This document shows, one piece after another, positions 1 through 64,000 of a stretch of 64,000 nucleotides of DNA. The stretch is from Candidatus Freyarchaeum deiterrae (GTDB lineage Archaea; Asgardarchaeota; Jordiarchaeia; Jordiarchaeales; Jordiarchaeaceae). Below the pieces are notes generated by a model. It ran no database searches and was not told the origin of the DNA. It saw nothing but the letters and a program-made list of their open reading frames with translations. How positions within the stretch are numbered: the first letter of the stretch is position 1; each line of letters starts with the position of its first letter. The translations under genes and the position numbers were made by a program. The stretch is from positions 288,001 through 352,000 of the forward strand of contig CP147778.1 in the NCBI GenBank assembly GCA_037305845.1. The letters run 5' to 3'.

Positions 1-885
1 TGCAAGTTTTAAGTCTATTACTGGTGGCCCTTTACTCCAATCAAAGAATCCTCTACCGCTTTTCTTCCCCAATCTTCCATCTCTAATCATCGTTAATAAC
101 AGGTTCTCGGGAAATTCGAGGCGTTTTCCATAAGCTTTGCGGAAAATCCTGCTGACTTCTAATGCAACGTCTAATCCAATTTGATCGACGGCTTCAGCAA
201 GGCCGGTGGATATTCCTAGCGCCCTGAATGAGGCGTCTAGCTCCTCGGGTGTTACTTCTCCTCTCTGGATTGCCCATAGGGCGTCTTTACTAAGGCCTTC
301 GAGAACTCTGTTGAGGACGGCTCCATTCATATCCTTCTCTAAGGTCACAGGTGTTTTCCCTATCTTTTCAGCTACTCCTGCTATTGTTTTCAGGGTTTCT
401 TCGCTAGTCTGTTCGCCCTTCATCACCTCTACTAGAGGGCTTAGAATTGGTGGATTCGAGAAGTGCATGAGCCCAATCCTGTCTGCTCCTTTCAATCCCT
501 TAGCTATATCTGAGACCCTCAGACTCGAGGTGTTAGTAGCGAGAACCACCTCTTGGGGAAGCGTGTTATCTAGCTCTTTGAAAAGCTTTCTCTTTATGCT
601 CAAGTCCTCTTTTACAGCCTCAAGGACGAAGTCCACATCCTTAACGTCTTCCAGCTTAGTGGCAACAGTTATTTTTTCTCGGACTGTTTCGAATTCTTTC
701 CTTGTCACCCCAAGTGCGTGAAGCTCATCCATTGTCCTCTTCTGTTTCTCTGCCAGCCTATCCAACGCCGCCTGTGATATATCATTTACAACCACGTCAA
801 AATCTGAGAAGGCGAAGAGAAGAGAAAAATCAGACCCCATCGTTCCTGCACCAATGACAGCAACGCGATTTATCTTATCAGCCAT
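1..885 (-). CDS. 3-hydroxyacyl-CoA dehydrogenase (partial, runs off window start); tandem paralog of 1059..2288
   Basis: Translated by hand from ATG at 885: MADKINRVAVIGAGTMGSDF...; GxGxxG Rossmann motif, EAVKEDL, SNTSSL, HFSNPP. Absent from the ORF track because there is no stop in the window. Confidence 0.9.
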   Translation of the reverse strand, partial: MADKINRVAVIGAGTMGSDFSLLFAFSDFDVVVNDISQAALDRLAEKQKRTMDELHALGVTRKEFETVREKITVATKLEDVKDVDFVLEAVKEDLSIKRKLFKELDNTLPQEVVLATNTSSLRVSDIAKGLKGADRIGLMHFSNPPILSPLVEVMKGEQTSEETLKTIAGVAEKIGKTPVTLEKDMNGAVLNRVLEGLSKDALWAIQRGEVTPEELDASFRALGISTGLAEAVDQIGLDVALEVSRIFRKAYGKRLEFPENLLLTMIRDGRLGKKSGRGFFDWSKGPPVIDLKLA

Positions 886-1058
886 ATAAACATCTACTCC
901 AATAATATAGCTTTAAGAAACTAACATTTATAAAAATATATTAGTTACCTGCCTCTAAATGATTCTCTATTACAGTAATTTTCTATTACAAAAAAATAGT
1001 ATGAGAGGACTTTTGCCTCCCTTTTAACTAATCTTACTCAAACAATCTATAGTTCGTC

Positions 1059-2288
1059 TTAGGGACTGACCTTTATAGTTTCTGCAAGTGCTGGTGCAGG
1101 TGCAGGGTATGTGTAGAATCCTCTTCCCGCAGCTTTACCTGTCCATCCTTTGTTCACGTATTCTACGAGCAGTGGGCAGGGCTTGTATACTTCTAATCCA
1201 GTTTTCTTGTACCTTTCCTTCAGGATGTCGAGCAGTTTATCTAGCCCTATGGCGTCTGCCAGTTCTCCAATTCCGACTAGAGACCTGAATCCGAGCATGA
1301 CAATCTTGTTTATGGTTTCTGCGTCTGCTACTTTGTCCCTGAGTAACCAGAAGGCTTCGTTAGTTGTGACGGCTATAGTTCTTGTAGCATCGTATTTTCC
1401 CTCGAGCTTCATGTCTATCACAGGGTTTCCTTTACTCCAGTCGAAGAATCCTTGTCCGCTCTTCTTTCCCAGTTTCCCTTCTTTAATTCTGGCTTCCAAC
1501 ATTTTCTCGGGTACACGGAAGCGTTCTCCGTAAACCCTGCGGTAGTTCTTGCTCATGGCTAGCATAATATCTAATCCTACTAAATCTGCGCCTATTGGAA
1601 ACCCTACGGGGAATCCAATCAATCTGTGCCGGACTTCAATTTCCTCTGGTGTTACTTCTTTCTTATGAATCGCCCATAAGGCTTCGGTTCCGGCACTCAT
1701 TAGAATTCTGTCGAGTACCATACCATTCACGTCTTTTCTAAGAACCACTGGGGTTTTCCCGATTTTCTCAGCTACCCAAAATATTGCCCTGAGGGTTTCT
1801 TCAGTGGTTTTTTCTCCCTTCACCACTTCCACTAGTGGACTTTGAATCGGTGGATTTGAGAAATGCATTCCTCCGAGTCTTTTCGCTCCCTTTAATCCTT
1901 TAGCTATATCTGTGGTTCTTATGCTTGAAGTGTTAGTGGCAAAAATCACGCGCATTGGGAGCTTCTTATCAAGTTTCTTGAAAACTTTTCTCTTCGCATC
2001 CAGATCCTCAGCCACGGCCTCTAGCACGAAGTCTACGTCTTTAATGTCGGCTAGGTTAGTTGTTGTGGTTATTCTTTTCTCAACATCTTCGTACGTTTCC
2101 TGTGTTATTCCCGCTGCACGAATCTCATCCATTGACGCTCTCTGTTTATCTCCCAGCCTGTCCAATGCCTCCTTTGACCTGTCAATTACGATAACGTCAA
2201 AGTCAGCAAAGGCTAATAGAAGTGAAAGATCAGAACCCATAGTTCCCGCCCCGATAACGGCGGTACGTCTAATCGTATCAAAAGACAT
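1059..2288 (-). CDS. 3-hydroxyacyl-CoA dehydrogenase with duplicated C-terminal dimerisation domain
   Basis: VIGAGTMG, EAVAEDL, TNTSS, HFSNPP; two GxxGxKxGxGF(F/Y) C-terminal motifs. Confidence 0.92.
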   Translation of the reverse strand: MSFDTIRRTAVIGAGTMGSDLSLLLAFADFDVIVIDRSKEALDRLGDKQRASMDEIRAAGITQETYEDVEKRITTTTNLADIKDVDFVLEAVAEDLDAKRKVFKKLDKKLPMRVIFATNTSSIRTTDIAKGLKGAKRLGGMHFSNPPIQSPLVEVVKGEKTTEETLRAIFWVAEKIGKTPVVLRKDVNGMVLDRILMSAGTEALWAIHKKEVTPEEIEVRHRLIGFPVGFPIGADLVGLDIMLAMSKNYRRVYGERFRVPEKMLEARIKEGKLGKKSGQGFFDWSKGNPVIDMKLEGKYDATRTIAVTTNEAFWLLRDKVADAETINKIVMLGFRSLVGIGELADAIGLDKLLDILKERYKKTGLEVYKPCPLLVEYVNKGWTGKAAGRGFYTYPAPAPALAETIKVSP

Positions 2289-2605
2289 GTGTGTTTATCC
2301 CTCCAATATTCCTTCAGATTTTTTAATCCCCAACTGCCTAAATTTTTAGGCTCAAACACATCGTCAAAAACAGGCAATAAGTTGCAGTATTTAAATGTTT
2401 TTTAGAATGACCACTAATATTCTCGAGAGAATTTCACACTCGCTTTTATCTACAAGAGTTCATGTACTTCTCATTACTTTAATAAGAAAATCGTGGCTGA
2501 TTTTTTTTATTCATGCTATTGGTTACGAGAGAAGAATAAGATGTGAATAAGATATAATTAGTCACACAAAAAAAAGAAAGAGATAGAGATGGTTTAATTT
2601 TGCGG

Positions 2606-4321
2606 TTAGACTAATTTACCTACGAATATAACGCCGGATCCGATTGCTGCAGCGGGTCCCATGCTACTGATAACTATGCTGATATTGCCGAGTTCCCCGG
2701 TGCCCTTATACACTTCAAGGTTGCTCAGAGATTTTTGCGAGACAATGCTCCAAATAGCACTTATGCTGTCTGTTTCGAGGTTGATTGTGCTTGCGTTAAT
2801 GAAGATTGTTGTTTTGCCGGAGGTCCAACTATTGTTGCTATTTATTATACCGAATCCTATGAGCATCCTGTGGCTGATTAACCACTGATAGGTGGGTACA
2901 TTGACTTTTCCTGCACTGTATACACCGGCATAGACATCGAGGTGGCCGAATCCGAATAGGATATTTTCAGTGATGTCTGGATTAGCGATTCCGTTTGGTA
3001 CGGGTAGTCCAAAGAGTATAAGTCCAAATTTCCCACTGGTGAAACTAAGTAGTGGAACGTTTATTTGGATGTAGTGATCATCGAAATCGAATGTTACATA
3101 CGGGGAGTTATTCCAATTCTGTATGTTAGTGGTTTCTAAGCCTAGCCTATTTGGCCACCACCTGTCGAATGTCGATTCTATTCGTATATCTATGCTAGCG
3201 TTGCCGTAGCCGGGATATATGTTACTAATCGCACCCGGTAGAACGTGAATAGCGGTGTATATAACATACGCGCAGAAATCTGTGATAGTTAAATTAGCCC
3301 AGGGTTGTCCAGTTATGGGATTATTAGTTTGATTTGTGGGAATGGCGCCGGTAGCATTAGCGGGAGCATTGGGATTAGCTATGGCGTATAGATATAGAGA
3401 TCTCCCTCCTGGGGTAGCACCTAGAGCAGAGTTGTATACGTCCATCGCCCATAGTCCGGCTAAGTTCATGAGGTTTAAGTCTTGAGTTAGGTTGTCTGTG
3501 TTGGTCACAGCACTAAAAACCTTTCCTCCAGGCCCACCATCGAGTAGGATTATTCCCTTTAAGTCTTGTGCCCAGTATAGCGATGCGTAGTTCATCGCTG
3601 CGATTCCACCGAAGCTCTCACCTGCCATGTAGATTTTGTTGGCTCCGGATATGACTTTGGTTGCTTCTACGGCTGCTTTTATGTCACCTATCCACTGATC
3701 CCAGCCCCAGTTCTGCATGAATGATAGGTTGCTCAGGTTCAGGTTTTCGGGTACGTAGTGTGTTCTGTAGTTTATGGAGTAGACATCGAAGCCTCTATTC
3801 GCTAGGTATGGAGCTATGCTGAAGTTTTCAGTAGTGTTGTAAGGGGAGCCAGGCGGGTTCGTGAGCAGTTGATCACCGCTGCTCCATGTTCCGGGGTTGA
3901 TGAAAACTACTCCCTTGCTCGGAAGTTGGCTTGGGTCCACCAGTCTAACTAGACCGATTTCATCGTAGGGACCGTAGGGCGGTCGAGCGGTTACCCATGA
4001 ATACTGCTTCAGATTGGAGTAGGCACCAAAAGTCACACCGTTCACTGTCAGATTCCACCCATCGAAAGATTTAGCTAATATTGTAGTAGAACCGGTTATG
4101 CTTACCGATTTAGAATTTGTAGACGATGTAGCGGCAGACATTGAACCAGTGAGATTTGCCAAAATAAGGTTGGAGGAATTTGCTGACGCGGAAGTTACTG
4201 AGACCGCAGTAGCGGTAAACATTAGTCCAATAACTACTAAAGCTACTAAAGCCGAAATTTTAGCCTTGTGCGTTTCTTCCTTCTCTCCTCTTATCTGGGT
4301 ATTTGTTTCATTGCGCCCCAC
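2606..4321 (-). CDS. Secreted/surface alpha/beta-fold hydrolase (lipase/esterase-like)
   Basis: N-terminal hydrophobic signal/TM segment; nucleophile elbow GESFG; late GHLD histidine motif; Asn/Ser/Thr-rich. Confidence 0.75.
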   Translation of the reverse strand: MGRNETNTQIRGEKEETHKAKISALVALVVIGLMFTATAVSVTSASANSSNLILANLTGSMSAATSSTNSKSVSITGSTTILAKSFDGWNLTVNGVTFGAYSNLKQYSWVTARPPYGPYDEIGLVRLVDPSQLPSKGVVFINPGTWSSGDQLLTNPPGSPYNTTENFSIAPYLANRGFDVYSINYRTHYVPENLNLSNLSFMQNWGWDQWIGDIKAAVEATKVISGANKIYMAGESFGGIAAMNYASLYWAQDLKGIILLDGGPGGKVFSAVTNTDNLTQDLNLMNLAGLWAMDVYNSALGATPGGRSLYLYAIANPNAPANATGAIPTNQTNNPITGQPWANLTITDFCAYVIYTAIHVLPGAISNIYPGYGNASIDIRIESTFDRWWPNRLGLETTNIQNWNNSPYVTFDFDDHYIQINVPLLSFTSGKFGLILFGLPVPNGIANPDITENILFGFGHLDVYAGVYSAGKVNVPTYQWLISHRMLIGFGIINSNNSWTSGKTTIFINASTINLETDSISAIWSIVSQKSLSNLEVYKGTGELGNISIVISSMGPAAAIGSGVIFVGKLV

Positions 4322-4655
4322 ACTCGGCGCTCTGAAAGGGAAGCCCCATGAAGATAAGTGTGTGATAACTTTACTTCATAAAAACTCCCTTTCGCCAAGT
4401 TTTCTTGTATAACTTATATAAAAGCCTTTGTGTTGAGAAAGCAAGGTAGTGCCTTGAAGAAAAACGGAGAAGAAAAAATTAGAAAATCTTTACAAATCTT
4501 TTTGTAAAAATAGAATATTTAAAAACAATTACCTCGCTATTGCTAAACCCTTGATAAGAACCGAGGAATATTGGAGTTTAATGGCAATTTGAATATTATG
4601 GGGGGGGGTAAAAAATTTTTAATTCGAAAAAAAGTGGTGAGGGATAAAAGCTCGA

Positions 4656-4841
4656 TTAGAAATCTTCGTCGAATTCCTCTTCATCTTCGCCGAATTCCTT
4701 TGCTTTGCCGAATTCCTCTTCTTCCTCTTCTTCCTCTTCCTCTTCTCTGACTTTCTTTTCCTTTCCTTTAGCAGGTTTTGCTTTAGCGGGTTTTTCTTTA
4801 GCAGGTTTTGAGAATTGAGGTTTCTTTCCTTTTCCAGCCAT
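4656..4841 (-). CDS. Small 61-aa bipolar disordered protein (KPAK-repeat basic N-terminus, poly-Glu acidic C-terminus)
   Basis: Strong SD (AAGGAGGT) just upstream of ATG; strongly biased, protein-like composition. Confidence 0.75.
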   Translation of the reverse strand: MAGKGKKPQFSKPAKEKPAKAKPAKGKEKKVREEEEEEEEEEEFGKAKEFGEDEEEFDEDF

Positions 4842-5267
4842 TTTACGACCTCCTTATACCTATTTTTAAGCTCTAAGGAAGTTAATAGTGCATTATACTG
4901 ATTCACCTTTTATTATTTTAAGGATTTTCCCACAAATGCAGAAAACTTAGCACCAGTCAAGTTTTCACAGTAATGTAATCATCGCCCCAATTACAGCCAG
5001 CAAGAAACTTTAGCGCCTTTCCCAACCCAAAATATTTTGTAGTCGAAAAAATGAAATCTTTTTGGTAAATTAATTCTTTTTCAGTGTGATGACAAAAAAG
5101 TTCGGTTTAGGCATCGATTGTGAGTGGCGTGTAAGATGCAAATTCTTTTAACCCGTAAGATGCCTTTGAATCCTTAGATTTGTCTGTTTAATTAGTTTCG
5201 CTGTGACTGGCATGCCTTTAATCGTGAAAGGTTTAACAAGTGATACTCATCTCCTGGGGTGAATTGA

Positions 5268-5933
5268 GTGATTATTGTGGACAATCGTGAAAATAGAAGT
5301 ATAGTTCCCAAGCAGCTGGAAAAGTTTGGGGTAGAAATTCGGTTTGCGGATTTACCTGTAGGCGACTATTTGTTAAGTGATACTTTGTGCGTTGAGAGGA
5401 AGGAGATTAATGATTACGTCTCCAGCTTAACTTCTGGGCACCTTCACGCTCAGCTTTACGACCTCAGCACAAATTTTGAAGTGAGCTACCTTATTGTGGA
5501 GGGAATAATTTCGGAAGTTTTGATGTATCGAAAAATTAAGAGGGAGGTTTACCTCTCATCGCTGGCGGGTGCCTCGCTTAGAAGGAGCTCGGAGGGTAAG
5601 AAGGGAATAGTTCAAATAATCAATCTCGAAACAGCGTTTGACACAGCGGTTTTTTTGAAGAATCTAAACGAAAGGGTGGGAAGCAATGAACCTCGCATTC
5701 CCAGAATTTCGAGAGTAAAATGTGGGGCGGGCGATCAGCTCATATTTATTGTGTCGTCGCTTCCCGGGATTGGTGAGATTCGGGCGAAGAAGCTTTTGGA
5801 ACACTTCGGGGATCTTAGAAGGCTGGTTAATGCGGATGCGGATGAGATAGCCAGTATTCGGGGAATAGGGACAAAAACAGCGAGAGAGATACAAAAGCTG
5901 TTTGTTAAAAAGTACGATGGAGGGGACGAATAA
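5268..5933 (+). CDS. xpf: ERCC4/XPF-family structure-specific endonuclease, short form (nuclease + HhH2, no helicase)
   Basis: IVDNRE, GDY, VERKxxxD catalytic motif; LPGIG and IRGIG helix-hairpin-helix motifs. Confidence 0.9.
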   Translation: MIIVDNRENRSIVPKQLEKFGVEIRFADLPVGDYLLSDTLCVERKEINDYVSSLTSGHLHAQLYDLSTNFEVSYLIVEGIISEVLMYRKIKREVYLSSLAGASLRRSSEGKKGIVQIINLETAFDTAVFLKNLNERVGSNEPRIPRISRVKCGAGDQLIFIVSSLPGIGEIRAKKLLEHFGDLRRLVNADADEIASIRGIGTKTAREIQKLFVKKYDGGDE

Positions 5934-6029
5934 ATGATAACAAAACTCGTCTCCTTCAACCACAGTCTGTAAAAAGTTGTGGATGATATTAATCAAGCGA
6001 AACTTCATGAGTTTAATGTTGGTTGTTTT

Positions 6030-6962
6030 TCATATTGGTGCGGGGTAGGGCATCCCTCTCCTGAGTTCTGCAGCTTCAACAGTGTTTTCGACTCTTTTGA
6101 CGGTATCTTCGTCAACATCCAGCTCTCTTGCTATTTCGTCGCTTCTCATTCCTTTTTCTAAACAGTATAGTATGGGATCTAGTGTTTCGTATTTTATACC
6201 TATTATAGTTTCAGCCGTGGCTATTGTTCCCAAGATCATATCGGGACTTGAAGGTTTCTCTGTTATGTTTTTTGGGACTCCTAGGTACTCACCGAACTGT
6301 TTTACCTGAGTTTTGTAAAGGTTCTTAATCGGCGCGATTTCGGCGGCTCCGTCCCCATGTTCATCATAATTACTTACAAGCCATTCCGTCTTGGTTGACG
6401 TTCCTACGACTAATAGTTTTCTTAGACAGCCCTGATGGAAGAGTATTACGCTTCTTAGTCTTACTTTTGGAAGGACGAAGCAGTACGCGCGCGTACCGGC
6501 CTTGAAGTCAATTATTGGTAAATATTTTGGTTTGGCTTCGAAAGTGGCCGATCTAAATGTTTCTGCTAGCCGCTCCATGAGTAACTTTTTATCCTTCACG
6601 ATTTCGTCTGTAAGTGAATCGTATACTCCTATTTTCCTAAGTATCGGGGTTAGATCAAACGTCTCATACTTTATTTTCAGTTTTTTGGCCAGCTGCTCCG
6701 CATCTTTCATGTTTTGTGGTTCGCTGTCTCTATCCGGCATCAAAAGACCAAACACTTTATCGGGCCCTAAAGCCCTAACACTTAAAGCAACCGTAACACT
6801 CGAGTCCAGACCACCACTCAGACCAACAATAGCACCTTCTTTCCTGAAACTTTGGACAGAACTCCTTATAAAATCCTCAATTTTTTCAGACACGGACTCA
6901 TAATCCAGTGTTAATGACTCGTAAATAGAGGCTTTCATAACAACCCTCCTTTTGGCAACCAC
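6030..6962 (-). CDS. nadE: NH3-dependent NAD+ synthetase
   Basis: GLSGGLDS PP-loop, RLR, LYKTQV, KPSSPD motifs. Confidence 0.88.
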   Translation of the reverse strand: MVAKRRVVMKASIYESLTLDYESVSEKIEDFIRSSVQSFRKEGAIVGLSGGLDSSVTVALSVRALGPDKVFGLLMPDRDSEPQNMKDAEQLAKKLKIKYETFDLTPILRKIGVYDSLTDEIVKDKKLLMERLAETFRSATFEAKPKYLPIIDFKAGTRAYCFVLPKVRLRSVILFHQGCLRKLLVVGTSTKTEWLVSNYDEHGDGAAEIAPIKNLYKTQVKQFGEYLGVPKNITEKPSSPDMILGTIATAETIIGIKYETLDPILYCLEKGMRSDEIARELDVDEDTVKRVENTVEAAELRRGMPYPAPI

Positions 6963-7099
6963 TCCACTATAGAGTAGAATAGAAGAAAAACATAGACCTC
7001 ATTTCTGAGGAATATATTTTGGACTTTAATTTGGAGTTCTTTTCTAATAAACTCTACTGTTATCCCGCTATTACAGTTTTTATAGTGGTCTTGGAATGC

Positions 7100-8560
7100 T
7101 CACTCTATAGGTGTAAATCTGGTCTGTATGTCTCTTTCTGAGATATTCAAGCCTGTTATGTACATTTTTGTTTTGGGGATCTCTCCGTAAAACACGATGC
7201 TCCCGTCTATATTTTCGAATTTGAGGTAAGATGACGCCACTTGAGTTGGCAGTCTTAAATTCTCGTGTCCGAATTGAAACATTATCATGATACCGTTTAG
7301 TTGTTTTATTCTTTCAATCCAAGTTTGAATTATTTTTGTAAGCTCCTTCGTTCCATAAATGTACGCCATTGTGTCACTTGCAATTGTAACAAAGATGGTA
7401 TCCGCTTGAACCTCGTCTAAAACTTTAACAGCCAACTCTGTTAAACTATTAAGATCTTCGATGAAATTTTCTCCCTTCAAAAAGTGTGTATCATACGTTT
7501 CAGTATTAAGTGGAGCGTTTTCTGAGGGTAAGAATACATGGAAACATTTCTTTAAATACTTAAGAGAATTATCTCCTAAAGAAGAGACTAACTTTTCACC
7601 TAAATCAGAGGAGGGTTCACTTTTTACAACATCATAGGAGAAGAGACCCTTAGAGGGAATGGTAAAGACAGGATAGCCCTGAAGGACGAAATTTAAAAAT
7701 ATGGGGCTCACAATACCAGCGTGGTCTGACCCCACCATGTTACCTATATCTAGTACGTTGAAGGATTTCCTTTCGAAGCCTCCTCCCAATATTTTGTCTA
7801 ACTCAGTTACTAAAGTGGGAATTTTTAATCCTTTCTTCTTTTCAAATTTTGGTAATTCCGCACGTACAACGTTTATTTTAATACCCTTATCAAAGGCCAT
7901 AAATCTGCCATCTTTGAGAGTAAAAAGATAAGTGGGGTATTCTATTTTTGTTCCTCTAACTTTTTCAATGTACAATTTTCTTAAAAGTCTTCCATTCACG
8001 ACCTCTTTTTCCAGCCTTATTACTCCGTCCACAAGATAGTCCAATTTACTTTCCGAAGATAATTCACTTATGAAAATTACTTTAGCATTTAATTTATTTG
8101 CGATTTCTAGGATATCACTTTCCATGCTAAAGTCATCACATGGAATTTTCAGATTTGATTTTAAGGCGTCCAAACTGTCCACAATAATGCTGGTTTTTTC
8201 TCCTTTAGAATCCATAACCCTTGAGTACAAACTTCTCAAGAAACTTGGTTTATCAACGTATTCAAAAAGTGCTTCTTGCTTAGTGTCAGAATACAAGTTG
8301 GCATTAGCGTCTAAAACGTTTTCTTGGTGAATACAAGACTTAGACCATGGAAACTGTTCGTAGAGTCTTTCGGGAGAAACCCTTGTCGACAAGTACACCG
8401 CCCTGCAATTCTCTGGAAAAAGCCTCAAAAGTTCGAGGGCCATGGTGGTTTTACCTGTACCGGCATTGCCCTTAATGTGAAGAGAGAAGGTACGAGATTC
8501 TAATGCTTGAATAATTTCCTGAGGAACATTTAGGGTTAAAATAGCTAACCGCACCCCCAT
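7100..8560 (-). CDS. RAD55/KaiC-like P-loop ATPase, GvpD-like (second ATPase domain degenerate)
   Basis: KGNAGTGKTT Walker A, IIVDS Walker B, YLVDGVIRL and IEKVRG KaiC-type motifs; second domain starts ELDKILGGG without an intact Walker A. Confidence 0.8.
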   Translation of the reverse strand: MGVRLAILTLNVPQEIIQALESRTFSLHIKGNAGTGKTTMALELLRLFPENCRAVYLSTRVSPERLYEQFPWSKSCIHQENVLDANANLYSDTKQEALFEYVDKPSFLRSLYSRVMDSKGEKTSIIVDSLDALKSNLKIPCDDFSMESDILEIANKLNAKVIFISELSSESKLDYLVDGVIRLEKEVVNGRLLRKLYIEKVRGTKIEYPTYLFTLKDGRFMAFDKGIKINVVRAELPKFEKKKGLKIPTLVTELDKILGGGFERKSFNVLDIGNMVGSDHAGIVSPIFLNFVLQGYPVFTIPSKGLFSYDVVKSEPSSDLGEKLVSSLGDNSLKYLKKCFHVFLPSENAPLNTETYDTHFLKGENFIEDLNSLTELAVKVLDEVQADTIFVTIASDTMAYIYGTKELTKIIQTWIERIKQLNGIMIMFQFGHENLRLPTQVASSYLKFENIDGSIVFYGEIPKTKMYITGLNISERDIQTRFTPIE

Positions 8561-8849
8561 AAATTGGTTTTTAAATCACATTTTTTGAGGTTTTAAGAAT
8601 GTAGTTTATAGATTTGTAAGTTATCATACCATAATGTTTCTTTTTTTTGTGAAATCGACAAAGTTATTTGAGAATATCAAAAAAGCAAAACTACATTTCT
8701 AAGAAATTACTTAGAATTCATTCTTATATTTCTATCTCCCTCTATTTCCTCTGGAAAAATGCTGTAAGGTGTAAAATCTATTTAAACAACCCTTTAGGGT
8801 AAAAAATCAATAATCAAAATGGCTATCTGACAAAGCATTGAGACGTCTA

Positions 8850-9617
8850 TTACATTTTTCCCTCCTGCCTCAATCTTCGAAGAAGTGGGTCTTCAATTCC
8901 TGCTTCCTCAAATCCTTTAGCTCTCAGAATACAGGAATCGCATTCACCGCAGGGAACCTCTCCGCCCTTGTAGCAGCTCCAAGTCCATTCTAGGGGTGCA
9001 TTTAACTGGGTTCCTAACTCCGCTATTTCCTTCTTGCCCTTGTAGAGAAGTGGAGTTTCTATTTTCATTTCGACATTATACTTGGTTCCAACTTTGCTTG
9101 CAACCTTCATCAGTTCGTTGATTTTCTCGTAAAATTCTGGTCGGCAGTCGGGGTAACCGGAATAGTCTAATGCGTTTGCAGCTATGAAAATTCTGGCTTC
9201 TATCTCCTTCGGTTTAATTTCGTCTTTTTCTATTTTGTACAGGATTTCGGATTCAAGATAAGCTGCGGCTAATGTAATGAGGAAGGTATTCCTCAGGGGG
9301 ACGTAAGTTATGGGGATGTCCTCTGCCATTTCCTCAGTACTTCGCCCTTCGGGAACAGCGAACAATTCAGGGGTGGTCAGTGCACTGTACCAGGCTACCT
9401 CATTGAATTGTGAAACGTTCACCACTTTGTGTGGTATGTTCAATTTTTCAGCGACCAGCTGAGCACATTTAACCTCCTTACTTAACCTCTGCCCGTAGTG
9501 AACTGTGAGAGCGTAGACTTCGTAGCCTAAACTTTTGGCATAGGCTGCGGTGGTTGTGGAGTCTAAACCTCCACTTAACAGTACGACACCTATCTTAACC
9601 ATAAATACTCTCCTCAA
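8850..9617 (-). CDS. queC: 7-cyano-7-deazaguanine (preQ0) synthase
   Basis: LSGGLDS, YVPLRN, YPDCRPEF, TWSCY...CGECDSC zinc motif. Confidence 0.95.
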   Translation of the reverse strand: MRRVFMVKIGVVLLSGGLDSTTTAAYAKSLGYEVYALTVHYGQRLSKEVKCAQLVAEKLNIPHKVVNVSQFNEVAWYSALTTPELFAVPEGRSTEEMAEDIPITYVPLRNTFLITLAAAYLESEILYKIEKDEIKPKEIEARIFIAANALDYSGYPDCRPEFYEKINELMKVASKVGTKYNVEMKIETPLLYKGKKEIAELGTQLNAPLEWTWSCYKGGEVPCGECDSCILRAKGFEEAGIEDPLLRRLRQEGKM

Positions 9618-9675
9618 CTATCTAGGTACCCCGATGTACACTATAAAAGTATGTCGATGGCACTATTAGAGTGTA

Positions 9676-10401
9676 TCACAGGTTTTCTTCCATTTTGCTC
9701 TCCTTAATATTCAGTTTTCCTTTCAAGTTCATGATTGTGATTATGGACTTGTGTGTTCCATCTTGGTCTCTGCTGAACACTAATTTAGCCCATTTGATGG
9801 ACGGATCGGACTGGTATTTCTTCTTAAGCTCATTAGCTCTCAAGAACGACTTAACCAATACTCTTTTTCTCCGTTCATTCGATTCAAATGAGTCATACAT
9901 TGAGTAGAGGCGTCCTGCAACGACCATCTTAACTTTGGGATTCCGAAAGTCCAGGTAAATCATATCCGCATCCACCGATTTGAAGAGCACGCCAAGAAGC
10001 CATTCCACCCGCCAATCCTCACTCGGCAAAGGGTTGGGGGACCTAGCATACTCTATATGCTCAGCGCCCCAGACGAAGAAGGGTATCACATCAATCATTC
10101 TGGCCACAGATTCTACTCCTTCTGGTGGAGGGAAGGGGCTTTCGAACTCGATTTCATATTCGCCTTTACCAACAGCCTCATCCAGAGCTTCGGTTAATTC
10201 GTCTACAAAGCTCTTCATGTCTTCAGCGGTTGGATCTTTGCGTTTAAACGCGTCTCCGTGATGTAGATAAATGACTCTATCGCCCTCAACCAAAGATTCT
10301 TCGCTGGGCATATCGTCAATAATCTCTCTGAGATCCACTTCCAAGAACGCGTTCAGATTCTCTATAACGCCTTTTTCCAAATTCCAATCTATATCAACCA
10401 T
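9676..10401 (-). CDS. Hypothetical protein (241 aa, acidic N-half, basic C-half)
   Basis: Long ORF with typical composition, co-oriented and close to queC; no recognisable motif. Confidence 0.7.
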   Translation of the reverse strand: MVDIDWNLEKGVIENLNAFLEVDLREIIDDMPSEESLVEGDRVIYLHHGDAFKRKDPTAEDMKSFVDELTEALDEAVGKGEYEIEFESPFPPPEGVESVARMIDVIPFFVWGAEHIEYARSPNPLPSEDWRVEWLLGVLFKSVDADMIYLDFRNPKVKMVVAGRLYSMYDSFESNERRKRVLVKSFLRANELKKKYQSDPSIKWAKLVFSRDQDGTHKSIITIMNLKGKLNIKESKMEENL

Positions 10402-10609
10402 GACGCTCTAACCGCCCTTCAACAGTCTCATCCTCAAAATATCTTTACTTATCTTAATCATAAGAGGACGTTCTTGCTAGAATCTATGTAACCAAAGAAT
10501 AAACAGATAATTATGTTGAGTATGAGAGAATAACAGCAGACGAAAATTACACTCATCATGCAAAAATAATTAATAGTAGGATTTAAAGTATATATAAGCA
10601 AAAAGGTAG

Positions 10610-10915
10610 GTGGTTAAAATGGCTGAAGACCCTTTGAAGGTTTATGAAAAATGGGATCCAGAGATTCGCAAGCAGGTTGAAAATACCCGGCATCTTGCCT
10701 TTAAAGATGGATCATTACCGGGTAAAATTAAGATTCTCATAGCGTTGGCTTTAGACGCTTCCCACGGATCCGTTCTAGGCGTTAAGGCATTGGCTAACGC
10801 AGCAATGAAAGCTGGAGCTTCTAAAGCGGAGATCGGAGAAGCTTTAAGAGTAGCCGTATACGTTTGCGGGGCGGGAAGTGCTTTCACAGCTGCACAAGCC
10901 CTTAGGGAATTATAA
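10610..10915 (+). CDS. Carboxymuconolactone decarboxylase/AhpD family protein
   Basis: DGSLPGKIKILIALALDA...AMKAGASKAEIGEAL pattern. Confidence 0.85.
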   Translation: MVKMAEDPLKVYEKWDPEIRKQVENTRHLAFKDGSLPGKIKILIALALDASHGSVLGVKALANAAMKAGASKAEIGEALRVAVYVCGAGSAFTAAQALREL

Positions 10916-11098
10916 TAAATCGCGTACGGCTACTCCACACTTTCACGATAATTGTTAAACCTTATAAATTCGAAATCTACAAAGATTACGTAAGAAGAAG
11001 TAACGCCAAAAGGTAGTGGAAAAAAGATTCCACTTATTTAGGAGGAAGTGCATAGAGTAATCAGGCTGCATTTTCCAAATTTTTATGGGGGACAACTC

Positions 11099-11545
11099 AT
11101 GAGTTTTGCGGCTAATGATTTGGATTTCGACGTTTTGAGGGAGCCCTGGAATATTTATCAGCTTGAAGAGGGCCCTATTCTGCGAGTTAAATACGTGTTA
11201 ACGAGGTTTGTAAGGCAAAAGGATGCTGGAGGGCTTGTTGGCTACGCTTTCAAGGGCCAAAACGTTGTTTCCTTATCTCACTTTCCCGAAGAATTGAGAG
11301 GCTCTCCCTCGCCCAGAGTGTACAGTTCAGAGGAACTTCAAGCCTCTATAGTTAATGAGAGTGTTCGATACTCAACACTTGTGGAGGAGTGGAACGAATA
11401 CGTTGCTGAGGATGGAGCAAACATAAGATTAAAAATAACCATAACGCAAGTGTGCAAGACAAACAAAACTGATAGTGACGGAGAACCCATATACCTGGTT
11501 AAAACCTCCTTGCTCCCACAAATAACCCCTCCCAAAAAATCATAA
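11099..11545 (+). CDS. Hypothetical protein with an internal two-fold repeat
   Basis: EPWNIYQLEEGPILRVK versus EEWNEYVAEDGANIRLK; ATG at 11099 preferred over the track start at 11048. Confidence 0.7.
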   Translation: MSFAANDLDFDVLREPWNIYQLEEGPILRVKYVLTRFVRQKDAGGLVGYAFKGQNVVSLSHFPEELRGSPSPRVYSSEELQASIVNESVRYSTLVEEWNEYVAEDGANIRLKITITQVCKTNKTDSDGEPIYLVKTSLLPQITPPKKS

Positions 11546-11656
11546 AACTAATTATTTTGTGCTTAGTATTTTTTGGGCAAAAGAGTAATTAGATTGAGGT
11601 GGAGTAGTTTTTATAGAAGGAAGAAATACGAGGGTTATGGAAAGTAGGCAAGTCTT

Positions 11657-12994
11657 GTGGTGTTAGAAATGGTTGAAGTGACTTTTTATGGTGGGGTTGG
11701 AGAGGTCGGTGGAAACATGTTCCTTCTGCGTGACGGGGATACCAGGGTTTTTCTGGACTTCGGTATGAACTACGCCTCAAGGAGAAACTTTTACACCTGG
11801 CCTGCTCTACAACCGAGAGACGAGAGAGGATTGCTGAATTTCGGACTCATACCCAACCTAACTGGAATATACAAATATGATGAAAAGTCTGAGCCGAGTA
11901 TTGATGCTGTTTTCCTCACCCATGCTCACGGGGATCACACCGGCTATGTCCCATTAATTAAAAGAGAGATTCCTATTTACTGCGGCGAGACCACCAGCCT
12001 CATGATGAAGACACTCGCCGCCACCGGTAGAAGTAAAAACTTTGAGAAGGACTTGACCGGAATAGAGTGGAAAACATTTAGGACCGGAGATCACCCAAAA
12101 GTCGGAGACATAGAAATTGTTCCGATACATGTAGACCATTCTGTTCCCGGAGCGTATGGTTTCATAATTCACACCTCTGAGGGAACCTTAGTTTACACTG
12201 GAGATTTAAGGACACACGGAACAAAACCCGAGTTAACTGAGGATTTTGTGAAAAAGGCGGCAGAGGAGAAGCCCGAAACTGTTATTTGTGAGGGCACAAA
12301 CATTATGCAGGCGAGGGTCTCAAGTGAAAGTAATGTGGAGTTGGAGCTTAACACAGTAGCAGCCAGTACCCCGAATATCATGTTAACCAGCTTCGGTCAC
12401 AACGACATTGACAGGCTTAGAACATTCTACAACGTAGCCCAAAAGAATGACCGGTACCTTGTTATTTCCTTGAAGCAGGCCTACCTGCTAAGAGAACTCC
12501 AAAAAGATCAAAAACTAGACGTCCCAGATGTAACTGGAAACAGGTTCATAATCTTAGACGAGGAGAATACAAGAAACAAGTGGGAGAGGGATGAAATTCA
12601 GAAATATAACAACACTAAAACCGTTGCGGAGATTGCGAAAATTCAGAACAAATTGATTTACGTCCTATCTCAGTTCGACTTAAACGACCTAGTAGACATT
12701 AAACCCGAGGCTGGCGGCGTATACGTCTACTCATCCTCAGAACCCTTCACGGAGGAAGGAGAAATAGACTTTGAGCGGCTGAAAAACTGGCTAGCCAGCT
12801 ATGGACTGCCACTCTACCAGATACACGTCTCAGGTCACATAATGCCCCATGAACTCAGAGAAATATTAAAAGAAATCCAACCAAAAAAACTAGTACCGGT
12901 GCACACCGAATATCCTGAAACATTCAAGAAATACTTTGAAAAAACAATCGAGATAAAACTGCCCACAAAAAACCAACAAATGAAAATTTTCTAA
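11657..12994 (+). CDS. Metallo-beta-lactamase/beta-CASP ribonuclease (RNase J-like)
   Basis: GGVGEVGGN, THAHGDH, VDHS, YTGD, HVSGH, PVH motifs. Confidence 0.88.
   Translation: MVLEMVEVTFYGGVGEVGGNMFLLRDGDTRVFLDFGMNYASRRNFYTWPALQPRDERGLLNFGLIPNLTGIYKYDEKSEPSIDAVFLTHAHGDHTGYVPLIKREIPIYCGETTSLMMKTLAATGRSKNFEKDLTGIEWKTFRTGDHPKVGDIEIVPIHVDHSVPGAYGFIIHTSEGTLVYTGDLRTHGTKPELTEDFVKKAAEEKPETVICEGTNIMQARVSSESNVELELNTVAASTPNIMLTSFGHNDIDRLRTFYNVAQKNDRYLVISLKQAYLLRELQKDQKLDVPDVTGNRFIILDEENTRNKWERDEIQKYNNTKTVAEIAKIQNKLIYVLSQFDLNDLVDIKPEAGGVYVYSSSEPFTEEGEIDFERLKNWLASYGLPLYQIHVSGHIMPHELREILKEIQPKKLVPVHTEYPETFKKYFEKTIEIKLPTKNQQMKIF
12907..12987 (+). repeat. 81-bp direct repeat, copy 1 (3' end of RNase J-like gene)
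   Basis: cgaatatcctgaaacattcaagaaatactttg...caaatgaaaat recurs at 14111..14191 with 2 mismatches. Confidence 0.95.
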
Positions 12995-13115
12995 AAATAA
13001 TTTGAATCGCTCTTTAGAGAAAAACAAGATGTAAATCTGTGAATGCTTGTTACGCTCGATTCTATTTAATACTGAACGTAGGTTTTAGCTAAGGTGGATA
13101 AAATTGGTAAGAAAA

Positions 13116-13562
13116 ATGAAAGTGTATCTGGACACATCGGTGATTTCTGCATTGTTTGATGATAGGAACCCAGAGAGGAAATCACTCACAGAGTCTTATA
13201 TTATGCAAGTTGAAACTTTTGAAGTGTATATTTCAGAGATTACAGTTGCCTAAATTAATAGAACTCTGGACTCGGAACTTCGGAACAAAATGAGAAAAAA
13301 GGTATCGCAGTTTTCAGTGCTTTCTCTAACCGATGATGTGAAGTGGTTAGCAGAGCAGTATATTCGCTATGGTGCAATTCCCGAGAGTTATCAAGAAGAT
13401 GCGTATCACATTGCTGTCGCTGTTATAAATGAGATGGACTTCCTTTTAAGTTGGAATTTCAAGCATATCGTAAGGATAAAAACAAGGGATATAGTGAGGA
13501 TGGTAAACACTTTAAATAATCTAAGACAAATAGTAATCATAACGCCAGCGGAATTGTTATAG
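13116..13562 (+). pseudogene. PIN-domain (VapC-like) protein interrupted by in-frame TAA at 13251-13253
   Basis: MKVYLDTSVISALFD...YISEITVA*INR... in frame with 13290..13562 (EDAYHIAVA, LLSWNFKHIV); the stop falls where the conserved acidic residue (Glu) is expected. Confidence 0.85.
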
Positions 13563-13573
13563 GATGCGAAATA

Positions 13574-13750
13574 ATGAGCAAAATCAGTGAGAAAGATATT
13601 GAAAAAATAAAAAGAGTGGTTGAAAAGGAGTTCCCAAATGATCCAGCTTTACAACAAGTTCACATTGCAAGAAAAATTATAGCCAAAGAGGCGGAACTCG
13701 AAGGGTTAAGTTTTCTTGAATATGTCAAATTGTTAGGAAAGCAAATTTAG
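13574..13750 (+). CDS. 58-aa protein, putative antitoxin partner of the PIN gene
   Basis: MSKISEKDIEKIKRVVEKEFPNDPALQQVHIARKIIAKEAELEGLSFLEYVKLLGKQI*; 11 nt downstream of the PIN stop; below the ORF-track cutoff. Confidence 0.7.
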   Translation: MSKISEKDIEKIKRVVEKEFPNDPALQQVHIARKIIAKEAELEGLSFLEYVKLLGKQI

Positions 13751-13873
13751 AGTTTCTAACAATTATTTGACTATAATACACGATGCTTTTTAATTCTACA
13801 CCAGTTCCATATGTACTAGATTCGCGCCATAGGATAAGTGGTGTCTCACAAACTAACAGAACTCTTCAAATAA

Positions 13874-14081
13874 CTGACATACTCTCCACCTTGAAAGGTT
13901 GGGGGTTCTACACTTCTACTGTTAGAAGTGTGGGGCGTGTGCCACCGCCCGGTTAACGACTTCCGCACCTCTTTCGGGTGAGCAAGCCTTATTATTTTCT
14001 TTCCTCTTTTTCCGGTATTTAAACTCCCGCAATTCATCCTCGCCCTAAAGGGACCGAGGCTTTCTTGCTAATCATCTTTCT
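13874..14081 (-). mobile_element. Non-autonomous IS200/IS605-family element (PATE-like) with a retained right-end RNA scaffold
   Basis: Minus strand: TTAC target, then AAAG at the foot of hairpin CCTCGGTCCCTTTAGGGCGAGG followed by ATGAATTGC (left end); right end GAACCCCCAACCTTTCAAGGTGGAGAGTATGTCAG; no transposase or TnpB ORF. Confidence 0.8.
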
Positions 14082-14110
14082 GTAAGCCAAAAAATAATTC
14101 TCATAAGCAT

Positions 14111-14191
14111 CGAATATCCTGAAACATTCAAGAAATACTTTGAAAAAACAATCGAGATAATACTGCCAACAAAAAACCAACAAATGAAAAT
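14111..14191 (+). repeat. 81-bp direct repeat, copy 2 (orphan RNase J 3' end, reads EYPETFKKYFEKTIEIILPTKNQQMKILD*)
   Basis: 79/81 identical to 12907..12987. Confidence 0.95.
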
Positions 14192-14283
14192 CCTAGATTA
14201 AGAAGTTGTTAAATAAAATATAAAAAAAGGAAAGGTTAGAGCTCTAGCTCTTAATAATAGTTTAGCAGAAATTGTTAAGCGGC

Positions 14284-14532
14284 TTAGCAGGAACTGTGCT
14301 GAATAGCTCCCTCTGGGCAACCCTCAACGCATGCGCAGCATTCAGTGCAGTCTTCGACTCGCGGAGCTGTAGATTTGCCCTCAACTAACTCGTAGACATC
14401 AACGGGGCACACGTCAACGCAGTTAGCGTCTCCGGTGCACTTGTCCAAGTCGATTTTTATCACAATGCTTCCAGATTTGTATTCCTTTATATTTCCCTTT
14501 GCTGCGGGAGCTTTTGCTGGTTTTTTAGCCAT
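14284..14532 (-). CDS. 4Fe-4S dicluster ferredoxin with Lys/Ala/Pro N-terminal tail
   Basis: CTGDANCVDVCP and CTECCACVEGCP. Confidence 0.9.
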   Translation of the reverse strand: MAKKPAKAPAAKGNIKEYKSGSIVIKIDLDKCTGDANCVDVCPVDVYELVEGKSTAPRVEDCTECCACVEGCPEGAIQHSSC

Positions 14533-14788
14533 TTCTGTTACCTCGCGACTTTTTTATTACCAATTATCTAAATCAGACAATTTTACATGGGATATATACT
14601 TTTTGGTTTATAAATTTTAATGGTCACCTAGCCATAAAACATTTAGATACGCCGTTCCACTAAATCTTAGTGGGGCATTTTGCAGAAAACTGGAAAACGT
14701 TTAAATCCAGCTGATTTAAGTAATATTCAAGCCACGCATTTCTGGTATATATAATACCAATAAATATTGTAAAGGAGGAGGCAAATTT

Positions 14789-15175
14789 ATGTCTAGCACA
14801 TCTGAAAAGAACAAGAAAATTGTTAGCGATTTTTATAATATGGCTTTAAATCAAAAAAAGCCAGAAGAGGCGGTATCAAAATACATGGGCAAGGTATATC
14901 GCCAGCACAACCCGAATGCAGGCGATGGTCCTGAAGCATTCATTAATTTTGTCAAAGGTTTCGTGAAGCAGTATCCAGAGCTGCATTTTGATTTCAAAAG
15001 GCTCATTGCTGAGGGTGACCTAGTTGTCGTTCATTCCCATTTGAAGGTGAACCCGGCGGATCGCGGTACTGCGGTTATGGACATATTCCGCGTAGACAAG
15101 GGAAAGGTTGTCGAACACTGGGACGTTTTGCAGCCGATACCTGAAAAGTCTGCTAACAAGAACACAATGTTCTAA
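14789..15175 (+). CDS. SnoaL-like/NTF2 family protein
   Basis: YRQHNP, IAEGDLVVVH, DIFRV..GKVVEHWD; strong SD. Confidence 0.88.
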   Translation: MSSTSEKNKKIVSDFYNMALNQKKPEEAVSKYMGKVYRQHNPNAGDGPEAFINFVKGFVKQYPELHFDFKRLIAEGDLVVVHSHLKVNPADRGTAVMDIFRVDKGKVVEHWDVLQPIPEKSANKNTMF

Positions 15176-15254
15176 TGTGAACCTCGTCTACCTGCACGGA
15201 CGCGGTAAGTAAGAGTATTTTTAAGGAGAATAATGATGTGGAGGAGGATAGTTT

Positions 15255-16193
15255 ATGAAAGCAGTACAAATTAAAGAATACGGGCATATCGATGTAATTG
15301 AGATAAAAGAGGTAGATAAGCCGCGTCCTGCTAAAGATCAGGTGCAAATTGAGGTACATGCGTCAAGCATCAATCCCGTTGACTGGAAGATCAGGGAAGG
15401 TCACTTGGTTCAGATGTTCCCTGCGCAGCTACCGATAACTCTTGGTCGCGATTTAGCTGGCGTGATAACAGAATTAGGTAAGGAGGTAACCAACACAAGA
15501 GTTGGAGACAAAGTGTACGGCCAAGCCGGCGTATGGGGAGGAGGAAGCGGCGCACTCGCCGAATACGCTACGACACCGGCTGGAACGGTAGCAAAAATGC
15601 CTAAAAACCTTAGCTTTACTGAAGCAGCGGCTATAGTACTTGTAGGCGTAAGCGCTGTGCAAACACTCATTGAAGACATGAAGCTGAAGCGTAAGCAAAA
15701 GATTCTCATTCACGGTGGTGCCGGGGGCATTGGCACAATCGCGATTCAGATCGCAAAGAACATCGGCGCATACGTGACCACAACAGCAACCGGCAATGGC
15801 ATCGAGTACGTGAAGCAACTTGGAGCTGACGAAGTGATTGACTATAAAACCCAAGCATTCGACGAGAAGGTGTCAGGCTATGACGCTGTTTATGATACAG
15901 TAGGAGGCGAAACCTACACTAGATCTTTCAAGGTGCTAAAAAAGGGCGGCATCATTGTTTCAATGCTTGAACCACCAAACGCCAATCTCATGAAGCAATA
16001 CGGTGTTACTGCAATATTGCGGATGACACAAATAACTACCAAACGGCTTGATGTACTGAGGAAGTTTGTCGAGGATGGAGTCGTAAAGGTGCATATTGAG
16101 AAGACATATCCACTAAGCCAAATCAAAGAAGCGTTCAAGGCAAAAGAAACCGGAGATGTACTCGGCAAGATTGCCATTGAAATAAAGAAGTAA
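15255..16193 (+). CDS. NADPH-dependent MDR (quinone oxidoreductase-like) oxidoreductase, copy 1
   Basis: SINPVDWK, LIHGGAGGIG, LGADEVIDY; no Zn ligands. Confidence 0.9.
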   Translation: MKAVQIKEYGHIDVIEIKEVDKPRPAKDQVQIEVHASSINPVDWKIREGHLVQMFPAQLPITLGRDLAGVITELGKEVTNTRVGDKVYGQAGVWGGGSGALAEYATTPAGTVAKMPKNLSFTEAAAIVLVGVSAVQTLIEDMKLKRKQKILIHGGAGGIGTIAIQIAKNIGAYVTTTATGNGIEYVKQLGADEVIDYKTQAFDEKVSGYDAVYDTVGGETYTRSFKVLKKGGIIVSMLEPPNANLMKQYGVTAILRMTQITTKRLDVLRKFVEDGVVKVHIEKTYPLSQIKEAFKAKETGDVLGKIAIEIKK

Positions 16194-16322
16194 TCTTAAC
16201 TTAACAGTATTATTCACTACGGCAAAAGATCCAGAGTACCATTGAGCAGTGCATCTCTATTTTATAAGAAATAGGAGAAGAAGATTTCATTATAGAGAAG
16301 AATAATGAGGAGGAGTAAATGT

Positions 16323-17261
16323 ATGAAAGCAGTAAGAATTGAAAAATATGGAAATAATGACGTGATTCAAATAAAAGAGATTGATAAGCCGCGTCCTGCT
16401 AAAGGCCAAGTACAGATTGAAGTGCGCGCCTCAAGTATCAATCCCGTTGACTGGAAGGTTATGGAAGGCTACATGGCTCAGATGTTTCAAATGAAGCTGC
16501 CGATGACGCTTGGTCTTGATGTAGCGGGCGTGGTAACAGAAACAAGTAAAGATGTAACACACATAAAAGTTGGAGACAAAGTGTACGGCCAAGCCGCCGT
16601 ATGGGGAGGAGGAAGCGGCGCACTCGCCGAATACGCTACGACACCGGCTGGATCGGTAGCAAAGATGCCTAAAAATCTCAACTTTGCTGAAGCCGCAGCC
16701 ATAGTACTTACAGGAGTAAGCGCTGTGCAAGCGCTCATTGAGAACATGAAGCTGAAACCCAAGCAAAAGATTCTCATTCACGGCGGTGCCGGGGGCATTG
16801 GCACAATCGCGATTCAGATCGCAAAGAACATCGGCGCGTATGTGACCACAACAGCAACCGGAGATGGAATTAAGTACGTAAAGCAACTTGGAGCTGACGA
16901 AGTGATTGACTACAAAACACAAGCATTTGAGGAGAAGGTGTCAAACTATGACGCAGTTTATGATACAATAGGCGGCGAAACCTATAATAAATCTTTCAAG
17001 GTGCTTAAAAAGGGAGGCATCATTGTTTCGATGCTTATGCCGCCAGACGACAAACTTATGAAGCAATACGGTGTTACTGCAATAATCCAGATGACGCAAG
17101 TAGCCACTAAATTCCTTGATGAACTGACGAAGCTTGTCGAGAGCAAGGTAGTAAAGGTGCACGTGGAAAAGACATATCCACTAAGCCAAATCAAAGAAGC
17201 GTTTAAAGCACAACAATCCGGAAATGTGCGCGGCAAGGTTGCCGTTGAAATAAAAAAGTAA
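16323..17261 (+). CDS. NADPH-dependent MDR oxidoreductase, copy 2 (tandem duplicate)
   Basis: Highly similar to 15255..16193; ATG at 16323 aligns with the start of copy 1; a 64-bp downstream segment is also duplicated (16221..16284 and 17293..17356). Confidence 0.9.
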   Translation: MKAVRIEKYGNNDVIQIKEIDKPRPAKGQVQIEVRASSINPVDWKVMEGYMAQMFQMKLPMTLGLDVAGVVTETSKDVTHIKVGDKVYGQAAVWGGGSGALAEYATTPAGSVAKMPKNLNFAEAAAIVLTGVSAVQALIENMKLKPKQKILIHGGAGGIGTIAIQIAKNIGAYVTTTATGDGIKYVKQLGADEVIDYKTQAFEEKVSNYDAVYDTIGGETYNKSFKVLKKGGIIVSMLMPPDDKLMKQYGVTAIIQMTQVATKFLDELTKLVESKVVKVHVEKTYPLSQIKEAFKAQQSGNVRGKVAVEIKK

Positions 17262-17422
17262 TTTTAAATTAATAATAATATCATTCGATGCTGGCAAAAG
17301 ATTTAGAGTGCTGTTGAACAGTGCATCTCTATTCTATGTGAAGTAGGAGAAGAAGAATTTCTGTTTTCGAAATAATAAAGAAGGGGATTATTTCTAGTCC
17401 CCCTTTTGCTATTTTTTGTTTT

Positions 17423-17908
17423 TTAGGCGATTCTTTTGCCTGGCATTGGTGCTATGGAGCCGAGGTAGACTTCTTCCACCTTGATCAGGCCTATTGCACT
17501 GGGTCTGAAGTACGCGTTGTACTTTAGCTGTGGAACTTCGTTGAAAAAGTCGTATAGCATTCCAGAGTCTTGGAATCCCATGAATTTTCCTTTTACCTGG
17601 TATTGTATTTCTTTGTTGGCGAGTACGCTGACTGCGACTCTGCCGTTGGAGAGCAGATTTTTCTTGGTTTTGTTCAGTGCCAGGTCCGCGAAGACCAGTG
17701 TTTCAGGGTCTATTGCTATCATGGAAAGTATGTACACCACATTGGGTTTTCCCTCATCGTCCACAGTGGCCAGGAATTTGATGGTGTTCAAATCCGCGAA
17801 TTTCTCCATAACCTTGGGTGGCATCTTAACCATTAATATCATTTCCTCCACACATATTCTTTCTTCAATTCCATAACATAATATAATATAATCAACTTTG
17901 ATTTTCAT
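17423..17908 (-). CDS. Pyridoxamine 5'-phosphate oxidase-like FMN-binding protein (true start probably 17833)
   Basis: FLATVDDEGKPNV...KTKKNLLSNGRVAV...YQVKG pattern. Confidence 0.8.
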   Translation of the reverse strand: MKIKVDYIILCYGIEERICVEEMILMVKMPPKVMEKFADLNTIKFLATVDDEGKPNVVYILSMIAIDPETLVFADLALNKTKKNLLSNGRVAVSVLANKEIQYQVKGKFMGFQDSGMLYDFFNEVPQLKYNAYFRPSAIGLIKVEEVYLGSIAPMPGKRIA

Positions 17909-18854
17909 ATCCTACTGCTATCACGTTTTTTAGGCCGTAAGATTCCATGATTCCCTTATACTTGAGCATCTCTTCCTTGTCTGGGGGTTTTATGCCATCA
18001 AGAGCGTATTTTCTTCCGAGATTCTTATACTTGGGTTCTCCGAGGCGGTGATGGGGTAAAAGGTCGATTCTCTCAACATTCGGAAGCTTAACTATAAACT
18101 CGGCAATCTTCCTCAGGTTGTCCTCATTGGCTGTGTATCCCGGAATCACGGGAACCCGAATCCACATGGGTTTAACTCTGCTGATTTTCTCAGCGTTCTC
18201 CAGTATCAAATCTGGTTTAATTCCAATGTACTCGCGGGATTTCTTGTCATTCATTTCTTTAAGGTCGTACATTACCAAGTCGACGTAGGGTAGAATCCTC
18301 TCATAAATTTCCCATTTTACGCATCCGCTGGTTTCCACAGCGGTGTGAATTCCAGCCCCCTTGCATTTCTTCAAGAACTCTACCAGGAACTCTGTTTGTG
18401 ATGCTGGTTCTCCTCCCGTGAGTGTGACTCCTCCGTTCGAAGTCTCGTAGAAGACCTTGTCTTTCTCAACCTCTTTGAGAACCTCATCCGGAGTCATTTT
18501 CTTTCCCACAATCTCGACCGCTTTGGGGATGCAGACCTCGGTGCACTTTCCGCAGCTTGTGCACTTCGACCTGTCGATTATAGGGGTCTTGCCCTCAACT
18601 CTTATCGCGTTTTCCAGGCATGCTTTTATGCAGTCTCCGCAGCCTATGCACTTTTTCTCGAAAACGAATACCTCCTGCTGAAAAAGCTGTCCCTCCGGAT
18701 TATGGCACCACACGCACTTCAAGGGGCATCCCTTCATGAAAACCACCGTTCTTATTCCGGGGCCGTCCTCTGTTGAGAATCTCTCTATGTTAAATATCAC
18801 CCCATCACTCATTTTGCAGCACTTCGATTCCGAATAAGTAATTTCTACCCTCAT
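17892..18854 (-). CDS. Glycyl-radical enzyme activating enzyme (radical SAM, with 2x[4Fe-4S] insert)
   Basis: DGPGIRTVVFMKGCPLKCVWCHNPE; CIGCGDC and CTSCGKC; GGVTLTGGEP. Confidence 0.95.
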   Translation of the reverse strand: MRVEITYSESKCCKMSDGVIFNIERFSTEDGPGIRTVVFMKGCPLKCVWCHNPEGQLFQQEVFVFEKKCIGCGDCIKACLENAIRVEGKTPIIDRSKCTSCGKCTEVCIPKAVEIVGKKMTPDEVLKEVEKDKVFYETSNGGVTLTGGEPASQTEFLVEFLKKCKGAGIHTAVETSGCVKWEIYERILPYVDLVMYDLKEMNDKKSREYIGIKPDLILENAEKISRVKPMWIRVPVIPGYTANEDNLRKIAEFIVKLPNVERIDLLPHHRLGEPKYKNLGRKYALDGIKPPDKEEMLKYKGIMESYGLKNVIAVGYENQS

Positions 18855-18861
18855 TTTCAGA

Positions 18862-21246
18862 TTACATTGAGTGTTCTGTTCGTGCGATTATTTCCTCCTG
18901 GATAGCTTTTCCAAGGGTTACAAAGTATGCGCTGTATCCCGTAACTCTTACCAGTAGGTTCAGATACTTCTCAGGATTCTTCTGAGCCTCCCTGAGAGTG
19001 GCGGTATCGATCACATTGGTCATCAGGGCGGTTCCGCCTAGAATGTCGAAGGCTTTGAGTAAGGATGCTAGTTTTTTTAGATGCTCTTTATCTCTTAGCG
19101 ATGAGGGGCTGAGTTGAATTACACAGGAAGCACCGTTAGGTGTTACGTCGAATCCCAGTTTAGCCACAGATTTCAAAGACGCAGTGGGACCAGTTTTGTC
19201 TCTGCCCTGAACCGGCTGCACACCGTTAGACAGATAGGTTCCGCGTGCTCTACCATCTGGGGTGGAAGCGGTTTTCGGGGCCCAGTCGATGAAGTAGTTC
19301 CACGAAAGATATCCTGCGCGGAAACGTCTACCACTGACGGGGGTTTTATACTTGAAAACCTCCTCGGACCAGAAGCGGGAAATATCCCTTCCTATCAGGT
19401 CTGCATAGTCTTCGTCGTTTCCAAATTTGGGAGCATCGTTAATCAGCATCTGGCGCAGCTTATCATTTCCCATGAAGTCGGTTTTTATTGCCTGGATAAG
19501 TTCTTGCATAGTAATCTTCTTATCCTCGTAAACCAGTTTCTTAACTGCTACCAGAGAATCAGTTGCAGTAGCTATGCCCACTCCCTCAACTGTGGTAAAG
19601 TTATATTTTGGACCCCCAGCGTTCACGTCTTTACCTTTCTTTATGCAGTCACCCACTATGGCTGACAGGTACGGCACTCCCTCATAGGTGGCTCTTAGGG
19701 TGTCGAAATCCATATTCAGCTCAATGAGAAGCCTTAGGCAGTTTTTGAGTTGGATTTTGTAAGCGGTTAGAAACTCGTCGAACGTTTTGAAACTCGTTGG
19801 GTCGCCGGTTTCTGGACCGAGCTGTTCCCCGGTTAGCATGTCTTTTCCGTTATTCAAAACGAGTTCAATGGGCTTAGCCAAGTTAATGTTAACGTCGACT
19901 GTTCCCGAGCGGTCGTTTCCCTGAGAAGTGTTTTCAAGGCAGCCCACCACTCCGTAGTCTAAAGCCTCCTTGTGAGATACGCCCTCCCATTCTAGGGCTT
20001 TTACGCTGATGCTGTCGAAGTTTAGTAGTGAAGGGGAACCACCTTTACACCTGTTTATTGATTCGACGAGTCTCATGAGGAAGTCGTCCGGTGTATCCTT
20101 GTGGATTCTGATATTAGTCTTCGGCTCTAAAAGGTTCATTTCCTCGATGACGTCTACTAGCAGCCATGACAAATCGTTGGTTGCGTCCTTTCCATTCGAA
20201 CCCAGGCCGCTGATGGTCATGAGCTGACCGTAACCGGAAGTTATGCCCTGTCTTCCCAGACGCAGTCCGAAGTAGTCGTAGGCGTAGTTGTGTTTTATCC
20301 AGAAGCACTCCAGAATCTCCTTAGCCTGATCACGCGTAAGTTTTCCTTCCTTAATGTCCTTATCGTAATATGGGAAAGTGTACTGGTCGAATCTGCCGTG
20401 TGAAAGCCCCGCACCGATATAGGACTCTGCCACACTGCATAACATGTGTGTTAACCACACCCCCTGCACCGCCTCCCAGAAGCTTCCCGCCGGATTCCAT
20501 GGAACCCTATCACAGATTCCAGCCATCTCGAGGAGTTCCCCCTTTCTCTTATCATCATTCTCCATTTCAGCCAATTTACTGGCTTCTTCCGCATACCTGT
20601 GGGTAAACTCCTTTACTGCTTCGCAGCAGATTATAATCGCTCTCAGAAAGTCTTTCTTTTCCTGCTCTACCGCTCTCTCTAACTCCTTCTCCGCCTCTTC
20701 CTTAATACCCTTAAACCCTATCCTGAGTGGTTTGGGATAATCGGGAACAAGGTGACCGGGGATTGGTCCGGTGGTTCCTATACCCAAATCTATGAAGTGT
20801 CTCATTCTCTTCAAGTAGCCGGCGTCTCTCGCCTTCCAATCTGCGGCTTCGGCTTGGTTCAGGCACAGTGACATTGCAACCGAGGAATGGGCTCCTGCGA
20901 TGAGGTCGCCTTCAAGGATTTGGACGGGGATGAGTTTCAAGACGTTCTGGAAGAATAGTGCTTGACGCACAATCTGGGGCTCGTCCCAAAATCCTTCAGG
21001 CAAATCTATTTTCACAGCCATAGCGTTAAACGAATCCTCCACAGCGTTACCGTAAACCAGAAGCTCCGGAGCACTGGCAAAGTTGTGCTGAATCCAAGTA
21101 GTATCCCAAGCAGTACCAGTAGTGTAGGGAATCGCCTCGTTTCTGAAGTAGTCGCGTTTCTCAAAGTCCCAATACTCGTCTCTCAGACGCTTAACCCTAG
21201 CAGATAACTTCTTAGAAGGACTCCAAATTTCAGTTTCCTTTAACAC
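18862..21246 (-). CDS. Glycyl radical enzyme (PFL2/glycerol dehydratase-like superfamily, substrate unknown)
   Basis: GRFDQY; Cys loop VGCLE with a single Cys; Gly loop RVTGYSAYF. Confidence 0.93.
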   Translation of the reverse strand: MLKETEIWSPSKKLSARVKRLRDEYWDFEKRDYFRNEAIPYTTGTAWDTTWIQHNFASAPELLVYGNAVEDSFNAMAVKIDLPEGFWDEPQIVRQALFFQNVLKLIPVQILEGDLIAGAHSSVAMSLCLNQAEAADWKARDAGYLKRMRHFIDLGIGTTGPIPGHLVPDYPKPLRIGFKGIKEEAEKELERAVEQEKKDFLRAIIICCEAVKEFTHRYAEEASKLAEMENDDKRKGELLEMAGICDRVPWNPAGSFWEAVQGVWLTHMLCSVAESYIGAGLSHGRFDQYTFPYYDKDIKEGKLTRDQAKEILECFWIKHNYAYDYFGLRLGRQGITSGYGQLMTISGLGSNGKDATNDLSWLLVDVIEEMNLLEPKTNIRIHKDTPDDFLMRLVESINRCKGGSPSLLNFDSISVKALEWEGVSHKEALDYGVVGCLENTSQGNDRSGTVDVNINLAKPIELVLNNGKDMLTGEQLGPETGDPTSFKTFDEFLTAYKIQLKNCLRLLIELNMDFDTLRATYEGVPYLSAIVGDCIKKGKDVNAGGPKYNFTTVEGVGIATATDSLVAVKKLVYEDKKITMQELIQAIKTDFMGNDKLRQMLINDAPKFGNDEDYADLIGRDISRFWSEEVFKYKTPVSGRRFRAGYLSWNYFIDWAPKTASTPDGRARGTYLSNGVQPVQGRDKTGPTASLKSVAKLGFDVTPNGASCVIQLSPSSLRDKEHLKKLASLLKAFDILGGTALMTNVIDTATLREAQKNPEKYLNLLVRVTGYSAYFVTLGKAIQEEIIARTEHSM

Positions 21247-21433
21247 AAAAAACCTCCTTATTATAGACTAATACTTTCCACCATTAAAAAGTTTATACCC
21301 CTTTTATAGAATTATTCAAAAAAATCAAAGAAAGAGTGGAAAAATATTTAGAGCAAAATTTTTCCCGAAAAAAGAAAGGAATGATGAAATCGTGGATTAG
21401 CTTCAGCAGACCTATTTTGGGAAATATTACCCT

Positions 21434-23362
21434 CTAGATTTTATTTGCGATTTCTGCTGCGCCGTGTACAGCTTCCATTATTCTTCCGGGTTTAACTGCG
21501 TCGCCTATTGCGTAGATTTCTTGGACTTTTTCCTCTGAACTCTCAAGGAGACCTGTATTCGGTACTGTACCTAGAGCAACAACCACGGTATCCGCTTTTT
21601 CTAGAATTCTCTGTCCCTCTTTTTCATAAACTGCTCCTTCACGGGTGACCTCGACCACTTTTGCAGAGGTTATAATTTTTCCACCAAAGCTTGTAAATTT
21701 TTGTCTAATGTAATGATTGAAAGAGGGGATCATCGCGGTAGCCACTCTCTTCATCTGCTCGAGTATGGTAACCTTTTTGCCCTTCTCAGCAAGGTGATAG
21801 CCGGTTTCCATGCCGATTTCGCCTCCACCAAGAATAACCACAGTTTTACCCACAACTGCTTTCCCCGCTAAAACATCCGTGGCGAGGACCACGTTACTTC
21901 CGTTGATTCCCGAAATCTTAGGAAGCGCTGTACTAGAACCAGTTGCGATGCACACCACGTCTGGTGCTAGGTCATCAATCATGGATGTGCTGATTTCCTC
22001 TCCTAAATGAACATCGACTCCCAGCCTTTTAAGCTCGTGTTCAAAATAGGGAACTATTCTTTTCAACTCATACTTGTAGGAGGGAACCGAAGCCAGTAAG
22101 ACTTGTCCTCCAAGCTCATTGTTTTTCTCATATAGCGAGACTTTATGTCCCCTCAACGCTGCTACTCTCGCGAATTCCATTCCTCCAACCCCGCCGCCAA
22201 TCACTAGAACCTTTTTGGGTTCTTTGGTAGGTTGAATTCGGAATTCTTCCTCTTTTCCCACCGCTGCATTTAGAATACAGGTAACGGATTTGAGGAACAT
22301 GAGATTGTTCATACATCCTTCGTTACAAGCTATGCAGGGCCTTATCTCCTCAAGCCTGTCCTCCATAGCCTTCCTCGGAAGTTCGGGATCAGTTATCAAA
22401 GCTCTACCCATTGAAACTAGGTCAGCCTGTCTCTTCTTCACTATTTCCTCGGCGAGTTTTACATCGTTTATTCTGCCAACCGCGATAACCGGAATACTTA
22501 CGACCTTTTTTATTCCCTGTGCTAGGGGTACCATGAATTCTCTGGGAATCCACATGGGTGCTGATGACTCCCCATTCTCCGAGTCGAAGATTCCCCCTGA
22601 AACGTGAATGGCGTCAACTCCTGCTTCCTCAGCCATCTCAGCGATTCTCTTAGCCTCAGGCAGAGTTATGCCGCCCTCAAAGTAGTCGTCTCCATTCATT
22701 CTACAAATGATGGGAAACTCTTCGCCTACCTTATCCCCAATTTTCTGAATTATCTCAAGTAGGAATCTCGTTCTACCCTCGAAATCTCTACCGTACCGGT
22801 CTTCCCTGAGATTAGTGAGTGGGGACAGGAACTGATTTATCAGATAACCGTGAGCTGCGTGTATCTCTACGGCGTCGAATCCCGCATCCTTAATCCTTCT
22901 GGCTGCCTCACTGAAAGCCTCAACGGTTTCCTTTATTTCCTCAATTTTTAGAGGACGAGGCGTTTCTTTAACTAGCTGGCAGGGAACATTGGAAGCAGAA
23001 ACGGGCTGTGTTCCAATAATCATAGAGGAAACCTGTCTTCCCGCATGAAATAGTTGTATCGCCGCCTTAGCTCCCTCGGCCTGAATAGCTTTTGCGAGTT
23101 TTCTCAAACCAGGAATCTTATCATCGTTAGCGAGACTAATCATCAGGTTCGAACCTTTTCCAATGGAAGTTACATAAGACCCCTCAACAATAACCAGACC
23201 TACTCCACCTCGAGCGCGCTCCCTATAATAATCTATGGCGCGCTGAGTTACCGAACCATCCTCAGCCGCAAAATTAGTACCCATAGGCGGCATTACCAGC
23301 CTGTTCCTAAGCTCCACATTTCCTATATTAACGGGTTCAAACAACTTGACCATTACACACAC
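21434..23362 (-). CDS. NADH:flavin oxidoreductase, old yellow enzyme family with Fe-S/FAD domain (2,4-dienoyl-CoA/enoate reductase-like)
   Basis: LRNRLVMPPM, EIHAAHGYL, CIACNEGC, VIGGGVGG. Confidence 0.92.
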   Translation of the reverse strand: MCVMVKLFEPVNIGNVELRNRLVMPPMGTNFAAEDGSVTQRAIDYYRERARGGVGLVIVEGSYVTSIGKGSNLMISLANDDKIPGLRKLAKAIQAEGAKAAIQLFHAGRQVSSMIIGTQPVSASNVPCQLVKETPRPLKIEEIKETVEAFSEAARRIKDAGFDAVEIHAAHGYLINQFLSPLTNLREDRYGRDFEGRTRFLLEIIQKIGDKVGEEFPIICRMNGDDYFEGGITLPEAKRIAEMAEEAGVDAIHVSGGIFDSENGESSAPMWIPREFMVPLAQGIKKVVSIPVIAVGRINDVKLAEEIVKKRQADLVSMGRALITDPELPRKAMEDRLEEIRPCIACNEGCMNNLMFLKSVTCILNAAVGKEEEFRIQPTKEPKKVLVIGGGVGGMEFARVAALRGHKVSLYEKNNELGGQVLLASVPSYKYELKRIVPYFEHELKRLGVDVHLGEEISTSMIDDLAPDVVCIATGSSTALPKISGINGSNVVLATDVLAGKAVVGKTVVILGGGEIGMETGYHLAEKGKKVTILEQMKRVATAMIPSFNHYIRQKFTSFGGKIITSAKVVEVTREGAVYEKEGQRILEKADTVVVALGTVPNTGLLESSEEKVQEIYAIGDAVKPGRIMEAVHGAAEIANKI

Positions 23363-23726
23363 ACCACTTTATAAAATTAAAATACGAATACTATACTTTT
23401 TAACGAATCAGAAGGAAAATCCGACTATACCAACTTCTCTCTCCAACACTATATTCTTCCGTATATATTCTTTATGCTATATTCTAGTACTACTTCGGAA
23501 ACTTAGTTTTATTTGGGGATGTCGCTCTTTTTTAATTTATGAAGAAAACAACGAATCAGATGAGAGCCGCCCTCCTTTAAGACAACTCATACCAACCAAG
23601 AAAAGCCCAAAAACAAGTTTCCGAAATATTATATATAGACAAAAAAGTTCATATATAAAATAGTAGGTATATTCCTCAAAAATTGTAGCGGGTTTATCAT
23701 TAATTTTAAAAAGAGGGAGACGAAAT

Positions 23727-24533
23727 ATGGAAGATCCAAAAATTGAGATTTACGACATTATGGCATGCAATGTGTATGTAGATTATGTATTCGCTAAAGT
23801 AAAAGAGCAGCACAAGTTTCTTATCGCCTTCTTACCAGTAAAAGATGCATTCCTACCGGATTACATCGATAAGATAACAGCCTACGGTCCTGACGGCTAT
23901 GAAGTAGAATTTAAAAATCAGGAATATAACCTCAAAAACGTAAACGGCTATATAACTGACGCGGCGTTTAACTCCTGCTGGTACATGGTCAATCTTCCTA
24001 CCGGTTTTTTGAATGAAGGAGAGTACAAAATTGAGGTCGAGTGCAAAAATGGTGAAGTAAAAACAAAATCTCGATATCAGAAAAATGCTCCATCTGAGGC
24101 CCTAGTAGGGGCATATCTTGAAAACAAGGATGCTCTTTACAAGTCGTATTACCCGTCGACAACGAATAAGATACCAAAGGGCACCCCGTTAAAGAACCTT
24201 AAGGTTAAATTTTCAACTCTTAAAGAGCTTGCTGATCTCGATGCATATTACATCTACCGTGTTTCTTTAGGTAAAACACCACTTGAGTTCAACATACAGA
24301 AGCTTGTATGGTGGGACAACGTATTCGTTGAAAGATATGTAAATGCGAAAGCTGGACTTAACAAAGGCGAAAATGTTATCAAGAAGGAGCTTAAGCCAAA
24401 CACAAGCTACGCATACTTTGTGGAGACAACTGACAGCAACGCTATGGGTGAAACAAATATCTGTGTTTTCCAACCACACCAGATATTTACTACACCGCCT
24501 GCTCAGCAGGTAGTTACCACACCAGGCGTTTAA
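23727..24533 (+). CDS. Hypothetical protein (268 aa, beta-rich, aromatic-rich)
   Basis: SD GAGGGAG upstream; long ORF; no recognisable motif. Confidence 0.75.
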   Translation: MEDPKIEIYDIMACNVYVDYVFAKVKEQHKFLIAFLPVKDAFLPDYIDKITAYGPDGYEVEFKNQEYNLKNVNGYITDAAFNSCWYMVNLPTGFLNEGEYKIEVECKNGEVKTKSRYQKNAPSEALVGAYLENKDALYKSYYPSTTNKIPKGTPLKNLKVKFSTLKELADLDAYYIYRVSLGKTPLEFNIQKLVWWDNVFVERYVNAKAGLNKGENVIKKELKPNTSYAYFVETTDSNAMGETNICVFQPHQIFTTPPAQQVVTTPGV

Positions 24534-24760
24534 TGCACCATCTAAAAGGTATGGATAATATTTAATTTTCTATTCTCTTTTTTTACATTTTTCTAGTATT
24601 TTACTTAGGAATCAGATATTGAAATTTAGCTTCTACTAAAACTAGTGTACGTAAATATGGTAAATATGTAAAAGTTCGTGGAATTTAACTTGAATTTGGA
24701 TATCTAAACAAATTTCGCCGCATAAGGCTCAATGTAAGCTAGATTCCTGTTTAAAACTTC

Positions 24761-25034
24761 TCATGGTAATTCCATTACTATGTCTTCTTGGCTCAGCCTC
24801 TCTTTGCAACTCGGACAGTATCCCTTCACTTTAATCCACTCCAGCAAATGGTCCCTGTGACTCAGGACACCGCAACGGGGACACTTGACGATTGCTTCTC
24901 CCGAAGAGATGCTTTCACTACACACGGAACCCTCGTTAGTAGACTTACCGCAATGTGGACAGAACCGGGCACCACTTGAAGCCTGGATGCCTCAGTAAAC
25001 ACAACACCCCAATTTGGGCCTTTTTCCTACTCAT
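24761..25034 (-). pseudogene. Decayed zinc-ribbon + RING-like zinc finger gene
   Basis: Hand translation: MSRKKAQIG[frameshift in G4]CCVY*GIQASSGARFCPHCGK...SVC...VKCPRCGVLSHRDHLLEWIKVKGYCPSCKERLSQEDIVMELP*; in-frame TGA at 24992-24994; closely matches the C-terminus of 57941..63013. Confidence 0.85.
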
Positions 25035-25149
25035 CTTTCAACCCTCGGTATGGGTAATTCCTCATTCTGTTAATTATTCTTTTTTGATAAATGCAAAAAA
25101 CAACGAAGGGATGAATAATTTTTCCCGATTGAAAAGTATCCAAAGAAAT

Positions 25150-27090
25150 TCAACGGAAAACTTCTTCATCGCCAACCTGAAGCGATTCATTATAGAAATA
25201 GTCTGCAAAAATTGCATACATCGGTTTATTCCACAGTCTAAGATATTTTTTTACTATTTTTCCTTGTAGAATTACTTTATCACCTTTCCTGATATAACGT
25301 GTTGGGACAGAGTGAACTAGGATTTCATCAGGAATTCCTACAATTCCTATATTTTCCTCTAACTTCATTACAAAATAATTTTCAATAAAAGGCGTGTAAA
25401 CGTCTCCACTAGCATTCACTCTTGATTTTCTTGTTATTGAACCTCGAATCGTACCTTCATACAATACTTGTTTTTTTCCCTTTAATTCCTCATCGCCGAT
25501 CTGAAGTGAATCATTATAGAAATGGTCTGCAAAAATTATATACAAGGGCCTACTCAATTGCCTGAAATTCCCTTTAAGTATTTTTCCTTGCAAAATTACT
25601 TTATCTCCTATCCAGAAATAACCAAACTTGGAAGTGAAAACCAGAACTTCATTAGGAATTCCTTCAAAGCCTTCTTCTAATTTCATAGCAAAACAAACTT
25701 TAGAAAAGACATAACGAGCGTAAGGGTTTGGACTGGAAATGAAAGGGCTTGTAATATTCATATTTGAATTTGAGGCTACCAACATTTTACTTCGAATTAG
25801 TCTTGATTCTCCCGTTACTGAACCTCGAATCGTAGCTTCATATAGCACGTGAAGTGCTCCCATTTGCACGCCCAGCGGCGTGGGTTTTATCGGTGGTTCT
25901 TTTCCAGTCTCTTCCGCCTCCTCAACAACTGCGTCTCTCAAAGATATGCTTTCACCACTTAAGGAACTCGGGTCAACAAGCTCACCGCAATGCGGACAAT
26001 ACAGAGCTCCACTTGGAGCCTGAGTGCCGCAGGAAACACACTGCGACCTTTTGGAAGTTAGTGGTTTAGCACCAAGCGATTCATGGTGTATATTATATGC
26101 TGCACCCATCGCTACTGATGCGGCTATCCGTACATCGCCATATCTGTCATGCGATAATTGTTGTAGGAATTCCCACGCCTGTTCCCTGTTTCTGTCCGGA
26201 AGGTGGGGAAATGCAGTACCCAAAGATTCTACTGCGCTGCTCCGTACAATGTTGTCTTCGTCCTGTGATAATTGTTGTAGGACTTCCCACGCCTCTTCCA
26301 TATTATTATTTGGGATGTAGGGAAATGCAGTACCCAAAGATTCTACTGCGCTGCTCCGTACAATGTTGTCTTCGTCCTGTGATAATTGTTGTAGGACTTC
26401 CCACGCCTGTTCCCTGTTTCTGTCCGGAAGGTGGGGAAATACAGTACCCAAAGATTCTGCTGCGCCTCTCCTTACATAGCTGTCTCCGTCCTGCGTTAGT
26501 AGATATAGGACGTCCCACGCCTGCTCCACATTATTATCCGATAGACGGGGAAATGCAGCACCCAAAGATTCTGCCGCGAACATCCGTACACTCCAGTCTT
26601 CGTCATGTGATAATCGTTGTAGGTCTTCCCACGCCTGCTCCACATTATTATCCGATAGACGGGGAAATGCAGCACCCAAAGATTCTACTGCGCTACTCCG
26701 TACTTCGCCGTCTCCGTCCTGCGTTAGTAGGTGTAGGACTTCCCACGCCTGCTCCACATTATTATCCGATAGACGGGGAAATGCAGCACCCAAAGATTCT
26801 GCTATGATTCTCCGTACTTCGATGTCTTCGTCCTGCGTTAGTAGGTGTAGGTCTTCCAAAGCCTGTTTCATGTCCATGTCACTGATGTATGGAAACGCGT
26901 TACGAAGCGATTCTGCTGCAGGTTTTCGTACACCGCGGTTTTCGTCTTGTGTTAGCTGATGTAGATCCTCCCAGGCTTGTGTCTTGTCGGGGAGGACTGC
27001 AAAATTATTGCGGAGTAACTCTACTGCCTCTCTGCGTTCCCCAGATTTGTTGCTTATTGATTTTCTGTGAATCTCTTGTTGATTCACCAA
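25150..27090 (-). CDS. HEAT-repeat protein (~8 x 39 aa) + double zinc ribbon + two tandem OB-fold-like C-terminal repeats
   Basis: Repeat AWEVLQQLSQDEDNIVRSSAVESLGTAFP; CVSCG...YCPHCG; two copies of VLYE.TIRGS.T...GDKVILQGKI...IFAD.FYN.SLQ.GDEE. Confidence 0.85.
   Translation of the reverse strand: MVNQQEIHRKSISNKSGERREAVELLRNNFAVLPDKTQAWEDLHQLTQDENRGVRKPAAESLRNAFPYISDMDMKQALEDLHLLTQDEDIEVRRIIAESLGAAFPRLSDNNVEQAWEVLHLLTQDGDGEVRSSAVESLGAAFPRLSDNNVEQAWEDLQRLSHDEDWSVRMFAAESLGAAFPRLSDNNVEQAWDVLYLLTQDGDSYVRRGAAESLGTVFPHLPDRNREQAWEVLQQLSQDEDNIVRSSAVESLGTAFPYIPNNNMEEAWEVLQQLSQDEDNIVRSSAVESLGTAFPHLPDRNREQAWEFLQQLSHDRYGDVRIAASVAMGAAYNIHHESLGAKPLTSKRSQCVSCGTQAPSGALYCPHCGELVDPSSLSGESISLRDAVVEEAEETGKEPPIKPTPLGVQMGALHVLYEATIRGSVTGESRLIRSKMLVASNSNMNITSPFISSPNPYARYVFSKVCFAMKLEEGFEGIPNEVLVFTSKFGYFWIGDKVILQGKILKGNFRQLSRPLYIIFADHFYNDSLQIGDEELKGKKQVLYEGTIRGSITRKSRVNASGDVYTPFIENYFVMKLEENIGIVGIPDEILVHSVPTRYIRKGDKVILQGKIVKKYLRLWNKPMYAIFADYFYNESLQVGDEEVFR
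26100..27040. repeat. 117-bp coding tandem repeats (HEAT units)
   Basis: Recurrent cccaaagattct...cttcccacgcctg units at about 117-bp spacing, several nearly identical. Confidence 0.85.
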
Positions 27091-27245
27091 ACCCCTTCAC
27101 CGATTATTTCAATGATGAATTAATCTTAAAATTGTTTCTATTCGTGTATTCGATAGCAATTTAATTTAGGAAAAAAAATACTTGAAAATGAGAAAGAAGG
27201 GTTCGTGGCGGAGGCAAAGAATAGTATACTCGCAAAATCCGCATT

Positions 27246-28064
27246 TCACACATTTTTCACTATTCCTACCGTGCTTGGTAAACCTTGATTTTCTCCAATT
27301 GCTTCCCTTAGTTCGTATGAGAATCTTAGGGCTTTTAATCCATTCATGGTGATTACATATTTACCTTGGGGTTTTTCTTGGGTAATGTAGCTTGCTTGAA
27401 TAAGATTATTTAAATGGAATTGCAGGTGTCCGCCCTTTATGCCGATCTGGCGTTCTAATTGGGCGAAATTCTTACCGCCCTTTCCTAGGTTTTTGAGAAT
27501 CTTTAGACGCGTTACGTTGGATAGTGGTGCCAGTAAACTGCATACCTCTTCCTCTTTAACTTCCTCAAAACCCGACCAGTTCTTAGGCGAGTAAGTATCT
27601 TTGGTAAACTTTTCGGACAATTCTTTTGAGTTTTCTATTAATTCCTCGAGAGTTTTGAATGCATTAATAGCATTTTTGAAGCATTTTTCATCGTGGCAGT
27701 CTACTTCATTATAATGTCTTGTTACCATGTCAACCCAGTATTTTACTTGTTCCGCTGCAGATGTCATTCCCTGTTCCATGAAAGCACGAATTACCATGTA
27801 AGTTGCTTTTTCAACTTGTCTGGTGCACCAATCTCTGATTTTGCACTCTGAAGGTCTCTCTTTTAGGAACTTGTCCATGTTTTCGTTTGTTTTCACAGTT
27901 AGTTGGGCTAAGCAGTTTTTTTCAACTTCTCTCAGGGTCACTGTTTCAAACGCAGTTTTCATGTATAAAATCAGGTCTTGTAAATTGGTGATGTTTTTAT
28001 TTATTTCTTCTAATCTCTCGTCGATTTCCGCGACTCGTTTCTCTTCACCGTTCATGTCGTTCAT
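27246..28064 (-). CDS. ArsR-family winged-helix regulator with Cys-containing N-terminal domain
   Basis: LAPLSNVTRLKILKNL...GGHLQFHLNNL...GKYVITMNG; divergent from the Fe-S operon. Confidence 0.8.
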   Translation of the reverse strand: MNDMNGEEKRVAEIDERLEEINKNITNLQDLILYMKTAFETVTLREVEKNCLAQLTVKTNENMDKFLKERPSECKIRDWCTRQVEKATYMVIRAFMEQGMTSAAEQVKYWVDMVTRHYNEVDCHDEKCFKNAINAFKTLEELIENSKELSEKFTKDTYSPKNWSGFEEVKEEEVCSLLAPLSNVTRLKILKNLGKGGKNFAQLERQIGIKGGHLQFHLNNLIQASYITQEKPQGKYVITMNGLKALRFSYELREAIGENQGLPSTVGIVKNV

Positions 28065-28174
28065 GCTCCTGTGCTATATTCGGGTATAGTACTATATAAA
28101 GCTATAGTAAATTCAATAAATTTATATATTAGATAAGAGAGTGTGAATTCAATTGTCTCAGTAGGTGGTCTTTT

Positions 28175-29266
28175 TTGAGTGAAGATGTTTACGAGCGTTT
28201 AAGACAGAAGATAAATAAATGGCCCATAAAAGCCCCAAAAAGCAAGAGCATGCTAAAGCTTCTGAGCGTCGTCTACAGCCCTGAGGAAGCCGAGCTTGTT
28301 TCATCAGCCTTCGACACCCCCTTCATTGATGCGAAGACAGTGGAGCAGGTGGCTAACGAGACGGGAAAGGATATGGATTACGTTAAGACCATTTTCGAGA
28401 GGCTGGCGGACAAGGGCGGACTTTTCGAGTTTACAAACAGGAAGGATGGCAATACATATTACAGTATGTTACCCTACGCTGTTGGATTATTTGAATTCCA
28501 TTTGAACGATGGTGTAATTAATGACAAGAAGAGGGAGTTTGCAAGACTCCATGAAGACGTATACCCTCACTGGGGATATGAATTAGGGTCTTCGAACTAT
28601 CCTTTTATGAGGGTAATCCCAGTTGAGGAGAAACTCGATGTTCAGACCGAGATTCTTCCCTTCGAGAAGGTGAGCAAATATATTGAGGAAGCGAGGAGCG
28701 TGGCGGTGAACCCCTGCGTTTGCAGACTCGTAGAAAACAATTGTGACAAGCCGCTGGAAGTCTGCTTAAGTTTCGACAGTGGCGCCGACTACATGGTCAA
28801 GCACCGCAAAGGCAGGCGAGTAACAAAGGAGGAAGCTTTTGAAATCCTCAAAGAAGCAGAAGACGCGGGTCTCGTCCATACTATGAACAACCAGCAGGAG
28901 AAACCAAGCCTTATCTGCAACTGCTGCTCCGACTGCTGCTTCGTCCTGAGAGGACTTTCTCAACTCTACAATCCGAGAGCGTTCACAAAGTCGAATTTCA
29001 TGCCAAAAATAGACAGGGAAAGCTGCCGTCTCTGTGAAACTTGCGTCAAGTGGTGCCCCCTCCAAGCACTTTACCGACATTACCCTCACACCGAAGATCT
29101 TTCAGATGACATGATTCTGGTTCTTGAGGAAAGATGCATAGGATGCGGGGTATGCGCCCACAAATGCCCCCACGATGCAATAACTCTAGTTAGGGTGAGA
29201 GAAGAAATCCCGGAGAAAAGTGGGCGAGACGCTCTAATGAGATTCGCATCCGAAAAGATCCACTAA
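28175..29266 (+). CDS. Multi-[4Fe-4S] protein, copy 1
   Basis: CVCR...C...C, ICNCCSDCC, CRLCETCVKWCP, CIGCGVCAHKCP. Confidence 0.88.
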   Translation: MSEDVYERLRQKINKWPIKAPKSKSMLKLLSVVYSPEEAELVSSAFDTPFIDAKTVEQVANETGKDMDYVKTIFERLADKGGLFEFTNRKDGNTYYSMLPYAVGLFEFHLNDGVINDKKREFARLHEDVYPHWGYELGSSNYPFMRVIPVEEKLDVQTEILPFEKVSKYIEEARSVAVNPCVCRLVENNCDKPLEVCLSFDSGADYMVKHRKGRRVTKEEAFEILKEAEDAGLVHTMNNQQEKPSLICNCCSDCCFVLRGLSQLYNPRAFTKSNFMPKIDRESCRLCETCVKWCPLQALYRHYPHTEDLSDDMILVLEERCIGCGVCAHKCPHDAITLVRVREEIPEKSGRDALMRFASEKIH

Positions 29267-29320
29267 AAATAAACCCAATAAGCACTTGACCTTTTTTAAA
29301 AAAGGTCTTGTAAATCGGAC

Positions 29321-30436
29321 TTGGAGACTAAAAATTTGGCAGAATCTGATATTTATGAGAAATTGAGGGAAAAACTGAACCTGTATCCTATAAGGGTTCC
29401 GAAGACCAAAGAATTAATGGAAATGCTCAAGGTTGTGTACACTCTTGAGGAAGCTGAACTCTTAGCACATTTTTCAGCCCCATTCCAAAATCCGGAGACG
29501 ATGGATCAGATTGTTGAAAAAATGGGAAAACCCCGGGAAAAGATTCAAGAAATTGTCGATGGCTTGGTTTTAAGAGGTTTGCTTTACAGGATTAAGGGTG
29601 GGGATGGCAATTTATATTACACTCTGCCTCCGATGGTTCCGGGATTCGATTTACTCTATTTCTCCTCGGGTCGTGATTCCGACGAAAAGAGAAAAGCGGC
29701 AAAACTTTTCGATAAGTACTATTCAGATAGTTTGGGCGTAGAAATGGGGGCTTCGAATTATCCTTGGGCGCGAGTGGTACCTGTTGAAAAAACGATAACT
29801 GTTGACAAAGGAATAAGTGCGGACTTGTTAATCCTGCCCTTCGAGAAGATGTCTGAGTTCATTAAGACTTCCCGATGCATAGCTGTCATAAATTGCGGCT
29901 GTAGGACGATAAGGAAGTGTGACCATCCCTTAGAAACTTGTCTCGTATTTGGTGCTACAGCAGATTTTATGGTTGAAAATGGTTTTGGTCGTTACTTGAG
30001 CGTTGAGCAAGCGTTAGAATTACTGGAAAAGATGGAAGAAGCGGGTTTGGTTCATAACACCGTGAACGTACAGGCAAAACCCACTTTTGTCTGCAGTTGT
30101 TGCACCTGCGCCTGCATTATCCTAAGGGGCCTCTCTGAACTACACCACCCTAGGGCGTTCGCAAAATCAAACTTTCTCCCCGTAAGAGATGACGAAATAT
30201 GTACCCAGTGTAAGAAATGCGTTAACATTTGCCCTATGAAGGCGAACGTCTACCATACTCCACACGATAAAGAGCCTGAGAGAATCATTTTCTTGGAGGA
30301 AAGATGCATAGGATGCGGGCTTTGCGCCTACCATTGTCCGAATGACGCTATTAAGCTTGTTAAAGTCAGGGATCAAATTCCAGAAAAGACTCTCCAAGAA
30401 GCTTTTCTGAGAGTCGAAGCAGAACGAATTCATTAA
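29321..30436 (+). CDS. Multi-[4Fe-4S] protein, copy 2 (tandem paralog)
   Basis: CGCR...C...C, VCSCCTCAC, CTQCKKCVNICP, CIGCGLCAYHCP. Confidence 0.88.
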   Translation: METKNLAESDIYEKLREKLNLYPIRVPKTKELMEMLKVVYTLEEAELLAHFSAPFQNPETMDQIVEKMGKPREKIQEIVDGLVLRGLLYRIKGGDGNLYYTLPPMVPGFDLLYFSSGRDSDEKRKAAKLFDKYYSDSLGVEMGASNYPWARVVPVEKTITVDKGISADLLILPFEKMSEFIKTSRCIAVINCGCRTIRKCDHPLETCLVFGATADFMVENGFGRYLSVEQALELLEKMEEAGLVHNTVNVQAKPTFVCSCCTCACIILRGLSELHHPRAFAKSNFLPVRDDEICTQCKKCVNICPMKANVYHTPHDKEPERIIFLEERCIGCGLCAYHCPNDAIKLVKVRDQIPEKTLQEAFLRVEAERIH

Positions 30437-30558
30437 AGAACCCTGCTGAAAATTGGAACTCTATAAGAGTTGCTAAGAATATGATAAAAAAAATTGACCT
30501 ACTATCATCCGCTGTAAATGGACAGCGAATAGGTTTTCGAGATAAAATCTGAAGGAAG

Positions 30559-31005
30559 GTGAACAAAATGAAAGTTAGTAAAGAAGTATGGAATTTTTTC
30601 CAAGAACACATGGGTTACACTGATGAAGAAATGAAACTTTTTAGGGAAAACCCAAGGAATGAGGATGTTCTATCAAAGGCGGATGCCTTAATGAATAAGA
30701 CAATCATTGCAGAGGTAGTGGAATCACACGGGTGTAACAGTCAGCACAAGGTTGGAGACAAGTTCTACTTTGACGGAGCCGGCAACCTAATAACCAAACT
30801 CTGCCCGAAGCGAATCTGCATCTACGCCCTAGGCTCACTTCAACAGCGAATCTTTGCAGCAAATGAGTTACTCTACGCGGGTATTGATCCCAATGAAATG
30901 CGGTTTAAACGGAATGGTTGTTTTGACGTCGGAGTGAAATGTGGCGGCTGGGGACATATTGTTATGGAGTTGAGTGTAGAAGAACGTAAAAAGCTTGACA
31001 AATGA
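30559..31005 (+). CDS. Cys-containing conserved hypothetical protein (TIGR04076-like)
   Basis: GCNSQHKVGDKF...CPKRIC...GCFDVGVKCGGWG. Confidence 0.65.
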   Translation: MNKMKVSKEVWNFFQEHMGYTDEEMKLFRENPRNEDVLSKADALMNKTIIAEVVESHGCNSQHKVGDKFYFDGAGNLITKLCPKRICIYALGSLQQRIFAANELLYAGIDPNEMRFKRNGCFDVGVKCGGWGHIVMELSVEERKKLDK

Positions 31006-31077
31006 AACCTATGAAATTTGTAAACGCATTTGATGATTAACCGGACTATTAGAATATTATGAGGTGGTGATAGGAAT

Positions 31078-31623
31078 ATGGTAAAAAAGCTTAACCTATT
31101 ATCATCCATTAAGAATGAACAGCAAGTAGAAATACTTCGCAAGACTTGGATATCGCACGATGCAAGATGGCAGATGGCGGTATTTCTAGAATGTGGCTGG
31201 GAAAAAGGCAACAAACTTAACCAAGAAGTCATGCGAGATATAGGTAAGGGTATGATGCACCGGGTAATGAAGGCTCTCGGAATTTCTCAGGTAAAAAATG
31301 TGGAAGAGCTTCAAGCCGTATGTTCGGCTGCTATGGACCTGTACTACCCCCCTCCTAATTTTGCATACCATTTCGAACGTCTCTCCGACAAATCTCTTCT
31401 AGGTGTTATAAAGAGTTGTGGCTCCTATGAAAACGTGAAAAAGGCAGGGGTATTAGACCACTACGAATGCGGTTGTTTCGCCATGCGTTCAGGCTGGTAT
31501 GAGGCTTTGGAAGTAGAAGCCAAAGAGGAACTTGGAAAATGCCTCAAAAGAGGGGACGATATCTGTGAGATTATTCTCACAGTCAACAAGTGGAGCAAAG
31601 AGAAGCCAACAAACACGCCCTAA
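31078..31623 (+). CDS. V4R/H-NOX-like ligand-binding protein (DUF6125-like)
   Basis: WISHDARW; C...CGC...W...C..RGDDICEI Cys pattern. Confidence 0.65.
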   Translation: MVKKLNLLSSIKNEQQVEILRKTWISHDARWQMAVFLECGWEKGNKLNQEVMRDIGKGMMHRVMKALGISQVKNVEELQAVCSAAMDLYYPPPNFAYHFERLSDKSLLGVIKSCGSYENVKKAGVLDHYECGCFAMRSGWYEALEVEAKEELGKCLKRGDDICEIILTVNKWSKEKPTNTP

Positions 31624-31725
31624 AGGATGCGTATCGCATGTCGGACTTGACAAGTACATTTCTGCAAGCCTTACCTCTCTTTGCCTACAAATTGTAATAA
31701 TAATAATATAGGTGGTGAAAATAAA

Positions 31726-32184
31726 ATGAGTGTGAATCCTAATTTGTTAGCTCCTTGCGGGTTATACTGTGGTGTCTGTGGTATTTATTACGCGGATAAG
31801 CATGAGGACGAGGTTCTGAAACAGAAATTAGGTAAGAGTTATGGTGTGGAACCGGAAGCAATTAAATGTGACGGCTGTTTGTCGGATAACAAATTTGCAT
31901 TTTGTAAATTGTGTCCGATCCGGAGTTGCGTCATCAACAAGAAGCTTTCCGGTTGCCATGAGTGTTCTGAGTGGCCTTGTGATAAGGTCGCGAATTATCC
32001 CTTTGAGCCTGCCAAGAGGTTCATGTTAAAATCTATTCCCGCCAGAAGAGAAAGAACAGATGAGGAATGGATTAAATGGGAAGAAAATAATTGGACATGC
32101 GAGAATTGCGGGACGCTTCAATTCAGAGGAGCGAGAAGATGCCACAATTGCAAAAACGAAATAATTTCAATTCTCGATAAATAA
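31726..32184 (+). CDS. DUF3795-family Cys-rich protein with C-terminal zinc ribbon
   Basis: APCGLYCGVC, CDGC, CPIRSC, CHECSEWPC, CENCG...CHNC; SD GGTGGTGA before ATG at 31726. Confidence 0.82.
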   Translation: MSVNPNLLAPCGLYCGVCGIYYADKHEDEVLKQKLGKSYGVEPEAIKCDGCLSDNKFAFCKLCPIRSCVINKKLSGCHECSEWPCDKVANYPFEPAKRFMLKSIPARRERTDEEWIKWEENNWTCENCGTLQFRGARRCHNCKNEIISILDK

Positions 32185-32211
32185 ATTGCAACTTATTGAA
32201 AATCTCTCTCA

Positions 32212-32246
32212 GAGAGCAGGCTGTGCCTCAAGGCTGGTCTGCTCTC
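32212..32246. terminator. GC-rich hairpin between convergent genes (possible terminator or RNA structure)
   Basis: GAGAGCAGGCT...GCC-TCAA-GGC...GGTCTGCTCTC stem. Confidence 0.4.
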
Positions 32247-32310
32247 ACTCTATCCCATTTGTACTGTTGGTAGGAGACGCTTCTATAACTGAAGCCGACG
32301 CGGGTATGGT

Positions 32311-33981
32311 TTAGGTCTTTTCTTTTAGCAGTCTTTTCAGTATTTTTCCGGATCCGCTTCTTGGAAGCTCGTTTACAAACTCTATCTCTTTTGGATACTT
32401 GTACTCAGCCATTTTTCTTTTAGCCCACTCCATGAGCTTTTCCTCAGTTATCTTTCCTTTGTAATCTGGTCTGAGAACCACGTAGGCTTTAACCGTTTCA
32501 CCTTGTTGGGGGTCTGGTACTCCGACTATGGCTGCTTGATAGACTGCGGGGTGTTTCTTTAGTAATTGTTCAACTTCCGCTGCCCAGACCTTGTAGCCTG
32601 AGACAATGATCATGTCTTTCTTGCGGCCCACGATGTATATGTAGCCGTCCTCGTCCATTTTTGCAATGTCTCCCGTGTAAATCCATCCGTCTCTGAGTGT
32701 GGCTCTGGTCGCTTCGGGCTGATTCCAGTATCCCTTCATAACCTGTGGTCCTTTAAAGAGGATTTCTCCTTCTTCGCCGATCCCAAGCTCCTCGGAGCCG
32801 GTGTCTGTGTCCACGATTTTGGCATCCACGTCGAAGACTGGGATTCCTATGGAGCCGCGTCTGGGTTTGTCGACGGGGTTTATTGTCATCTGGGAGATGG
32901 TCTCGCTCAACCCGTATCCTTCTGTTAATTCGCAGCCTGTTACTTCCTTGAATTTATCGAAATCACTTATTGGCACTGGGGCTCCGCCGGAACTGCATAC
33001 TCGTAGGGAGCTCAAGTCGTAGTTCTTAGCATAGGGGTAGGTGGCGATGGCTTTGTCTATTGGTGCTGCGCTAATCAGGATGGTGCACTTGTACTTTTCT
33101 ATTCCTTTTAGCATTGCTTCTAGGTCGAAGCGGGAGAGTAGCACTGTAGTGTTTCCGATGTAGATTGGGCAGTTCATGGATTGCTGCATTCCCAAAACGT
33201 TGAACAAGGGTAAAACGGATAGGGTTACATCCTCTTCGACAACCTTTGCCCATTTCACCCCACCTACAATGTTCACTACAGCGTTAAAGTGGGTTATCAT
33301 GGCACCTTTGGGCTCTCCGGCTGTTCCCGATGTGTATTCGAGAAGGGCCAAATCTTCTTTGGGGTCGATATTCACTCTTGGAGCCTTTGCCTTATACTGC
33401 TTTAAGAGATCCGTAAATTCGATGGTTTCCGGGAATGTTTTTTTCTCTTGCTCCAGAGATACGGGGATGGGAAGAGTGGGTTTTTCGGATAGGTAGTCTC
33501 TGCCGCTTGTAACTATTATGTTCCGAAGCCCGGTCTTTTTTAACACCTTTTGAACTGTGGGGTAAAGATAGTCCAGAGTAATTAGATTCTCTGTTTCAGA
33601 ATCGTTCAACTGGTACTCCATTTCCATCTCCTTAAACATGGGGTTAATAGGAACCACGATTGCGCCGGCTTTGAGAGTGCCATAATAGCTGACGACAAAT
33701 TGCGGGCAGTTCTCTAGTAACAGCCCTACCCTGTCTCCCTTATTGACACCCATATCCACAAGTGCGTTTGCGAAACGGTCAGACCAATTATCTAGCTCAC
33801 CGTAAGTAATTTCATATCCGTAGAAATTGATTCCAGTCTTTTTCGGAAATTTTTTGGCGGTGTTACTAAGAAATGTAAAAATAGGCACTTCGGGATAGTC
33901 CAAAGACTTCGGTAAACCCTCCGGCCAAGATTTAAACCATGCTCTCTCCATTCCAAACATCTTCCATATACGAGGATTCAC
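32311..33981 (-). CDS. Long-chain-fatty-acid--CoA ligase
   Basis: YTSGTAGEPKG, EGYGLSET, YTGD, GRKKDMI, SGSGKIL. Confidence 0.93.
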   Translation of the reverse strand: MNPRIWKMFGMERAWFKSWPEGLPKSLDYPEVPIFTFLSNTAKKFPKKTGINFYGYEITYGELDNWSDRFANALVDMGVNKGDRVGLLLENCPQFVVSYYGTLKAGAIVVPINPMFKEMEMEYQLNDSETENLITLDYLYPTVQKVLKKTGLRNIIVTSGRDYLSEKPTLPIPVSLEQEKKTFPETIEFTDLLKQYKAKAPRVNIDPKEDLALLEYTSGTAGEPKGAMITHFNAVVNIVGGVKWAKVVEEDVTLSVLPLFNVLGMQQSMNCPIYIGNTTVLLSRFDLEAMLKGIEKYKCTILISAAPIDKAIATYPYAKNYDLSSLRVCSSGGAPVPISDFDKFKEVTGCELTEGYGLSETISQMTINPVDKPRRGSIGIPVFDVDAKIVDTDTGSEELGIGEEGEILFKGPQVMKGYWNQPEATRATLRDGWIYTGDIAKMDEDGYIYIVGRKKDMIIVSGYKVWAAEVEQLLKKHPAVYQAAIVGVPDPQQGETVKAYVVLRPDYKGKITEEKLMEWAKRKMAEYKYPKEIEFVNELPRSGSGKILKRLLKEKT

Positions 33982-34142
33982 TTAATTCAAGTTGTGAACA
34001 ATTTATATATAACTATTTTTCATACCTGAAAATTAGAATAAAAAAATAAGCGTTGTTTCAAGCTATATGTTCTTTAAAGAGTTCCCACAAAGTAACGAGC
34101 CCATCGAATTAGAGCTTAAAAGCTGAAACAAAAAAATGAAAA

Positions 34143-35024
34143 CTATTTGGTGTATTCTTTTAGAAATTCGAGCATGTACTTGTTGACAAGCTTCGGTTCC
34201 TCGTTCTGCACCCAGTGGCCACATTTTGGAATGTATTTTATAGTGTACGGAGCATCTATGTATTTCTCTGCTCCCTTACTAACTTCTAGTGTAAGGGCTA
34301 CATCTTCCTCTCCCCAGATTACCAGGGTGGGGCTGGTTATTTTGGGGAATTTTAGTGGGATTTCCTCCATGAAGATTTCGGGTCTGATGTTTGCGCGGTA
34401 ATAGTTTATCCCTGCAGTTAGTGCTCCGGGTTTCGACCAAGCTTCTTTGAATTTATCCAAGTCCTGGTCGGTGAAGACACCTTTTTTAACAGTTGAATTG
34501 CTGAGCATCAGTTTAAGAGCGAGGTAATTGTTTCTGCTGAAATAGCTCTCTGGAACCTTCTCTTTTTGGAAGAAAAAGACGTACCAGCTCTTCTGAAGTT
34601 GTCTACCAATGTATTTTGCTTTTTCCTGCCAAACCGCGGGGTGTGGGACATTCATGATAATTAGTCTCTCGGTGGCTTCTGGGTGTGTCATAGCGAAAGA
34701 CCAAGCTACGATAGCGCCCCAGTCGTGACCCACGATTATGGCTTTCTCCTCTCCAAAGGATTTGATAAGACCCATAACGTCCTCAACCAGTAGGTTCAGC
34801 CTGTACTTGTCTACTCCCTCAGGTTTTTCGCTCTCGTTGTAACCTCTCATGTCAGGAGCTACAACCTTGAAGTACTTTGACAAAATTGGTATCTGATGTC
34901 TCCAAGAATACCAGAACTCGGGAAAACCGTGCAACATTATCATTAGTTTCCCATTGCCCTGGACAACGCAATGAAGACGAATCCCGTTGGTTTCCACAAA
35001 TTTATGTTCCCATGTCTCACTCAA
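34143..35024 (-). CDS. Alpha/beta hydrolase, epoxide hydrolase-like
   Basis: HGFPE, GHDWGA, NYYR, GHW. Confidence 0.9.
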   Translation of the reverse strand: MSETWEHKFVETNGIRLHCVVQGNGKLMIMLHGFPEFWYSWRHQIPILSKYFKVVAPDMRGYNESEKPEGVDKYRLNLLVEDVMGLIKSFGEEKAIIVGHDWGAIVAWSFAMTHPEATERLIIMNVPHPAVWQEKAKYIGRQLQKSWYVFFFQKEKVPESYFSRNNYLALKLMLSNSTVKKGVFTDQDLDKFKEAWSKPGALTAGINYYRANIRPEIFMEEIPLKFPKITSPTLVIWGEEDVALTLEVSKGAEKYIDAPYTIKYIPKCGHWVQNEEPKLVNKYMLEFLKEYTK

Positions 35025-35170
35025 CCTTAATTAACCTCCTTTTTTAATACCCAATTTGTTTACTAAAGATAATAAGTTACTCGTTGTTTTTCTACTTATA
35101 TTCCCCTTATAACATTATTTTCATTAGTGTCAATTTAAAAATTTAAAAACATGAAAAGCAAGTTAGAAAT

Positions 35171-35878
35171 ATGGACTATGTGAGGGAAGTCGTAAAAGAA
35201 ATCACAGTTAAACTGGGCAGATTATTCTCAATGGAACTCGGAATAAATCTGCAAAAGGGGAGTTCAGATGAGATATTCAAATGGTTCGTAGCCTCCCTAC
35301 TATTCGGAGCCAGAATTTCGGAAACAATAGCCAAAAACACCTACCACGAATTCGAAAAAGATAATCTTCTAACTCCCGAAAAAATTCTAAGAAAAGGATG
35401 GGACGGACTGGTGTTTACACTCGATAAAGGCGGATACGTGAGATACGATTATAAAACAGCTGACAAGTTTCTGGAAGTGACGGGCAACCTGAAAAAGGAG
35501 TATAACGGAGACTTGAACCATCTGCACGAAGATTCAGCCGATTCTGGGGACGTTGAACAAAGATTGAAGAACCTCGGAAAAGGAATAGGAAACGTAACCG
35601 TTAATATTTTCTTAAGAGAACTCAGAGGAATCTGGGATAAAGCAAATCCCGCGCCCCAAGATCTCACCATAGTAGCTGCCAAAAATCTGGGACTAATCGG
35701 AGAGGCGAATAAAATATCAGCTCTAGAGGAACTTGAAAAAATCTGGGATCGAAGCAAAGTTGAGGGGTATACTTTTCCAAACTTTGAAACAGCCTTACTT
35801 AGAATTGGAAAAGACTTTTGCAGAAAAAACAAGTGCAGCGAATGTCCAGTGAAAGCATTTTGCACACGCCAATCTTGA
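35171..35878 (+). CDS. HhH-GPD/endonuclease III-related protein with C-terminal Cys cluster
   Basis: GYVRYD, KGIGNVTVNIFLRE HhH motif, CRKNKCSECPVKAFC. Confidence 0.72.
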   Translation: MDYVREVVKEITVKLGRLFSMELGINLQKGSSDEIFKWFVASLLFGARISETIAKNTYHEFEKDNLLTPEKILRKGWDGLVFTLDKGGYVRYDYKTADKFLEVTGNLKKEYNGDLNHLHEDSADSGDVEQRLKNLGKGIGNVTVNIFLRELRGIWDKANPAPQDLTIVAAKNLGLIGEANKISALEELEKIWDRSKVEGYTFPNFETALLRIGKDFCRKNKCSECPVKAFCTRQS

Positions 35879-35908
35879 ACCTGCTTGCTCCTTCTGTCTA
35901 AAAAATTT

Positions 35909-37030
35909 TCATTTAATTAAGTGAACCGACAAGGCTTTAAACAAAACATACAGGTCTGATCCGGGGCGGATTTCGAATTCTTCCAGAGAACTTCTTGTTA
36001 TTAAACAGCTTACCGGGACACTGTTTACATCTATTTTCAACATAAAGAGAAATCCTTCGGGTATAACACCAGATACCTTTCCTTTTAGGACATTACGTGC
36101 GCTGGTTACTGGTTTCTCCTTGGCAATGATAATGTCCTCTGGTCTTATCACCACTTTCACATCTTGACCCTCCTGCAAGTCTGGGTCGAACATTGCGCTG
36201 ATTTCGATGTCTCCCACCATTATCTTTGAGAGACCTTCTCGGGGGCGGTTCTCCAAAACTTTGCCGTCAAGAATGTTTTCCGCCTCGGTGAAACCTGCAA
36301 CAAAATCTGTTTGGGGCTTGTAAAAGATATCCTCTGGTTCTCCTATCTGTTCTATTTTACCATCGTGAATTACGGCTATACGGTCAGCTATGGCTCTTGC
36401 TTCATTTTGGTCGTGAGTGACGAAGATGGATGTTACTTTGGACTCTCTTTGGACTCTCAAAATTTCGCTTCTCACACTTTTTCTAACTTGGACATCTAGA
36501 TTGCTGAGGGGCTCATCGAGAAGTAGAAGCTTGGGCTGAACAACCAATGCTCTAGCCAGGGCGACTCTTTGCTTCTCCCCGCCGCTCAGGGTTTCTGGCT
36601 TGCGATACTTGAGACGATCCAAATCTAACTTATCCAAAACTTCTGTAACACGTTCAATTACTATATGCCTTTTTATTTTTTTAGAGAATAAACCGTAAGC
36701 AATGTTGTCCGCCACATTCATGTGGGGAAAAAGAGCGCAGTCTTGAAAAACCAAGCAAACCTCTCTCTTGTTTGGAGGAGTATTGTCTATGCACGTTCCA
36801 TCCAGATAAACATGCCCAGAATCCTGCTTGATTAAGCCACAAATTATGTTCAGTAGAGTGCTTTTTCCACAACCTGTGGAGCCGACTAAAACTAGAAATT
36901 CTCCTTTTTCCACCTCAAAACTTAATCCTCTTAAAACAGGATTTTCCTTCTTTAAGCCAGAAAACCTCTCATTTAAGCTCGCGGAATCCCTGTAAGTTTT
37001 ACTTATTTCTTCCACTTTTAAGAAGGACAT
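35909..37030 (-). CDS. wtpC: Tungstate/molybdate ABC transporter ATP-binding protein with TOBE domains
   Basis: GSTGCGKST, LSGGEKQR, LLLDEP, TSARN. Confidence 0.88.
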   Translation of the reverse strand: MSFLKVEEISKTYRDSASLNERFSGLKKENPVLRGLSFEVEKGEFLVLVGSTGCGKSTLLNIICGLIKQDSGHVYLDGTCIDNTPPNKREVCLVFQDCALFPHMNVADNIAYGLFSKKIKRHIVIERVTEVLDKLDLDRLKYRKPETLSGGEKQRVALARALVVQPKLLLLDEPLSNLDVQVRKSVRSEILRVQRESKVTSIFVTHDQNEARAIADRIAVIHDGKIEQIGEPEDIFYKPQTDFVAGFTEAENILDGKVLENRPREGLSKIMVGDIEISAMFDPDLQEGQDVKVVIRPEDIIIAKEKPVTSARNVLKGKVSGVIPEGFLFMLKIDVNSVPVSCLITRSSLEEFEIRPGSDLYVLFKALSVHLIK

Positions 37031-37033
37031 TTT

Positions 37034-37933
37034 TCAGCTCCTCCTGCCCATTAGTATGCGGGCGGTAATCAAGACCGAGAATGCAATAATCAGCAAAATA
37101 ACCGCAGCGGTGATGCTTAGGAACAATCCATTCGGCAAATTAAACTCAAAATAGATGACTGTTGAGAGGGTATAACTCTGCCCCGGCACATTGTTAGAAA
37201 CCATTAATGTGGCTCCAAACTCTCCTATAGCACGGGCCCACATCATCGCCCAACCCGCAAACACACCCCTGGCCGAAAGGGGTAGAGTGATTGTGATAAA
37301 AGTTCTAATTTTTGAAGCTCCCAAGTTTGTAGCCGCAAGTTCAAGATTTCTGGGAACAGCCGAAAAGGATGTGGCAGCCGACCTTATGAAGAAGGGTGCG
37401 GAAACAAAAATCTGCGCAAGTATTATCGCTCTCCAAGTAAAAATTATATCAATACCATTATTACTCAGAAAAGACCCTACGGGTGTATTAGGACCCAGGA
37501 GCAATATTAGAGCTAATCCAGCAACCGTGGGAGGAAGAACCATAGGCAAATCCACCGTGGTATCAAGAATCTTCTTGCCCCAAAAATTGTACCTAGCCAA
37601 AATGTAGGCTAAAGGCATACCCAAAGAGATACATATTACACTAGAAAAGGCAGAGGTGATCAAACTAACCTTAATCGCACTAACGATGACATCACTATTC
37701 AACGCATTAATAATCGGGTTAAATATTGTCATAAACATATTAAAGGCTTGGGTCGGACCGGAAGTCTGATAAATATTGTAAAGCATCTGGTAAAATCCAG
37801 GTTCGGCATAAAGAGGATTTATCACGGAATAGACAAGAACTCCCAGTGGTGATAAAAAGAAAATTATGAGAAAAATCAACCCGAAAAAAAAGAGGAGAAT
37901 AGGGTAAACACTGATTTTACTCCAGCCAGACAT
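37034..37933 (-). CDS. wtpB: Tungstate/molybdate ABC transporter permease
   Basis: DLPMVLPPTVAG, EAA-like LELAATNLGAS, ARAIGEFGAT. Confidence 0.88.
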   Translation of the reverse strand: MSGWSKISVYPILLFFFGLIFLIIFFLSPLGVLVYSVINPLYAEPGFYQMLYNIYQTSGPTQAFNMFMTIFNPIINALNSDVIVSAIKVSLITSAFSSVICISLGMPLAYILARYNFWGKKILDTTVDLPMVLPPTVAGLALILLLGPNTPVGSFLSNNGIDIIFTWRAIILAQIFVSAPFFIRSAATSFSAVPRNLELAATNLGASKIRTFITITLPLSARGVFAGWAMMWARAIGEFGATLMVSNNVPGQSYTLSTVIYFEFNLPNGLFLSITAAVILLIIAFSVLITARILMGRRS

Positions 37934-37980
37934 TCACATCGCCACTATAATTTTTCATCACGTTCTATTCACTATTTAGA

Positions 37981-39102
37981 TTAAGCTTCAACAGACACGT
38001 TCTGTATTTCAGGAGGAACATTACCCCAGACACCATCTGCTATCGGCGGATTAATCGTGGGTTGCGATCCAGCCTTCAATATGGCTTGCCCATTTAAGGG
38101 GGACAATACGAACTTTAGAAACTCAATAGCCCAGTACCGATTCTGGGCAGTGTTAGGAATCGTAGCCCCGTATTGGATCCACGAACCCTGATAAGTCGTC
38201 GTGGTAGGGGTAACTGAGAATTGCGAATACCAAGCATTGTAAGGTTGATATCCTAGACTAACATTATCTGGAAGCGCTACGTAGTTTAAACCACTTTGAT
38301 TGGCATTGGACTCATAGACTATACCATAATCGAGTTCATTTGCCTGTAAAAGAGCTATTATATTCGCCGACTTAGCAGCTACCGTAATCCATGAAGGTGA
38401 AGGTTTTGATTCAACTTCAGATAACAAAATGCCTTGACTGCTATTGCTTGGATTGACTGGATAACCAGGATATTCACTTGAGTGATCTGGATAATAGGTG
38501 TCGCTTATGTTTAGCATAATAAGTGTTCTATAGCCGCATGGATCTTGGTCAGGGTTGGCTCTAGCCCATGTTACTTTCTGCCCATTATCGTATCCAGTAG
38601 ATAGGGCTGTGTACCAAGTGGTGTTGGTCAACGGTATAGCAGTAGGACTGTAAGCTATGCAGAGTGTATTTGTTGCAAAGTCCACCCACCAATCAGTATA
38701 GTTTACCACAGGAAATGACGGTATGGGTGTCTGATACAACATGTTTTTGATCACGTAGAAGTCGGCGGAGAAAAATAGGTCACACGGTTGTCCCTGTTTT
38801 ATACGGTTAGCGCAGTCAATTGATCCTGCAGACGTAATGTAAATATTCACCCCTGGGTGTAGCGCCTCAAATTCTTGGGCCGCTGTAGTCAAAACTCCCT
38901 GAAGACTTCCCGCAGTAAGAATGTTAACACTTCCTCCAATTGGAAGACCAAAGAGCGTCAAAAGATTCTGTTGCTGCTGTTGCTGCTGTGGAGCGTACCA
39001 TCCGTAGTAATAGGCGGTGCCACTAAGTATTACGCTTGATGCTATAATTACTGCTAGTATGTTTACGCCAATTGCTCGGGACAGTTTCAAGGGTTTACTC
39101 AA
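37981..39102 (-). CDS. wtpA: Tungstate/molybdate-binding protein (WtpA type)
   Basis: N-terminal TM, AGSL, SAD, DPCGYR, YES motifs. Confidence 0.85.
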   Translation of the reverse strand: MSKPLKLSRAIGVNILAVIIASSVILSGTAYYYGWYAPQQQQQQQNLLTLFGLPIGGSVNILTAGSLQGVLTTAAQEFEALHPGVNIYITSAGSIDCANRIKQGQPCDLFFSADFYVIKNMLYQTPIPSFPVVNYTDWWVDFATNTLCIAYSPTAIPLTNTTWYTALSTGYDNGQKVTWARANPDQDPCGYRTLIMLNISDTYYPDHSSEYPGYPVNPSNSSQGILLSEVESKPSPSWITVAAKSANIIALLQANELDYGIVYESNANQSGLNYVALPDNVSLGYQPYNAWYSQFSVTPTTTTYQGSWIQYGATIPNTAQNRYWAIEFLKFVLSPLNGQAILKAGSQPTINPPIADGVWGNVPPEIQNVSVEA

Positions 39103-39206
39103 TTTTTTTATCTCCTAAACTTTTTTTCGATTTGGGGGTCTCTTATGAAAATATGGGATCCATTAGTGAATCGGATGCTTTGTAGAAGTTGGTAGTTTCT
39201 ACAGCA

Positions 39207-39234
39207 ACCGATATGAACCGTTATGCATATCGGT
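39207..39234. promoter_or_regulatory. ModE-like operator upstream of wtpABC
   Basis: Inverted repeat ACCGATATG-N10-CATATCGGT, i.e. CGnTAT-N12-ATAnCG; lies just downstream of minus-strand TATA-like TTTTTATA (~39247-39254). Confidence 0.65.
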
Positions 39235-39358
39235 ATCATGAACCTGTATAAAAATATTCCCATAAAGGTACCTTTTGCATAATTTCCTCTATTTCCTCAT
39301 TTTCGCCCTTTTTGTAGCGTAAAACTTGGACAAAGTTTTTGTTTTTCTGGAAGTTATT

Positions 39359-40174
39359 TTACTCTTTTATGTTATTTTCAGTTTTTTCTACGAAGTATAA
39401 GAGTAAATCGATAAAGAATTGTGGGCGTTCCATTATGAGTTCGTGCCCGCAGAAGGGGAAAATCGCCAATTGTGAGTTTGGAATTTGTTTGTGCATGAGT
39501 TCGGCGTTCTCGACCGGAACTATATTATCATCCTGTCCATGGATTATCAGGGTTGGGGTTTTTATCTCTTTGAGTTTTTTTCGAAAATCTGCTGACTCTA
39601 CTTGGAAGCCTTTGTTAATTCTTCCCGGAGTTTCGGAGGGCGGGATGCGTTTACTCTCCCTGAAAATGTTGACTATGTCGTCGTGTCTTCTTCTGAAGAT
39701 AGGGTTGAAAACATCTTTAACCTGAGCTTCCACGAGCGCTTCCACTCCGCCGCTAAGGAGAGCTTCTGACCATTTACCTGAAACATTTACGGTGTGCTCC
39801 GGGATGTATGGGGCTACGTCCACTAGGATTATTCCTCTAACCTTTTCAGGGTAGCTTAAAGCGGTTTTCAGTACTGTGTATCCTCCCATGCTGGCGCCGC
39901 AAAAATAAGCACTGTCTATTCCCAGTTGGTCTAGTAAGGTTACTATATCCTTGGCAAAGAGGGACTGCGTGTATGGTTGATTCGGCTTGTCTGACTGCCC
40001 GTGACCCCTGAGATCAACAGCAATACACCTTATCTCCTTCGATAACTCAGGAATAACTAGCGCCCAATCCCTGGTGTCACCGCCCAACCCGTCAACAAAA
40101 ACCACCGGTACTCCCTCACCGGTATCCTCATAGTAAATCTGGATGTCATTTATTCTGGATTTCAAGAGCACCAC
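39359..40174 (-). CDS. Alpha/beta hydrolase (enol-lactonase-like)
   Basis: DLRGHG, GASMGG, HGQDD, CGH. Confidence 0.88.
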   Translation of the reverse strand: MVLLKSRINDIQIYYEDTGEGVPVVFVDGLGGDTRDWALVIPELSKEIRCIAVDLRGHGQSDKPNQPYTQSLFAKDIVTLLDQLGIDSAYFCGASMGGYTVLKTALSYPEKVRGIILVDVAPYIPEHTVNVSGKWSEALLSGGVEALVEAQVKDVFNPIFRRRHDDIVNIFRESKRIPPSETPGRINKGFQVESADFRKKLKEIKTPTLIIHGQDDNIVPVENAELMHKQIPNSQLAIFPFCGHELIMERPQFFIDLLLYFVEKTENNIKE

Positions 40175-40503
40175 TTCTAAATTTTAGATTAACTAAAGTC
40201 CTTTATAATTATTAGGATAAGCCCACACAAATAAACGGAGTGGACGGCAGATTGTAGTAAATCTCGATTAAAGGTATTAAGAACATTCTTTGATGACCAA
40301 ACTTTTTATGTATCACACGAAATTTCCTTCTTTTTCTCTTAAAAATTCTCCAAACCTAAATATTTTTGAATGGAATGATTAGAAAAGTTTAATTTATACT
40401 TGATTAATATAGTAATTAGCCTGAATTTTACGCAGAGACATTAGGATATTTTTGCAGAATCAACGACAATGCGATACAGAGTATGAGTCTTGAATAATAA
40501 TTA

Positions 40504-41442
40504 TTGCAAAAATTTTCGAGAGTGAGGAAAGTGATATATGGATTACTAATATTTGACAGAACTGGAAAAAATTTTTTCCAAAAGTTTTATGGTAACATCG
40601 AGGTAGAGGAGAACATCATACGCAGCTTCGTTAAGGAGCTGACAATCCTCATGTACAACCTTAATCAGGTCAATAGAATTTCGTACATAAATCTGGAAAA
40701 GCTGAAATTTTTCTACTCCATTTTTAAAGACATAATCACAGTTTTTTGCACGGATCAAAATGAAGATCTAAGGGACGTCCACGACAAATTCGTCAAAGTG
40801 CAGGAAGAATTTATTAAAATTTTCGACAATCTACCGAGAGAAGAAAATAAACTGGAGGGGGAATCGAAAATTGAGAATAGCCCTCTAAATGTATTTCAAA
40901 AAACTGTGGACAAGATACTTTTCCCCCATCTTAAAACAGTGATAATTGGAGATGGCGGAGTTGGAAAAACTACCATTCTGAAACTTATCATGGGAGAAAA
41001 GACGATTTCCCCTTACCTTCCAACGGTTGGAGTGGATGTTAAAGAGTTTAGTAACGCGGTCAAAAACATGAATCTTATTCTCTGGGACTTCTCAGGTCAA
41101 CCACAGTTCAGAAAACTCTGGAGACCATTTCTCGATGGAACCCACATCGCCATCCTAGTTACGGATTCAACACCTAAAAACATAGAAGAAACAAAAAATA
41201 TATACCAATTAATTAAAGAAGAAAAACCGGAAATGAATTTCATACTAATCGCTAATAAGCAGGACTTACCAGACGCAACCGCACCCGAAACCATCGGAAA
41301 ATACTTGGGAATAACAGCGCACGGATTAGTCGCAATTGACCCAAACTACAGAAAAAAAATACTAGAAATAATCAGAGAAAAAATCACAGAGCTCACCCAA
41401 GTCAAGTCTAAACCATCTCTGCCCATTGACGTTAAGGCGTAA
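40504..41442 (+). CDS. Longin-domain + Arf/Rab-like small GTPase fusion
   Basis: N-terminal longin-like pattern (IYGLLIFDRTGKNFF...LKFFY...IITVFCTD); GDGGVGKT, PTVG, WDFSGQ, NKQD. Confidence 0.85.
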   Translation: MQKFSRVRKVIYGLLIFDRTGKNFFQKFYGNIEVEENIIRSFVKELTILMYNLNQVNRISYINLEKLKFFYSIFKDIITVFCTDQNEDLRDVHDKFVKVQEEFIKIFDNLPREENKLEGESKIENSPLNVFQKTVDKILFPHLKTVIIGDGGVGKTTILKLIMGEKTISPYLPTVGVDVKEFSNAVKNMNLILWDFSGQPQFRKLWRPFLDGTHIAILVTDSTPKNIEETKNIYQLIKEEKPEMNFILIANKQDLPDATAPETIGKYLGITAHGLVAIDPNYRKKILEIIREKITELTQVKSKPSLPIDVKA

Positions 41443-41679
41443 AAAACCAGTCCAGTTATGGAATCGTTTCACATGCTATTGATTTTAGGTTTTGCCTATT
41501 TTTATCATTAAAAATGTTTGGGAGAAACATCGTTTGTTTTATTTTTTTGTTAGATGTTTGGTTGTTAGTTTATACGATTTTTGTAAGACAGAAATGTATC
41601 AAAGTGAAAATTCTCCAATATGATTGAGAAAACATTATATTGAGAATTAAAGACTGTTCTTTCCTCTCTATTTTAGCTG

Positions 41680-43119
41680 GTGATGCACTTGGATTCCGAG
41701 AGATATCGCTACTTTGAGGAATTGTTCCATCCGCAATCTATTGCTATTGTGGGTGCTTCAGAACCTAACGCTTTTTACATTTTGCCCCTACTTGAGTCTA
41801 AATTTTCTGGAAAAGTGTATCTTGTGAATCCTAATCGGACGGAGTTATTCGGGTTAAAATGTTATCCTAGTATTCTGGATATTGATGGTTCAATTGATTA
41901 TGTCATTTCTGCGATTCCAGCCCGTTTTGCTCTGGAATTAATGAAGGAATGTGTGGAAAAAGGGGTTAAAACAGTTCAATACTATACATCCGGTTTTAGT
42001 GAAACTGGAAAGCCAGATGATATAAAGCTGGAAGAGGAGCTGCTAAAAATTGCCAGAGCGGGAGACGTGAGAATAATAGGCCCTAACTGTATGGGGCTGT
42101 ATGTCCCGGAATCGGGAGTATCATTCTTCTATGATTTTCCCAGGGAAAGTGGGCCTGTTGCTCTTGTTGCTCAGTCTGGTGCATTAGCAATCGGAATAAT
42201 CATGCTTGGAAGAGCTAGAGGTATTAGGTTTAGTAAGCTCATCAGTTTTGGTAACGCTGCAGACTTTGACTCTTCGGATTTTATTGAGTACCTTGCTGAG
42301 GATCCGAAAACCGAAATCATTACCGCCTATCTTGAGGGAGTGAAAGACGGGAGAAAATTGTTAAGCGTGTTAAAGGAAGCTAATCTGCGGAAACCGGTAG
42401 TAGTTTTAAAGGGCGGGAGAACAAGTGAGGGGGCTAGGGCGGCTTCGTCGCATACCGGTTCTCTTTCAGGATCCGCCAATATTTGGAACACGGTTTTTAA
42501 ACAGCTAGGTGTAGTTACAGTTAACACGGTTGAAGAGTTGACCGACACTGTATTAGCCTTCACCCAGGTGCCTAAGCCACGCGGTAGAGGAGTTCTAATA
42601 GTTTCTTTTAGCGGAGGCTTCACTGTTGTTCAATCCGATATTTGTACAGAGCTAGGATTGAAAATTCCAGTAATAAGCAGGAAATCGACAGAGGAAATAA
42701 ATAAAATAGTTCACTCCGCAGGGAGCAGCATAAAGAACCCTTTGGACATTCCCTCCGCTTACCTTAGTAATGATATCGTAGCAAAGTCGTTGAGTGTCGC
42801 GGCGTCTGAGGATAGCATTGACATAGTGCTTTTTGATTTCACAGATCGCCTTCGTGTTTTCTTTGAGCGTGCGAGCAACATTGAGGGATATAGCGTCCTC
42901 CTAGAAACTGTAATCAATTCTGCGAAATATGTTCGAGATGTTCTGGGTAAACCCTTTCTAGTAGCACTACCGCCCTCCTATTATGAGGATGAGGGTAGAA
43001 AGTTGAAGGACTTGTTCCAGAGCGAGGGATTCCCCGTCTTTCCTTCTGCGGATAGGGCTGCAAAAGCCGTAAGCAATGTTCTCAACTATTATGATTTTTT
43101 GAAAGGGAAAGCAACGTAG
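41680..43119 (+). CDS. acdA: Acyl/acetate-CoA ligase (ADP-forming) alpha subunit
   Basis: PQSIAIVGAS, IIGPNCMG, QSGA, AASSHTGSL phospho-His motif, NPLD. Confidence 0.88.
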   Translation: MMHLDSERYRYFEELFHPQSIAIVGASEPNAFYILPLLESKFSGKVYLVNPNRTELFGLKCYPSILDIDGSIDYVISAIPARFALELMKECVEKGVKTVQYYTSGFSETGKPDDIKLEEELLKIARAGDVRIIGPNCMGLYVPESGVSFFYDFPRESGPVALVAQSGALAIGIIMLGRARGIRFSKLISFGNAADFDSSDFIEYLAEDPKTEIITAYLEGVKDGRKLLSVLKEANLRKPVVVLKGGRTSEGARAASSHTGSLSGSANIWNTVFKQLGVVTVNTVEELTDTVLAFTQVPKPRGRGVLIVSFSGGFTVVQSDICTELGLKIPVISRKSTEEINKIVHSAGSSIKNPLDIPSAYLSNDIVAKSLSVAASEDSIDIVLFDFTDRLRVFFERASNIEGYSVLLETVINSAKYVRDVLGKPFLVALPPSYYEDEGRKLKDLFQSEGFPVFPSADRAAKAVSNVLNYYDFLKGKAT

Positions 43120-43229
43120 AAAATAGTGCTCATTTAAAGGTTTTTTTTCGAAATATGTGGTAAATGTTTATCTATTATCTTTCCCATTAATTTATTCTAG
43201 CGACAGAATTTTTCGGATGGTGGATATTT

Positions 43230-44957
43230 TTGGAGAAGAGAATCAGTTGCATTGAGCCTGCGGATAAAGAGCTTTTTACTGGCAGACCTAGTGAGGTTAA
43301 AGAGTTTCAAGACTTTATTTCTGGAGTAAAGGCGGGTTCCGAAGATAAGAGAATTTGGGTAATTACCGGGATACCCGGCATTGGAAAGTCATCCCTGATG
43401 AAGAGGTTTATTCAGATAACTGAGACAGAGGGCCTAGAGGTACTGGTTAGAAATATTTCCGCCTCTGAGGCTAGAATGTTTTTCGATGGTGTGAAAAAAA
43501 CACTTGATAGTTACGCGCCTGAAGCTCGGAAAAAATTCATGGGCGAAAAGAAATACGTACCGGCTCCACCGCTTTCCAAAGAGATGGGGAGCCAGGAGTT
43601 TGAACAATTTTTTAACCAGTTCTTTGAGGATATGGATAAGGTTCAGCAAAAGCTCAGTAAGATTTTAGTGTTTTTCTGTGACAATTTCGAGCGTTTCGGT
43701 TGGTTGGGCTATGAGGCTGCTTACGATTTGTTCAGAAGAATAGCAGCCAGGCTGGGTGAAATGGGATTTAGCGTTTTCTTTATACTCAGTGTGGATAAAA
43801 AGTTTCTCGACTTGTTGGTGGATGATAAAGCGGAATTGTTTCGCGTAGTAGATTTGGATGTCTTCCCGGTGCAGGACGTACGTTTGTTGATTCAGAAATT
43901 TCAGAATGCGACGGGTATGAGGATTGATGATGCTCTTAAGGAGGAGTTAGCCAAAGCCTCAGGAGGTATCCCCTTTAAACTAGCATTATTTATCTGCGGT
44001 TTACTCAAGGAAACCCGTATGGGCGAGGTTCAACCGAGTGTGGAAATCTTTCGAAGAGTGGATAGCAAGATTCAGGATAACGCTCTGAACGCCTTAACCG
44101 ATCTAACCGTGGAGAAGGAGACTCTTGTAGATAAGATTGTTTCACAGAGGTTTAACTTGATTCCTCTAGAGGAACTTGGCTCAGAGGCGGGAGGGAAATC
44201 AAGCGGAAACGCTCTGAACGCTCTTATCGAAGAGGGAATAATAGAGGTTGATAGCTCCTCGGCTTGGCTTAAATCCGACGCGTTTTATGAAATGTTGAGA
44301 CTTCTTATTAACGTGGATCAGGTCTACGGTCGCGCAAGAGCCGTGCTGAAGGTAATCGGAAGAGTAATAGAAGTTAAGAACAGACCGGATCCCATTTACT
44401 TTGAGTGGCTGAGGGACTCTGCAAATATGCTGATCTCACAGGATAAACCCGCCCTAGCTGTAGAGATAGCCACGAATGCTGAGGTTTATGCAAACTCCGC
44501 GTTGGAAAATAAACTTTACTATGAATCCATGCAACTATTCCGCTTAACTGCTAATATCTACGAGAGGACGGGTGACTCTGAGCGTGCCGGAACTATTCTT
44601 GAGAGAGCCGCTAAACTCTTTGAGACTGAGGATAAGAGTTTCTATTCAAGGTCCCTGCTTTCCCGAGCCTCGGATCTTTTTGATGCTTCCAAGGTGGAGT
44701 GGAAAGCACGCTCCATATCTAGGAGCGCGGCTCTAATCTACGAGGAAACCGGAGACAGTTATGATGAGAGGGGGTTCAAAATGTTGGCAAGGGTTTTCTA
44801 CCGCAAAGCCTTTGAACACTATCTAAGGGCAGGGGATAAGGAGAGGATAGAAAGTTTATATGAAAAGGCTATGAACGCTTTTGGCGAGCAGCCAATTTTT
44901 CTAAAAGAGTTTGAGGAGTTAAAGAAAAAAGAAGGAGTAGTGGTTAAGGAGGAATGA
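43230..44957 (+). CDS. STAND-class P-loop NTPase with C-terminal TPR/alpha-SNAP-like helical repeats
   Basis: FTGR, Walker A GIPGIGKS, Walker B LVFFCDNFE, SGGIPF (GxP motif), winged-helix-like segment, then A/Y/E-rich TPR-like helices. Confidence 0.8.
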   Translation: MEKRISCIEPADKELFTGRPSEVKEFQDFISGVKAGSEDKRIWVITGIPGIGKSSLMKRFIQITETEGLEVLVRNISASEARMFFDGVKKTLDSYAPEARKKFMGEKKYVPAPPLSKEMGSQEFEQFFNQFFEDMDKVQQKLSKILVFFCDNFERFGWLGYEAAYDLFRRIAARLGEMGFSVFFILSVDKKFLDLLVDDKAELFRVVDLDVFPVQDVRLLIQKFQNATGMRIDDALKEELAKASGGIPFKLALFICGLLKETRMGEVQPSVEIFRRVDSKIQDNALNALTDLTVEKETLVDKIVSQRFNLIPLEELGSEAGGKSSGNALNALIEEGIIEVDSSSAWLKSDAFYEMLRLLINVDQVYGRARAVLKVIGRVIEVKNRPDPIYFEWLRDSANMLISQDKPALAVEIATNAEVYANSALENKLYYESMQLFRLTANIYERTGDSERAGTILERAAKLFETEDKSFYSRSLLSRASDLFDASKVEWKARSISRSAALIYEETGDSYDERGFKMLARVFYRKAFEHYLRAGDKERIESLYEKAMNAFGEQPIFLKEFEELKKKEGVVVKEE

Positions 44958-44964
44958 AAATTCT

Positions 44965-47277
44965 ATGGAAAAAATTCAGCAGAGAATAGCGGAAAGAAAG
45001 GAATCTCTAGTTGAATCAAACAACGCTGTTAAAGACATTGAGACAAAATTTAATGAAACCTTTTCCGCTTTGACAGAACAAATTGGACCTTCTTCAGAAA
45101 AATTGAAAGCAATTTCTAAGCAGTTTCAAACAAGTGAAGATAATCTGAAAAAAAAGTTCGCAGCCTCAATAAAGGGGGCTCAAAACAATATTGCTAACTG
45201 GATGCAGGAGATAGAAACCAGTCTTAAGGAGGAGATTAACACCCAAACCGGCTCGCTCAACCAGGGAATTGACACCATAACGGAGGAGCTGATATCGAAG
45301 CTAACCCAAATTGATTCGAACATTAACGGAAAGATTGAGGAGTCAAATAGCGGTGTTAGCCAGAAAGTCACGGAAACCCAATCAAGTTTAGACACGGAAT
45401 TAAACTCTTTAATTTCCCATATCGATGAATCCTCAGGAGAATTTCTCTCGAAAGCCGAAGAAAACAGAAAGACGCAGGAGGAGCTGTTATCGAATGTTTC
45501 TGAGGAACTAAAAAACCAGGTTCTCTCCAGCACCCAAAACTTTGGAGAATCAGAAAGCGGTTTTCTAAAAGAAAACTATAACGCTTTTACTTCTCAAATT
45601 ACGGATTTTGGTGCACGGACATCTGAAATTTTAGACGGTTATCAAGGTAATCTTGAATCCATGTTTTCGGATGCAAAAAAAGGCGCGGAATCCATAGTCC
45701 TTAAGATGAAAGAGAAGTTGGAAACGCTAGAGTCTGAGACAATAGGCAATTTGGAAAAGGCGTCCACGGAGTACTTGAACAAGGTTTCTGAGAATCACGA
45801 TTCTCTTAAAGGCGGATTGGATCAGAAATTGGGAGAGGCTACTTCCATTATAGAGGCAGCGAAGGAGGCGCTAAAGGCCGAAGTAAATAACTTAGCGGAG
45901 ACAAAACTAAAAGAAATAGAAGAGATTAGCAACCAAACGAGAGAAAAGCTTGACGAAGTTTCGGGTTTAAAGGAGAGAGATTTCTCGAAGAATGTGGAGG
46001 ATCTGCTTTCCGGCTTCTCTTCACAGCTTGTCGGTCAGCTTGAGAGGCTAGAAGGGAGTATGCAATCTCTGCAGGAGCAGGTAAGCGGAGATCTTTCAAG
46101 TGCTCTGGAACAGATTTCCAAATTGGTGACTTCAATTAACACTAATATCAATGCGATGTTTGTTTCGGAGTTGAAGGAGGTTCAATCCGTTCTTCAAAGT
46201 TATGAGGAGCAATACACGGAGCTGGTAAGTGGTTCTGTAAAATCTTTCTACGATGACGCCTCGGTCTTAAAGTCGGATTTCGATTCGAGATTAATGGAAA
46301 CCAGACAAGAGTTCAGCAAGTCGATGGAGACTTTGGTGGCCAAACTTTCAGAGTCTTTGGAGAATTATGTTGAGAAGAGCAAGACGGTAAAAGAGAGCAT
46401 CACAAATGATGTCTCGAATGTGCTGGATTCCAATAAAGCTTTACTCGAGTCTCAAAACGAGGAATTCAAAAGCAATGCATCCCAAGCTATAAAAAGCGCT
46501 ACTGAATCGTTTGGTGAAATGGGGGAGAGTTCGTCGTCAAGCCTAAGTGTTGGCGCAGACGAGACCATGCAAAAAATTACTGAAGAACTCACAAAGTCAA
46601 AGGACACCATCACTCAAATTATTGAAGAAAATAATGCCAAAACCGGAGAAGCCCAAGCGGCTTTCGAACAGAAACTGCAAGAACTGAACCAAAACCTAGG
46701 AACAAGTGTTGAAAACCTGGTGAAAGAATTCCAAGCTAAATGGGCTGAAGGCATCAGTGAAAACTCGTCAGCCAATACGGGAACTGTTGAAAACTTAAAG
46801 ACCTCATTAAAGGATACTATTTCGAACAGCATAAACAACCTGAAAGAAGAATTAGAGCGAACCAAGACGGTTATGGCTGAAACCACAAGCCAAGAAACCT
46901 CATCCATAAAAGAGCTTGTACAGAAAATGACTGAGACATCGGAGCAAAGCCTCGCCTCTGTTAAAACGAGTGTGAAAGAGAATCTAGATGGTACGGTTTC
47001 GGGTATTTCGACGCGACTTTCAGACCTAGGCACGAATACTGGTAATGAATTATCTGAAGTGGAAGAGGAGACTTTGAAAGAGTTGGGGAGCGGGATAGAT
47101 GAAATACAGGAAACCGTAAAAAATCTTATTAGCAGTTTCTCCGAGATTGACGGCGAAGTTAAAAGAAGTGGCGGGGGTGTCTCTAAAAACATTGCAAATC
47201 TATTGAAAACTTTGGGAGAAGCCTACAAGAGCCTCGAGGCTGCCGAAAAAGAAATCTCAAGTATAGGGGGTAGATAA
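44965..47277 (+). CDS. 770-aa all-helical coiled-coil/apolipoprotein-like protein
   Basis: E/S/K/L-rich, only one Pro, no Cys, continuous amphipathic helical pattern; no globular motif. Confidence 0.8.
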   Translation: MEKIQQRIAERKESLVESNNAVKDIETKFNETFSALTEQIGPSSEKLKAISKQFQTSEDNLKKKFAASIKGAQNNIANWMQEIETSLKEEINTQTGSLNQGIDTITEELISKLTQIDSNINGKIEESNSGVSQKVTETQSSLDTELNSLISHIDESSGEFLSKAEENRKTQEELLSNVSEELKNQVLSSTQNFGESESGFLKENYNAFTSQITDFGARTSEILDGYQGNLESMFSDAKKGAESIVLKMKEKLETLESETIGNLEKASTEYLNKVSENHDSLKGGLDQKLGEATSIIEAAKEALKAEVNNLAETKLKEIEEISNQTREKLDEVSGLKERDFSKNVEDLLSGFSSQLVGQLERLEGSMQSLQEQVSGDLSSALEQISKLVTSINTNINAMFVSELKEVQSVLQSYEEQYTELVSGSVKSFYDDASVLKSDFDSRLMETRQEFSKSMETLVAKLSESLENYVEKSKTVKESITNDVSNVLDSNKALLESQNEEFKSNASQAIKSATESFGEMGESSSSSLSVGADETMQKITEELTKSKDTITQIIEENNAKTGEAQAAFEQKLQELNQNLGTSVENLVKEFQAKWAEGISENSSANTGTVENLKTSLKDTISNSINNLKEELERTKTVMAETTSQETSSIKELVQKMTETSEQSLASVKTSVKENLDGTVSGISTRLSDLGTNTGNELSEVEEETLKELGSGIDEIQETVKNLISSFSEIDGEVKRSGGGVSKNIANLLKTLGEAYKSLEAAEKEISSIGGR

Positions 47278-47278
47278 A

Positions 47279-50200
47279 ATGTCTTCATGGGAAGAAACTC
47301 TAAAGGAAATAGGAATAACGGGCGAACAGGCTCAGGTTTACGCTGTCTGTGTTGGGCTGGGAGCGAAAACGGCATCAGAATTGGCTGTTTACACAGGACT
47401 ATCTATTCCAGCTGTTTCAGAGGAACTTGAAAAATTGCAGACAATGGGTGTGATCAAAAAAATACCGGGCAAAATAGATTTCTATATTGCTTTGACACCC
47501 AGGATAGCCCTCACTGGAATGGTTGCTGACACTCTACAAAAAAAACTTGAAAATTTGAAAAGCAACATCATGACGAGTACAAATAACGCGATTGATAGCC
47601 TAAATCAAAGCGTTGCCACACTCAAAAGTAAACTAAATGAAGGCTTGTCAAACTATCTGGGGGAGGTTAAAGAGGGCAGTTCCCAGATAGTAGCTCAGCT
47701 TCTCGGCTCAACCAGCGAATCTGTGGAGAATTTTAAATCCGAAGCGAATCAACAATCCCAGAGCGTTGAGGGGTACCTGCAGCAAATGCTTAACCTTCAT
47801 GAGAAGGACTCCAAGGAAACCATAAAAAATCTAGTTGAAGCGAGTACCGAGTCGGTGAGTACGTTCCGGAGTGACATACAGGAAGTAAAAGACACCTCTG
47901 AGAGTGTGCTGAAAGATTTCATTGAACAGACGCGAATCTCCATAACTGATTTTCAGGAAAAGTTGGAAGCTGCTGTGAATGATGCTGTTAAAACAATAGA
48001 ATCAAGAGCCGAGGATGTGTCGGGTAGAGCGATTTCTGAAGTTACTTCGCTTTTCTCGGATCTCGACTACGCTTTTGACCAGTCGGTAAAAGAAATTAAT
48101 GAGATTGACCTGCAGCCACTGGCAACCATTAATGAGAATGCCATAGAGATTTCCAAGACTGCCATATCGGGCATGTCGGAACTCATGGATGAATTGGGAC
48201 CTCTAACCGAGACTCAAATCACAAATATTCAGAGTATGAAAGAAGCATTTTTGAAGGACTTTAATAAAACTCTTGAAGCTAATCGAAAAAAACTAGTCGG
48301 TTTTATGGACGAGATTGAGGGAGCTCTTGATACTCAAACTATAAAGATTAGAGATTTAATACTTGAAAATCTCACGCGTTTACAAACAGAGACCTCCCAA
48401 GTAATGGAGAGGTACACGGAAAAAATAACTGAAGTTGGTGAAACCTCAAAAAACGCGATTGAGCAGGTGAAGATAAACCTAAGCATCCAGGAAGAATTAA
48501 ACACGCAGGAAAACCAGTTGAAAACATCTTTGGAGGAAGAGGTTCAAAAAGCGGAAAGCGAACTGAAAACGAAACTAGCAGAAATAGATGAGGAAAGCAA
48601 CTCCCTAAAGCAGAGAATAGGGAGCATAAAAGATAAAGCTATTCAAGATTCTAGAAACAGCTTGGGGTCACTTCTTAAAAAAATAAACAAAGCGATGAAG
48701 AAACATTTAGATGACTTTGTATCCAGCTTCAATTCCGAATCTTTAACTCTTAAAAGAAATCTATCCGCTAATTTTAACGACAGCGTCGCCGTCCAAAAAA
48801 GCAAAATGACCAGTTTTGAAGAAACCTTCACAACAGCGCTAAACAAGATGCTAGACATTATTCAGTTCATTGAAGACAAGTCCGGCGATAAGAAAAAACT
48901 TTCACTGGGAAAAGAGGAAACAGAAGAACTCCTAAACAAAGTTACCTCCAGCAAAAATGAAATCACGGAATTGAAAAAGGAACTGAGAAACTCTGTAAAT
49001 GACCTTAATGAAAACATCAATAAGGTGTCCACAATCATTCTCGACGCACTCGACAAAAGCTTAACATACATCGGTGAATCCTTCGCAAAAAAAACCGAAA
49101 AACTCGTCCAATCAATACAGGAAGAAGATACCAAATCAAAGGAAATCGCCAGTAAAGTAAAAGAGAGCCCCGTTAAAACAAAAGAAAGTGCTGTTAAGGG
49201 CACCGGAGACATAGGAGAAAGTGCGATAGTCTCCGAAATAACAAGCTTCAAGACCATAAATGAAAAAAGCTTGATTACGTTCCACTCGGAGGTTGAGACA
49301 CAAATCGATAAGCAACTCCCCGAGATGGAGAAGATTATAACCGACGCCGTCGGCCAAGTTACAAGCACCAAGGACAGTTGCTTAACAGTATTCGGGTCTA
49401 TTAAAAGCGGAATCGTTGAACAAATAGACAAATCCTCAGAAATTTTAGAAAGTTCCAGGAGCTTGCTTGAAGAAAGTTTAGAAAGCATCAAACAAACACT
49501 GGAAAACACGAGCACAGATACACAGAACATTGTCACTCCGATAAAGGAGAGTGTCAGCAGCCAGACTTTACAACAGTTCGCCGAGGAAAAAACTTCGCTT
49601 GAGGAAAACCTGGAATCGGAAATAAAAGAATCTTATAACGATACTAGACAGAGACTGGAAGACTTTCAATCCAGCGTGAAAGAGAACCTAAACGGCTACT
49701 TAGATAAAGCCAACAAATTAAGAGCAACAGCAGATAAAAACGTGTACTCAAACATTAATAAAGAATTCAAAGATTTAACAAAACAACTCGAGGAACAAAA
49801 AGAAAAACTAGAGGAGACTCTAACCAAAAGCAAAGATGAGATAGAAGAAAAACACAGCAAAGTGCAAAAGGGAGCGGAAGAGGTAACTTCAACCCTTGGG
49901 CGAGACCTACCCAGCTATGTGGAGAAAATAAAATACGACCTACTTTCCACCATGGATAGGCATAGCAGGGAGAGCAGAGACTCTGCGGAAGTCAAACTGG
50001 ACAGCCTTGCCGCTATCACAGACAAGCCCTTCTCAAACATAGAAAGCAAACTCCTAGACTTCGATAGAAAATTGGGCTTGTTATTCGAAAAACGCCACTC
50101 CGAACTCAAATCCAAAACCTACGAAGCCCTCGAAAGCCTAAAAGACAGCCACAATGCATTCGAAGAAAGCTTGAACAGCCTATACTCAAGCATGGAACAG

Positions 50201-50809
50201 ACGCTAAACCAAAAAGTAGAAGAAACAGTCTCAAAGCATCAAGAAGACACCAGCAATACCATAAACACCACCACCACAAGTATTGAGGAAAATGAGACGG
50301 GTTCAATTCAGGCTCTAAACACGTTCACGGGGGAAATCCCGGAGAGAATAGGTGATGCCATAACCAGTACTCAGGACACTCTAAAACTCATAACCCAAAT
50401 AATGAAACTATCCGAAGAAATAGAACCCAAACCCTTCGAAGACACCGAGAGAGTGGTCGGAAGAGAACAAATACTAAACCTGCTAAAAACATTTATTAAA
50501 AACACAAAGAGCACCATAACCATCCTCACCCCTACCGTAGATGACATACCCATAGATGATCTGAAACAGATACCAAGGCAGAGAGTAACAGTAATCACGG
50601 ACGCCGAGGGAAAAGCCCCACCGATGCCTGGCCACGTCCAGCTCAAACACAACCCTGGAAACGTATACGCCTTCAACCGGGACAGTGAAGAAATGATACT
50701 AGCAGTAGCCACACCGGAACCACTGGGAATATACACCATAAACATGGAGCTAATCAAACTACTAAACCAGATATTACAAGATGTGTCCGCAAGAGCTAAA
50801 AAAATATAG
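47279..50809 (+). CDS. TrmB-family protein: N-terminal wHTH, ~960-aa helical insert, C-terminal PLD-like (non-HKD) domain
   Basis: LKEIGITGEQAQVY...TASELAVYTGLS...LEKLQTMGVI...YIALTP; C-terminal VVGREQILNLLKTFIKNTKSTITILTP...RDSEEMILAV. Confidence 0.8.
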   Translation: MSSWEETLKEIGITGEQAQVYAVCVGLGAKTASELAVYTGLSIPAVSEELEKLQTMGVIKKIPGKIDFYIALTPRIALTGMVADTLQKKLENLKSNIMTSTNNAIDSLNQSVATLKSKLNEGLSNYLGEVKEGSSQIVAQLLGSTSESVENFKSEANQQSQSVEGYLQQMLNLHEKDSKETIKNLVEASTESVSTFRSDIQEVKDTSESVLKDFIEQTRISITDFQEKLEAAVNDAVKTIESRAEDVSGRAISEVTSLFSDLDYAFDQSVKEINEIDLQPLATINENAIEISKTAISGMSELMDELGPLTETQITNIQSMKEAFLKDFNKTLEANRKKLVGFMDEIEGALDTQTIKIRDLILENLTRLQTETSQVMERYTEKITEVGETSKNAIEQVKINLSIQEELNTQENQLKTSLEEEVQKAESELKTKLAEIDEESNSLKQRIGSIKDKAIQDSRNSLGSLLKKINKAMKKHLDDFVSSFNSESLTLKRNLSANFNDSVAVQKSKMTSFEETFTTALNKMLDIIQFIEDKSGDKKKLSLGKEETEELLNKVTSSKNEITELKKELRNSVNDLNENINKVSTIILDALDKSLTYIGESFAKKTEKLVQSIQEEDTKSKEIASKVKESPVKTKESAVKGTGDIGESAIVSEITSFKTINEKSLITFHSEVETQIDKQLPEMEKIITDAVGQVTSTKDSCLTVFGSIKSGIVEQIDKSSEILESSRSLLEESLESIKQTLENTSTDTQNIVTPIKESVSSQTLQQFAEEKTSLEENLESEIKESYNDTRQRLEDFQSSVKENLNGYLDKANKLRATADKNVYSNINKEFKDLTKQLEEQKEKLEETLTKSKDEIEEKHSKVQKGAEEVTSTLGRDLPSYVEKIKYDLLSTMDRHSRESRDSAEVKLDSLAAITDKPFSNIESKLLDFDRKLGLLFEKRHSELKSKTYEALESLKDSHNAFEESLNSLYSSMEQTLNQKVEETVSKHQEDTSNTINTTTTSIEENETGSIQALNTFTGEIPERIGDAITSTQDTLKLITQIMKLSEEIEPKPFEDTERVVGREQILNLLKTFIKNTKSTITILTPTVDDIPIDDLKQIPRQRVTVITDAEGKAPPMPGHVQLKHNPGNVYAFNRDSEEMILAVATPEPLGIYTINMELIKLLNQILQDVSARAKKI

Positions 50810-51013
50810 ACATAACATTTCAATTTTAACTTTTTTTCATTATACCCATTAGCTTGAATTTTTCTGCTAAAGCTAAGCTCATGAAATTAAAAGAAATAAC
50901 TCAAATTTTAGAGAGACTGCCTTTTTTTATTGCTTTTGTTTTTTTTAATTAACCATAAAGAATTAAAGGGTGCATGTCGCAGTTCCATTCTCTAGTTATA
51001 GAATATTTTCAAA

Positions 51014-52231
51014 TTGAAACAGCTTCAAAAGATGGATATCAAAATGGGAATGCGAAGCTCACGGAGTAGAAAAACTAGGAAGAAGATGGTTACCGAGCAA
51101 AAAGAGGCCTCCGCGGTCTCTATGCTTAAGCCTAACGCCATAATGTTTTTTACTAATGTTTCCATAGGAATTGGTCAAATCATTCTTCCTCTATTTGCTA
51201 AGGATCTGGGAGCCTCAGACACCCTGCTAGGCATTATCGGTGCGGGGTATGGGTTGGCTCTGCTCGTTTCCTCATACATTTTTGGCTGGGCTGCCGATGT
51301 CACCGGGAGAAGGGTTCTCTTACTGGCTGGCTTGCTGAGTTCTGCGGTAATGTACGGTATGCAGTTTTTGGTTCCCAATGGGAACTTTTTGTTTATAACT
51401 TGGTCTCTGGCGGGTTTTTGTGTAGGAATTTATCCTCAAGCCTTGATAGCTTACGGCTATGAACTGAAGAGAAAAATGGGTACATTTGTATCATATGGTT
51501 CTCTGGGCTGGGGTTTGGGAAACCTTATTGCGGGAATTATTGCCATTTACCTGGATGTATTCATCTTAGCGGGTTTATTCTTCTTATTAGGGTTTGTAGT
51601 TGCACTCAGAATGCCGATTACCGATGTTAGACTCAAGGTACCCTTGTTTCCCAAACACGTAATTAAGAGAAATGTATCAATTTATATAGCATTTTTCCTG
51701 AGACACACGGGCGCTTATGCCGCGTGGATTATTTTCCCCCTCTTCTTAAGGCAGCTGGGTGCAAACGATGTATGGATAGGTGTACTGTACGCAATAAATT
51801 CCTTCGGCCAATTCTTTATGATGAGACCCTTAGATAGGTTCAGAAGCGTGTCATTGGTTATAGGTGGGCTTTCATTCTCCGCATTGACATTCTCCCTATA
51901 CTTCTTTGCACAAAACGTTTGGCAAGTAATTCCCATTCAGCTAGTTCTAGCCCTCTCATGGTCTCTACTTTATATCGGCTCTCTAAAATTCGTAGCCGAA
52001 AGCGGGATTGAGAGAGGAACGTCAGTAGGTTTACTCAATCTGACCATCAGCCTCTCAACAGTTATCGGGCCCCTAATAGGAGGAGTCATCAGCCAACTGT
52101 GGGGATTCAGATACACTATGCTCTTCGCTCTGGCCCTAACTCTCGCTGGTTTATTATTTTTCACACTCTATCTAAGACACAGCAATAACAACACTCAAGA
52201 ACCACAAAATAAAAAGAATAAAAAATTGTAA
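51014..52231 (+). CDS. MFS transporter
   Basis: About 12 TM segments; motif A GWAADVTGRR. Confidence 0.9.
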   Translation: MKQLQKMDIKMGMRSSRSRKTRKKMVTEQKEASAVSMLKPNAIMFFTNVSIGIGQIILPLFAKDLGASDTLLGIIGAGYGLALLVSSYIFGWAADVTGRRVLLLAGLLSSAVMYGMQFLVPNGNFLFITWSLAGFCVGIYPQALIAYGYELKRKMGTFVSYGSLGWGLGNLIAGIIAIYLDVFILAGLFFLLGFVVALRMPITDVRLKVPLFPKHVIKRNVSIYIAFFLRHTGAYAAWIIFPLFLRQLGANDVWIGVLYAINSFGQFFMMRPLDRFRSVSLVIGGLSFSALTFSLYFFAQNVWQVIPIQLVLALSWSLLYIGSLKFVAESGIERGTSVGLLNLTISLSTVIGPLIGGVISQLWGFRYTMLFALALTLAGLLFFTLYLRHSNNNTQEPQNKKNKKL

Positions 52232-52302
52232 GAACCTCTAATGAAACTCCTTTTTAAAAAGCAGCTCATCACGATTTATTCACTTGACAGTTTTATTTAT
52301 TT

Positions 52303-52758
52303 TCAGATCTTGGTCGAAATGCTTTTACCGAACTCCTCAGCTTTGGCAAGTTCACCTTCAACAAGTGGACCCTTCGAAAACCCCTTGATTTGCGTTGTTA
52401 AACCCGGAGCAACCAGTTTTAGCCCTGGAATTTTTCCTCGAATCTGTTTCTCCATTTTTTGAACAGCTCTGAGGTCATTTCTCGCGTGTGTGTCGAAAAC
52501 AGCGCCTGCTTTTCCTTTCAAATCAAGCTTTTCTAACTTTTTCAGGAAATTCTTGATGTCTCCCACCGGTCCTCCCCCGTTATTTGGGGAACCAATAATT
52601 AACGCATCATATTCTAAAGCTTCTTCGGGTTTAGTTTCCTTAACGTCCTTGACTGCAGCCTCTGCCTTTTTCGTTGTATTAATACCCTTGGCTATTGCCT
52701 CTGCTACTGCTTTGGTGTTCCCGTACCTGCTCCAATAAACTACCAATGCTTTTGGCAA
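52303..52758 (-). CDS. Flavodoxin, copy 1
   Basis: YWSRYGNTKAVAE, IIGSP, AVFDT. Confidence 0.9.
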   Translation of the reverse strand: MPKALVVYWSRYGNTKAVAEAIAKGINTTKKAEAAVKDVKETKPEEALEYDALIIGSPNNGGGPVGDIKNFLKKLEKLDLKGKAGAVFDTHARNDLRAVQKMEKQIRGKIPGLKLVAPGLTTQIKGFSKGPLVEGELAKAEEFGKSISTKI

Positions 52759-53032
52759 AATATCAAACGCTCCACCAATAATTTTCTGATACTATTTTAT
52801 TTAACCTATTTTGTAATTATCCGCTCCTTAAACCAGAAGATTAAATGTATTTTATTGTTTAATGGGTGCATGAAATATTAATTTTTATTCGTTGACAGTG
52901 ACCAGCCAAACAATCGAAATTATAAAAAAAATAGGTTATAGGGAGTTACTACTTAGATTGTAATGAACTCCAATGAAACTCTTTTGGGAAATAGCTCATC
53001 ACGATTTATTCGCTTAACAGTTTTATTTATTT

Positions 53033-53497
53033 TCAGATCTTGGCCGAAATGCTTTTACCGAACTCTTCAGCTTTGGCAAGTTCTCCTTCAACAAGTGGAC
53101 CCTTCATAATTCCCTTGGCCTCTCCTCCAAAACCCGGAGCCACCAGTTTTAAACCCGGAATTTTTCCCCGAATCTGTCTCTCCATTTTTTGAATAGCTCT
53201 AAGATTACTTTGTCCCGGACCACTGTGTGTGTCGAAAACAGCGCCTTTTTTTCCTTTCAGATTAAGCTTTTCTAATTTTTTCAGGAAATTCTTGATGTCT
53301 CCAACCGGTCCTCCACCGTGGTTTGCAGAACCAATAATTAGCGCATCGTAGTCTAAAACCTCTTCGGGTTTAGTAATCTTAACGTCCTTGACTACAGCCT
53401 CTGCCTTTTTCGTTGCATTAATACCCTTGGCTATTGCTTCTGCTACTGCTTTGGTGTTTCCCGTCTTGCTCCAATAAACTACCAATGCTTTTGGCAA
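53033..53497 (-). CDS. Flavodoxin, copy 2
   Basis: YWSKTGNT; near-identical to copy 1. Confidence 0.9.
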   Translation of the reverse strand: MPKALVVYWSKTGNTKAVAEAIAKGINATKKAEAVVKDVKITKPEEVLDYDALIIGSANHGGGPVGDIKNFLKKLEKLNLKGKKGAVFDTHSGPGQSNLRAIQKMERQIRGKIPGLKLVAPGFGGEAKGIMKGPLVEGELAKAEEFGKSISAKI

Positions 53498-53765
53498 AAT
53501 ATCAAACGCTCCTTCAATAACTTTCTGCTACTATTACACAATTTTGTGATTACCCTCTCCCTAAATTAGGAGATTAAACTTATTTTATTATTTTATAGGT
53601 ACATGAAATATTAATATTTATTCTTTGGCAGTGACCAGCTAAACAATCAAAAATATCAAAAAAATATGTTATAGGGAGTTACTGCTTGAATTGTAGTGAA
53701 CTCCAATGAAACTCTTTTGGGAAATAGCCCATCACGATTTATTCGCTTAACCGTGTTATTTATTT

Positions 53766-54221
53766 TCAGATCTTGGTCGAAATGCTTTTTCCGAACTCCT
53801 CAGCTTTCGCAAGTTCACTCTCAGCAATTGGACCCTGCATTCCCTCAACCTGCAATGCTAAGCTTGGGGCAACTAGTTTTAGGCCTGAAATTTTTTCCTG
53901 TATCTGTTTCTCCATTTTTTGCCCGACTTTAAGGTCGTTTTTATTATGTGTATCAAAAACGGCGCATGCTTTTCCTTTCAAATTAAGCTTTTCTAATTTT
54001 TTCAGGAAATTCTTGATGTCTCCAACCGGTCCTCCCATGTGATTTGCCGAACCAATAATTAACGCATCGTAGTCTAAAACCTCTTCTGGTTTAGTATCTT
54101 TAACATTCTTTACTACTACCTCTACCTTTTTTGCTGCCTTTATTATCCCTTTGGCTATTGAATCTGCCACTTTTTTGGTGTTTCCGTACCTACTCCAATA
54201 GACAATTAAAACTTTTGACAA
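53766..54221 (-). CDS. Flavodoxin, copy 3
   Basis: YWSRYGNT; TTG at 54221 aligns with the starts of copies 1 and 2. Confidence 0.9.
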   Translation of the reverse strand: MSKVLIVYWSRYGNTKKVADSIAKGIIKAAKKVEVVVKNVKDTKPEEVLDYDALIIGSANHMGGPVGDIKNFLKKLEKLNLKGKACAVFDTHNKNDLKVGQKMEKQIQEKISGLKLVAPSLALQVEGMQGPIAESELAKAEEFGKSISTKI

Positions 54222-54541
54222 AATCACATCACTCCCCAAATAGACTTTTAGTATCTTCTTATTCAATCGTACAAATATCTTTTACTCTAATCTAAGCGCA
54301 AGATTAAATATCTTTAGGAAACAAGGAATAATGGAAGTATGGAAGAACTTACCTAAGATTTTCTCACTCTCAAGAATAATTCACTCTCCGTGTTTTAGGA
54401 GGGGTCTCTCAAGGATCTTCCACTTTGCGTGAGCCTAGAGCCAACCTAGAGAAGGCTACGCGTCTCGTATAACTTTCGGCTTTAGGCCATAGAAAAGGTA
54501 ATAGGGGAATTAAAGAAGAAATAAGAAATGAGGGAGCGAAA

Positions 54542-55642
54542 ATGTGTGCAGCACAACAGCCAAGGGATTACACTAAAGAACCAGACATTGTAAAGAAAAT
54601 AGTGGACGGTTTACATCCAGAAAGAATGTATCTGAAAGTGAAAGAAATAATTGAAGAGACGCCGAGCACGAAAACCTTTAGGATGGTGCCAACCAAGGGA
54701 AAGTTACCACCCTTTAGAGCCGGCCAGTACGTTAACCTATTTGTAAATATAGAAGGAGTACTCACCAGTAGACCCTACAGCATATCCTCATCGCCCACCA
54801 AGACGGAATACATCGACCTCACAGTACGTAGAAAGCAGAACGGCTTCGTATCCAACTATCTCATGGACAAGGTAAGAGTGGGTGATGAGTTTGAAACCAC
54901 AGGACCCATGGGGCAGTTCTATTACGAGCCTCTTACTGATGGAAAAAATTTGGTATTCCTCGCTGGTGGAAGTGGGGTAACTCCCTTCATGAGCATCATC
55001 AGAGAAGTGGTGGATCGAAAACTAGATTTTAACATCTGGTTGATTTACGGAAGCCGTGTTCCCAGCGACGTAATCTTCCTCAAGGAACTGGAAAAAATTG
55101 CTAAAAAGTATAAAAACACTCATTTCACGGTTGTGATTTCAGAGCCTCCAGATGGTTACACGGGAGTATGCGGCTTCTTGGAGAGGGGAATCATCTTGAG
55201 TCAAATAGGCCAAGCTGAAGGCAAGACATTCTACATGTGTGGACCGCGGGTGATGTACACCTTCTGCGAAAGTGAATTAGCCAGTCTAAAACTGCCCAGA
55301 AGAAGATTCAAGCGTGAATCTTACGGTCCCCCAGACGATGTAACCATGGAGCCAGACTGGCCTTCTGGTCTCTCAGGTGACAAACAGTTCACTGTGGAAG
55401 TAGTTGGTAAAAAGACCTTTGAGGCACGCGCAGGTGAACCCCTAATGAACTCCTTGGAAAGGGAGGGTGTAGTTATTCCAGCAGTTTGCCGCTCTGGAGT
55501 TTGCACAACTTGTCGCACCAAGCTGGTTTCAGGAAAGGTTTTCATGCCAAGCACGGTAACACTGTTAGAGGCTGACCGCAAATTCGGCTACATTCATCCG
55601 TGCATGGCCTACCCAATCTCGGATATAAAAATTCGAATCTAG
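54542..55642 (+). CDS. FAD/NAD(P)-binding oxidoreductase with C-terminal 2Fe-2S domain (Hcr/PaaE-like)
   Basis: RPYSISS, AGGSGVTP, MCGP, CRSGVCTTC...C. Confidence 0.92.
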   Translation: MCAAQQPRDYTKEPDIVKKIVDGLHPERMYLKVKEIIEETPSTKTFRMVPTKGKLPPFRAGQYVNLFVNIEGVLTSRPYSISSSPTKTEYIDLTVRRKQNGFVSNYLMDKVRVGDEFETTGPMGQFYYEPLTDGKNLVFLAGGSGVTPFMSIIREVVDRKLDFNIWLIYGSRVPSDVIFLKELEKIAKKYKNTHFTVVISEPPDGYTGVCGFLERGIILSQIGQAEGKTFYMCGPRVMYTFCESELASLKLPRRRFKRESYGPPDDVTMEPDWPSGLSGDKQFTVEVVGKKTFEARAGEPLMNSLEREGVVIPAVCRSGVCTTCRTKLVSGKVFMPSTVTLLEADRKFGYIHPCMAYPISDIKIRI

Positions 55643-55825
55643 TTACAGTTGCTGAACTACTTTCTAATTTTTCTTTTGAGGATTGGACTTTAGCCGCGGT
55701 TTTCCTTTTTCTCTAAATTTTTCGGTTTCCACATTGAATCATTTTATAATCCGTCCTGCATATTGAAGCATAAGAAATAAAGGTATTTGATTACTATAAA
55801 TCCACGAAATGGTGGTGAGACTGTT

Positions 55826-57115
55826 TTGGAAGGAGTATTCTTTTCTGATGTTACTGGAATTGATCCCGAAAATCATATAATTTGCACTTATTATGTAGAA
55901 ACTTCTGGCAGTCTTGAGAGTGCTGGAGAAGCCATAGCTGCAGAAGAATCCATAGGAACATGGACTGACATCAAAACTATAAAAGTTGATATTCAGCAGA
56001 GACTCGCAGCTAAGGCTTTCAAATTCGAGGAAAAAGAAAAGGGAACAGGATTAATTAAGATAGCCTTTCCCTTGGAACTTTTCGATTTAGAAAAAGGTGG
56101 CATCCCAAACATAATGAGCATGATTACAGGAAACCTATTCGGCCTTTCAGCATTAAAAAATGTGAGACTGCTTGACGCTGAATTCCCCAAGTCTGTGCTG
56201 ACCTATTTTCCCGGACCGAAATTCGGATTGGAAGGCGTAAGAAAAATCGTAGGTACAAAGGAGAGTAGACGACCTCACCTCGGAACAATAATCAAACCCA
56301 AGGTTGGTCTAAACCCATCAGAAACCGCTGAAGTGGCTTACGAGGCAGCTGTCGGCGGAGTGGACTTCATCAAGGATGATGAAACGCTTGTCTCACAGAG
56401 CTTCTGTCCCTTGGAAGAGAGGCTTTCCAAAGTTATGGAGAAAATTGACCTAGTGAAGGAGGAAACAGGACGCACAGTTTTCTATGCACTGAACATAACC
56501 GGGAACGTGAATACGCTCTATGAGTTTGCGGATTACGCAGTGGAAAACGGAGCAAACATGATTATGCTGGACATCCTGCTCTCCGGCTTAGCCGCATTAC
56601 AGAGACTCGCAGAGGACCCCTCGATAACGGTTCCCCTTCACTGCCACAGAACATTCCACGCAGCCTTCACCAAAAACCCTGTCCACGGAGTCCACATGAA
56701 GGTGATAGGCATGTTAACCAGACTCGCCGGAGGAGACCAGCTTCACAGCGGAACCGCTGCGGGAAAAATGGGGATAGAGGAAGAGACACCTGAAACGTTA
56801 GAAACCAACGCCGCTCTGCTTAAAGAGTGGGGGAACATGAAAACAGTTATGCCTGTAGCTTCGGGTGGAATTCACCCCGCACTGGTTCCCAAAAACCTCG
56901 AAGTACTGGGCACAGACCTCGTCATCAACGCAGGTGGCGGCATCCACGGTCACCCGGACGGAACTAGAGCAGGAGCTGCTGCAATGAGGCAGGCGATAGA
57001 CGCGGTTATGAAAAAAATCCCTCTAGAAAAATACGCAAAGACACACAAAGAACTTCAAAGAGCACTTGAAAAATGGGGATACAGGTACGTAGAAAAACCC
57101 GAATCCATCAAGTAG
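55826..57115 (+). CDS. rbcL: Ribulose-bisphosphate carboxylase large subunit, form III-like
   Basis: EESIGTW, GNLFG, IKPKVGL, DFIKDDE, HCHR, HSGTAAGKM, SGGIHP, GGGIHGHP; SD GGTGGTGA before TTG at 55826. Confidence 0.9.
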   Translation: MEGVFFSDVTGIDPENHIICTYYVETSGSLESAGEAIAAEESIGTWTDIKTIKVDIQQRLAAKAFKFEEKEKGTGLIKIAFPLELFDLEKGGIPNIMSMITGNLFGLSALKNVRLLDAEFPKSVLTYFPGPKFGLEGVRKIVGTKESRRPHLGTIIKPKVGLNPSETAEVAYEAAVGGVDFIKDDETLVSQSFCPLEERLSKVMEKIDLVKEETGRTVFYALNITGNVNTLYEFADYAVENGANMIMLDILLSGLAALQRLAEDPSITVPLHCHRTFHAAFTKNPVHGVHMKVIGMLTRLAGGDQLHSGTAAGKMGIEEETPETLETNAALLKEWGNMKTVMPVASGGIHPALVPKNLEVLGTDLVINAGGGIHGHPDGTRAGAAAMRQAIDAVMKKIPLEKYAKTHKELQRALEKWGYRYVEKPESIK

Positions 57116-57182
57116 CATTAAGGCGCATAAACCCTATTAAAAATTTAGGAATCGAGTTATTTAGAATCAGGATTTAACATTA

Positions 57183-57811
57183 CTATTTTTCTTTTTGTTC
57201 GAGGGCTCTGTCGATTTCCTCTTTAAACAGTGAATAGGGCTCCGCTCCAAATATTACACTATGGTTTTTAATTATGAATGTGGGAACTCCTGTTATACAT
57301 TTGTTTCTTCCTTCACGATAATTTTGAATTATTATGTCCTTCTTGGAACCACCGTTCAGACATTTTTCGAACAATTCCACATCCATTCCTACATCGGTGG
57401 CTATTTCCTTTAAAACTTCCACACTGCCAATGTCTCTATGTTCTTTGAATAAAGCGTCAAAAACCTTTTCGTGGAATTCCCAGAACTTACCCTGATCCCT
57501 TGCGCACTCACTAGCCTCGAAGGCTTTCACGGAGTCGGGAAGTGTGAAGGGAAGTTTGGGGGGGTGATCTTTATGTCCAGATTTCTCTCCTCAGCTAGGT
57601 TTTTAATACGTTCGAAAACTCTGAGAATAAAATCATTTGACATTATGGGTTTAATGCTTCCTGGGTATAGGGGATAGTGTTTCCAAGTAAAACTAATTTT
57701 GTCACCGTACTCTTCCTTTAGTTCCTTTAGGGTGAGGTATCCTATAAAGCAGAAGGGGCATATGTAATCCGAAAAAACGATGATTTCAAGAGGAGAATTT
57801 TTTTCAACCAA
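57183..57811 (-). pseudogene. DsbA/FrnE-family thioredoxin-fold oxidoreductase split by a -1 frameshift (ORFs 57527..57811 and 57183..57530)
   Basis: FSDYICPFC in the 5' ORF, ITGVPTF...GAEP in the 3' ORF; one extra C in the C7 run (57558-57564) joins them as ITPPKLPFTLPDSVKAFEA. Confidence 0.85.
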
Positions 57812-57940
57812 AATTTCTTCACCAGCCTAATTTCCAATCACATCGTTAAAAACATTTTCAAACCACTCATGGGTTCCAGAGAAAAATGGTGATAAATAAA
57901 GTGGAAAGAAAAGATTGTTAATATCTCAAGAGAAGCTAAT

Positions 57941-60900
57941 CTAAACAATGTCTAGCTGGCTCAATTTCTTCTCGCAACTCGGGCAGGTTCCCTTTATCTT
58001 GATCCATTCTAATAGGTGGTCTTTGTGGCTCAGGGCTCCGCAGCATGGACACTTGACCAACTGGTCTCCTGAGACAATGTTTATCTGGCACACTGGGCAC
58101 CTGAGTCTGGCTCCTCCGCAGTTGGGGCAATACTTTTCGTCCCCCTGAATCTCGGTTCCGCAGAACATGCAGCACCGCTGCCCAATGTCAGGTGTAGGTG
58201 AGGTGATTACTCCCAGCTTTTTCTCAACGGTAGCAAGTTTGGCGCTGTATTTCTGGTATATTTCCCGGTACTCGTCGGGGGTGAGTTTTCCGGCTTCGAA
58301 CCGGGTGTTTATCTCCGCCATCAGGTCCTTGAGAGCCGCCCTTCTAGATTCGAGGTCTTGAGCCAGACGCTTGGCTTTGGCTGGCTTTACACGCTTTGCA
58401 GCGGTTACTGTCTGTGCTTCACTCTGAGGCGTTGTCCTCCTGATTTTGAGAATTATCTTCTGTTCTGAGGCTTTTTCTTCTCTTGTGGGAGAGATTTGGG
58501 TCCCTGTATAGCTGGCTGGTCTCTGAGGAGCAGTCTCTGGATATCTGGTTGGGGCTTCCGTCTCGGTAATCTGTTCTTCTTCCCTTCTTCCTCTCCGCAA
58601 TCCCAATGTGGCAACCGTGACCCCTGCGACCGCGACCAAGCCTAGAGTCAGGTAAATCAGAGGATTTAGGCCGCTGGGTGTATTCAAGAAAAGTATTAGT
58701 AATGGGATATACGGATACCACACTGGTGTTCCGAGTATGGCAAAGTAGGTTAAATGGTTAGTATACCCAGTTATTGTGTTGTTCTGGATGTCTACGGTGC
58801 TTGGGAGCTGGATCCAGTTTCCTGAGGTTTCGTTCCAGTACCATATTGCTAGGGAGTTTTCTTTCAGGTTGTTTCCTGTGACTTCTTGGTCAGTGTAGTG
58901 TATTGTTATATTGATTCCCTGAATTGCGGTTGTGTTATCTACCTCGATAGAAACAAATCTTCCCAAAAAGTTCAAGCCGAAGGGCGTATTTCCCTTCAGG
59001 TTATCTATGATTTTTATAATGCTCAAGTTAACTGGATTTGTTAGATTTATAGTGAGTTCTACCCCCATTTGTACCGAGACATTCACAAGTTTATTTATAC
59101 CAGCACCAATACTGGTAGTGATTGAAGAGTCTACTTTTTCCACAACAAAAGTTTCCTTATGAGATGAACTCATGTAGACTGTTCTTTTGTTGTCCGTAAT
59201 ATTTAGCCCAAAGAAACTAGCAGTCACTCTGGCCGCATTATATATCGGGGTCCCACCAACATAGGTTTGATATGGTACAATAAACCAGTCGGTTAATCCA
59301 CTTTGGTTTGTTGTGGAGTTGCTGCCGCCAAATTCAGGAGAGGCGTAAACTACGTTTCCATCAACCTCTACCTTAACGTCCGCACCCTGTACAGGATTCT
59401 CGTTTTTGTCCAGAACCTCAATACAGAGATAATTTGCTACAACACTTCCCGTGAAATCAATATATAAGTTACTACCATCCAGATTGAAACCGTATCTGTT
59501 GTTCACAAGAGTGTTATCTGTAAGAGTATTGTTGTTTGATTTCCATTCTAGGAAGAAACCGGCGGCGCCGTTGTTGTTTGCAGTGTTACACGAAAGAGTG
59601 TTGTTTGAGCTTTGGGACAGGAAGAAGCCGTCTCCGTTGTTGTTTGCGGTATTGTTTGAGAGAGTATTGTTGGAGCTGTCGTACATGTAGAAGCCATCGC
59701 CGTTGTTGATGGCGAAATTGCTCATAAGTTTGCTATACGTGCTGCGAAATATATCGAATCCATAGTTGTTGTTGCTTGCTGTGTTACCCGTAAGAGTGTT
59801 GTTGTAGGTGTTGTATATGTTGAAGCCGTCCCAGACGTTGTTGGTTGCGGTGTTGCCTGAGATATTGTTGTTATTGGAACCGAACCAGAGATATAAGCCG
59901 TACATGTTGTTGTATGAAATCGTATTATTAATGAGTTGGTTGTTGGAACTGGAGTCGAGGAAGAATCCGTCGTTACTGTTGTTTGTGACGTTGTTGTTTC
60001 TTATTATATTGTAGTAAGCATTCCAGAGCAATATTCCATAGTAGTTGTTTGAGAAGGTGTTGTTTTCGATTACCGCGTTGTCGGTGTTTATGCAGGGACC
60101 GCAATCCTCTTTGTTTGGCCAGTTGCTGTATCCGCAGTAGTGTATTTCGCTGTTGTTCATCTGGAATGTTGCTCCGGGTTGCACCCAGAATACGAAGTTA
60201 TGCGCATTATCTTTATTGTAGGCTGTGATTACTGTGGCGTCATTTGTGGTGAGAGGGTTACCGTCACTATCATTGATGTACAATGCTCCCCCGCTCTTAA
60301 CTTCTATGCCGTGTTCGCCGTTGGTGGAGCAGTTGACAAATAAGGTGACGCTGGTTAGTGTCAGGCTTCCCCCGCCAGCTATTGTAAGGTTTCCATTTAG
60401 TATAATTTGAGTGTTTGAAATGTTCTGTGAATCACTTATTGTGGTATCTCCCCATATAGTGGGGGTAGCGGTGAAGTTTTCAATATGAGAAGATGATATG
60501 TCAACAATTCTAGGGTTGTTGAGAAAGCTCATTATTTTGAATTTCACGGTTACAACCGTTGTGTTCCCCACCCAGGCTCCACTGGTAAAGGTTTGATAGG
60601 GAACAATGATCAAGTCGGTTAATCCGTTTTGGTCTGTTGAGGAATTAATTCCACCAAATCCGGGGGAGGCGTAAAGCGGGTTCCCGTCAACCTCTACCTT
60701 AACATCCGCACCCTGCACAGCACCACCGTCGTAGCCCAGTACCTTAACGCTGAGATAATTTGACACAATACTGCCTGTGAGATCATTGCCTGAACTGCCA
60801 GCTTCAAGATAGAAACCGTATGCGTTGTTTACGGCAGCGTTTCCCGTAATAGTATTGTTCAAGCAGGAGAATAGGTAGAAGCCGTAGGTGCTGTTTGTGG

Positions 60901-63013
60901 CGGTGTTACTCGAAAGAGTATTGTTATTGGAGCTGGAGGATAGGTAGAAGCCGTAGTAGTTGTTGTTTGTGACGGTGTTACTTGTAAGATTGTTGTTTGA
61001 GCTGGAGGATAGACCGAAGCCTAAATAATAGTTGAGGTTTGCGGTGTTACTCGAAAGAGTATTATTCGAGCTGGAGGATAGGAAGAAACCGTCCCAGCCG
61101 TTGTGGTATGCGGTGTTACTCGAAAGAGTATTGTTGTTCGAGTAGTGGTTAAGGTCGAAGCCGTTGCCTCTCCAGCCGAAAGCCCCGTTGTCGTTTGCGG
61201 TATTACCCAAGAGAATATTGTTGTTCGAGTAGTGGTCTAGGTCGAAGCCCCAATAGTTGTATTTTGCGGTATTACTTGTAAGAGTGTTATTTGAGCTGGA
61301 GTTTAGGTAGAAGCCGTATTGGGTGTTGTTGTTTGCGGTGTTACCCAAGAGAGTATTATTCGAGCTGGAGGATAGGCTGAAGCCGTCGTTAATATTGTTG
61401 TTTACGGTGTTACCCAAGAGAGTATTGTTGTATGCAGAGTATAATGTGATTCCAACATAGTTGTTTGTGAATGTGTTGTTCTCTATGACTGCGTTGTTGG
61501 TGCTTATCCAGAGACCATAATAGTCATAGTTACTGGTCGTGTAATTGTATCCGCAGTATTGCAGTTCGCTGTTGTTCATCTGGAATGTTGCTCCGGGTTG
61601 CACCCGAAATAGGAAGTTATGCGTGTTGTCTGGATTATAGGCAGTGATGTTTGTGGCGTCGTTTATAGTATTAGGGTTTCCGTCGCTGTCATTTATGTAT
61701 AGTGCTCCTCCACTCTGAACCTCTATGCCGTGTTCACCGTTAGTGGTGCAGTTGACCATTAAGGTATCATTGGTTAGTGTCAGGCTTCCCCCACTAGCGA
61801 TTGTTAGGTTTCCGTTCAGAATTATGGCTTTGCTGTAAATTATTTGAGTATCGGTGATAATGGTATCGTTCCAGATTTCTTCTTCGCTTCCCCAGGCTCC
61901 CTGGATTGGTTCGGGGTCACATAAATTTCTTACAAAGCACCAATCAACTGTTACACTTGTATTAGTACCTCTTGCCCCAAAATTTATACCCAAATTATCT
62001 TTAGGTGCTTGGCCAGGCATCCAAGCTGTTAAAATGTCGTTTTCGAAGAATTGGACGTCATTTTTCCAAATTATCTTTAAAATATGGTAAGAGCTTAAAT
62101 CTGTTCTTCGGACTACCATGCCAGCACTGTCGTCTGTCCATACTTGATAATAATCTAGCGCAAACTCGGCAATATCAAACCCGAAACCCGAGTAACCACC
62201 ACCTGTTGCGCTTCTTTCATCCGCAGCTATCTGCCACGCATTTTGTCCACCGGCTTGTCCGTATGCTTTAGCTCTGAAATAAAAAGCTCTCGGCTTGCTG
62301 AATTGGACTCTAGCGCCGATGGATTCAAAATCGAGACCTCCATTGCCCAAAATTGTTAACTCGGTTCCAGACTCGGAATACGCACCGCCTGTTTTCCCTA
62401 TATTCCATTTGTTCGTGTCCAAAATATTGTCATCAAAGTGATCAAAGAATGGAAAAGTGTTAGTCCCATTACTAGTTGTTGTGGCATCGTTTTTCCCATA
62501 ATAAACGTAAATAGTAGTATTGTTAGGTGCAACGGGGATAGAATCTACTTGGACCCAGAAGGTCGCGTTGTCACCGTCGTACTCGCTCTCCATCCAGTAG
62601 TTCAGTTGGCTGGTTCCATCCGAGTTTGTGAACCTTATGTCGCCGAAGTCTGTTCTGCAGTTAGCCTTACAATAAATGTTCTCGGCGTTGTCGCTGCCGC
62701 TGCTGTAGTGTACCACTATCATCGTCTGGTAATTGGTCTGGGCACCCGCAGTACTTCCACTTAATGTGTGGCTTTTGCAGTATTCCCATCCCGACAGCCA
62801 AAAAGCTTTTGCATTAATATTATTGTTATTTTGGGGGTTGTTTAAAAATAGGGTTTGAAAGTAATTTGTATTTGTAGTTTGGTAAGAGAGGAATACGGGT
62901 ATGCATATTGAAATGGTGAAAAGTGAAATCGCCATTAATGCGATGAATGCACGTTTATGATTATTTAAACGGTTTTTTAGGCTTGGTATTTTCACCCGCC
63001 TCATTTCTCCCAT
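57941..63013 (-). CDS. 1690-aa cell-surface protein: signal/TM, DUF2341-like domain, two NosD/CASH beta-helix modules, Ig-like domain, TM, cytoplasmic helical hairpin, zinc ribbon and RING-like finger
   Basis: DFGDIRFT...LNYWME...YVYYG; many GFxLxxSSNNTLxxNT repeats; hydrophobic TM followed by RRGRR; CMFCG..YCPNCG; CPVC-x12-CPCC-x4-H-x2-H-LLEW-x6-CPSC. Confidence 0.88.
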   Translation of the reverse strand: MGEMRRVKIPSLKNRLNNHKRAFIALMAISLFTISICIPVFLSYQTTNTNYFQTLFLNNPQNNNNINAKAFWLSGWEYCKSHTLSGSTAGAQTNYQTMIVVHYSSGSDNAENIYCKANCRTDFGDIRFTNSDGTSQLNYWMESEYDGDNATFWVQVDSIPVAPNNTTIYVYYGKNDATTTSNGTNTFPFFDHFDDNILDTNKWNIGKTGGAYSESGTELTILGNGGLDFESIGARVQFSKPRAFYFRAKAYGQAGGQNAWQIAADERSATGGGYSGFGFDIAEFALDYYQVWTDDSAGMVVRRTDLSSYHILKIIWKNDVQFFENDILTAWMPGQAPKDNLGINFGARGTNTSVTVDWCFVRNLCDPEPIQGAWGSEEEIWNDTIITDTQIIYSKAIILNGNLTIASGGSLTLTNDTLMVNCTTNGEHGIEVQSGGALYINDSDGNPNTINDATNITAYNPDNTHNFLFRVQPGATFQMNNSELQYCGYNYTTSNYDYYGLWISTNNAVIENNTFTNNYVGITLYSAYNNTLLGNTVNNNINDGFSLSSSSNNTLLGNTANNNTQYGFYLNSSSNNTLTSNTAKYNYWGFDLDHYSNNNILLGNTANDNGAFGWRGNGFDLNHYSNNNTLSSNTAYHNGWDGFFLSSSSNNTLSSNTANLNYYLGFGLSSSSNNNLTSNTVTNNNYYGFYLSSSSNNNTLSSNTATNSTYGFYLFSCLNNTITGNAAVNNAYGFYLEAGSSGNDLTGSIVSNYLSVKVLGYDGGAVQGADVKVEVDGNPLYASPGFGGINSSTDQNGLTDLIIVPYQTFTSGAWVGNTTVVTVKFKIMSFLNNPRIVDISSSHIENFTATPTIWGDTTISDSQNISNTQIILNGNLTIAGGGSLTLTSVTLFVNCSTNGEHGIEVKSGGALYINDSDGNPLTTNDATVITAYNKDNAHNFVFWVQPGATFQMNNSEIHYCGYSNWPNKEDCGPCINTDNAVIENNTFSNNYYGILLWNAYYNIIRNNNVTNNSNDGFFLDSSSNNQLINNTISYNNMYGLYLWFGSNNNNISGNTATNNVWDGFNIYNTYNNTLTGNTASNNNYGFDIFRSTYSKLMSNFAINNGDGFYMYDSSNNTLSNNTANNNGDGFFLSQSSNNTLSCNTANNNGAAGFFLEWKSNNNTLTDNTLVNNRYGFNLDGSNLYIDFTGSVVANYLCIEVLDKNENPVQGADVKVEVDGNVVYASPEFGGSNSTTNQSGLTDWFIVPYQTYVGGTPIYNAARVTASFFGLNITDNKRTVYMSSSHKETFVVEKVDSSITTSIGAGINKLVNVSVQMGVELTINLTNPVNLSIIKIIDNLKGNTPFGLNFLGRFVSIEVDNTTAIQGINITIHYTDQEVTGNNLKENSLAIWYWNETSGNWIQLPSTVDIQNNTITGYTNHLTYFAILGTPVWYPYIPLLILFLNTPSGLNPLIYLTLGLVAVAGVTVATLGLRRGRREEEQITETEAPTRYPETAPQRPASYTGTQISPTREEKASEQKIILKIRRTTPQSEAQTVTAAKRVKPAKAKRLAQDLESRRAALKDLMAEINTRFEAGKLTPDEYREIYQKYSAKLATVEKKLGVITSPTPDIGQRCCMFCGTEIQGDEKYCPNCGGARLRCPVCQINIVSGDQLVKCPCCGALSHKDHLLEWIKIKGTCPSCEKKLSQLDIV

Positions 63014-63370
63014 TGATTATATAAATTCGGTAATATATTTATATACTTATTTATTGTGACAAAAACGAAGATGGCATTATCCTTAGATTTTTAATAAATT
63101 TTTTCTAGTGAGTTAATAGCTTTTAATTATCGATTCAATTAAGGGAGAAGAGGATTATTTTTTTAATAGAGTATGGGGGCAACTCAATACTGTGATGATG
63201 GTGTATTATTGGTCTACTTTGGGTGGTTAGGATTCAAAATTTTTGTTTAATAATTTTTTTCTAATTGTTGAGAACATAAAGATTGAGTTTTGTTTGTTTT
63301 AAGTAAAGTGGTATTTTAATACTGAAAATTCTTTTAAGGGGATAAATCGTTGTAAATATTAAAAGGAGGA

Positions 63371-64000
63371 ATGGTCTTGGCGTTCTCAGCAAAGGATGTG
63401 GAAAGGGTTGCTGAACTTATCAGTAATGCTTCTTATCTAGTTGCATTCACTGGGGCGGGTATCTCTACCGAGAGCGGAATTCCGGATTATAGAGGTCCGG
63501 AGGGTGTTTGGACACTTAGAGATAAGGGTTTGAAGCCCAAATTGCCAACGAAGCCTATGGATCAAATTGAACCCAACGATGGTCATTACGCTCTTGTTGA
63601 GCTTTACAATATGGGGATACTGAAATATGTGATATCTCAAAACGTTGATAATCTTCACATAAAATCGGGCATTCCTCAAGATATTCTCGCTGAGCTTCAC
63701 GGTAATCATGCTCTCATGAAATGCTTGAGCTGTGATGCGCGTTTTTCAAAAGAGGAAGTGGGATGGGACGACCTTGTATGTGGTAATGGCTATAGAACAC
63801 AGAAACCTGTTTCCAATCAACCGGCGTGTCCGGAATGTTCTGGTAGACTTATTTCATCAGTGGTAAACTTCGGTGACCCGATGCCTGAACGTGAAATAGC
63901 GGAATCTGCTAGGCAATCAGGAAAATGTGACTTAATGTTGGTGGTAGGTTCGTCGTTAAGTGTTTCTCCTGCTAACCAATTCCCGATTATTGCAAAGAGT
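63371..64000 (+). CDS. cobB: Sir2-family NAD-dependent protein deacylase (partial, runs off window end)
   Basis: Hand translation from ATG at 63371 after AGGAGG: FTGAGISTESGIPDYRGPEG, SQNVDNLH, ELHG, CLSC/CPEC, VVNFGD, VGSSL. Confidence 0.92.
   Translation, partial: MVLAFSAKDVERVAELISNASYLVAFTGAGISTESGIPDYRGPEGVWTLRDKGLKPKLPTKPMDQIEPNDGHYALVELYNMGILKYVISQNVDNLHIKSGIPQDILAELHGNHALMKCLSCDARFSKEEVGWDDLVCGNGYRTQKPVSNQPACPECSGRLISSVVNFGDPMPEREIAESARQSGKCDLMLVVGSSLSVSPANQFPIIAKS

Follow-up and report, generated by a model that had tools for sequence, protein, structure and literature searches.

The 64-kb window, by which we mean the whole stretch of DNA that was analysed, contains a short protein-less element on its minus strand, the parts of which are listed in Table 1. 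The element is located in a 3′-3′ intergenic gap, between small unannotated open reading frames on the plus strand and a 4Fe-4S ferredoxin gene on the minus strand (14532-14284), and the neighbouring genes code for a metallo-beta-lactamase/RMMBL protein, a SnoaL-like protein and a zinc alcohol dehydrogenase. On the minus strand, TTAC lies immediately before the element, which terminates with TATGTCAG at 13874. Every motif that a preliminary description of this DNA had placed on the minus strand, from TTAC through to the flank, was located at its coordinates. Beside the element, an 84-bp repeat (14108-14191, plus strand) is a 96% copy of 12904-12987, which belongs to the 3′ end of the coding sequence of the 445-aa metallo-beta-lactamase/RMMBL gene (11657-12994). 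Congeners have similar pieces, and the repeat probably remains from the duplication of a gene tail. It ends 26 nt short of the TTAC and is not a paralogous empty site.

Table 1. Coordinates of the element and its parts, in the order in which they are read on the minus strand.
Feature	Position	Strand	Evidence
TTAC target tetranucleotide (C_L), expected TnpB TAM, outside the element	14085-14082	-	conserved 5′ of all copies
Whole protein-less IS200/IS605-family mini-element (PATE), 208 bp	14081-13874	-	sibling alignment and parents
AAAG (G_L), 5′ foot of left hairpin	14063-14060	-	identity 0.94; parents; minis of relatives
Left-end subterminal hairpin, CCTCG..CGAGG with inner CCC/GGG, presumed TnpA binding site	14059-14038	-	copy alignment, fold
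TATA-like box TTTAAATA, presumed tnpB promoter from the parent left end	14023-14016	-	both parents, copies
Omega-RNA scaffold module, four hairpins and tail, 122 nt, from tnpB codons ~369-stop and the right end	13995-13874	-	covariance model R1, 132.5 bits
Stem 1 (GGCUUGCUCACC...GGUGCGGAAGUC; CACCC..GGTG), loop length variable	13988-13958	-	9/9 pairs changed on both sides (45 sequences)
Stem 2 (GGGCG..CGCCC); loop UGGCA at 13944-13940	13950-13933	-	stem covariation
Stem 3, 9-bp ACACTTCTA/TAGAAGTGT, arms ACACUUCUA/UAGAAGUGU	13931-13910	-	8/8 pairs changed on both sides
GAAC (G_R), 5′ foot of right hairpin	13908-13905	-	invariant among minis
Right-end subterminal hairpin, CCCC AA CCTT..AAGG U GGAG; presumed TnpA binding site and RNA stem 4	13904-13884	-	consensus fold, covariation
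TCAG (C_R), terminal bases of the element (ATGTCAG ends at 13874)	13877-13874	-	copy alignment, G_R/C_R covariation
Flank that would serve as ~16-nt guide	13873-13858	-	differs in every copy

In total, 17 matches to the element were identified in the closed 3.58-Mb genome, and about 10 of these are full-length siblings with 78-90% identity. In 12 copies that were aligned together with their 40-nt flanks, the homology runs from just after TTAC to just after TGTCAG, with a mean pairwise identity of 0.7-1.0 inside the element as compared to 0.18-0.26 in the flanks. TTAC itself is constant, and the sequence 5′ of it is unrelated between copies. Contigs from public metagenomes cover the element at a depth of 10-15x and break at 13873/13874 and at 14073-14086. 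Terminal inverted repeats are absent; the element has an imperfect subterminal hairpin near each end, the right one of which contains a single C-A mismatch in this copy. The copies were inserted 3′ of TTAC and no target duplication was observed. The sibling copies, the limits of homology at TTAC and TGTCAG and the unrelated flanks identify the element as a discrete unit, as had been proposed.

A few of the other copies are grouped. Three minis are located within 2.8 kb at C1:274872-277680, about 10-13 kb before the window, two of which share the left flank and not the right flank. Another two, at C1:3054053 and 3055572, have both flanks in common and a degenerate right end that lacks TGTCAG. 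These clustered or flank-sharing minis look like local duplications of insertion-bearing DNA. In addition, a weak match (38 bits) to the RNA model described below is found at C1:283077-283228 on the minus strand, 4.8 kb before the window, and probably represents a copy that is degenerate or more distantly related.

We compared the ends of the element to those of IS608 from Helicobacter pylori, in which C_L is TTAC, G_L is AAAG, C_R is TCAA and G_R is GAAT, with the guides at the 5′ feet of the hairpins, the right cleavage 10 nt past the hairpin foot and a left spacing of 19 nt (PMC3201880). The left pair, TTAC/AAAG, is identical to that of IS608, the guide has the same position and the right cleavage point is likewise 10 nt 3′ of the foot of the right hairpin. 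AAAG is also present at the hairpin foot in both parents (see below) and in the minis of relatives, with a mean pairwise identity of 0.94 among nine minis. Unlike in IS608, the right pair of the mini is GAAC/TCAG, which is one compensated base away from GAAT/TCAA, and both states occur within the clade. The distance from the foot of the left hairpin to the cleavage point also differs from that in IS608, with 22 nt in the mini and 18 nt in the parents. Among 43 distinct sequences of the RNA module described below, GAAC was combined with (T/C)CAG 21 times and GAAT with TCAA 19 times; one sequence is a clear exception, and one row was misaligned. The covariation between GAAC/TCAG and GAAT/TCAA fits the IS608 guide-cleavage pairing at the DNA level. 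The preliminary description had read TTAC and AAAG by the logic of IS608; the same pair occupies the same position here, and the right pair covaries across lineages.

The origin of the element could be traced to two sites in the genome, at which its left part (query positions 5-85) and its right part (107-208) are located 1.4 kb apart. Each of these 1.4-kb parents encloses an intact open reading frame of about 410 aa in the order left end, tnpB, right end, and the two encoded proteins are 94% identical and contain the Pfam domains Cas12f1-like_TNB and OrfB_IS605. The mini consists of the left end of the parent, to about 15 nt past TTTAAATA, joined to tnpB from codon ~369 onward. It thereby retains the last ~33 codons of tnpB (~100 nt) and the right end, with the relic tnpB stop codon TAG (13910-13908) inside GAAGTGTAG. 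A single deletion junction is common to all minis of this genome and to two minis in a congener (G002), which therefore all derive from one deletion, followed by amplification. The loss of coding genes that had been proposed for this element was borne out as a core deletion, with parents that carry the same ends.

The best relatives of the parental TnpB proteins are from Ca. Jordarchaeum madagascariense (72%) and Wukongarchaeum (63%), and congener G002 includes J. madagascariense contig sequence, which places the host in the Asgard genus of Ca. Jordarchaeum. The DNA analysed here occurs in freshwater-sediment and wetland metagenomes. The genome contains at least five further TnpB genes, which are only ~26-30% identical to the parents.

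The nuclease residues of TnpB were assigned by alignment to Cas12f structures and 21 homologs. The canonical position of the RuvC-II Glu is occupied by the Gly of CGDL (xGDL), which is invariant in the 21 homologs, and an invariant Glu is found in the motif xE(R/x)xTS, which directly precedes the zinc ribbon (21 homologs; L040-L083 alignment). This TnpB clade therefore has a rearranged RuvC-II active site with a relocated Glu, a type that has already been catalogued and of which some branches are nearly exclusive to archaea. The TnpB protein of parent B (C1:2435100-2436356) has the RuvC-I Asp, the relocated Glu and the RuvC-III Asp. Parent A (C1:3247916-3249142 on the minus strand, corresponding to L011:1535-2764) encodes AYVNLG as compared to AYVDLG in parent B and 19 homologs. 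This is an Asp-to-Asn substitution in RuvC-I of an element that is intact in all other respects, including its ends, and it is not a clade trait because it was found in one gene of 21 homologs.

We also searched for empty sites. A 216-bp mini (L079) in congener G002 is inserted exactly 3′ of TTAC, and its two flanks abut in this genome near C1:2445761. At the junction, AAAACTTAC and AGAACC in G002 correspond to AAAACTTAT and AGACCC here, and the joined flanks align continuously across it, so that the joint is seamless when compared to the empty site. This exact empty site confirms the ends, and the comparison of the two genomes shows that the family has moved, or was precisely excised, within the genus. 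The preliminary description had suggested looking in relatives for an empty site of the element itself. For the copy at 13874-14081, no empty allele was recovered among the congeners, in which its flanks are not conserved. Likewise, no joint across 13873/14082 was present in metagenome contigs, which drop rare variants. An exact scan of metagenome contigs matched neither the predicted joint of TTAC with TTATTTGAAG nor, as a control, the right flank alone; this blank is uninformative because the control also lacked a match, and the locus is not in that collection.

A match to the Y1 TnpA family (PF01797) was not obtained in the closed genome. Y1 TnpA is present in three congeners (G001, G003 and G005), and in a fourth (G004) it is a pseudogene that adjoins a match to the module. 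In a further relative (G032:C44:8252-9876; L083, L110), a Y1 tnpA gene (8252-8602) is followed by a 439-aa open frame, measured from stop to stop and corresponding to tnpB, and by a module ending in TCAA, which together make up a complete, autonomous-looking element. With no TnpA in the closed genome, neither excision nor homing can occur there now. Considering also the 10-22% divergence of the copies, the family is stranded here. The absence of TnpA bears on the current mobility of the PATE and not on its identity.

The right-end part of the element folds into a structure that is conserved far beyond this genome. A consensus fold derived from 11 copies contains four hairpins, the first three of them in a GC-richer tract, with indels only in the apical loops, and a covariance model (R1; 132 positions) was built from the copies. 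The model identified the module at the 3′ end of TnpB genes at 28 loci in Asgard archaea, Bathyarchaeia, Methanomethylicales, Thermoplasmata and others; it matched in 11 of 41 related genomes, and once in the window. Among 45 aligned hits, in an alignment that was fitted to the model, 94.8% of the cells assigned to stems were paired, as compared to 46-53% when the partners were slid. In the same fitted alignment, compensatory changes were observed in 28 of 31 pairs, and none of 500 shuffles attained the observed values. The fold of the single sequence is only modestly better than that of shuffled sequences (z = -2.07), and the structure rests on the comparative evidence. Of the ten full-length copies, the one at 13874-14081 scores lowest with the model, and it carries 2 additional nucleotides in the loop of stem 2. 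A scan of positions 12500-15500 against Rfam at E ≤ 1 gave no family, e.g., neither HgcC (RF00062) nor the IS605-orfB motifs. The tract that had been described as a TnpB RNA scaffold from its appearance in one sequence is a covarying module at TnpB 3′ ends across archaea.

We searched for further pairings in and around the module. No further conserved local helix was found in the 130 nt that precede stem 1 in full-length elements, and the mini therefore appears to keep the whole scaffold. Two candidates were rejected: a 4-bp GAYG/UGUC pairing upstream of stem 1, which is explained by the codon for the catalytic Asp and shows no covariation, and a closing helix of the 5′ lead with the tail (ACAU/AUGU), which was no better than in shuffled sequences. 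The loop of stem 2, UGRCA (UGGCA in this copy), is complementary to UGUCA in the tail (13879-13875; positions -6 to -2) in 97.6% of cases, as compared to 1-44% when slid. Both segments are nearly invariant, with no covariation between them, and they may form a guide-adjacent pseudoknot.

Protein-less minis are also found in relatives. Two congeners have mini families of their own, G005 (L085, L094 and L100; ~14 model hits) and G004 (L101 and L106; ~12 model hits), which have other left ends and deletion junctions and GAAT/TCAA ends, and in which the whole module is kept. The mini type in G005 retains more of the 3′ end of tnpB. A mini of about 165 bp in another genome (G018; L087:1501-1660 on the minus strand) has the same left hairpin with AAAG at its foot and a right hairpin ending with TATATCAG, and lacks stems 1-3. 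This is a PATE without a guide-RNA scaffold; retention of the scaffold is not obligatory, because stems 1-3 are absent from this mini.

The most conserved 8-mer among the minis is TTTAAATA, with an identity of 0.97. It is present at the same position of the left end in both parents, and after the deletion its 3′ end is located 27 nt upstream of stem 1. It fits the generic archaeal TATA consensus. Given its spacing to stem 1, transcription beginning about 24 nt beyond the box would start at ~13992, where the module has its 5′ edge. Throughout the genome, TTTAAATA was found upstream of open reading frame starts 79 times, as compared to 63 times for the reversed control, which is a weak enrichment. 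The box is a putative promoter.

The identity among minis varies between the parts of the module, with 0.94-0.98 in the arms of stem 1 as compared to 0.73 in its loop. The arms of stems 1 and 3 taken together have identities of 0.92-0.98, as compared to 0.70-0.83 in the TnpA hairpins and 0.79 in the spacer. The conservation of the stem arms, together with the presence of the module in the independent mini families of G004 and G005, argues for constraint on the RNA. These patterns bear on the alternative that the element is an inert relic, that is, a TnpA substrate that included the scaffold by the chance placement of the deletion endpoint, with no RNA made or used and with conservation due to descent. 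Such a relic would be consistent with the origin of all minis here from one deletion event, with the present lack of TnpA, with the scaffold-less mini in G018 and with the weak genome-wide enrichment of the TATA-like box. It is at odds with the higher conservation of this box and of the stem 1 and stem 3 arms than of TnpA hairpins, spacer and loops, with the whole module being kept in two independent mini families, and with the confinement of indels to the loops. We regard this alternative as doubtful, although it deserves serious weight.

The loop indels among copies have lengths of 2, 3, 6, 7, 8, 10 and 11 nt, and since several of these are not multiples of three there is no conserved open reading frame in the minis. 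A mechanical listing of open reading frames includes a 63-aa frame (14037-13846, minus strand) and a 57-aa frame (13783-13956, plus strand), and either could in principle represent a small protein gene. However, the loop indels break any frame among the copies and both frames extend into the non-homologous flank, and we consider such a gene almost certainly excluded.

The module could also be another kind of non-coding RNA or a DNA decoy. A PATE in Halobacterium salinarum is expressed as RNA and competition for TnpA has been speculated upon (Gomes-Filho 2015, PMC4615843), and the right-end hairpin does belong to the RNA in our model. Stems 1-3, however, covary with the TnpB clade and are unneeded by TnpA, the layout matches that of a TnpB scaffold and there is no TnpA here to titrate, which makes this alternative very improbable.

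The right flank of the element (13873-13854) is TTATTTGAAGAGTTCTGTTA. The preliminary description had taken all of these 20 nt as the guide; the flank does differ in each copy, as a guide would, but the predicted guide length is ~16 nt, which extends to 13858. For each copy, the only perfect match of the 16-nt flank in the genome is the flank itself, and the tetranucleotide before it is TCAG rather than TTAC. In a genome-wide search for retargeting of the guides, matches with up to 4 mismatches were noise, and those with up to 2 mismatches were at chance level and preceded by TTAC no more often than expected. The guides appear to be ordinary flanks, as expected for homing, with no sign of retargeting. 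In the absence of TnpA from the genome, the guide is therefore without a present-day target.

These results also bear on the possibility that the minis have been exapted, with their RNAs and a nuclease-dead TnpB from parent A acting elsewhere as TldR-like regulators or defence guides. The RuvC-I substitution in parent A, and a dozen putative promoter-bearing cassettes in a genome without TnpA, would be in line with such a function. Each guide, however, has its own flank as the only perfect match and consists of whatever DNA adjoins the insertion, the matches with 2 mismatches are at chance level, the substitution was seen in one gene of 21 homologs, and the ends of parent A are intact. We therefore consider an exapted function extremely improbable. 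A related and very improbable idea, which we mention as speculation, is that the dozen TATA-equipped cassettes, together with one active and one RuvC-I-mutant TnpB, might still serve as a trans-acting guide set after the loss of TnpA. If so, this set might, for instance, cut incoming or recombining DNA with empty alleles, as a population-level drive or exclusion, or might be an early stage of TnpB domestication.

Taken together, the best explanation, which we hold to be very probable, is that the element is a PATE, non-autonomous and derived from an IS605/IS608-type transposon, that contains an omega-RNA scaffold. The comparisons with siblings, parents and relatives show its identity, ends and parentage, the conserved RNA structure and the mobility of the family. 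One internal deletion in a tnpB-only parent removed nearly all of tnpB and joined the left end, with the TnpA hairpin, AAAG and the TATA-like box, to the right end and the ~100 nt of tnpB that precede it. The mini then spread through the genome by Y1 TnpA acting in trans, with insertion 3′ of TTAC and without target duplication. The later steps, from promoter activity and transcription to the use of the RNA by TnpB in homing, are inferred. The TATA box from the left end, ~24-27 nt upstream of the scaffold, may direct an RNA that starts at ~13992 and runs through the four hairpins into the flank, the first ~16 nt of which would be the guide. Together with TnpB from either full-length sibling, this RNA would cut the vacated site after excision (TTAC and flank, here TTAC and TTATTTGAAGAGTTCT), and recombination at the cut site would restore the element. 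Today, the cassette is best regarded as a relic that is stranded but well preserved.

The findings leave the current understanding of these systems unchanged. What they add is a dissected omega-RNA PATE from an Asgard archaeon, with parents, junction, exact ends, an empty site in relation to a congener and a covariance model that applies across phyla. With its 132 positions, the model serves as a marker for the scaffold in a clade of archaeal TnpB proteins whose RuvC-II site is rearranged, and the covariation of GAAC/TCAG with GAAT/TCAA extends the guide-cleavage rule of IS608 to archaea. A deletion that places a TATA box before a scaffold would be a simple route from a transposon to a stand-alone guide-RNA gene.

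PATEs were defined in Haloquadratum walsbyi as core-deleted IS605-type elements (Dyall-Smith 2011, PMC3119063), and Halobacterium salinarum expresses an RNA, VNG_R0052, that derives from a PATE (Gomes-Filho 2015, PMC4615843). Like the PATEs of Haloquadratum, the element described here lacks inverted terminal repeats, has subterminal hairpins, causes no duplication, is too short for a transposase and is a fusion of left and right ends (PMC3119063). Unlike these, it resides in an Asgard host (Jordarchaeia), its parent, single deletion junction and full covarying scaffold are defined, and its RNA is a predicted one.

It has been reported that PATEs often encode omega RNAs that need TnpB from other elements in trans (Meers 2023). 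Omega-RNA PATEs served in trans by TnpB are thus already published, and our element is a clean example rather than a new system. Similar to those PATEs, it is protein-less, has transposon ends and a predicted omega RNA that would need TnpB in trans, with the right flank as guide and the joint of TAM and donor as target. It differs from them in the archaeal host, in the rearranged RuvC-II site of TnpB, in the lack of TnpA in the genome and in the proposed promoter, an archaeal TATA box set beside the scaffold by the deletion.

We also compared the scaffold to the omega RNA of ISDra2 (Nakagawa 2023, PMC10097598). There is no sequence similarity between the two, the expected TAM is TTAC as compared to TTGAT in ISDra2, and the pseudoknot that is present in ISDra2 is a candidate in our scaffold. 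In both elements, the scaffold shares sequence with the part of tnpB that encodes the poorly conserved C-terminus. The two scaffolds are 122 nt and 116 nt long, respectively, and both have four stems and a loop that is complementary to the nucleotides 5′ of the guide.

Follow-up and report, generated by a model that had tools for sequence, protein, structure and literature searches.

The three-gene operon described here, from a Frey/Jordarchaeial Asgard archaeon, encodes a STAND-type NTPase (gene 1), a headless helical rod (gene 2) and a TrmBL2-type protein whose linker has grown into a long helical arm (gene 3). We consider it plausible, if somewhat short of probable, that these genes form a vertically inherited Asgard module centred on a DNA-anchored long arm, with the STAND switch provided in trans. 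The operon lies in a 64,000-nucleotide stretch of DNA, termed the window, to which all positions refer.

Operon organisation and the gene-1 NTPase

As a first-pass annotation had noted, the three genes are co-oriented and separated by 7 nt and 1 nt; the coordinates and gaps that it gave match exactly those of Table 1. The TATA-like element TAAATGTTTATCTAT, nearly invariant 5' of gene 1 in the upstream regions of four genomes of the same genus, probably represents the promoter, while the T-rich runs that follow gene 3 may act as a terminator. No paper describing the three-gene set was found and no library assigns the three genes to a characterised system, as the same annotation had anticipated.

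Table 1. Features of the three-gene operon and its flanks, with positions in the window
Feature	Position	Strand	Residues or length	Basis or detail
AT-rich TATA-like element TAAATGTTTATCTAT, putative promoter	43161-43175	+		5' of gene 1; read in the sequence
GGTGG, ribosome-binding-like site	43219-43223	+		6 nt ahead of the TTG start codon of gene 1
Gene 1, STAND-type P-loop NTPase with C-terminal TPR/SNAP-like repeats	43230-44957	+	575 aa	ORF, AlphaFold2 model, Foldseek
Gene 1 FTGR motif	43275-43286	+	16-19	
Gene 1 nucleotide-binding domain	43287-43859	+	~20-210	Motifs, AlphaFold2 model
Gene 1 Walker A, GIPGIGKSS	43368-43394	+	47-55	
Gene 1 Walker B, VFFCDNFE	43668-43691	+	147-154	
Gene 1 helical domain and winged-helix domain	43869-44309	+	~214-360	AlphaFold2 secondary structure; RuvB and Cdc6 lid/winged-helix matches
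Gene 1 GGIP (GxP) motif	43962-43973	+	245-248	
Gene 1 TPR-like helical repeat domain	44319-44927	+	~364-566	Ten helices in AlphaFold2 model
Gene 2, headless hendecad (11/3) amphipathic helix	44965-47277	+	770 aa	Net charge -56
Gene 3, TrmBL2-type protein, linker grown into long hendecad rod	47279-50809	+	1176 aa	Net charge -53
Gene 3 TrmB winged helix-turn-helix (wHTH)	47300-47500	+	8-74	PF01978, 36.7 bits (cut-off 25.6)
Gene 3 rod, N-arm	47510-48871	+	78-531	Hendecad phase tracking
Gene 3 putative apex element EDKSGDKKKLSLGKEETE	48872-48925	+	532-549	Lys-rich, (K)KhFGK-type motif
Gene 3 rod, C-arm	48926-50419	+	550-1047	Putative antiparallel partner of N-arm
Gene 3 C-terminal PLD-like domain, TrmB/TrmBL2 type	50420-50806	+	1048-1176	AlphaFold2, Foldseek
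T-rich runs, archaeal terminator-like (putative)	50826-50950	+		3' of gene 3; read in the sequence
Next gene downstream, MFS transporter	51014-52231			

The AlphaFold2 model of gene 1 (pLDDT 87) comprises a nucleotide-binding domain, a helical domain, a winged helix and TPR-like repeats. A Foldseek search revealed that the top structural matches are the archaeal STAND-TPR protein 6mfv, Avs3/Avs4, Cdc6/Orc1 and Apaf-1, with NOD2 also matched. Among 12 orthologs there is no variation at G50, G52 or D151 and almost none at K53; the position following the Walker B Asp varies between orthologs (D/N/S/C), suggesting a slow switch and not a motor. Pfam scores lie just under the respective cut-offs (AAA_16, 30.8 vs 32.6 bits; ATPase_2, 28.4 vs 33.2; nSTAND1, 22.3 vs 27.1), and gene 1, which falls below threshold in every Pfam STAND/AAA_16 family, constitutes a separate family within the clan. 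The TPR domain, when scanned alone, passes TPR_14 (25.9 bits, cut-off 23.5), scores 19.3 bits against SNAP, below the cut-off of 25, and matches Sec17/alpha-SNAP at E 0.03. Gene 1 has no N-terminal effector domain. Motifs, predicted fold and Foldseek matches thus agree with the initial description of gene 1 as a STAND protein with TPRs and no effector. The order of domains and the Walker A, Walker B and GxP motifs are those of STAND-TPR proteins (MalT, the PH0952-like 6mfv, Avs3/Avs4, Apaf-1). In contrast to these, gene 1 carries no fused effector or DNA-binding domain and forms a small family of its own, with ~30 full-length clusters at 50% identity among 1.84 billion representatives.

Gene 3 as a TrmBL2-type protein

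The N-terminal wHTH of gene 3, which is conserved in 10 orthologs, exceeds its Pfam cut-off and is followed directly by helix, the hendecad register beginning immediately after it as revealed by phase tracking. The C-terminal domain was modelled with a pLDDT of ~90 and, in Foldseek, matches TrmBL2 first (5bpd, 5bqt, 5box), then TrmB (2f5t, 3qph) and then PLD-superfamily nucleases. The HKD motif is absent from this PLD-like domain, in which the invariant residues are K61, R118, D119, E121 and E122 (numbering of alignment A2). PF11495 was not directly detected in gene 3. A profile built from C-domain orthologs nevertheless retrieves, from the same genome, two canonical TrmB proteins of 258 and 278 aa, both of which pass PF11495 and share with gene 3 the family-typical TK and (R/V)D.xE motifs, as well as three long paralogs of 539, 753 and 1306 aa. 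Gene 3 ends after the PLD-like domain, the matches spanning only positions 1-137 of the 233 in the profile, and the C-terminal β-barrel sugar-binding subdomain of TrmB is not present, as is also the case in TrmBL2. These data strongly support the assignment of gene 3 to the TrmBL2 type: it joins a wHTH through a helical linker to a catalytically dead PLD-like domain and has no TrmB sugar-binding barrel. Pfam and Foldseek therefore concur with the original view that a TrmB wHTH is split from its PLD-like domain by helix.

Major differences between gene 3 and TrmB or TrmBL2 are observed at the linker. There is likewise strong support for the expansion of a dimerisation helix of ~30 residues into ~970 residues of hendecad helix, and up to ~1600 residues separate the two domains in orthologs. 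The gene-3 linker is hendecad-periodic and probably folded back, with a conserved apex motif, and its gene shares an operon with those of a STAND NTPase and a headless rod.

Transcription activators gated by a ligand are known among STAND-TPR proteins, MalT being an example. A comparable sensor-regulator pair, in which gene 1 would sense a ligand and control gene 3 as an ordinary TrmB-type transcription factor of a small regulon or of its own operon, the rods serving only for oligomerisation or sequestration, would be in keeping with the slow-switch signature of gene 1, with 6mfv, a TPR-bearing archaeal STAND protein, as its best fold match and with the membership of gene 3 in a family of transcription regulators. 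We nonetheless regard this arrangement as rather unlikely. It provides no evident need for an arm of 70-120 nm with matched halves and a conserved apex, described below, or for a headless rod, separately encoded, whose length is fixed. Moreover, the closest structural relative of gene 3 is the chromatin protein TrmBL2 and not the sugar-sensing, barrel-containing TrmB, and no conserved palindrome was seen 5' of gene 1 in the upstream regions inspected.

Hendecad rods and the probable fold-back of the gene-3 arm

Gene 2 displays a hydrophobic periodicity of 3.665 residues, with a power of 20.9 vs 0.0 at the heptad value of 3.5, and its hendecad phase does not shift between residues ~20 and ~760. 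With a single Pro in its 770 residues and an unbroken 11/3 register, it is indeed the uninterrupted amphipathic helix that had been proposed. No globular domain, transmembrane segment or signal peptide was found in gene 2; its ESM Atlas monomer model has a pLDDT of 0.37. Core positions of the hendecad follow an a-d-e-h pattern occupied by Leu, Ile, Val and Phe, and Lys residues are concentrated along the borders of the hydrophobic face, with Asp/Glu opposite. The hendecad signal of the two genes lies far beyond chance. In a genome-wide ranking of 2078 ORFs of at least 200 aa, gene 2 (20.3) and gene 3 (8.5) occupy the top five places together with three gene-3 paralogs, the 99th percentile being 1.9, and the register is exclusive in this genome to gene 2 and the paralogs carrying the TrmB C-domain. 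Gene 2 varies from 425 to 773 aa across orthologs but is constant inside lineages, remaining at 767-773 aa in three families despite ~23% identity. There is thus strong support for gene 2 as a straight rod without a head, its length fixed within each lineage; here it would measure ~115 nm if it forms one helix.

The 3.67-residue periodicity and the a-d-e-h-like positions recall hendecad coiled coils, such as the A/V-ATPase peripheral stalk E-G and tetrabrachion, and also the 11-mers of apolipoproteins. This likeness may be one of pattern alone, and the unbroken register of gene 2, ~70 hendecads, is far longer than in those examples. Genes 2 and 3 also differ from them in being cytoplasmic, strongly acidic and devoid of Pro punctuation.

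The gene-3 rod offers a further point that goes beyond the first-pass annotation. In most of 22 gene-3 orthologs (1176-1812 aa) a (K)KhFGK-type motif lies no more than ~25 residues from the rod's geometric midpoint, and a regular expression for this motif, applied to ~30,000 residues, gave 15 matches, 10 of which fall no more than ~20 residues upstream of the midpoint. In the protein encoded in the window the motif precedes the computed midpoint by ~25 residues, leaving arms of 454 vs 498 residues, a difference of 44. In addition, close relatives in three lineages, termed f1, f16 and f5, carry length-matched indels in the two arms. In f16, gene-3 proteins of 1532 and 1393 aa (73% identity) differ by four deletions of 33, 40, 33 and 33 aa, located -415, -186, +184 and +397 residues from the apex, a mirror symmetry that was equalled in 0.6% of random-placement trials. 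In f1, the 1812- and 1339-aa forms differ by deletions of 231 and 241 aa, one per arm, and in the comparison with the 1176-aa form deletions total 333 and 315 aa; the deletions in this lineage are less exactly mirrored (-374 vs +310). In f5, where 1484- and 1259-aa forms were compared, the corresponding values are 117 vs 105 aa.

A motif at the midpoint together with arms that change length together points to an intramolecular antiparallel fold-back, and we infer that the gene-3 rod folds back on itself within one chain. The Lys-rich (K)KhFGK-type loop would then constitute the apex, ~70 nm from the head in the window and ~120 nm in the 1812-aa forms. Antiparallel halves would also place the two terminal domains, wHTH and PLD-like, side by side in a TrmBL2-like head, so that gene 3 would combine a TrmBL2-like head with an arm that is SMC/Rad50-like in plan. 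Judged from sequence, the parallels with SMC, Rad50 and MukB would comprise a DNA-binding head, a long intramolecular antiparallel arm with equal halves and a short apex element, for which the Rad50 zinc hook and the SMC hinge are the candidate counterparts. In contrast with SMC and Rad50, the termini of gene 3 are a wHTH and a PLD-like domain and not an ABC ATPase head, the NTPase being the separate STAND protein; there is no CxxC hook or hinge domain, and the register is hendecad where theirs is heptad.

Genes 2 and 3 had previously been proposed to assemble lengthwise, giving a heteromeric helical rod or filament whose heads bind DNA. The two proteins have the same 11/3 register and similar composition, are translationally coupled by virtue of the 1-nt gap and display weak BLAST similarity (E 7e-5), and in the 1806-1812-aa gene-3 forms the arm of ~795 aa approaches the 767-773 aa of gene 2. 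The midpoint motif, the co-varying arms and a gene-2 length that does not track them speak against this model, which appears distinctly unlikely: the arms co-vary with each other and not with gene 2, whose length is mismatched here (770 vs ~470 aa), in Heimdallarchaeaceae (479 vs ~610 aa) and in lineage f14 (436 vs ~630 aa), and in some lineages gene 3 is not adjacent or gene 2 does not exist as a gene of its own.

Helices with 11/3 periodicity are typical of lipid surfaces, and genes 2 and 3 could by this token lie flat on a membrane or lipid surface in the manner of apolipoprotein, perilipin, synuclein or LEA helices, with gene 3 as a DNA tether or as a regulator sequestered at the membrane. 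With Pfam Apolipoprotein (PF01442, cut-off 90) gene 2 reaches 98.4 bits, a match to a periodic low-complexity pattern, and with ApoLp-III 57 bits; gene 3 attains 80 bits with the former, below the cut-off. The distribution of Lys and Asp/Glu around the helix would suit a surface coat, as would an apex loop that is basic and contains a hydrophobic residue. Such a role is nevertheless improbable. Both proteins carry a large negative charge (Table 1), the hydrophobic positions fit an a-d-e-h coiled-coil core, and the mirror-matched indels of the gene-3 arms imply helix-helix pairing and not a single surface-bound helix. Pro-punctuated 22-mers and a signal peptide are missing, and no transmembrane segment was found in either protein (maximum 19-residue hydropathy of 0.58 and 1.15).

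Inheritance and proposed role

The synteny check recommended in the first-pass annotation revealed that the order gene 1-gene 2-gene 3 is retained in at least 10 Asgard families, among which the flanks differ. The gene-1 ATPase is found in 76 of 301 Asgard genomes, with one full-length copy per genome, and is distributed on an all-or-none basis by family (29/29, 11/11 and 5/5 vs 0/76 and 0/68). In the gene-1 tree every family represented by two or more sequences is recovered as one group, and named members are confined to Asgard archaea (Frey/Jord, Wukong, Heimdallarchaeaceae and Hermod). These data indicate vertical, Asgard-specific inheritance of the three-gene set. Gene 3 lies away from gene 1-gene 2 in one clade (f21, f29 and two metagenome contigs), and a separate gene 2 is lacking in another (f28, f30), indicating that the three parts are not obligatorily linked.

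This pattern also bears on antiviral defence, with an Avs-like STAND sensor and rod partners loosely resembling the ZorA tail of Zorya. Gene 1 matches Avs3 and Avs4 in Foldseek, PADLOC ZorA-tail models match genes 2 and 3 (E 1e-17) and PADLOC PDC-S39 matches the gene-1 TPR domain. However, the ZorA matches span the coiled-coil tail only, NCBIfam ZorA scores 31 bits vs cut-offs of 190-250, and there is no Pfam MotA/ExbB match or transmembrane segment. No nuclease, protease or other effector domain accompanies the PLD-like domain, itself without HKD. Gene 1 is single-copy, fixed in whole families and grouped by family in its tree, its neighbours are housekeeping or metabolic genes and no match to it was found on phages or plasmids. 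Immune signalling, one of the roles first suggested for the operon, is thus disfavoured, and a defence function is highly improbable.

For the DNA-anchored module, we infer that it serves as a long-arm tether or spacer, anchored in the nucleoid and controlled by an NTP switch. Gene-3 heads would bind DNA as TrmBL2, a chromatin protein of Thermococcales, does, an activity predicted from homology, and the arms would project from the nucleoid. Candidate docking partners of the apex are a second apex, gene 2, the TPR domain of gene 1 and the membrane, and such docking would bridge or space DNA across distances of tens to hundreds of nanometres. Gene 1, with no effector of its own and its TPR domain as the presumed sensor, would be the nucleotide-dependent switch that gates assembly, the NTPase being supplied in trans; it may, as first suggested, assemble or remodel the rods. 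A bolder version can be entertained only tentatively: a third long-arm DNA-organising machine beside SMC and Rad50, Asgard-born from a TrmBL2-type chromatin protein, in which a hendecad arm, folded back and docking through its apex, a ruler rod of fixed length and STAND gating in trans would set the distance of DNA to DNA, membrane or protrusion.

All three proteins should be soluble and expressible, which would make the model directly testable.

Eukaryotes have no closer known relatives than the Asgard archaea. To our knowledge, apart from histones, actin and ESCRT, little is understood about the organisation of DNA and cell interior in these archaea. The module is a fixed feature of entire Asgard families, among them Heimdallarchaeaceae, Wukong, Hermod and Frey/Jord, and a chromatin-protein head on an arm tens of nanometres long would span a sizeable fraction of a small cell. 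Gene 1 provides a natural example of a STAND switch whose effector would act in trans, and gene 3 one of a short dimerisation helix that has apparently become a fold-back arm, its evolution by matched indels being readable from genomes. Provided that the head is a DNA binder and that the apex docks at some other site, the module would represent a new way to bridge or position DNA, independent of SMC and Rad50.

Operon organisation and inheritance

The first-pass annotation proposed an operon encoding a STAND NTPase with a TPR/SNAP-like tail (gene 1), a long helical protein (gene 2) and a TrmB protein split by a helical insert (gene 3). The positions of the three ORFs (see table) proved exact, with all genes on the forward strand and separated by 7 nt (genes 1 and 2) and 1 nt (genes 2 and 3). 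Gene 1 is preceded by an AT-rich spacer of 110 nt and has a GGTGG positioned 6 nt ahead of its start codon, while T-runs are located downstream of gene 3. A small palindrome upstream of gene 1 (ATTCT-N6-AGAAT) is not kept within the genus and was discarded. The flanks are ordinary and comprise an acetate-CoA ligase alpha subunit, an MFS transporter, flavodoxins and a hydrolase. A nearby protein carries an Arf/Roc/Ras-family GTPase domain at residues 141-272, preceded by ~120 residues that weakly match longin-like domains (clathrin adaptor small chain); a longin-like region joined to such a GTPase is a typical Asgard signature. In two Wukongarchaeia-like genomes, G012 and G023, a divergently oriented small GTPase gene (Gtr1/RagA/Arf-like) lies directly upstream of the operon, an adjacency that may be due to chance, since Asgard genomes carry many GTPases.

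Positions of the features discussed (window positions unless a contig or locus is named; G000:C1, contig of the complete 3.58-Mb Ca. Freyarchaeum deiterrae genome; L0xx, loci)
Feature	Position	Strand	Remark
Gene 1 ORF	43230-44957	+	575 aa, TTG start
Gene 2 ORF	44965-47277	+	770 aa
Gene 3 ORF	47279-50809	+	1176 aa
TATA-like element TAAATGTTTATCTAT	43161-43175	+	near-invariant across four same-genus genomes
Gene-2 terminal segment	47170-47277		residues ~735-770
GTPase-domain protein	40504-41442	+	312 aa, two genes upstream of operon
Flavodoxin tandem pair (Pfam Flavodoxin_1) and third similar-sized ORF	52303-52758, 53033-53497, 53766-54266	-	same strand
Small GTPase, G012	L015:7041-7940	+	300 aa
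Small GTPase, G023	L019:412-1314	-	300 aa
f28/f30-type gene-3-like rod protein	L040:9526-12894	-	TrmB-type C-domain, directly after STAND gene
f28/f30-type gene-3-like rod protein	L042:3517-6846	+	TrmB-type C-domain, directly after STAND gene
Gene-3 paralog (L052)	G000:C1:1173380-1177300	-	1306 aa, elsewhere in genome
Gene-3 paralog (L053)	G000:C1:1064804-1067065	-	753 aa, elsewhere in genome
Gene-3 paralog (L054)	G000:C1:1276120-1277739	-	539 aa, elsewhere in genome
Neighbour of 1306-aa paralog	L052:8811-9422	+	204 aa
Neighbour of 539-aa paralog	L054:2957-3820	-	288 aa
Small TPR proteins (L055-L059)	G000:C1:2558889-2559296, 1351369-1352358, 2419898-2420848, 1269427-1270419, 1354713-1355471		resemble gene-1 tail

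An ATPase profile identified one full-length copy of gene 1 in 76 of 301 Asgard genomes, with presence all-or-none by family (29/29, 11/11, 5/5, 5/5 and 3/3 versus 0/76, 0/68 and 0/19). The order gene 1-gene 2-gene 3 is kept, between unrelated flanks, in Asgard families f1 (which includes the window genus), f2, f4, f5, f10, f14, f16, f18, f24 and f25. Two variants were observed. One clade (f21, f29 and two metagenome contigs) has genes 1 and 2 only, with a gene-3-like protein ~8 kb away in one f21 genome. In another (f28 and f30), gene 1 is followed directly by a gene-3-like rod protein of 1110-1123 aa and no separate gene 2 is present; the N-termini of these type III proteins look like a divergent wHTH by eye, yet are detected neither by Pfam (E <= 0.01) nor by our own profile (E <= 1e-5). 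In the gene-1 tree every family with two or more members sampled groups together, and both variant gene orders correspond to supported clades. That many Asgard lineages inherit the operon vertically and as one unit is well supported.

Distribution outside the phylum was judged from a representative-protein search and source names. Among 1.84 billion representative proteins gene 1 forms only ~30 full-length clusters, the next matches being archaeal NTPase-only ATPases of ~380 aa, and the phages and plasmids searched gave no match. Named bearers belong to Freyarchaeota/Jordarchaeia, Wukongarchaeota, Heimdallarchaeaceae (including the complete Ca. Heimdallarchaeum endolithica genome), Hermodarchaeota and 'Promethearchaeota', and in all of them the annotation reads hypothetical, ATP-binding or HTH-domain protein. 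The suggestion that the system is undescribed holds, as neither Pfam, NCBIfam and PADLOC nor any paper in the literature collection searched assigns the module to anything characterised. PADLOC matches to ZorA, LmuB and LeoB, and NCBIfam matches to ZorA and TrlF, were judged to be coiled-coil pattern matches.

The STAND protein and the headless rod

The FTGR, Walker A, Walker B and GxP motifs noticed earlier in gene 1 were all found, and scores against Pfam AAA_16, ATPase_2 and nSTAND1 fall, in every case, slightly below cut-off. The AlphaFold2 model, built on a 12-ortholog alignment (pLDDT 87), comprises an NBD, a helical domain, a winged helix and ten TPR-like helices, supporting the TPR part of the proposed tail, whereas its SNAP likeness remained sub-threshold. 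Foldseek retrieved the archaeal STAND-TPR protein 6mfv as best match, followed by Avs3/Avs4, Cdc6/Orc1, RuvB, Apaf-1 and the archaeal ATPases 2fna and 2qen; despite the presence of Avs proteins in this list, antiviral defence is considered a very improbable role. As anticipated, gene 1 contains no effector domain. A STAND-TPR protein of this kind might belong to a MalT-like sensor-regulator pair, which appears unlikely. The residue following the Walker B Asp is variable (D/N/S/C) in the same alignment, which fits a protein acting as a switch rather than a motor. The predicted complex of full-length gene 1 with the C-terminal PLD-like domain (C-domain) of gene 3 scored 0.24 against a mark of 0.32 and was counted neither way. 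Five small TPR proteins of 135-330 aa in the same genome resemble the gene-1 tail, and three of them pass the Pfam SNAP cut-off of 25 bits (27.9, 25.3 and 39.6 bits).

Gene 2 contains a single Pro in 770 residues, carries a net charge of -56 and lacks a TM segment. Its hydrophobic periodicity is 3.665 residues (power 20.9, versus 0.0 at the heptad value of 3.5), and the phase is constant from residue ~20 to ~760, corresponding to ~70 unbroken hendecads (11/3 register), in agreement with the uninterrupted amphipathic helix originally described. Hydrophobic occupancy follows an a-d-e-h hendecad pattern (76/36/66/54%), with Lys enriched at the edges of the hydrophobic face and Asp/Glu opposite it; such amphipathic helices could alternatively lie on a lipid surface, an improbable reading in our assessment. 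The ESM Atlas monomer model is poor (pLDDT 0.37), and matches, all scoring <0.9, are to unnamed bacterial coiled-coil clusters only. Sequence is weakly conserved, termini included, and comparison of the termini across families for conserved docking sites revealed none, while the periodicity is kept in every ortholog. Length is fixed by lineage, at 767-773 aa in three families (~23% identity) and 425-440, 479-487 or 718-721 aa elsewhere, and gene 2 therefore fits a rod whose length matters. In the f1/f2 clade a GG(G) break (SGGGVSKNI...) sets off the last ~35 residues, which may form a docking helix at the end of the protein, and KKP occupies the equivalent place in f16 and f10 orthologs.

A probable fold-back plan for gene 3

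Both end domains proposed for gene 3 were supported, the TrmB wHTH scoring above the Pfam cut-off and the final 129 residues adopting a confidently predicted fold whose best matches are TrmBL2 (5bpd, 5bqt, 5box), followed by NucT, TrmB (2f5t, 3qph) and other PLD-superfamily proteins. Searched against PDB sequences, the C-domain profile returned only noise. The C-domain lacks both an HKD motif and a sugar-binding barrel, which gives gene 3 the TrmBL2 set of domains. The same profile matched five other proteins in the genome, forming a length series: two are canonical TrmB proteins of 258 and 278 aa that each pass PF11495, and three are long paralogs, two with a TrmB wHTH, hendecad rod and TrmB-type C-domain (753 and 1306 aa) and one with rod and C-domain but no wHTH (539 aa). 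None of the three has a STAND or gene-2 neighbour. Across 2078 ORFs genome-wide, the five strongest hendecad signals are those of gene 2, gene 3 and these paralogs. The proteins adjoining the 1306-aa and 539-aa paralogs each combine an N-terminal domain with a C-terminal winged helix (TrmB-like or HTH_24).

In most of 22 gene-3 orthologs (1176-1812 aa) a Lys-rich motif, here termed the apex, sits no more than ~25 residues from the geometric midpoint of the stretch separating wHTH and C-domain (KKKLSLGK, SSLFGLRK, NKLFGKGE, KGMFGKKD, KKVFGPKK and QRVFGKEE are examples). A simple regex placed 10 of 15 matches within ~20 residues upstream of the midpoint, and the 753-aa paralog has an apex-like PRKKAFTG at its own midpoint. 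An HMM built from midpoint windows was set aside in favour of direct inspection, the regex scan and indel symmetry, since its use on close relatives was circular and its signal in distant ones weak. Between close relatives, the indels in one arm are similar in size to those in the other. Within the window genus, 1339-aa forms are shorter than 1812-aa forms by a block of 231 residues in one arm and a block of 241 in the other, and the window protein, with arms of 454 and 498 residues, lacks 333 and 315. In an f16 pair (73% identity), four deletions flank the apex, of 33 residues at -415, 40 at -186, 33 at +184 and 33 at +397, a symmetry matched by random placement in 0.6% of trials; arm deletions in f5 sum to 117 versus 105. 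The positions of the f16 deletions fit mirror rather than translational symmetry, making gene conversion between direct repeats a less likely origin.

The simplest reading of the midpoint motif and paired indels, both read from sequence, is that the gene-3 rod forms an intramolecular antiparallel coiled coil. The heteromeric rod of genes 2 and 3 proposed initially is considered rather improbable. The domain anatomy of all three proteins is well supported, and a fold-back layout of gene 3 is probable. Folded back in this manner, gene 3 would present a head (wHTH plus PLD-like domain) at one end and the apex ~70 nm away in the window form, or ~120 nm in the 1812-aa forms.

A possible tether or spacer

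The mirror-indel evidence within a genus and within a family is new here, as are the gene-3 midpoint motif shared between families, the restriction of the hendecad register, genome-wide, to gene 2, gene 3 and its paralogs, the series of paralogs of graded length and the phyletic distribution by family. The gene-3 head may bind DNA as TrmBL2 does, with the apex as a putative docking site, gene 2 would serve as a strut or ruler of fixed length, and the STAND protein may gate assembly. The module would resemble SMC and Rad50 in working plan, while belonging to neither family. In these Asgard lineages it may constitute a nucleoid-anchored tether or spacer, a reading that we favour tentatively.

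Follow-up and report, generated by a model that had tools for sequence, protein, structure and literature searches.

A large surface protein of Candidatus Freyarchaeum deiterrae with a membrane-adjacent GAIN-like domain and a cytoplasmic zinc ribbon and RING finger, a candidate membrane-anchored ubiquitin ligase

Introduction

In eukaryotes, the ubiquitin-dependent sorting of surface receptors needs membrane E3 ligases. The PA-TM-RING ligases (RNF13, RNF43/ZNRF3) and the ER ligases Hrd1 and gp78 share a type-I layout with a cytoplasmic RING-H2-like finger. A zinc ribbon followed by a RING is found at the C-termini of GATOR2 (MIOS, WDR24, WDR59), SEA and IFT-A (IFT144/WDR19, IFT122) proteins, where the RINGs mainly hold the complex together. 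To our knowledge, tests in archaea have so far been confined to soluble small RINGs encoded in operons; a further prokaryotic RING family, Prok-RING_1 (PF14446), is linked to ubiquitin-system genes. The small RING protein of archaeal ubiquitin operons, srfp, is soluble, about 80 aa long and encoded beside Ub, E2 and E1; it has been shown to be an E3 in Caldiarchaeum subterraneum, where I30, W58 and R69 are needed for its activity (PMC5654768).

The adhesion GPCR GAIN proteins and the microbial GAIN (MAIN) proteins, such as YfkN of B. subtilis, carry adhesion domains followed by a GAIN-B-fold sandwich beside the anchor, which is a 7TM or a sortase/S-layer anchor. Microbial GAIN domains have been shown to self-cleave at H-F-S; as a rule, MAIN proteins are fixed to the wall or S-layer, with no cytoplasmic domain reported and no signalling output known for the anchored fragment (10.64898/2026.05.12.724683). 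Described here is a gene from the closed, 3.58-Mb genome of Candidatus Freyarchaeum deiterrae, an Asgard archaeon, whose product joins elements of these systems. It lies in a window of 64,000 nucleotides (the whole stretch analysed; contig CP147778.1, positions 288,001 to 352,000), to which the coordinates below refer unless another contig is given.

Results

Gene and domain layout

The gene is a single intact open reading frame of 1690 aa on the minus strand of the window (63013 to 57941). From N- to C-terminus, its product consists of a signal or anchor, DUF2341, two beta-helix plus Ig-like modules, a GAIN-B/ZU5-like domain, one TM helix, the RRGRR cluster and a basic tail of 213 aa. The features are as follows.

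57941..63013, minus strand: complete gene of 1690 aa and a stop codon (1687 aa in the public record, which starts three codons later)
62882..63013, minus strand: basic N-region and hydrophobic signal or signal-anchor of about 20 aa, aa 1-44 (hydropathy 2.52 at aa 24-42)
62399..62650, minus strand: DUF2341 (PF10102), aa 122-205 (91.7 bits against a cut-off of 23.4; 4e-26)
60467..61876, minus strand: first parallel beta-helix (NosD-type) and Ig-like module, aa 380-849 (Pfam, sequence comparison)
59141..60457, minus strand: second beta-helix and Ig-like module, aa 853-1291 (56% identical to the first, E 4e-134)
58718..59128, minus strand: GAIN-B/ZU5-like (microbial GAIN, "MAIN"-like) beta-sandwich, aa 1296-1432 (structural likeness of a model)
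58748..58756, minus strand: H1420-L1421-T1422, candidate triad for autoproteolysis, in the turn that joins the last two strands
58598..58660, minus strand: transmembrane helix, aa 1452-1472 (hydropathy scan)
58583..58597, minus strand: RRGRR stop-transfer cluster on the cytoplasmic face, aa 1473-1477, directly after the TM helix
58181..58582, minus strand: cytoplasmic linker, aa 1478-1611, with a post-TM EEQ..EAPTRY motif common with paralogues
58112..58180, minus strand: C4 zinc ribbon, aa 1612-1634 (Zn_ribbon_15, 30.1 bits against a cut-off of 28.9)
57962..58105, minus strand: RING-type cross-brace finger (C4-H2-C2), aa 1637-1684, carrying V1641, W1670 and P1678

An initial annotation of this DNA had described an ectodomain with a DUF2341-like domain and duplicated beta-helix modules, and a C-proximal TM helix with basic RRGRR; the first is borne out by the Pfam matches and by the identity of the two modules, and the second by the hydropathy scan, which places R1473-R1477 immediately after the helix. 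Beta_helix/NosD repeats matched the open reading frame at 3e-51. DUF2341 and the beta-helix/Ig modules would be adhesion or glycan-binding parts. Pfam gave no other family in this region: none was found for aa 200-400 or aa 760-900, and a PA (protease-associated) ectodomain is absent.

There are 53 N-x-S/T sequons N-terminal of the TM helix and none in the tail, and this bias, together with the five basic residues that follow the helix, places the tail in the cytoplasm, as had been proposed, and not outside the cell. The linker that begins the tail matched no Pfam family; it includes a predicted helical stretch common to a 657-aa paralogue, for which a SHOCT-like identity was considered and set aside for want of Pfam support. 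An archaeosortase-like sorting signal (PSGLNP-TM-RRGRR) was likewise dropped, as the conserved 213-aa tail follows it and the CoaP_CTERM match, at 10 bits, is noise.

The neighbouring genes (RuBisCO form III, a DsbA-like gene and Sir2) offer no functional link, and ubiquitin-system genes are absent among them; tRNA and Rfam scans of the window gave no matches. Across four metatranscriptome runs, a single 229-nt contig was found, at 61365-61593, from one wetland RNA library, for which DNA carry-over is an equally possible source.

A GAIN-like domain adjoins the membrane anchor

The last 137 aa of the ectodomain, overlooked in the initial annotation, are modelled as a GAIN-B-type beta-sandwich adjoining the membrane anchor. 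The likeness is structural only, a sequence profile search having found no solved relative of the domain. As in GAIN domains, the turn leading into the last strand holds an H-x-S/T triad, here in the loop between model strands E118-123 and E129-133, and the sequence HLT.FAILG closely resembles the GPS motif. The 11 aligned proteins all have H1420, L1421, F1424 and G1428, with T or S at position 1422, whereas no cysteines stand at the GPS positions; the Pfam GPS family (PF01825) gave a weak match of 13 bits (E 0.16), below its cut-off of 22.5. Unlike GAIN, the domain has no helical GAIN-A subdomain, and its anchor is one TM helix. To judge from the alignment and the model, the domain most likely self-cleaves between L1421 and T1422, and its place next to the membrane strengthens the reading of the protein as a receptor.

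The order of signal, adhesion/beta-helix parts, GAIN-like domain and anchor is also the MAIN architecture, which is without a known signalling output, and beta-helix modules are a usual part of proteins that act on or bind polysaccharides. The protein might thus be a releasable adhesin or enzyme carrier of the MAIN type, whose tail would have no role but in the protein's own biogenesis or turnover, for instance as a handle for the ubiquitin system, with no signalling. We consider this quite improbable: the wall- and S-layer-anchored MAIN proteins have no reported cytoplasmic domain, whereas four GAIN-like proteins of this genome (the present one and three paralogues) and MAGs labelled Freyarchaeota and Lokiarchaeia retain the conserved 213-aa tail with its 12 zinc ligands. 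On the inside the protein carries a RING, and neither adhesion GPCR GAIN nor MAIN proteins have been reported with such an output.

The tail ends in a zinc ribbon and a RING finger

The tail sequence reads exactly as the ribbon and finger pattern first noted in it. The ribbon is C1615-x2-C1618-x10-C1629-x2-C1632, and the finger is C1639-x2-C1642-x12-C1655-x2-C1658-x4-H1663-x2-H1666-LLE-W1670-x6-C1677-P-x-C1680. In an alignment of 58 tails with this ribbon and RING module, taken from different proteins, the eight finger ligands and P1678 show no variation, and at least 90% of the tails keep W1670 and the four ribbon cysteines; the pattern is not due to chance.

Profile and fold comparisons point to the RING class. 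Searched against the PDB, the RING profile matched RNF126 (7e-8) as well as RNF24, Arkadia, RNF4, EL5, Hrd1, gp78, RNF38, RNF13 and ZNRF3. The AF2 model has a pLDDT of 84-92 across the RING, with a helix immediately behind H1666 (fragment residues 69-79), and superimposes on the Rad18 RING at 1.2 Å over 54 columns and on EL5 at 1.7 Å over 49; RNF126, RNF24, TRAF6, U-box and RING-H2 structures were further fold matches. The zf-RING_2 family (PF13639; cut-off 27.3 bits) scored 29.6 bits in the genome scan, 27.2 with the isolated tail and 22.1 with the whole protein. Prok-RING_1 gave 26.0 bits with the tail, below its cut-off of 29.1, which one paralogue reaches, and only the first half of its model aligns (positions 6-33 of 54). 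NCBIfam added nothing for the tail.

The ligand spacing of the finger (C-x2-C, then x4 to His) departs from textbook RING-H2, and C-x2-C-x12-C-x2-C-x4-H-x2-(H) is formally PHD/RINGv-like; zinc ribbons are also common in archaeal nucleic-acid-binding proteins, and the tail has weak Pfam matches to double zinc ribbon families. It could therefore be asked whether the finger belongs with PHD-like or other binuclear readers outside the RING class, or whether the tail is a nucleic-acid-binding zinc module of a membrane-tethered regulator that is released by proteolysis. Such a function is very unlikely, as the matches by profile and by fold were RING and U-box proteins, and no DNA-binding family of Pfam or NCBIfam matched the protein. 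A PHD finger in particular is ruled out by ligand 6, which is an invariant His instead of Cys, and by the invariant G1675 in place of a Trp two residues before C1677; no PHD finger was among the best 50 fold matches, which by itself proves nothing. By sequence and by model, the finger is thus a RING and not a PHD, as the initial annotation had suspected, of RING-H2 type by profile and of RING/U-box type by fold.

Residues expected to contact an E2 are present in the finger, namely V1641 in the first zinc loop, W1670 in the helix and P1678 after ligand 7. In 36 family members, position 1641 is V in 33, and W1670 and P1678 occur in all. The linchpin residue is Arg or Lys in known RING E3s. At the corresponding position, 1681, K or R is found in 27 of the 36, and the present protein has the sole Glu, followed by K1682 and K1683.

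Links to the ubiquitin system

Two Ub-E2-E1 clusters, one of them headed by a small RING, are present in the genome, as is an ESCRT-I/II/III set of UEV-Vps23, Vps28, a Vps22/36-like protein and two Snf7 proteins, so the search for ubiquitin, E1, E2 and ESCRT genes proposed with the initial annotation found them all. The 86-aa RING at the head of the RING-Ub-E2-E1 operon (C1:1985076-1987569) and the tail RING share 54% identity (E 2e-18). In other Asgard MAGs, the RING-only form stands beside Ub-E2-E1 in 5 of 40 loci. Presence and absence of the module and of UQ_con agree in all 25 families (201 sampled genomes of the phylum), a match that is partly built in, as the profile also detects the operon RING and related genomes are not independent samples.

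The tail RING is of the same subtype as srfp, and equivalents of I30, W58 and the CP motif of srfp are conserved in the tail family; by spacing, Caldiarchaeum I30, W58 and R69 correspond to V1641, W1670 and position 1681. In contrast to srfp, it is fused to the cytoplasmic end of a 1470-aa membrane protein, away from the operon, is preceded by a zinc ribbon and has Glu at the linchpin position. In its type-I layout with a cytoplasmic RING-H2-like finger, the protein resembles the PA-TM-RING and ER ligases, but its ectodomain is unrelated and has no PA domain, a zinc ribbon is added and the ligands are C4-H2-C2. The likeness to RNF43/ZNRF3 drawn in the initial annotation therefore extends to the layout and not to the ectodomain, and common descent of the whole architecture is without evidence.

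A complex model of the RING with the operon E2 scored 0.64 (one of three runs, 0.00; best of three controls, 0.00), passing a mark that, among solved complexes, 58 of 80 reached and, among mismatched pairs, 2 of 110, although RING-E2 complexes have already been solved and the passing score may partly reflect that likeness. The runs agreed in at least 0% of contacts, and the partner pLDDT was at least 77. Two forms of the operon E2 come into question, of 135 aa and about 154 aa, as no canonical start codon is available for its N-terminal helix. On the RING side, the modelled contact involves V1641-I1644 and L1668-K1674, the usual E2-binding face. On the E2 side it involves the beta1/beta2 "backside" and the C-terminus (residues 25-28, 39-44, 108 and 149-152), and not the canonical helix-1/loop-4/loop-7 surface (Y64, P96 and S97 by alignment to UbcH7).

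Spread of the ribbon and RING module

The ribbon and RING module was found in 1404 representative proteins across the Asgard archaea, almost always at the C-terminus and often on membrane proteins. The present genome has about 10 copies on unrelated membrane and soluble proteins; no ubiquitin-system genes neighbour the three-copy cluster at C1:3.411-3.421 Mb. The window itself holds one further copy.

24761..25034, minus strand: decayed ribbon and RING copy; a ribbon Cys is replaced by TGA, the RING is short of one Cys, and no host protein lies upstream

When the whole module was used as the query, the best matches were the C-termini of GATOR2, SEA and IFT-A proteins, both by profile (E 2.7e-7, profile positions 14-101) and by fold (Foldseek 7e-5 to 1e-3). 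There, as here, the ribbon precedes the RING, but the module ends soluble beta-propeller/alpha-solenoid proteins, whereas here it ends membrane or small proteins. Matches of this kind (MIOS, WDR24, WDR59, SEA, IFT144/WDR19 and IFT122) would also suit a structural zinc module that pairs with copies of itself or with other RING proteins and so clusters or scaffolds membrane proteins from beneath the membrane. The many copies on unrelated proteins suit a shared docking module, and the missing basic linchpin and the non-canonical modelled E2 contact point the same way. We nevertheless regard a purely structural tail as unlikely, since the RING falls within the clade of the ubiquitin-operon E3 and does not form a separate lineage, the propeller and solenoid hosts of the eukaryotic look-alikes are absent, and V, W and CP, which contact the E2 in known E3s, are near-invariant, which purely structural selection would not obviously maintain.

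Discussion

We consider it rather likely that the protein is a single-pass surface glycoprotein with an adhesive ectodomain, a self-cleaving GAIN-like domain and a cytoplasmic, membrane-anchored RING E3. The pieces of the cleaved GAIN-like domain would stay together non-covalently, and a flexible basic linker would lead to the zinc ribbon and RING inside the cell. The tail RING would be a duplicated copy of the small RING E3 of the operon, and it is on account of this copying that the protein is read as a membrane-anchored RING E3. The RING would bring charged E2 to the membrane's inner face, where the protein itself or neighbouring membrane proteins would be ubiquitylated, and the products could feed the ESCRT or proteasome systems, both of which are encoded in the genome. 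Engagement or shedding of the ectodomain would be the likely regulator, coupling the outside of the cell to the inside.

A bolder version, which we hold to be doubtful, sees in these proteins adhesion-receptor-like mechanosensors of Asgard archaea with ubiquitylation as output, and in the ribbon/RING tandem the ancestor of the GATOR2, IFT-A and HOPS-type protocoatomer C-termini. Under tension on the glycan-binding ectodomain, the self-cleaved GAIN-like domain would come apart, leaving a stalk-TM-RING remnant that would turn into an active or clustered E3 and tag itself or its neighbours for sorting by ESCRT. If true, ubiquitin-dependent receptor down-regulation would have an antecedent in prokaryotes.

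In full-text searches of a literature collection with few subscription journals, no description was found of membrane-anchored RING proteins in Asgard archaea, nor any paper on the combination of a GAIN-like domain, TM helix and RING or on GAIN in Asgard archaea. The family places the RING subtype of the operons on the cytoplasmic end of large surface proteins, and the present protein and its three paralogues provide a candidate output for an anchored GAIN fragment. The likeness of the tandem to the GATOR2/IFT-A C-termini offers a tangible starting point for tracing where those domains came from. Altogether, the protein has the look of a prokaryotic precursor to the receptors that eukaryotes connect to the ubiquitin system, and if the family is active, both the timing of the origin of membrane-bound ubiquitin ligases and the question of whether shedding-based outside-in signalling preceded eukaryotes would become testable with recombinant proteins.

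Architecture and topology of the target protein

The target gene (window 57941-63013, minus strand) is a single uninterrupted open reading frame of 1690 codons, by which residues are numbered here; its public protein record is a 1687-aa product. The genome carrying it is closed (3,576,204 bases, 40.7% G+C). Public annotations for proteins of this kind read 'DUF2341', 'beta-helix repeat', 'Ig-like' or 'hypothetical'. Pfam placed DUF2341 at aa 122-205 and numerous parallel beta-helix (NosD-type) repeats in the ectodomain. The beta-helix part consists of two tandem copies (aa 380-849 and 853-1291, 56% identical), with an Ig-like piece closing each.

The N-terminus consists of a basic stretch and then ~20 hydrophobic residues, and the sole other full-length hydrophobic helix (aa 1452-1472) is directly followed by RRGRR. 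Between these segments the protein is acidic, rich in Asn, Thr and Ser, and contains 53 N-x-S/T sequons, whereas the 213-residue tail after the helix is basic, has no sequons and contains 12 Cys, every one within zinc motifs. Because zinc fingers require a reducing compartment, and by the positive-inside rule, the tail is predicted to be cytoplasmic. The initial annotation had described the same reading frame, ectodomain, transmembrane (TM) helix and cytoplasmic zinc-binding tail, and was confirmed on each. A short acidic motif, EEQ(V/I)..EAPTRY, lies straight after the TM helix (window 58520-58582, aa 1478-1498); it was found again in the large paralogues, twice in that of 1036 aa, and could be a sorting or docking signal.

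A GAIN-like domain precedes the membrane helix

The last 137 residues of the ectodomain (aa 1296-1432) are common to 11 family proteins, all of which have H1420, L1421, F1424 and G1428 and carry Thr or Ser at position 1422. The model of this region (pLDDT 90.9) found its best fold matches in the GAIN domains of CD97 (9.9e-6), BAI3 and BAI2, followed by ZU5 domains and the FIIND of NLRP1 and CARD8. H1420-L1421-T1422, a candidate autoproteolysis triad, sits in the loop between the final two strands of the model, and the Pfam GPS model aligns weakly there (13 bits). The initial annotation had recognized DUF2341 and the duplicated beta-helix and overlooked this domain. Microbial GAIN ('MAIN') domains cleave at H-F-S, releasing surface proteins; the same preprint says that the anchored fragment has been linked to no signalling so far, and mentions neither Asgard archaea nor RING (2026 preprint, 10.64898/2026.05.12.724683).

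The GAIN-like domain, one TM helix and a tail of zinc ribbon plus RING occur together in four proteins of the genome, and a literature search found no paper on this combination. A fifth protein, on contig C1, has a degenerate GAIN-like domain lacking the triad His, and no such tail:

G000:C1:3308761-3311601, minus strand: 946-aa secreted protein with a diverged GAIN-like domain; triad His replaced (..SGFSYF..), no TM helix or RING after it

All large paralogues share two further elements in the segment that joins the GAIN-like domain to the TM helix: a PSGLNP motif and a conserved 13-residue hydrophobic, Pro-rich stretch (window 58685-58723, aa 1431-1443). The latter is too short for membrane spanning and may rest against the membrane in the manner of a tethered stalk peptide.

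The tail finger is of the RING type

The tail ends in a C4 zinc ribbon (C1615, C1618, C1629, C1632) and a finger at aa 1637-1684. In an alignment of 58 tails of different proteins, the eight zinc ligands of the finger and P1678 are invariant, and W1670 and the four ribbon Cys nearly so. The ligand set is C4-H2-C2, with two residues between ligands 3 and 4 and four ahead of the first His, a pattern that reads as a variant of RING-H2. Pfam zf-RING_2 scored at about its cut-off, with 29.6, 27.2 and 22.1 bits in different contexts, and Prok-RING_1 slightly below its own. Against solved structures, the family profile matched the RING-H2 ligase RNF126 at 7e-8, as well as RNF24, Arkadia, RNF4, EL5, Hrd1, gp78, RNF38, RNF13 and ZNRF3. 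The AlphaFold model of the tail (pLDDT 84-92 across the RING) superposes on the Rad18 RING (1.2 A, 54 columns), and further RING and U-box structures match it as well. A PHD reading was rejected, the finger having neither a Cys at ligand 6 nor a Trp two residues before ligand 7. The profile matches, the superposition and the absent PHD hallmarks bear out the RING assignment made initially.

A ubiquitin system with a closely related operon RING

The proposed link to ubiquitin-like modification or ESCRT sorting called for the corresponding genes, and these were found. Three UQ_con (E2) genes are present, in the settings listed here, along with two Snf7 genes.

C1:1985076-1987569: operon of RING (86 aa), ubiquitin, E2 and E1, holding one UQ_con gene
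Second ubiquitin cluster: UQ_con gene with JAB, ubiquitin, E1 and three other RING proteins
Third UQ_con gene: UEV-Vps23 fusion adjoining Vps28 and an EAP30 protein

The 86-aa operon RING is 54% identical to the tail (E 2e-18) with an identical signature; the second-cluster RINGs are only distantly similar. Small RING proteins from such operons in Caldiarchaeum were shown to be E3s requiring I30, W58 and R69 (PMC5654768). The spacing of these residues (28 and 11) matches that of V1641, W1670 and position 1681 (29 and 11). The V, W and CP motif are conserved within the family; at position 1681, 27 of 36 members have Lys or Arg, and the target has Glu.

In the operon, a 530-bp AT-rich gap without open reading frames separates the ubiquitin and E2 genes (G000:C1:1986535-1987063). 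A conserved N-terminal helix of the E2, covered by its relatives of 150-156 aa, is encoded ahead of the first ATG in the same frame; none of ATG, GTG and TTG stands before it as a start, which suggests an unusual or mis-called start codon.

The RING (aa 1634-1690) was modelled with the operon E2, both supplied as alignments. The complex scored 0.64 against 0.00 for the best of three controls and was marked as support; of 80 solved complexes 58 reach this mark, as do 2 of 110 mismatched pairs. As RING-E2 complexes are already solved, this pass can also reflect mere likeness. Across runs, contact agreement was at least 0% and partner pLDDT at least 77, and one run scored zero. The RING contacts (V1641-I1644, K1664-H1666, L1668-W1670, K1672-K1674) form the usual E2 face. 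Mapped against UbcH7, the E2 side is the beta1/beta2 sheet and C-terminus, not the helix-1/loop-4/loop-7 surface. Modelling with the cognate E2, as proposed initially, thus gave a passing score through the expected RING face and a non-canonical E2 face; it lends weak support to E2 binding and none to the contact geometry. Two points chiefly call for caution: Glu, an atypical residue, at the linchpin position, and this docking model.

The module family within and beyond the genome

A count of genes ending in the ribbon and RING, suggested at the outset, gave eight open reading frames with the strict motif in this genome, plus a few with degenerate motifs. The family members are five large single-pass surface proteins (1036, 1690, 1324, 1245 and 657 aa) whose ectodomains are of DUF2341, beta-helix or Ig type, a pair of small multi-pass proteins, and three soluble proteins, among them the operon RING. 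Two decayed pieces were also found, one inside the window:

Window 24761-25034, minus strand: decayed copy; TGA replaces a ribbon Cys codon, first RING Cys lost

No host protein was found upstream of this copy, which sits just downstream of a 646-aa HEAT-repeat protein (25150-27090) with its own internal zinc ribbon. Elsewhere, at G000:C1:3411000-3421000, three members (205, 657 and 254 aa), unrelated membrane proteins, lie within 7 kb, interspersed with a metallophosphoesterase, a LigB-type dioxygenase and a methyltransferase; the 205-aa member has lost the Trp.

Among 1.84 billion representative proteins, the module had 1404 matches at E<=1e-3; at E<=1e-10 there were 193. Almost without exception it forms the extreme C-terminus of its hosts, which measure 54-1864 aa and in many cases have TM helices. 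Named genomes were Freyarchaeota, Jordarchaeum, and Hermod-, Heimdall-, Hel- and Odinarchaeota; a few differently labelled bins may be mis-binned. In public records, the nearest relatives of both the tail and the E2 bear the labels Freyarchaeota, Jordarchaeum or Jordarchaeales. Of 201 genomes sampled from the phylum, 141 have the module and 144 have UQ_con, with presence and absence agreeing in 25 of 25 families; part of this agreement is inherent, since the operon RING is itself picked up by the profile. Both were missing from one family of 49 genomes, and in another the sole genome with the module (12% contamination) was the sole one with an E2. Copy number is one or two in some lineages, which probably have the operon RING alone, and 5-28 in others. 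The RING-only form stood beside Ub-E2-E1 in 5 of 40 fetched loci, and ribbon-bearing forms elsewhere.

Neighbouring genes

Directly downstream of the target (window 57183-57811, minus strand) lies a DsbA-like thioredoxin gene in two overlapping reading frames (94 and 115 aa), with the CPFC active site in the first and a frame change near 57527-57545; pseudogene decay, misassembly or recoding might each explain the split. Just upstream in window coordinates are:

52303-54266, minus strand: three tandem flavodoxin genes
54542-55642, plus strand: ferredoxin-NAD(P) reductase-like FAD/NAD/2Fe-2S protein
55787-57115, plus strand: RuBisCO large-subunit homologue

Eukaryotic matches of the tandem module

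The receptor interpretation offered initially stood when fold, ubiquitin genes and topology were examined. Three known parts meet in the target: an ectodomain of adhesin type containing a microbial GAIN domain, a TM anchor, and a RING E3 module. We infer that the protein may act as a ligase, cleave itself and couple the outside of the cell to the inside. The main rival makes the tail a structural pairing module, and draws on the tandem as a whole: ribbon and RING together best match the C-terminal domains of GATOR2 (MIOS, WDR24, WDR59), the yeast SEA complex and IFT-A (IFT144, IFT122), in both profile (2.7e-7 over 88 positions) and fold comparisons. We assign the tail to the archaeal operon-E3 clade of RINGs, here fused to a membrane protein; its likeness to the GATOR2, SEA and IFT-A C-termini offers a clue to how those domains originated.
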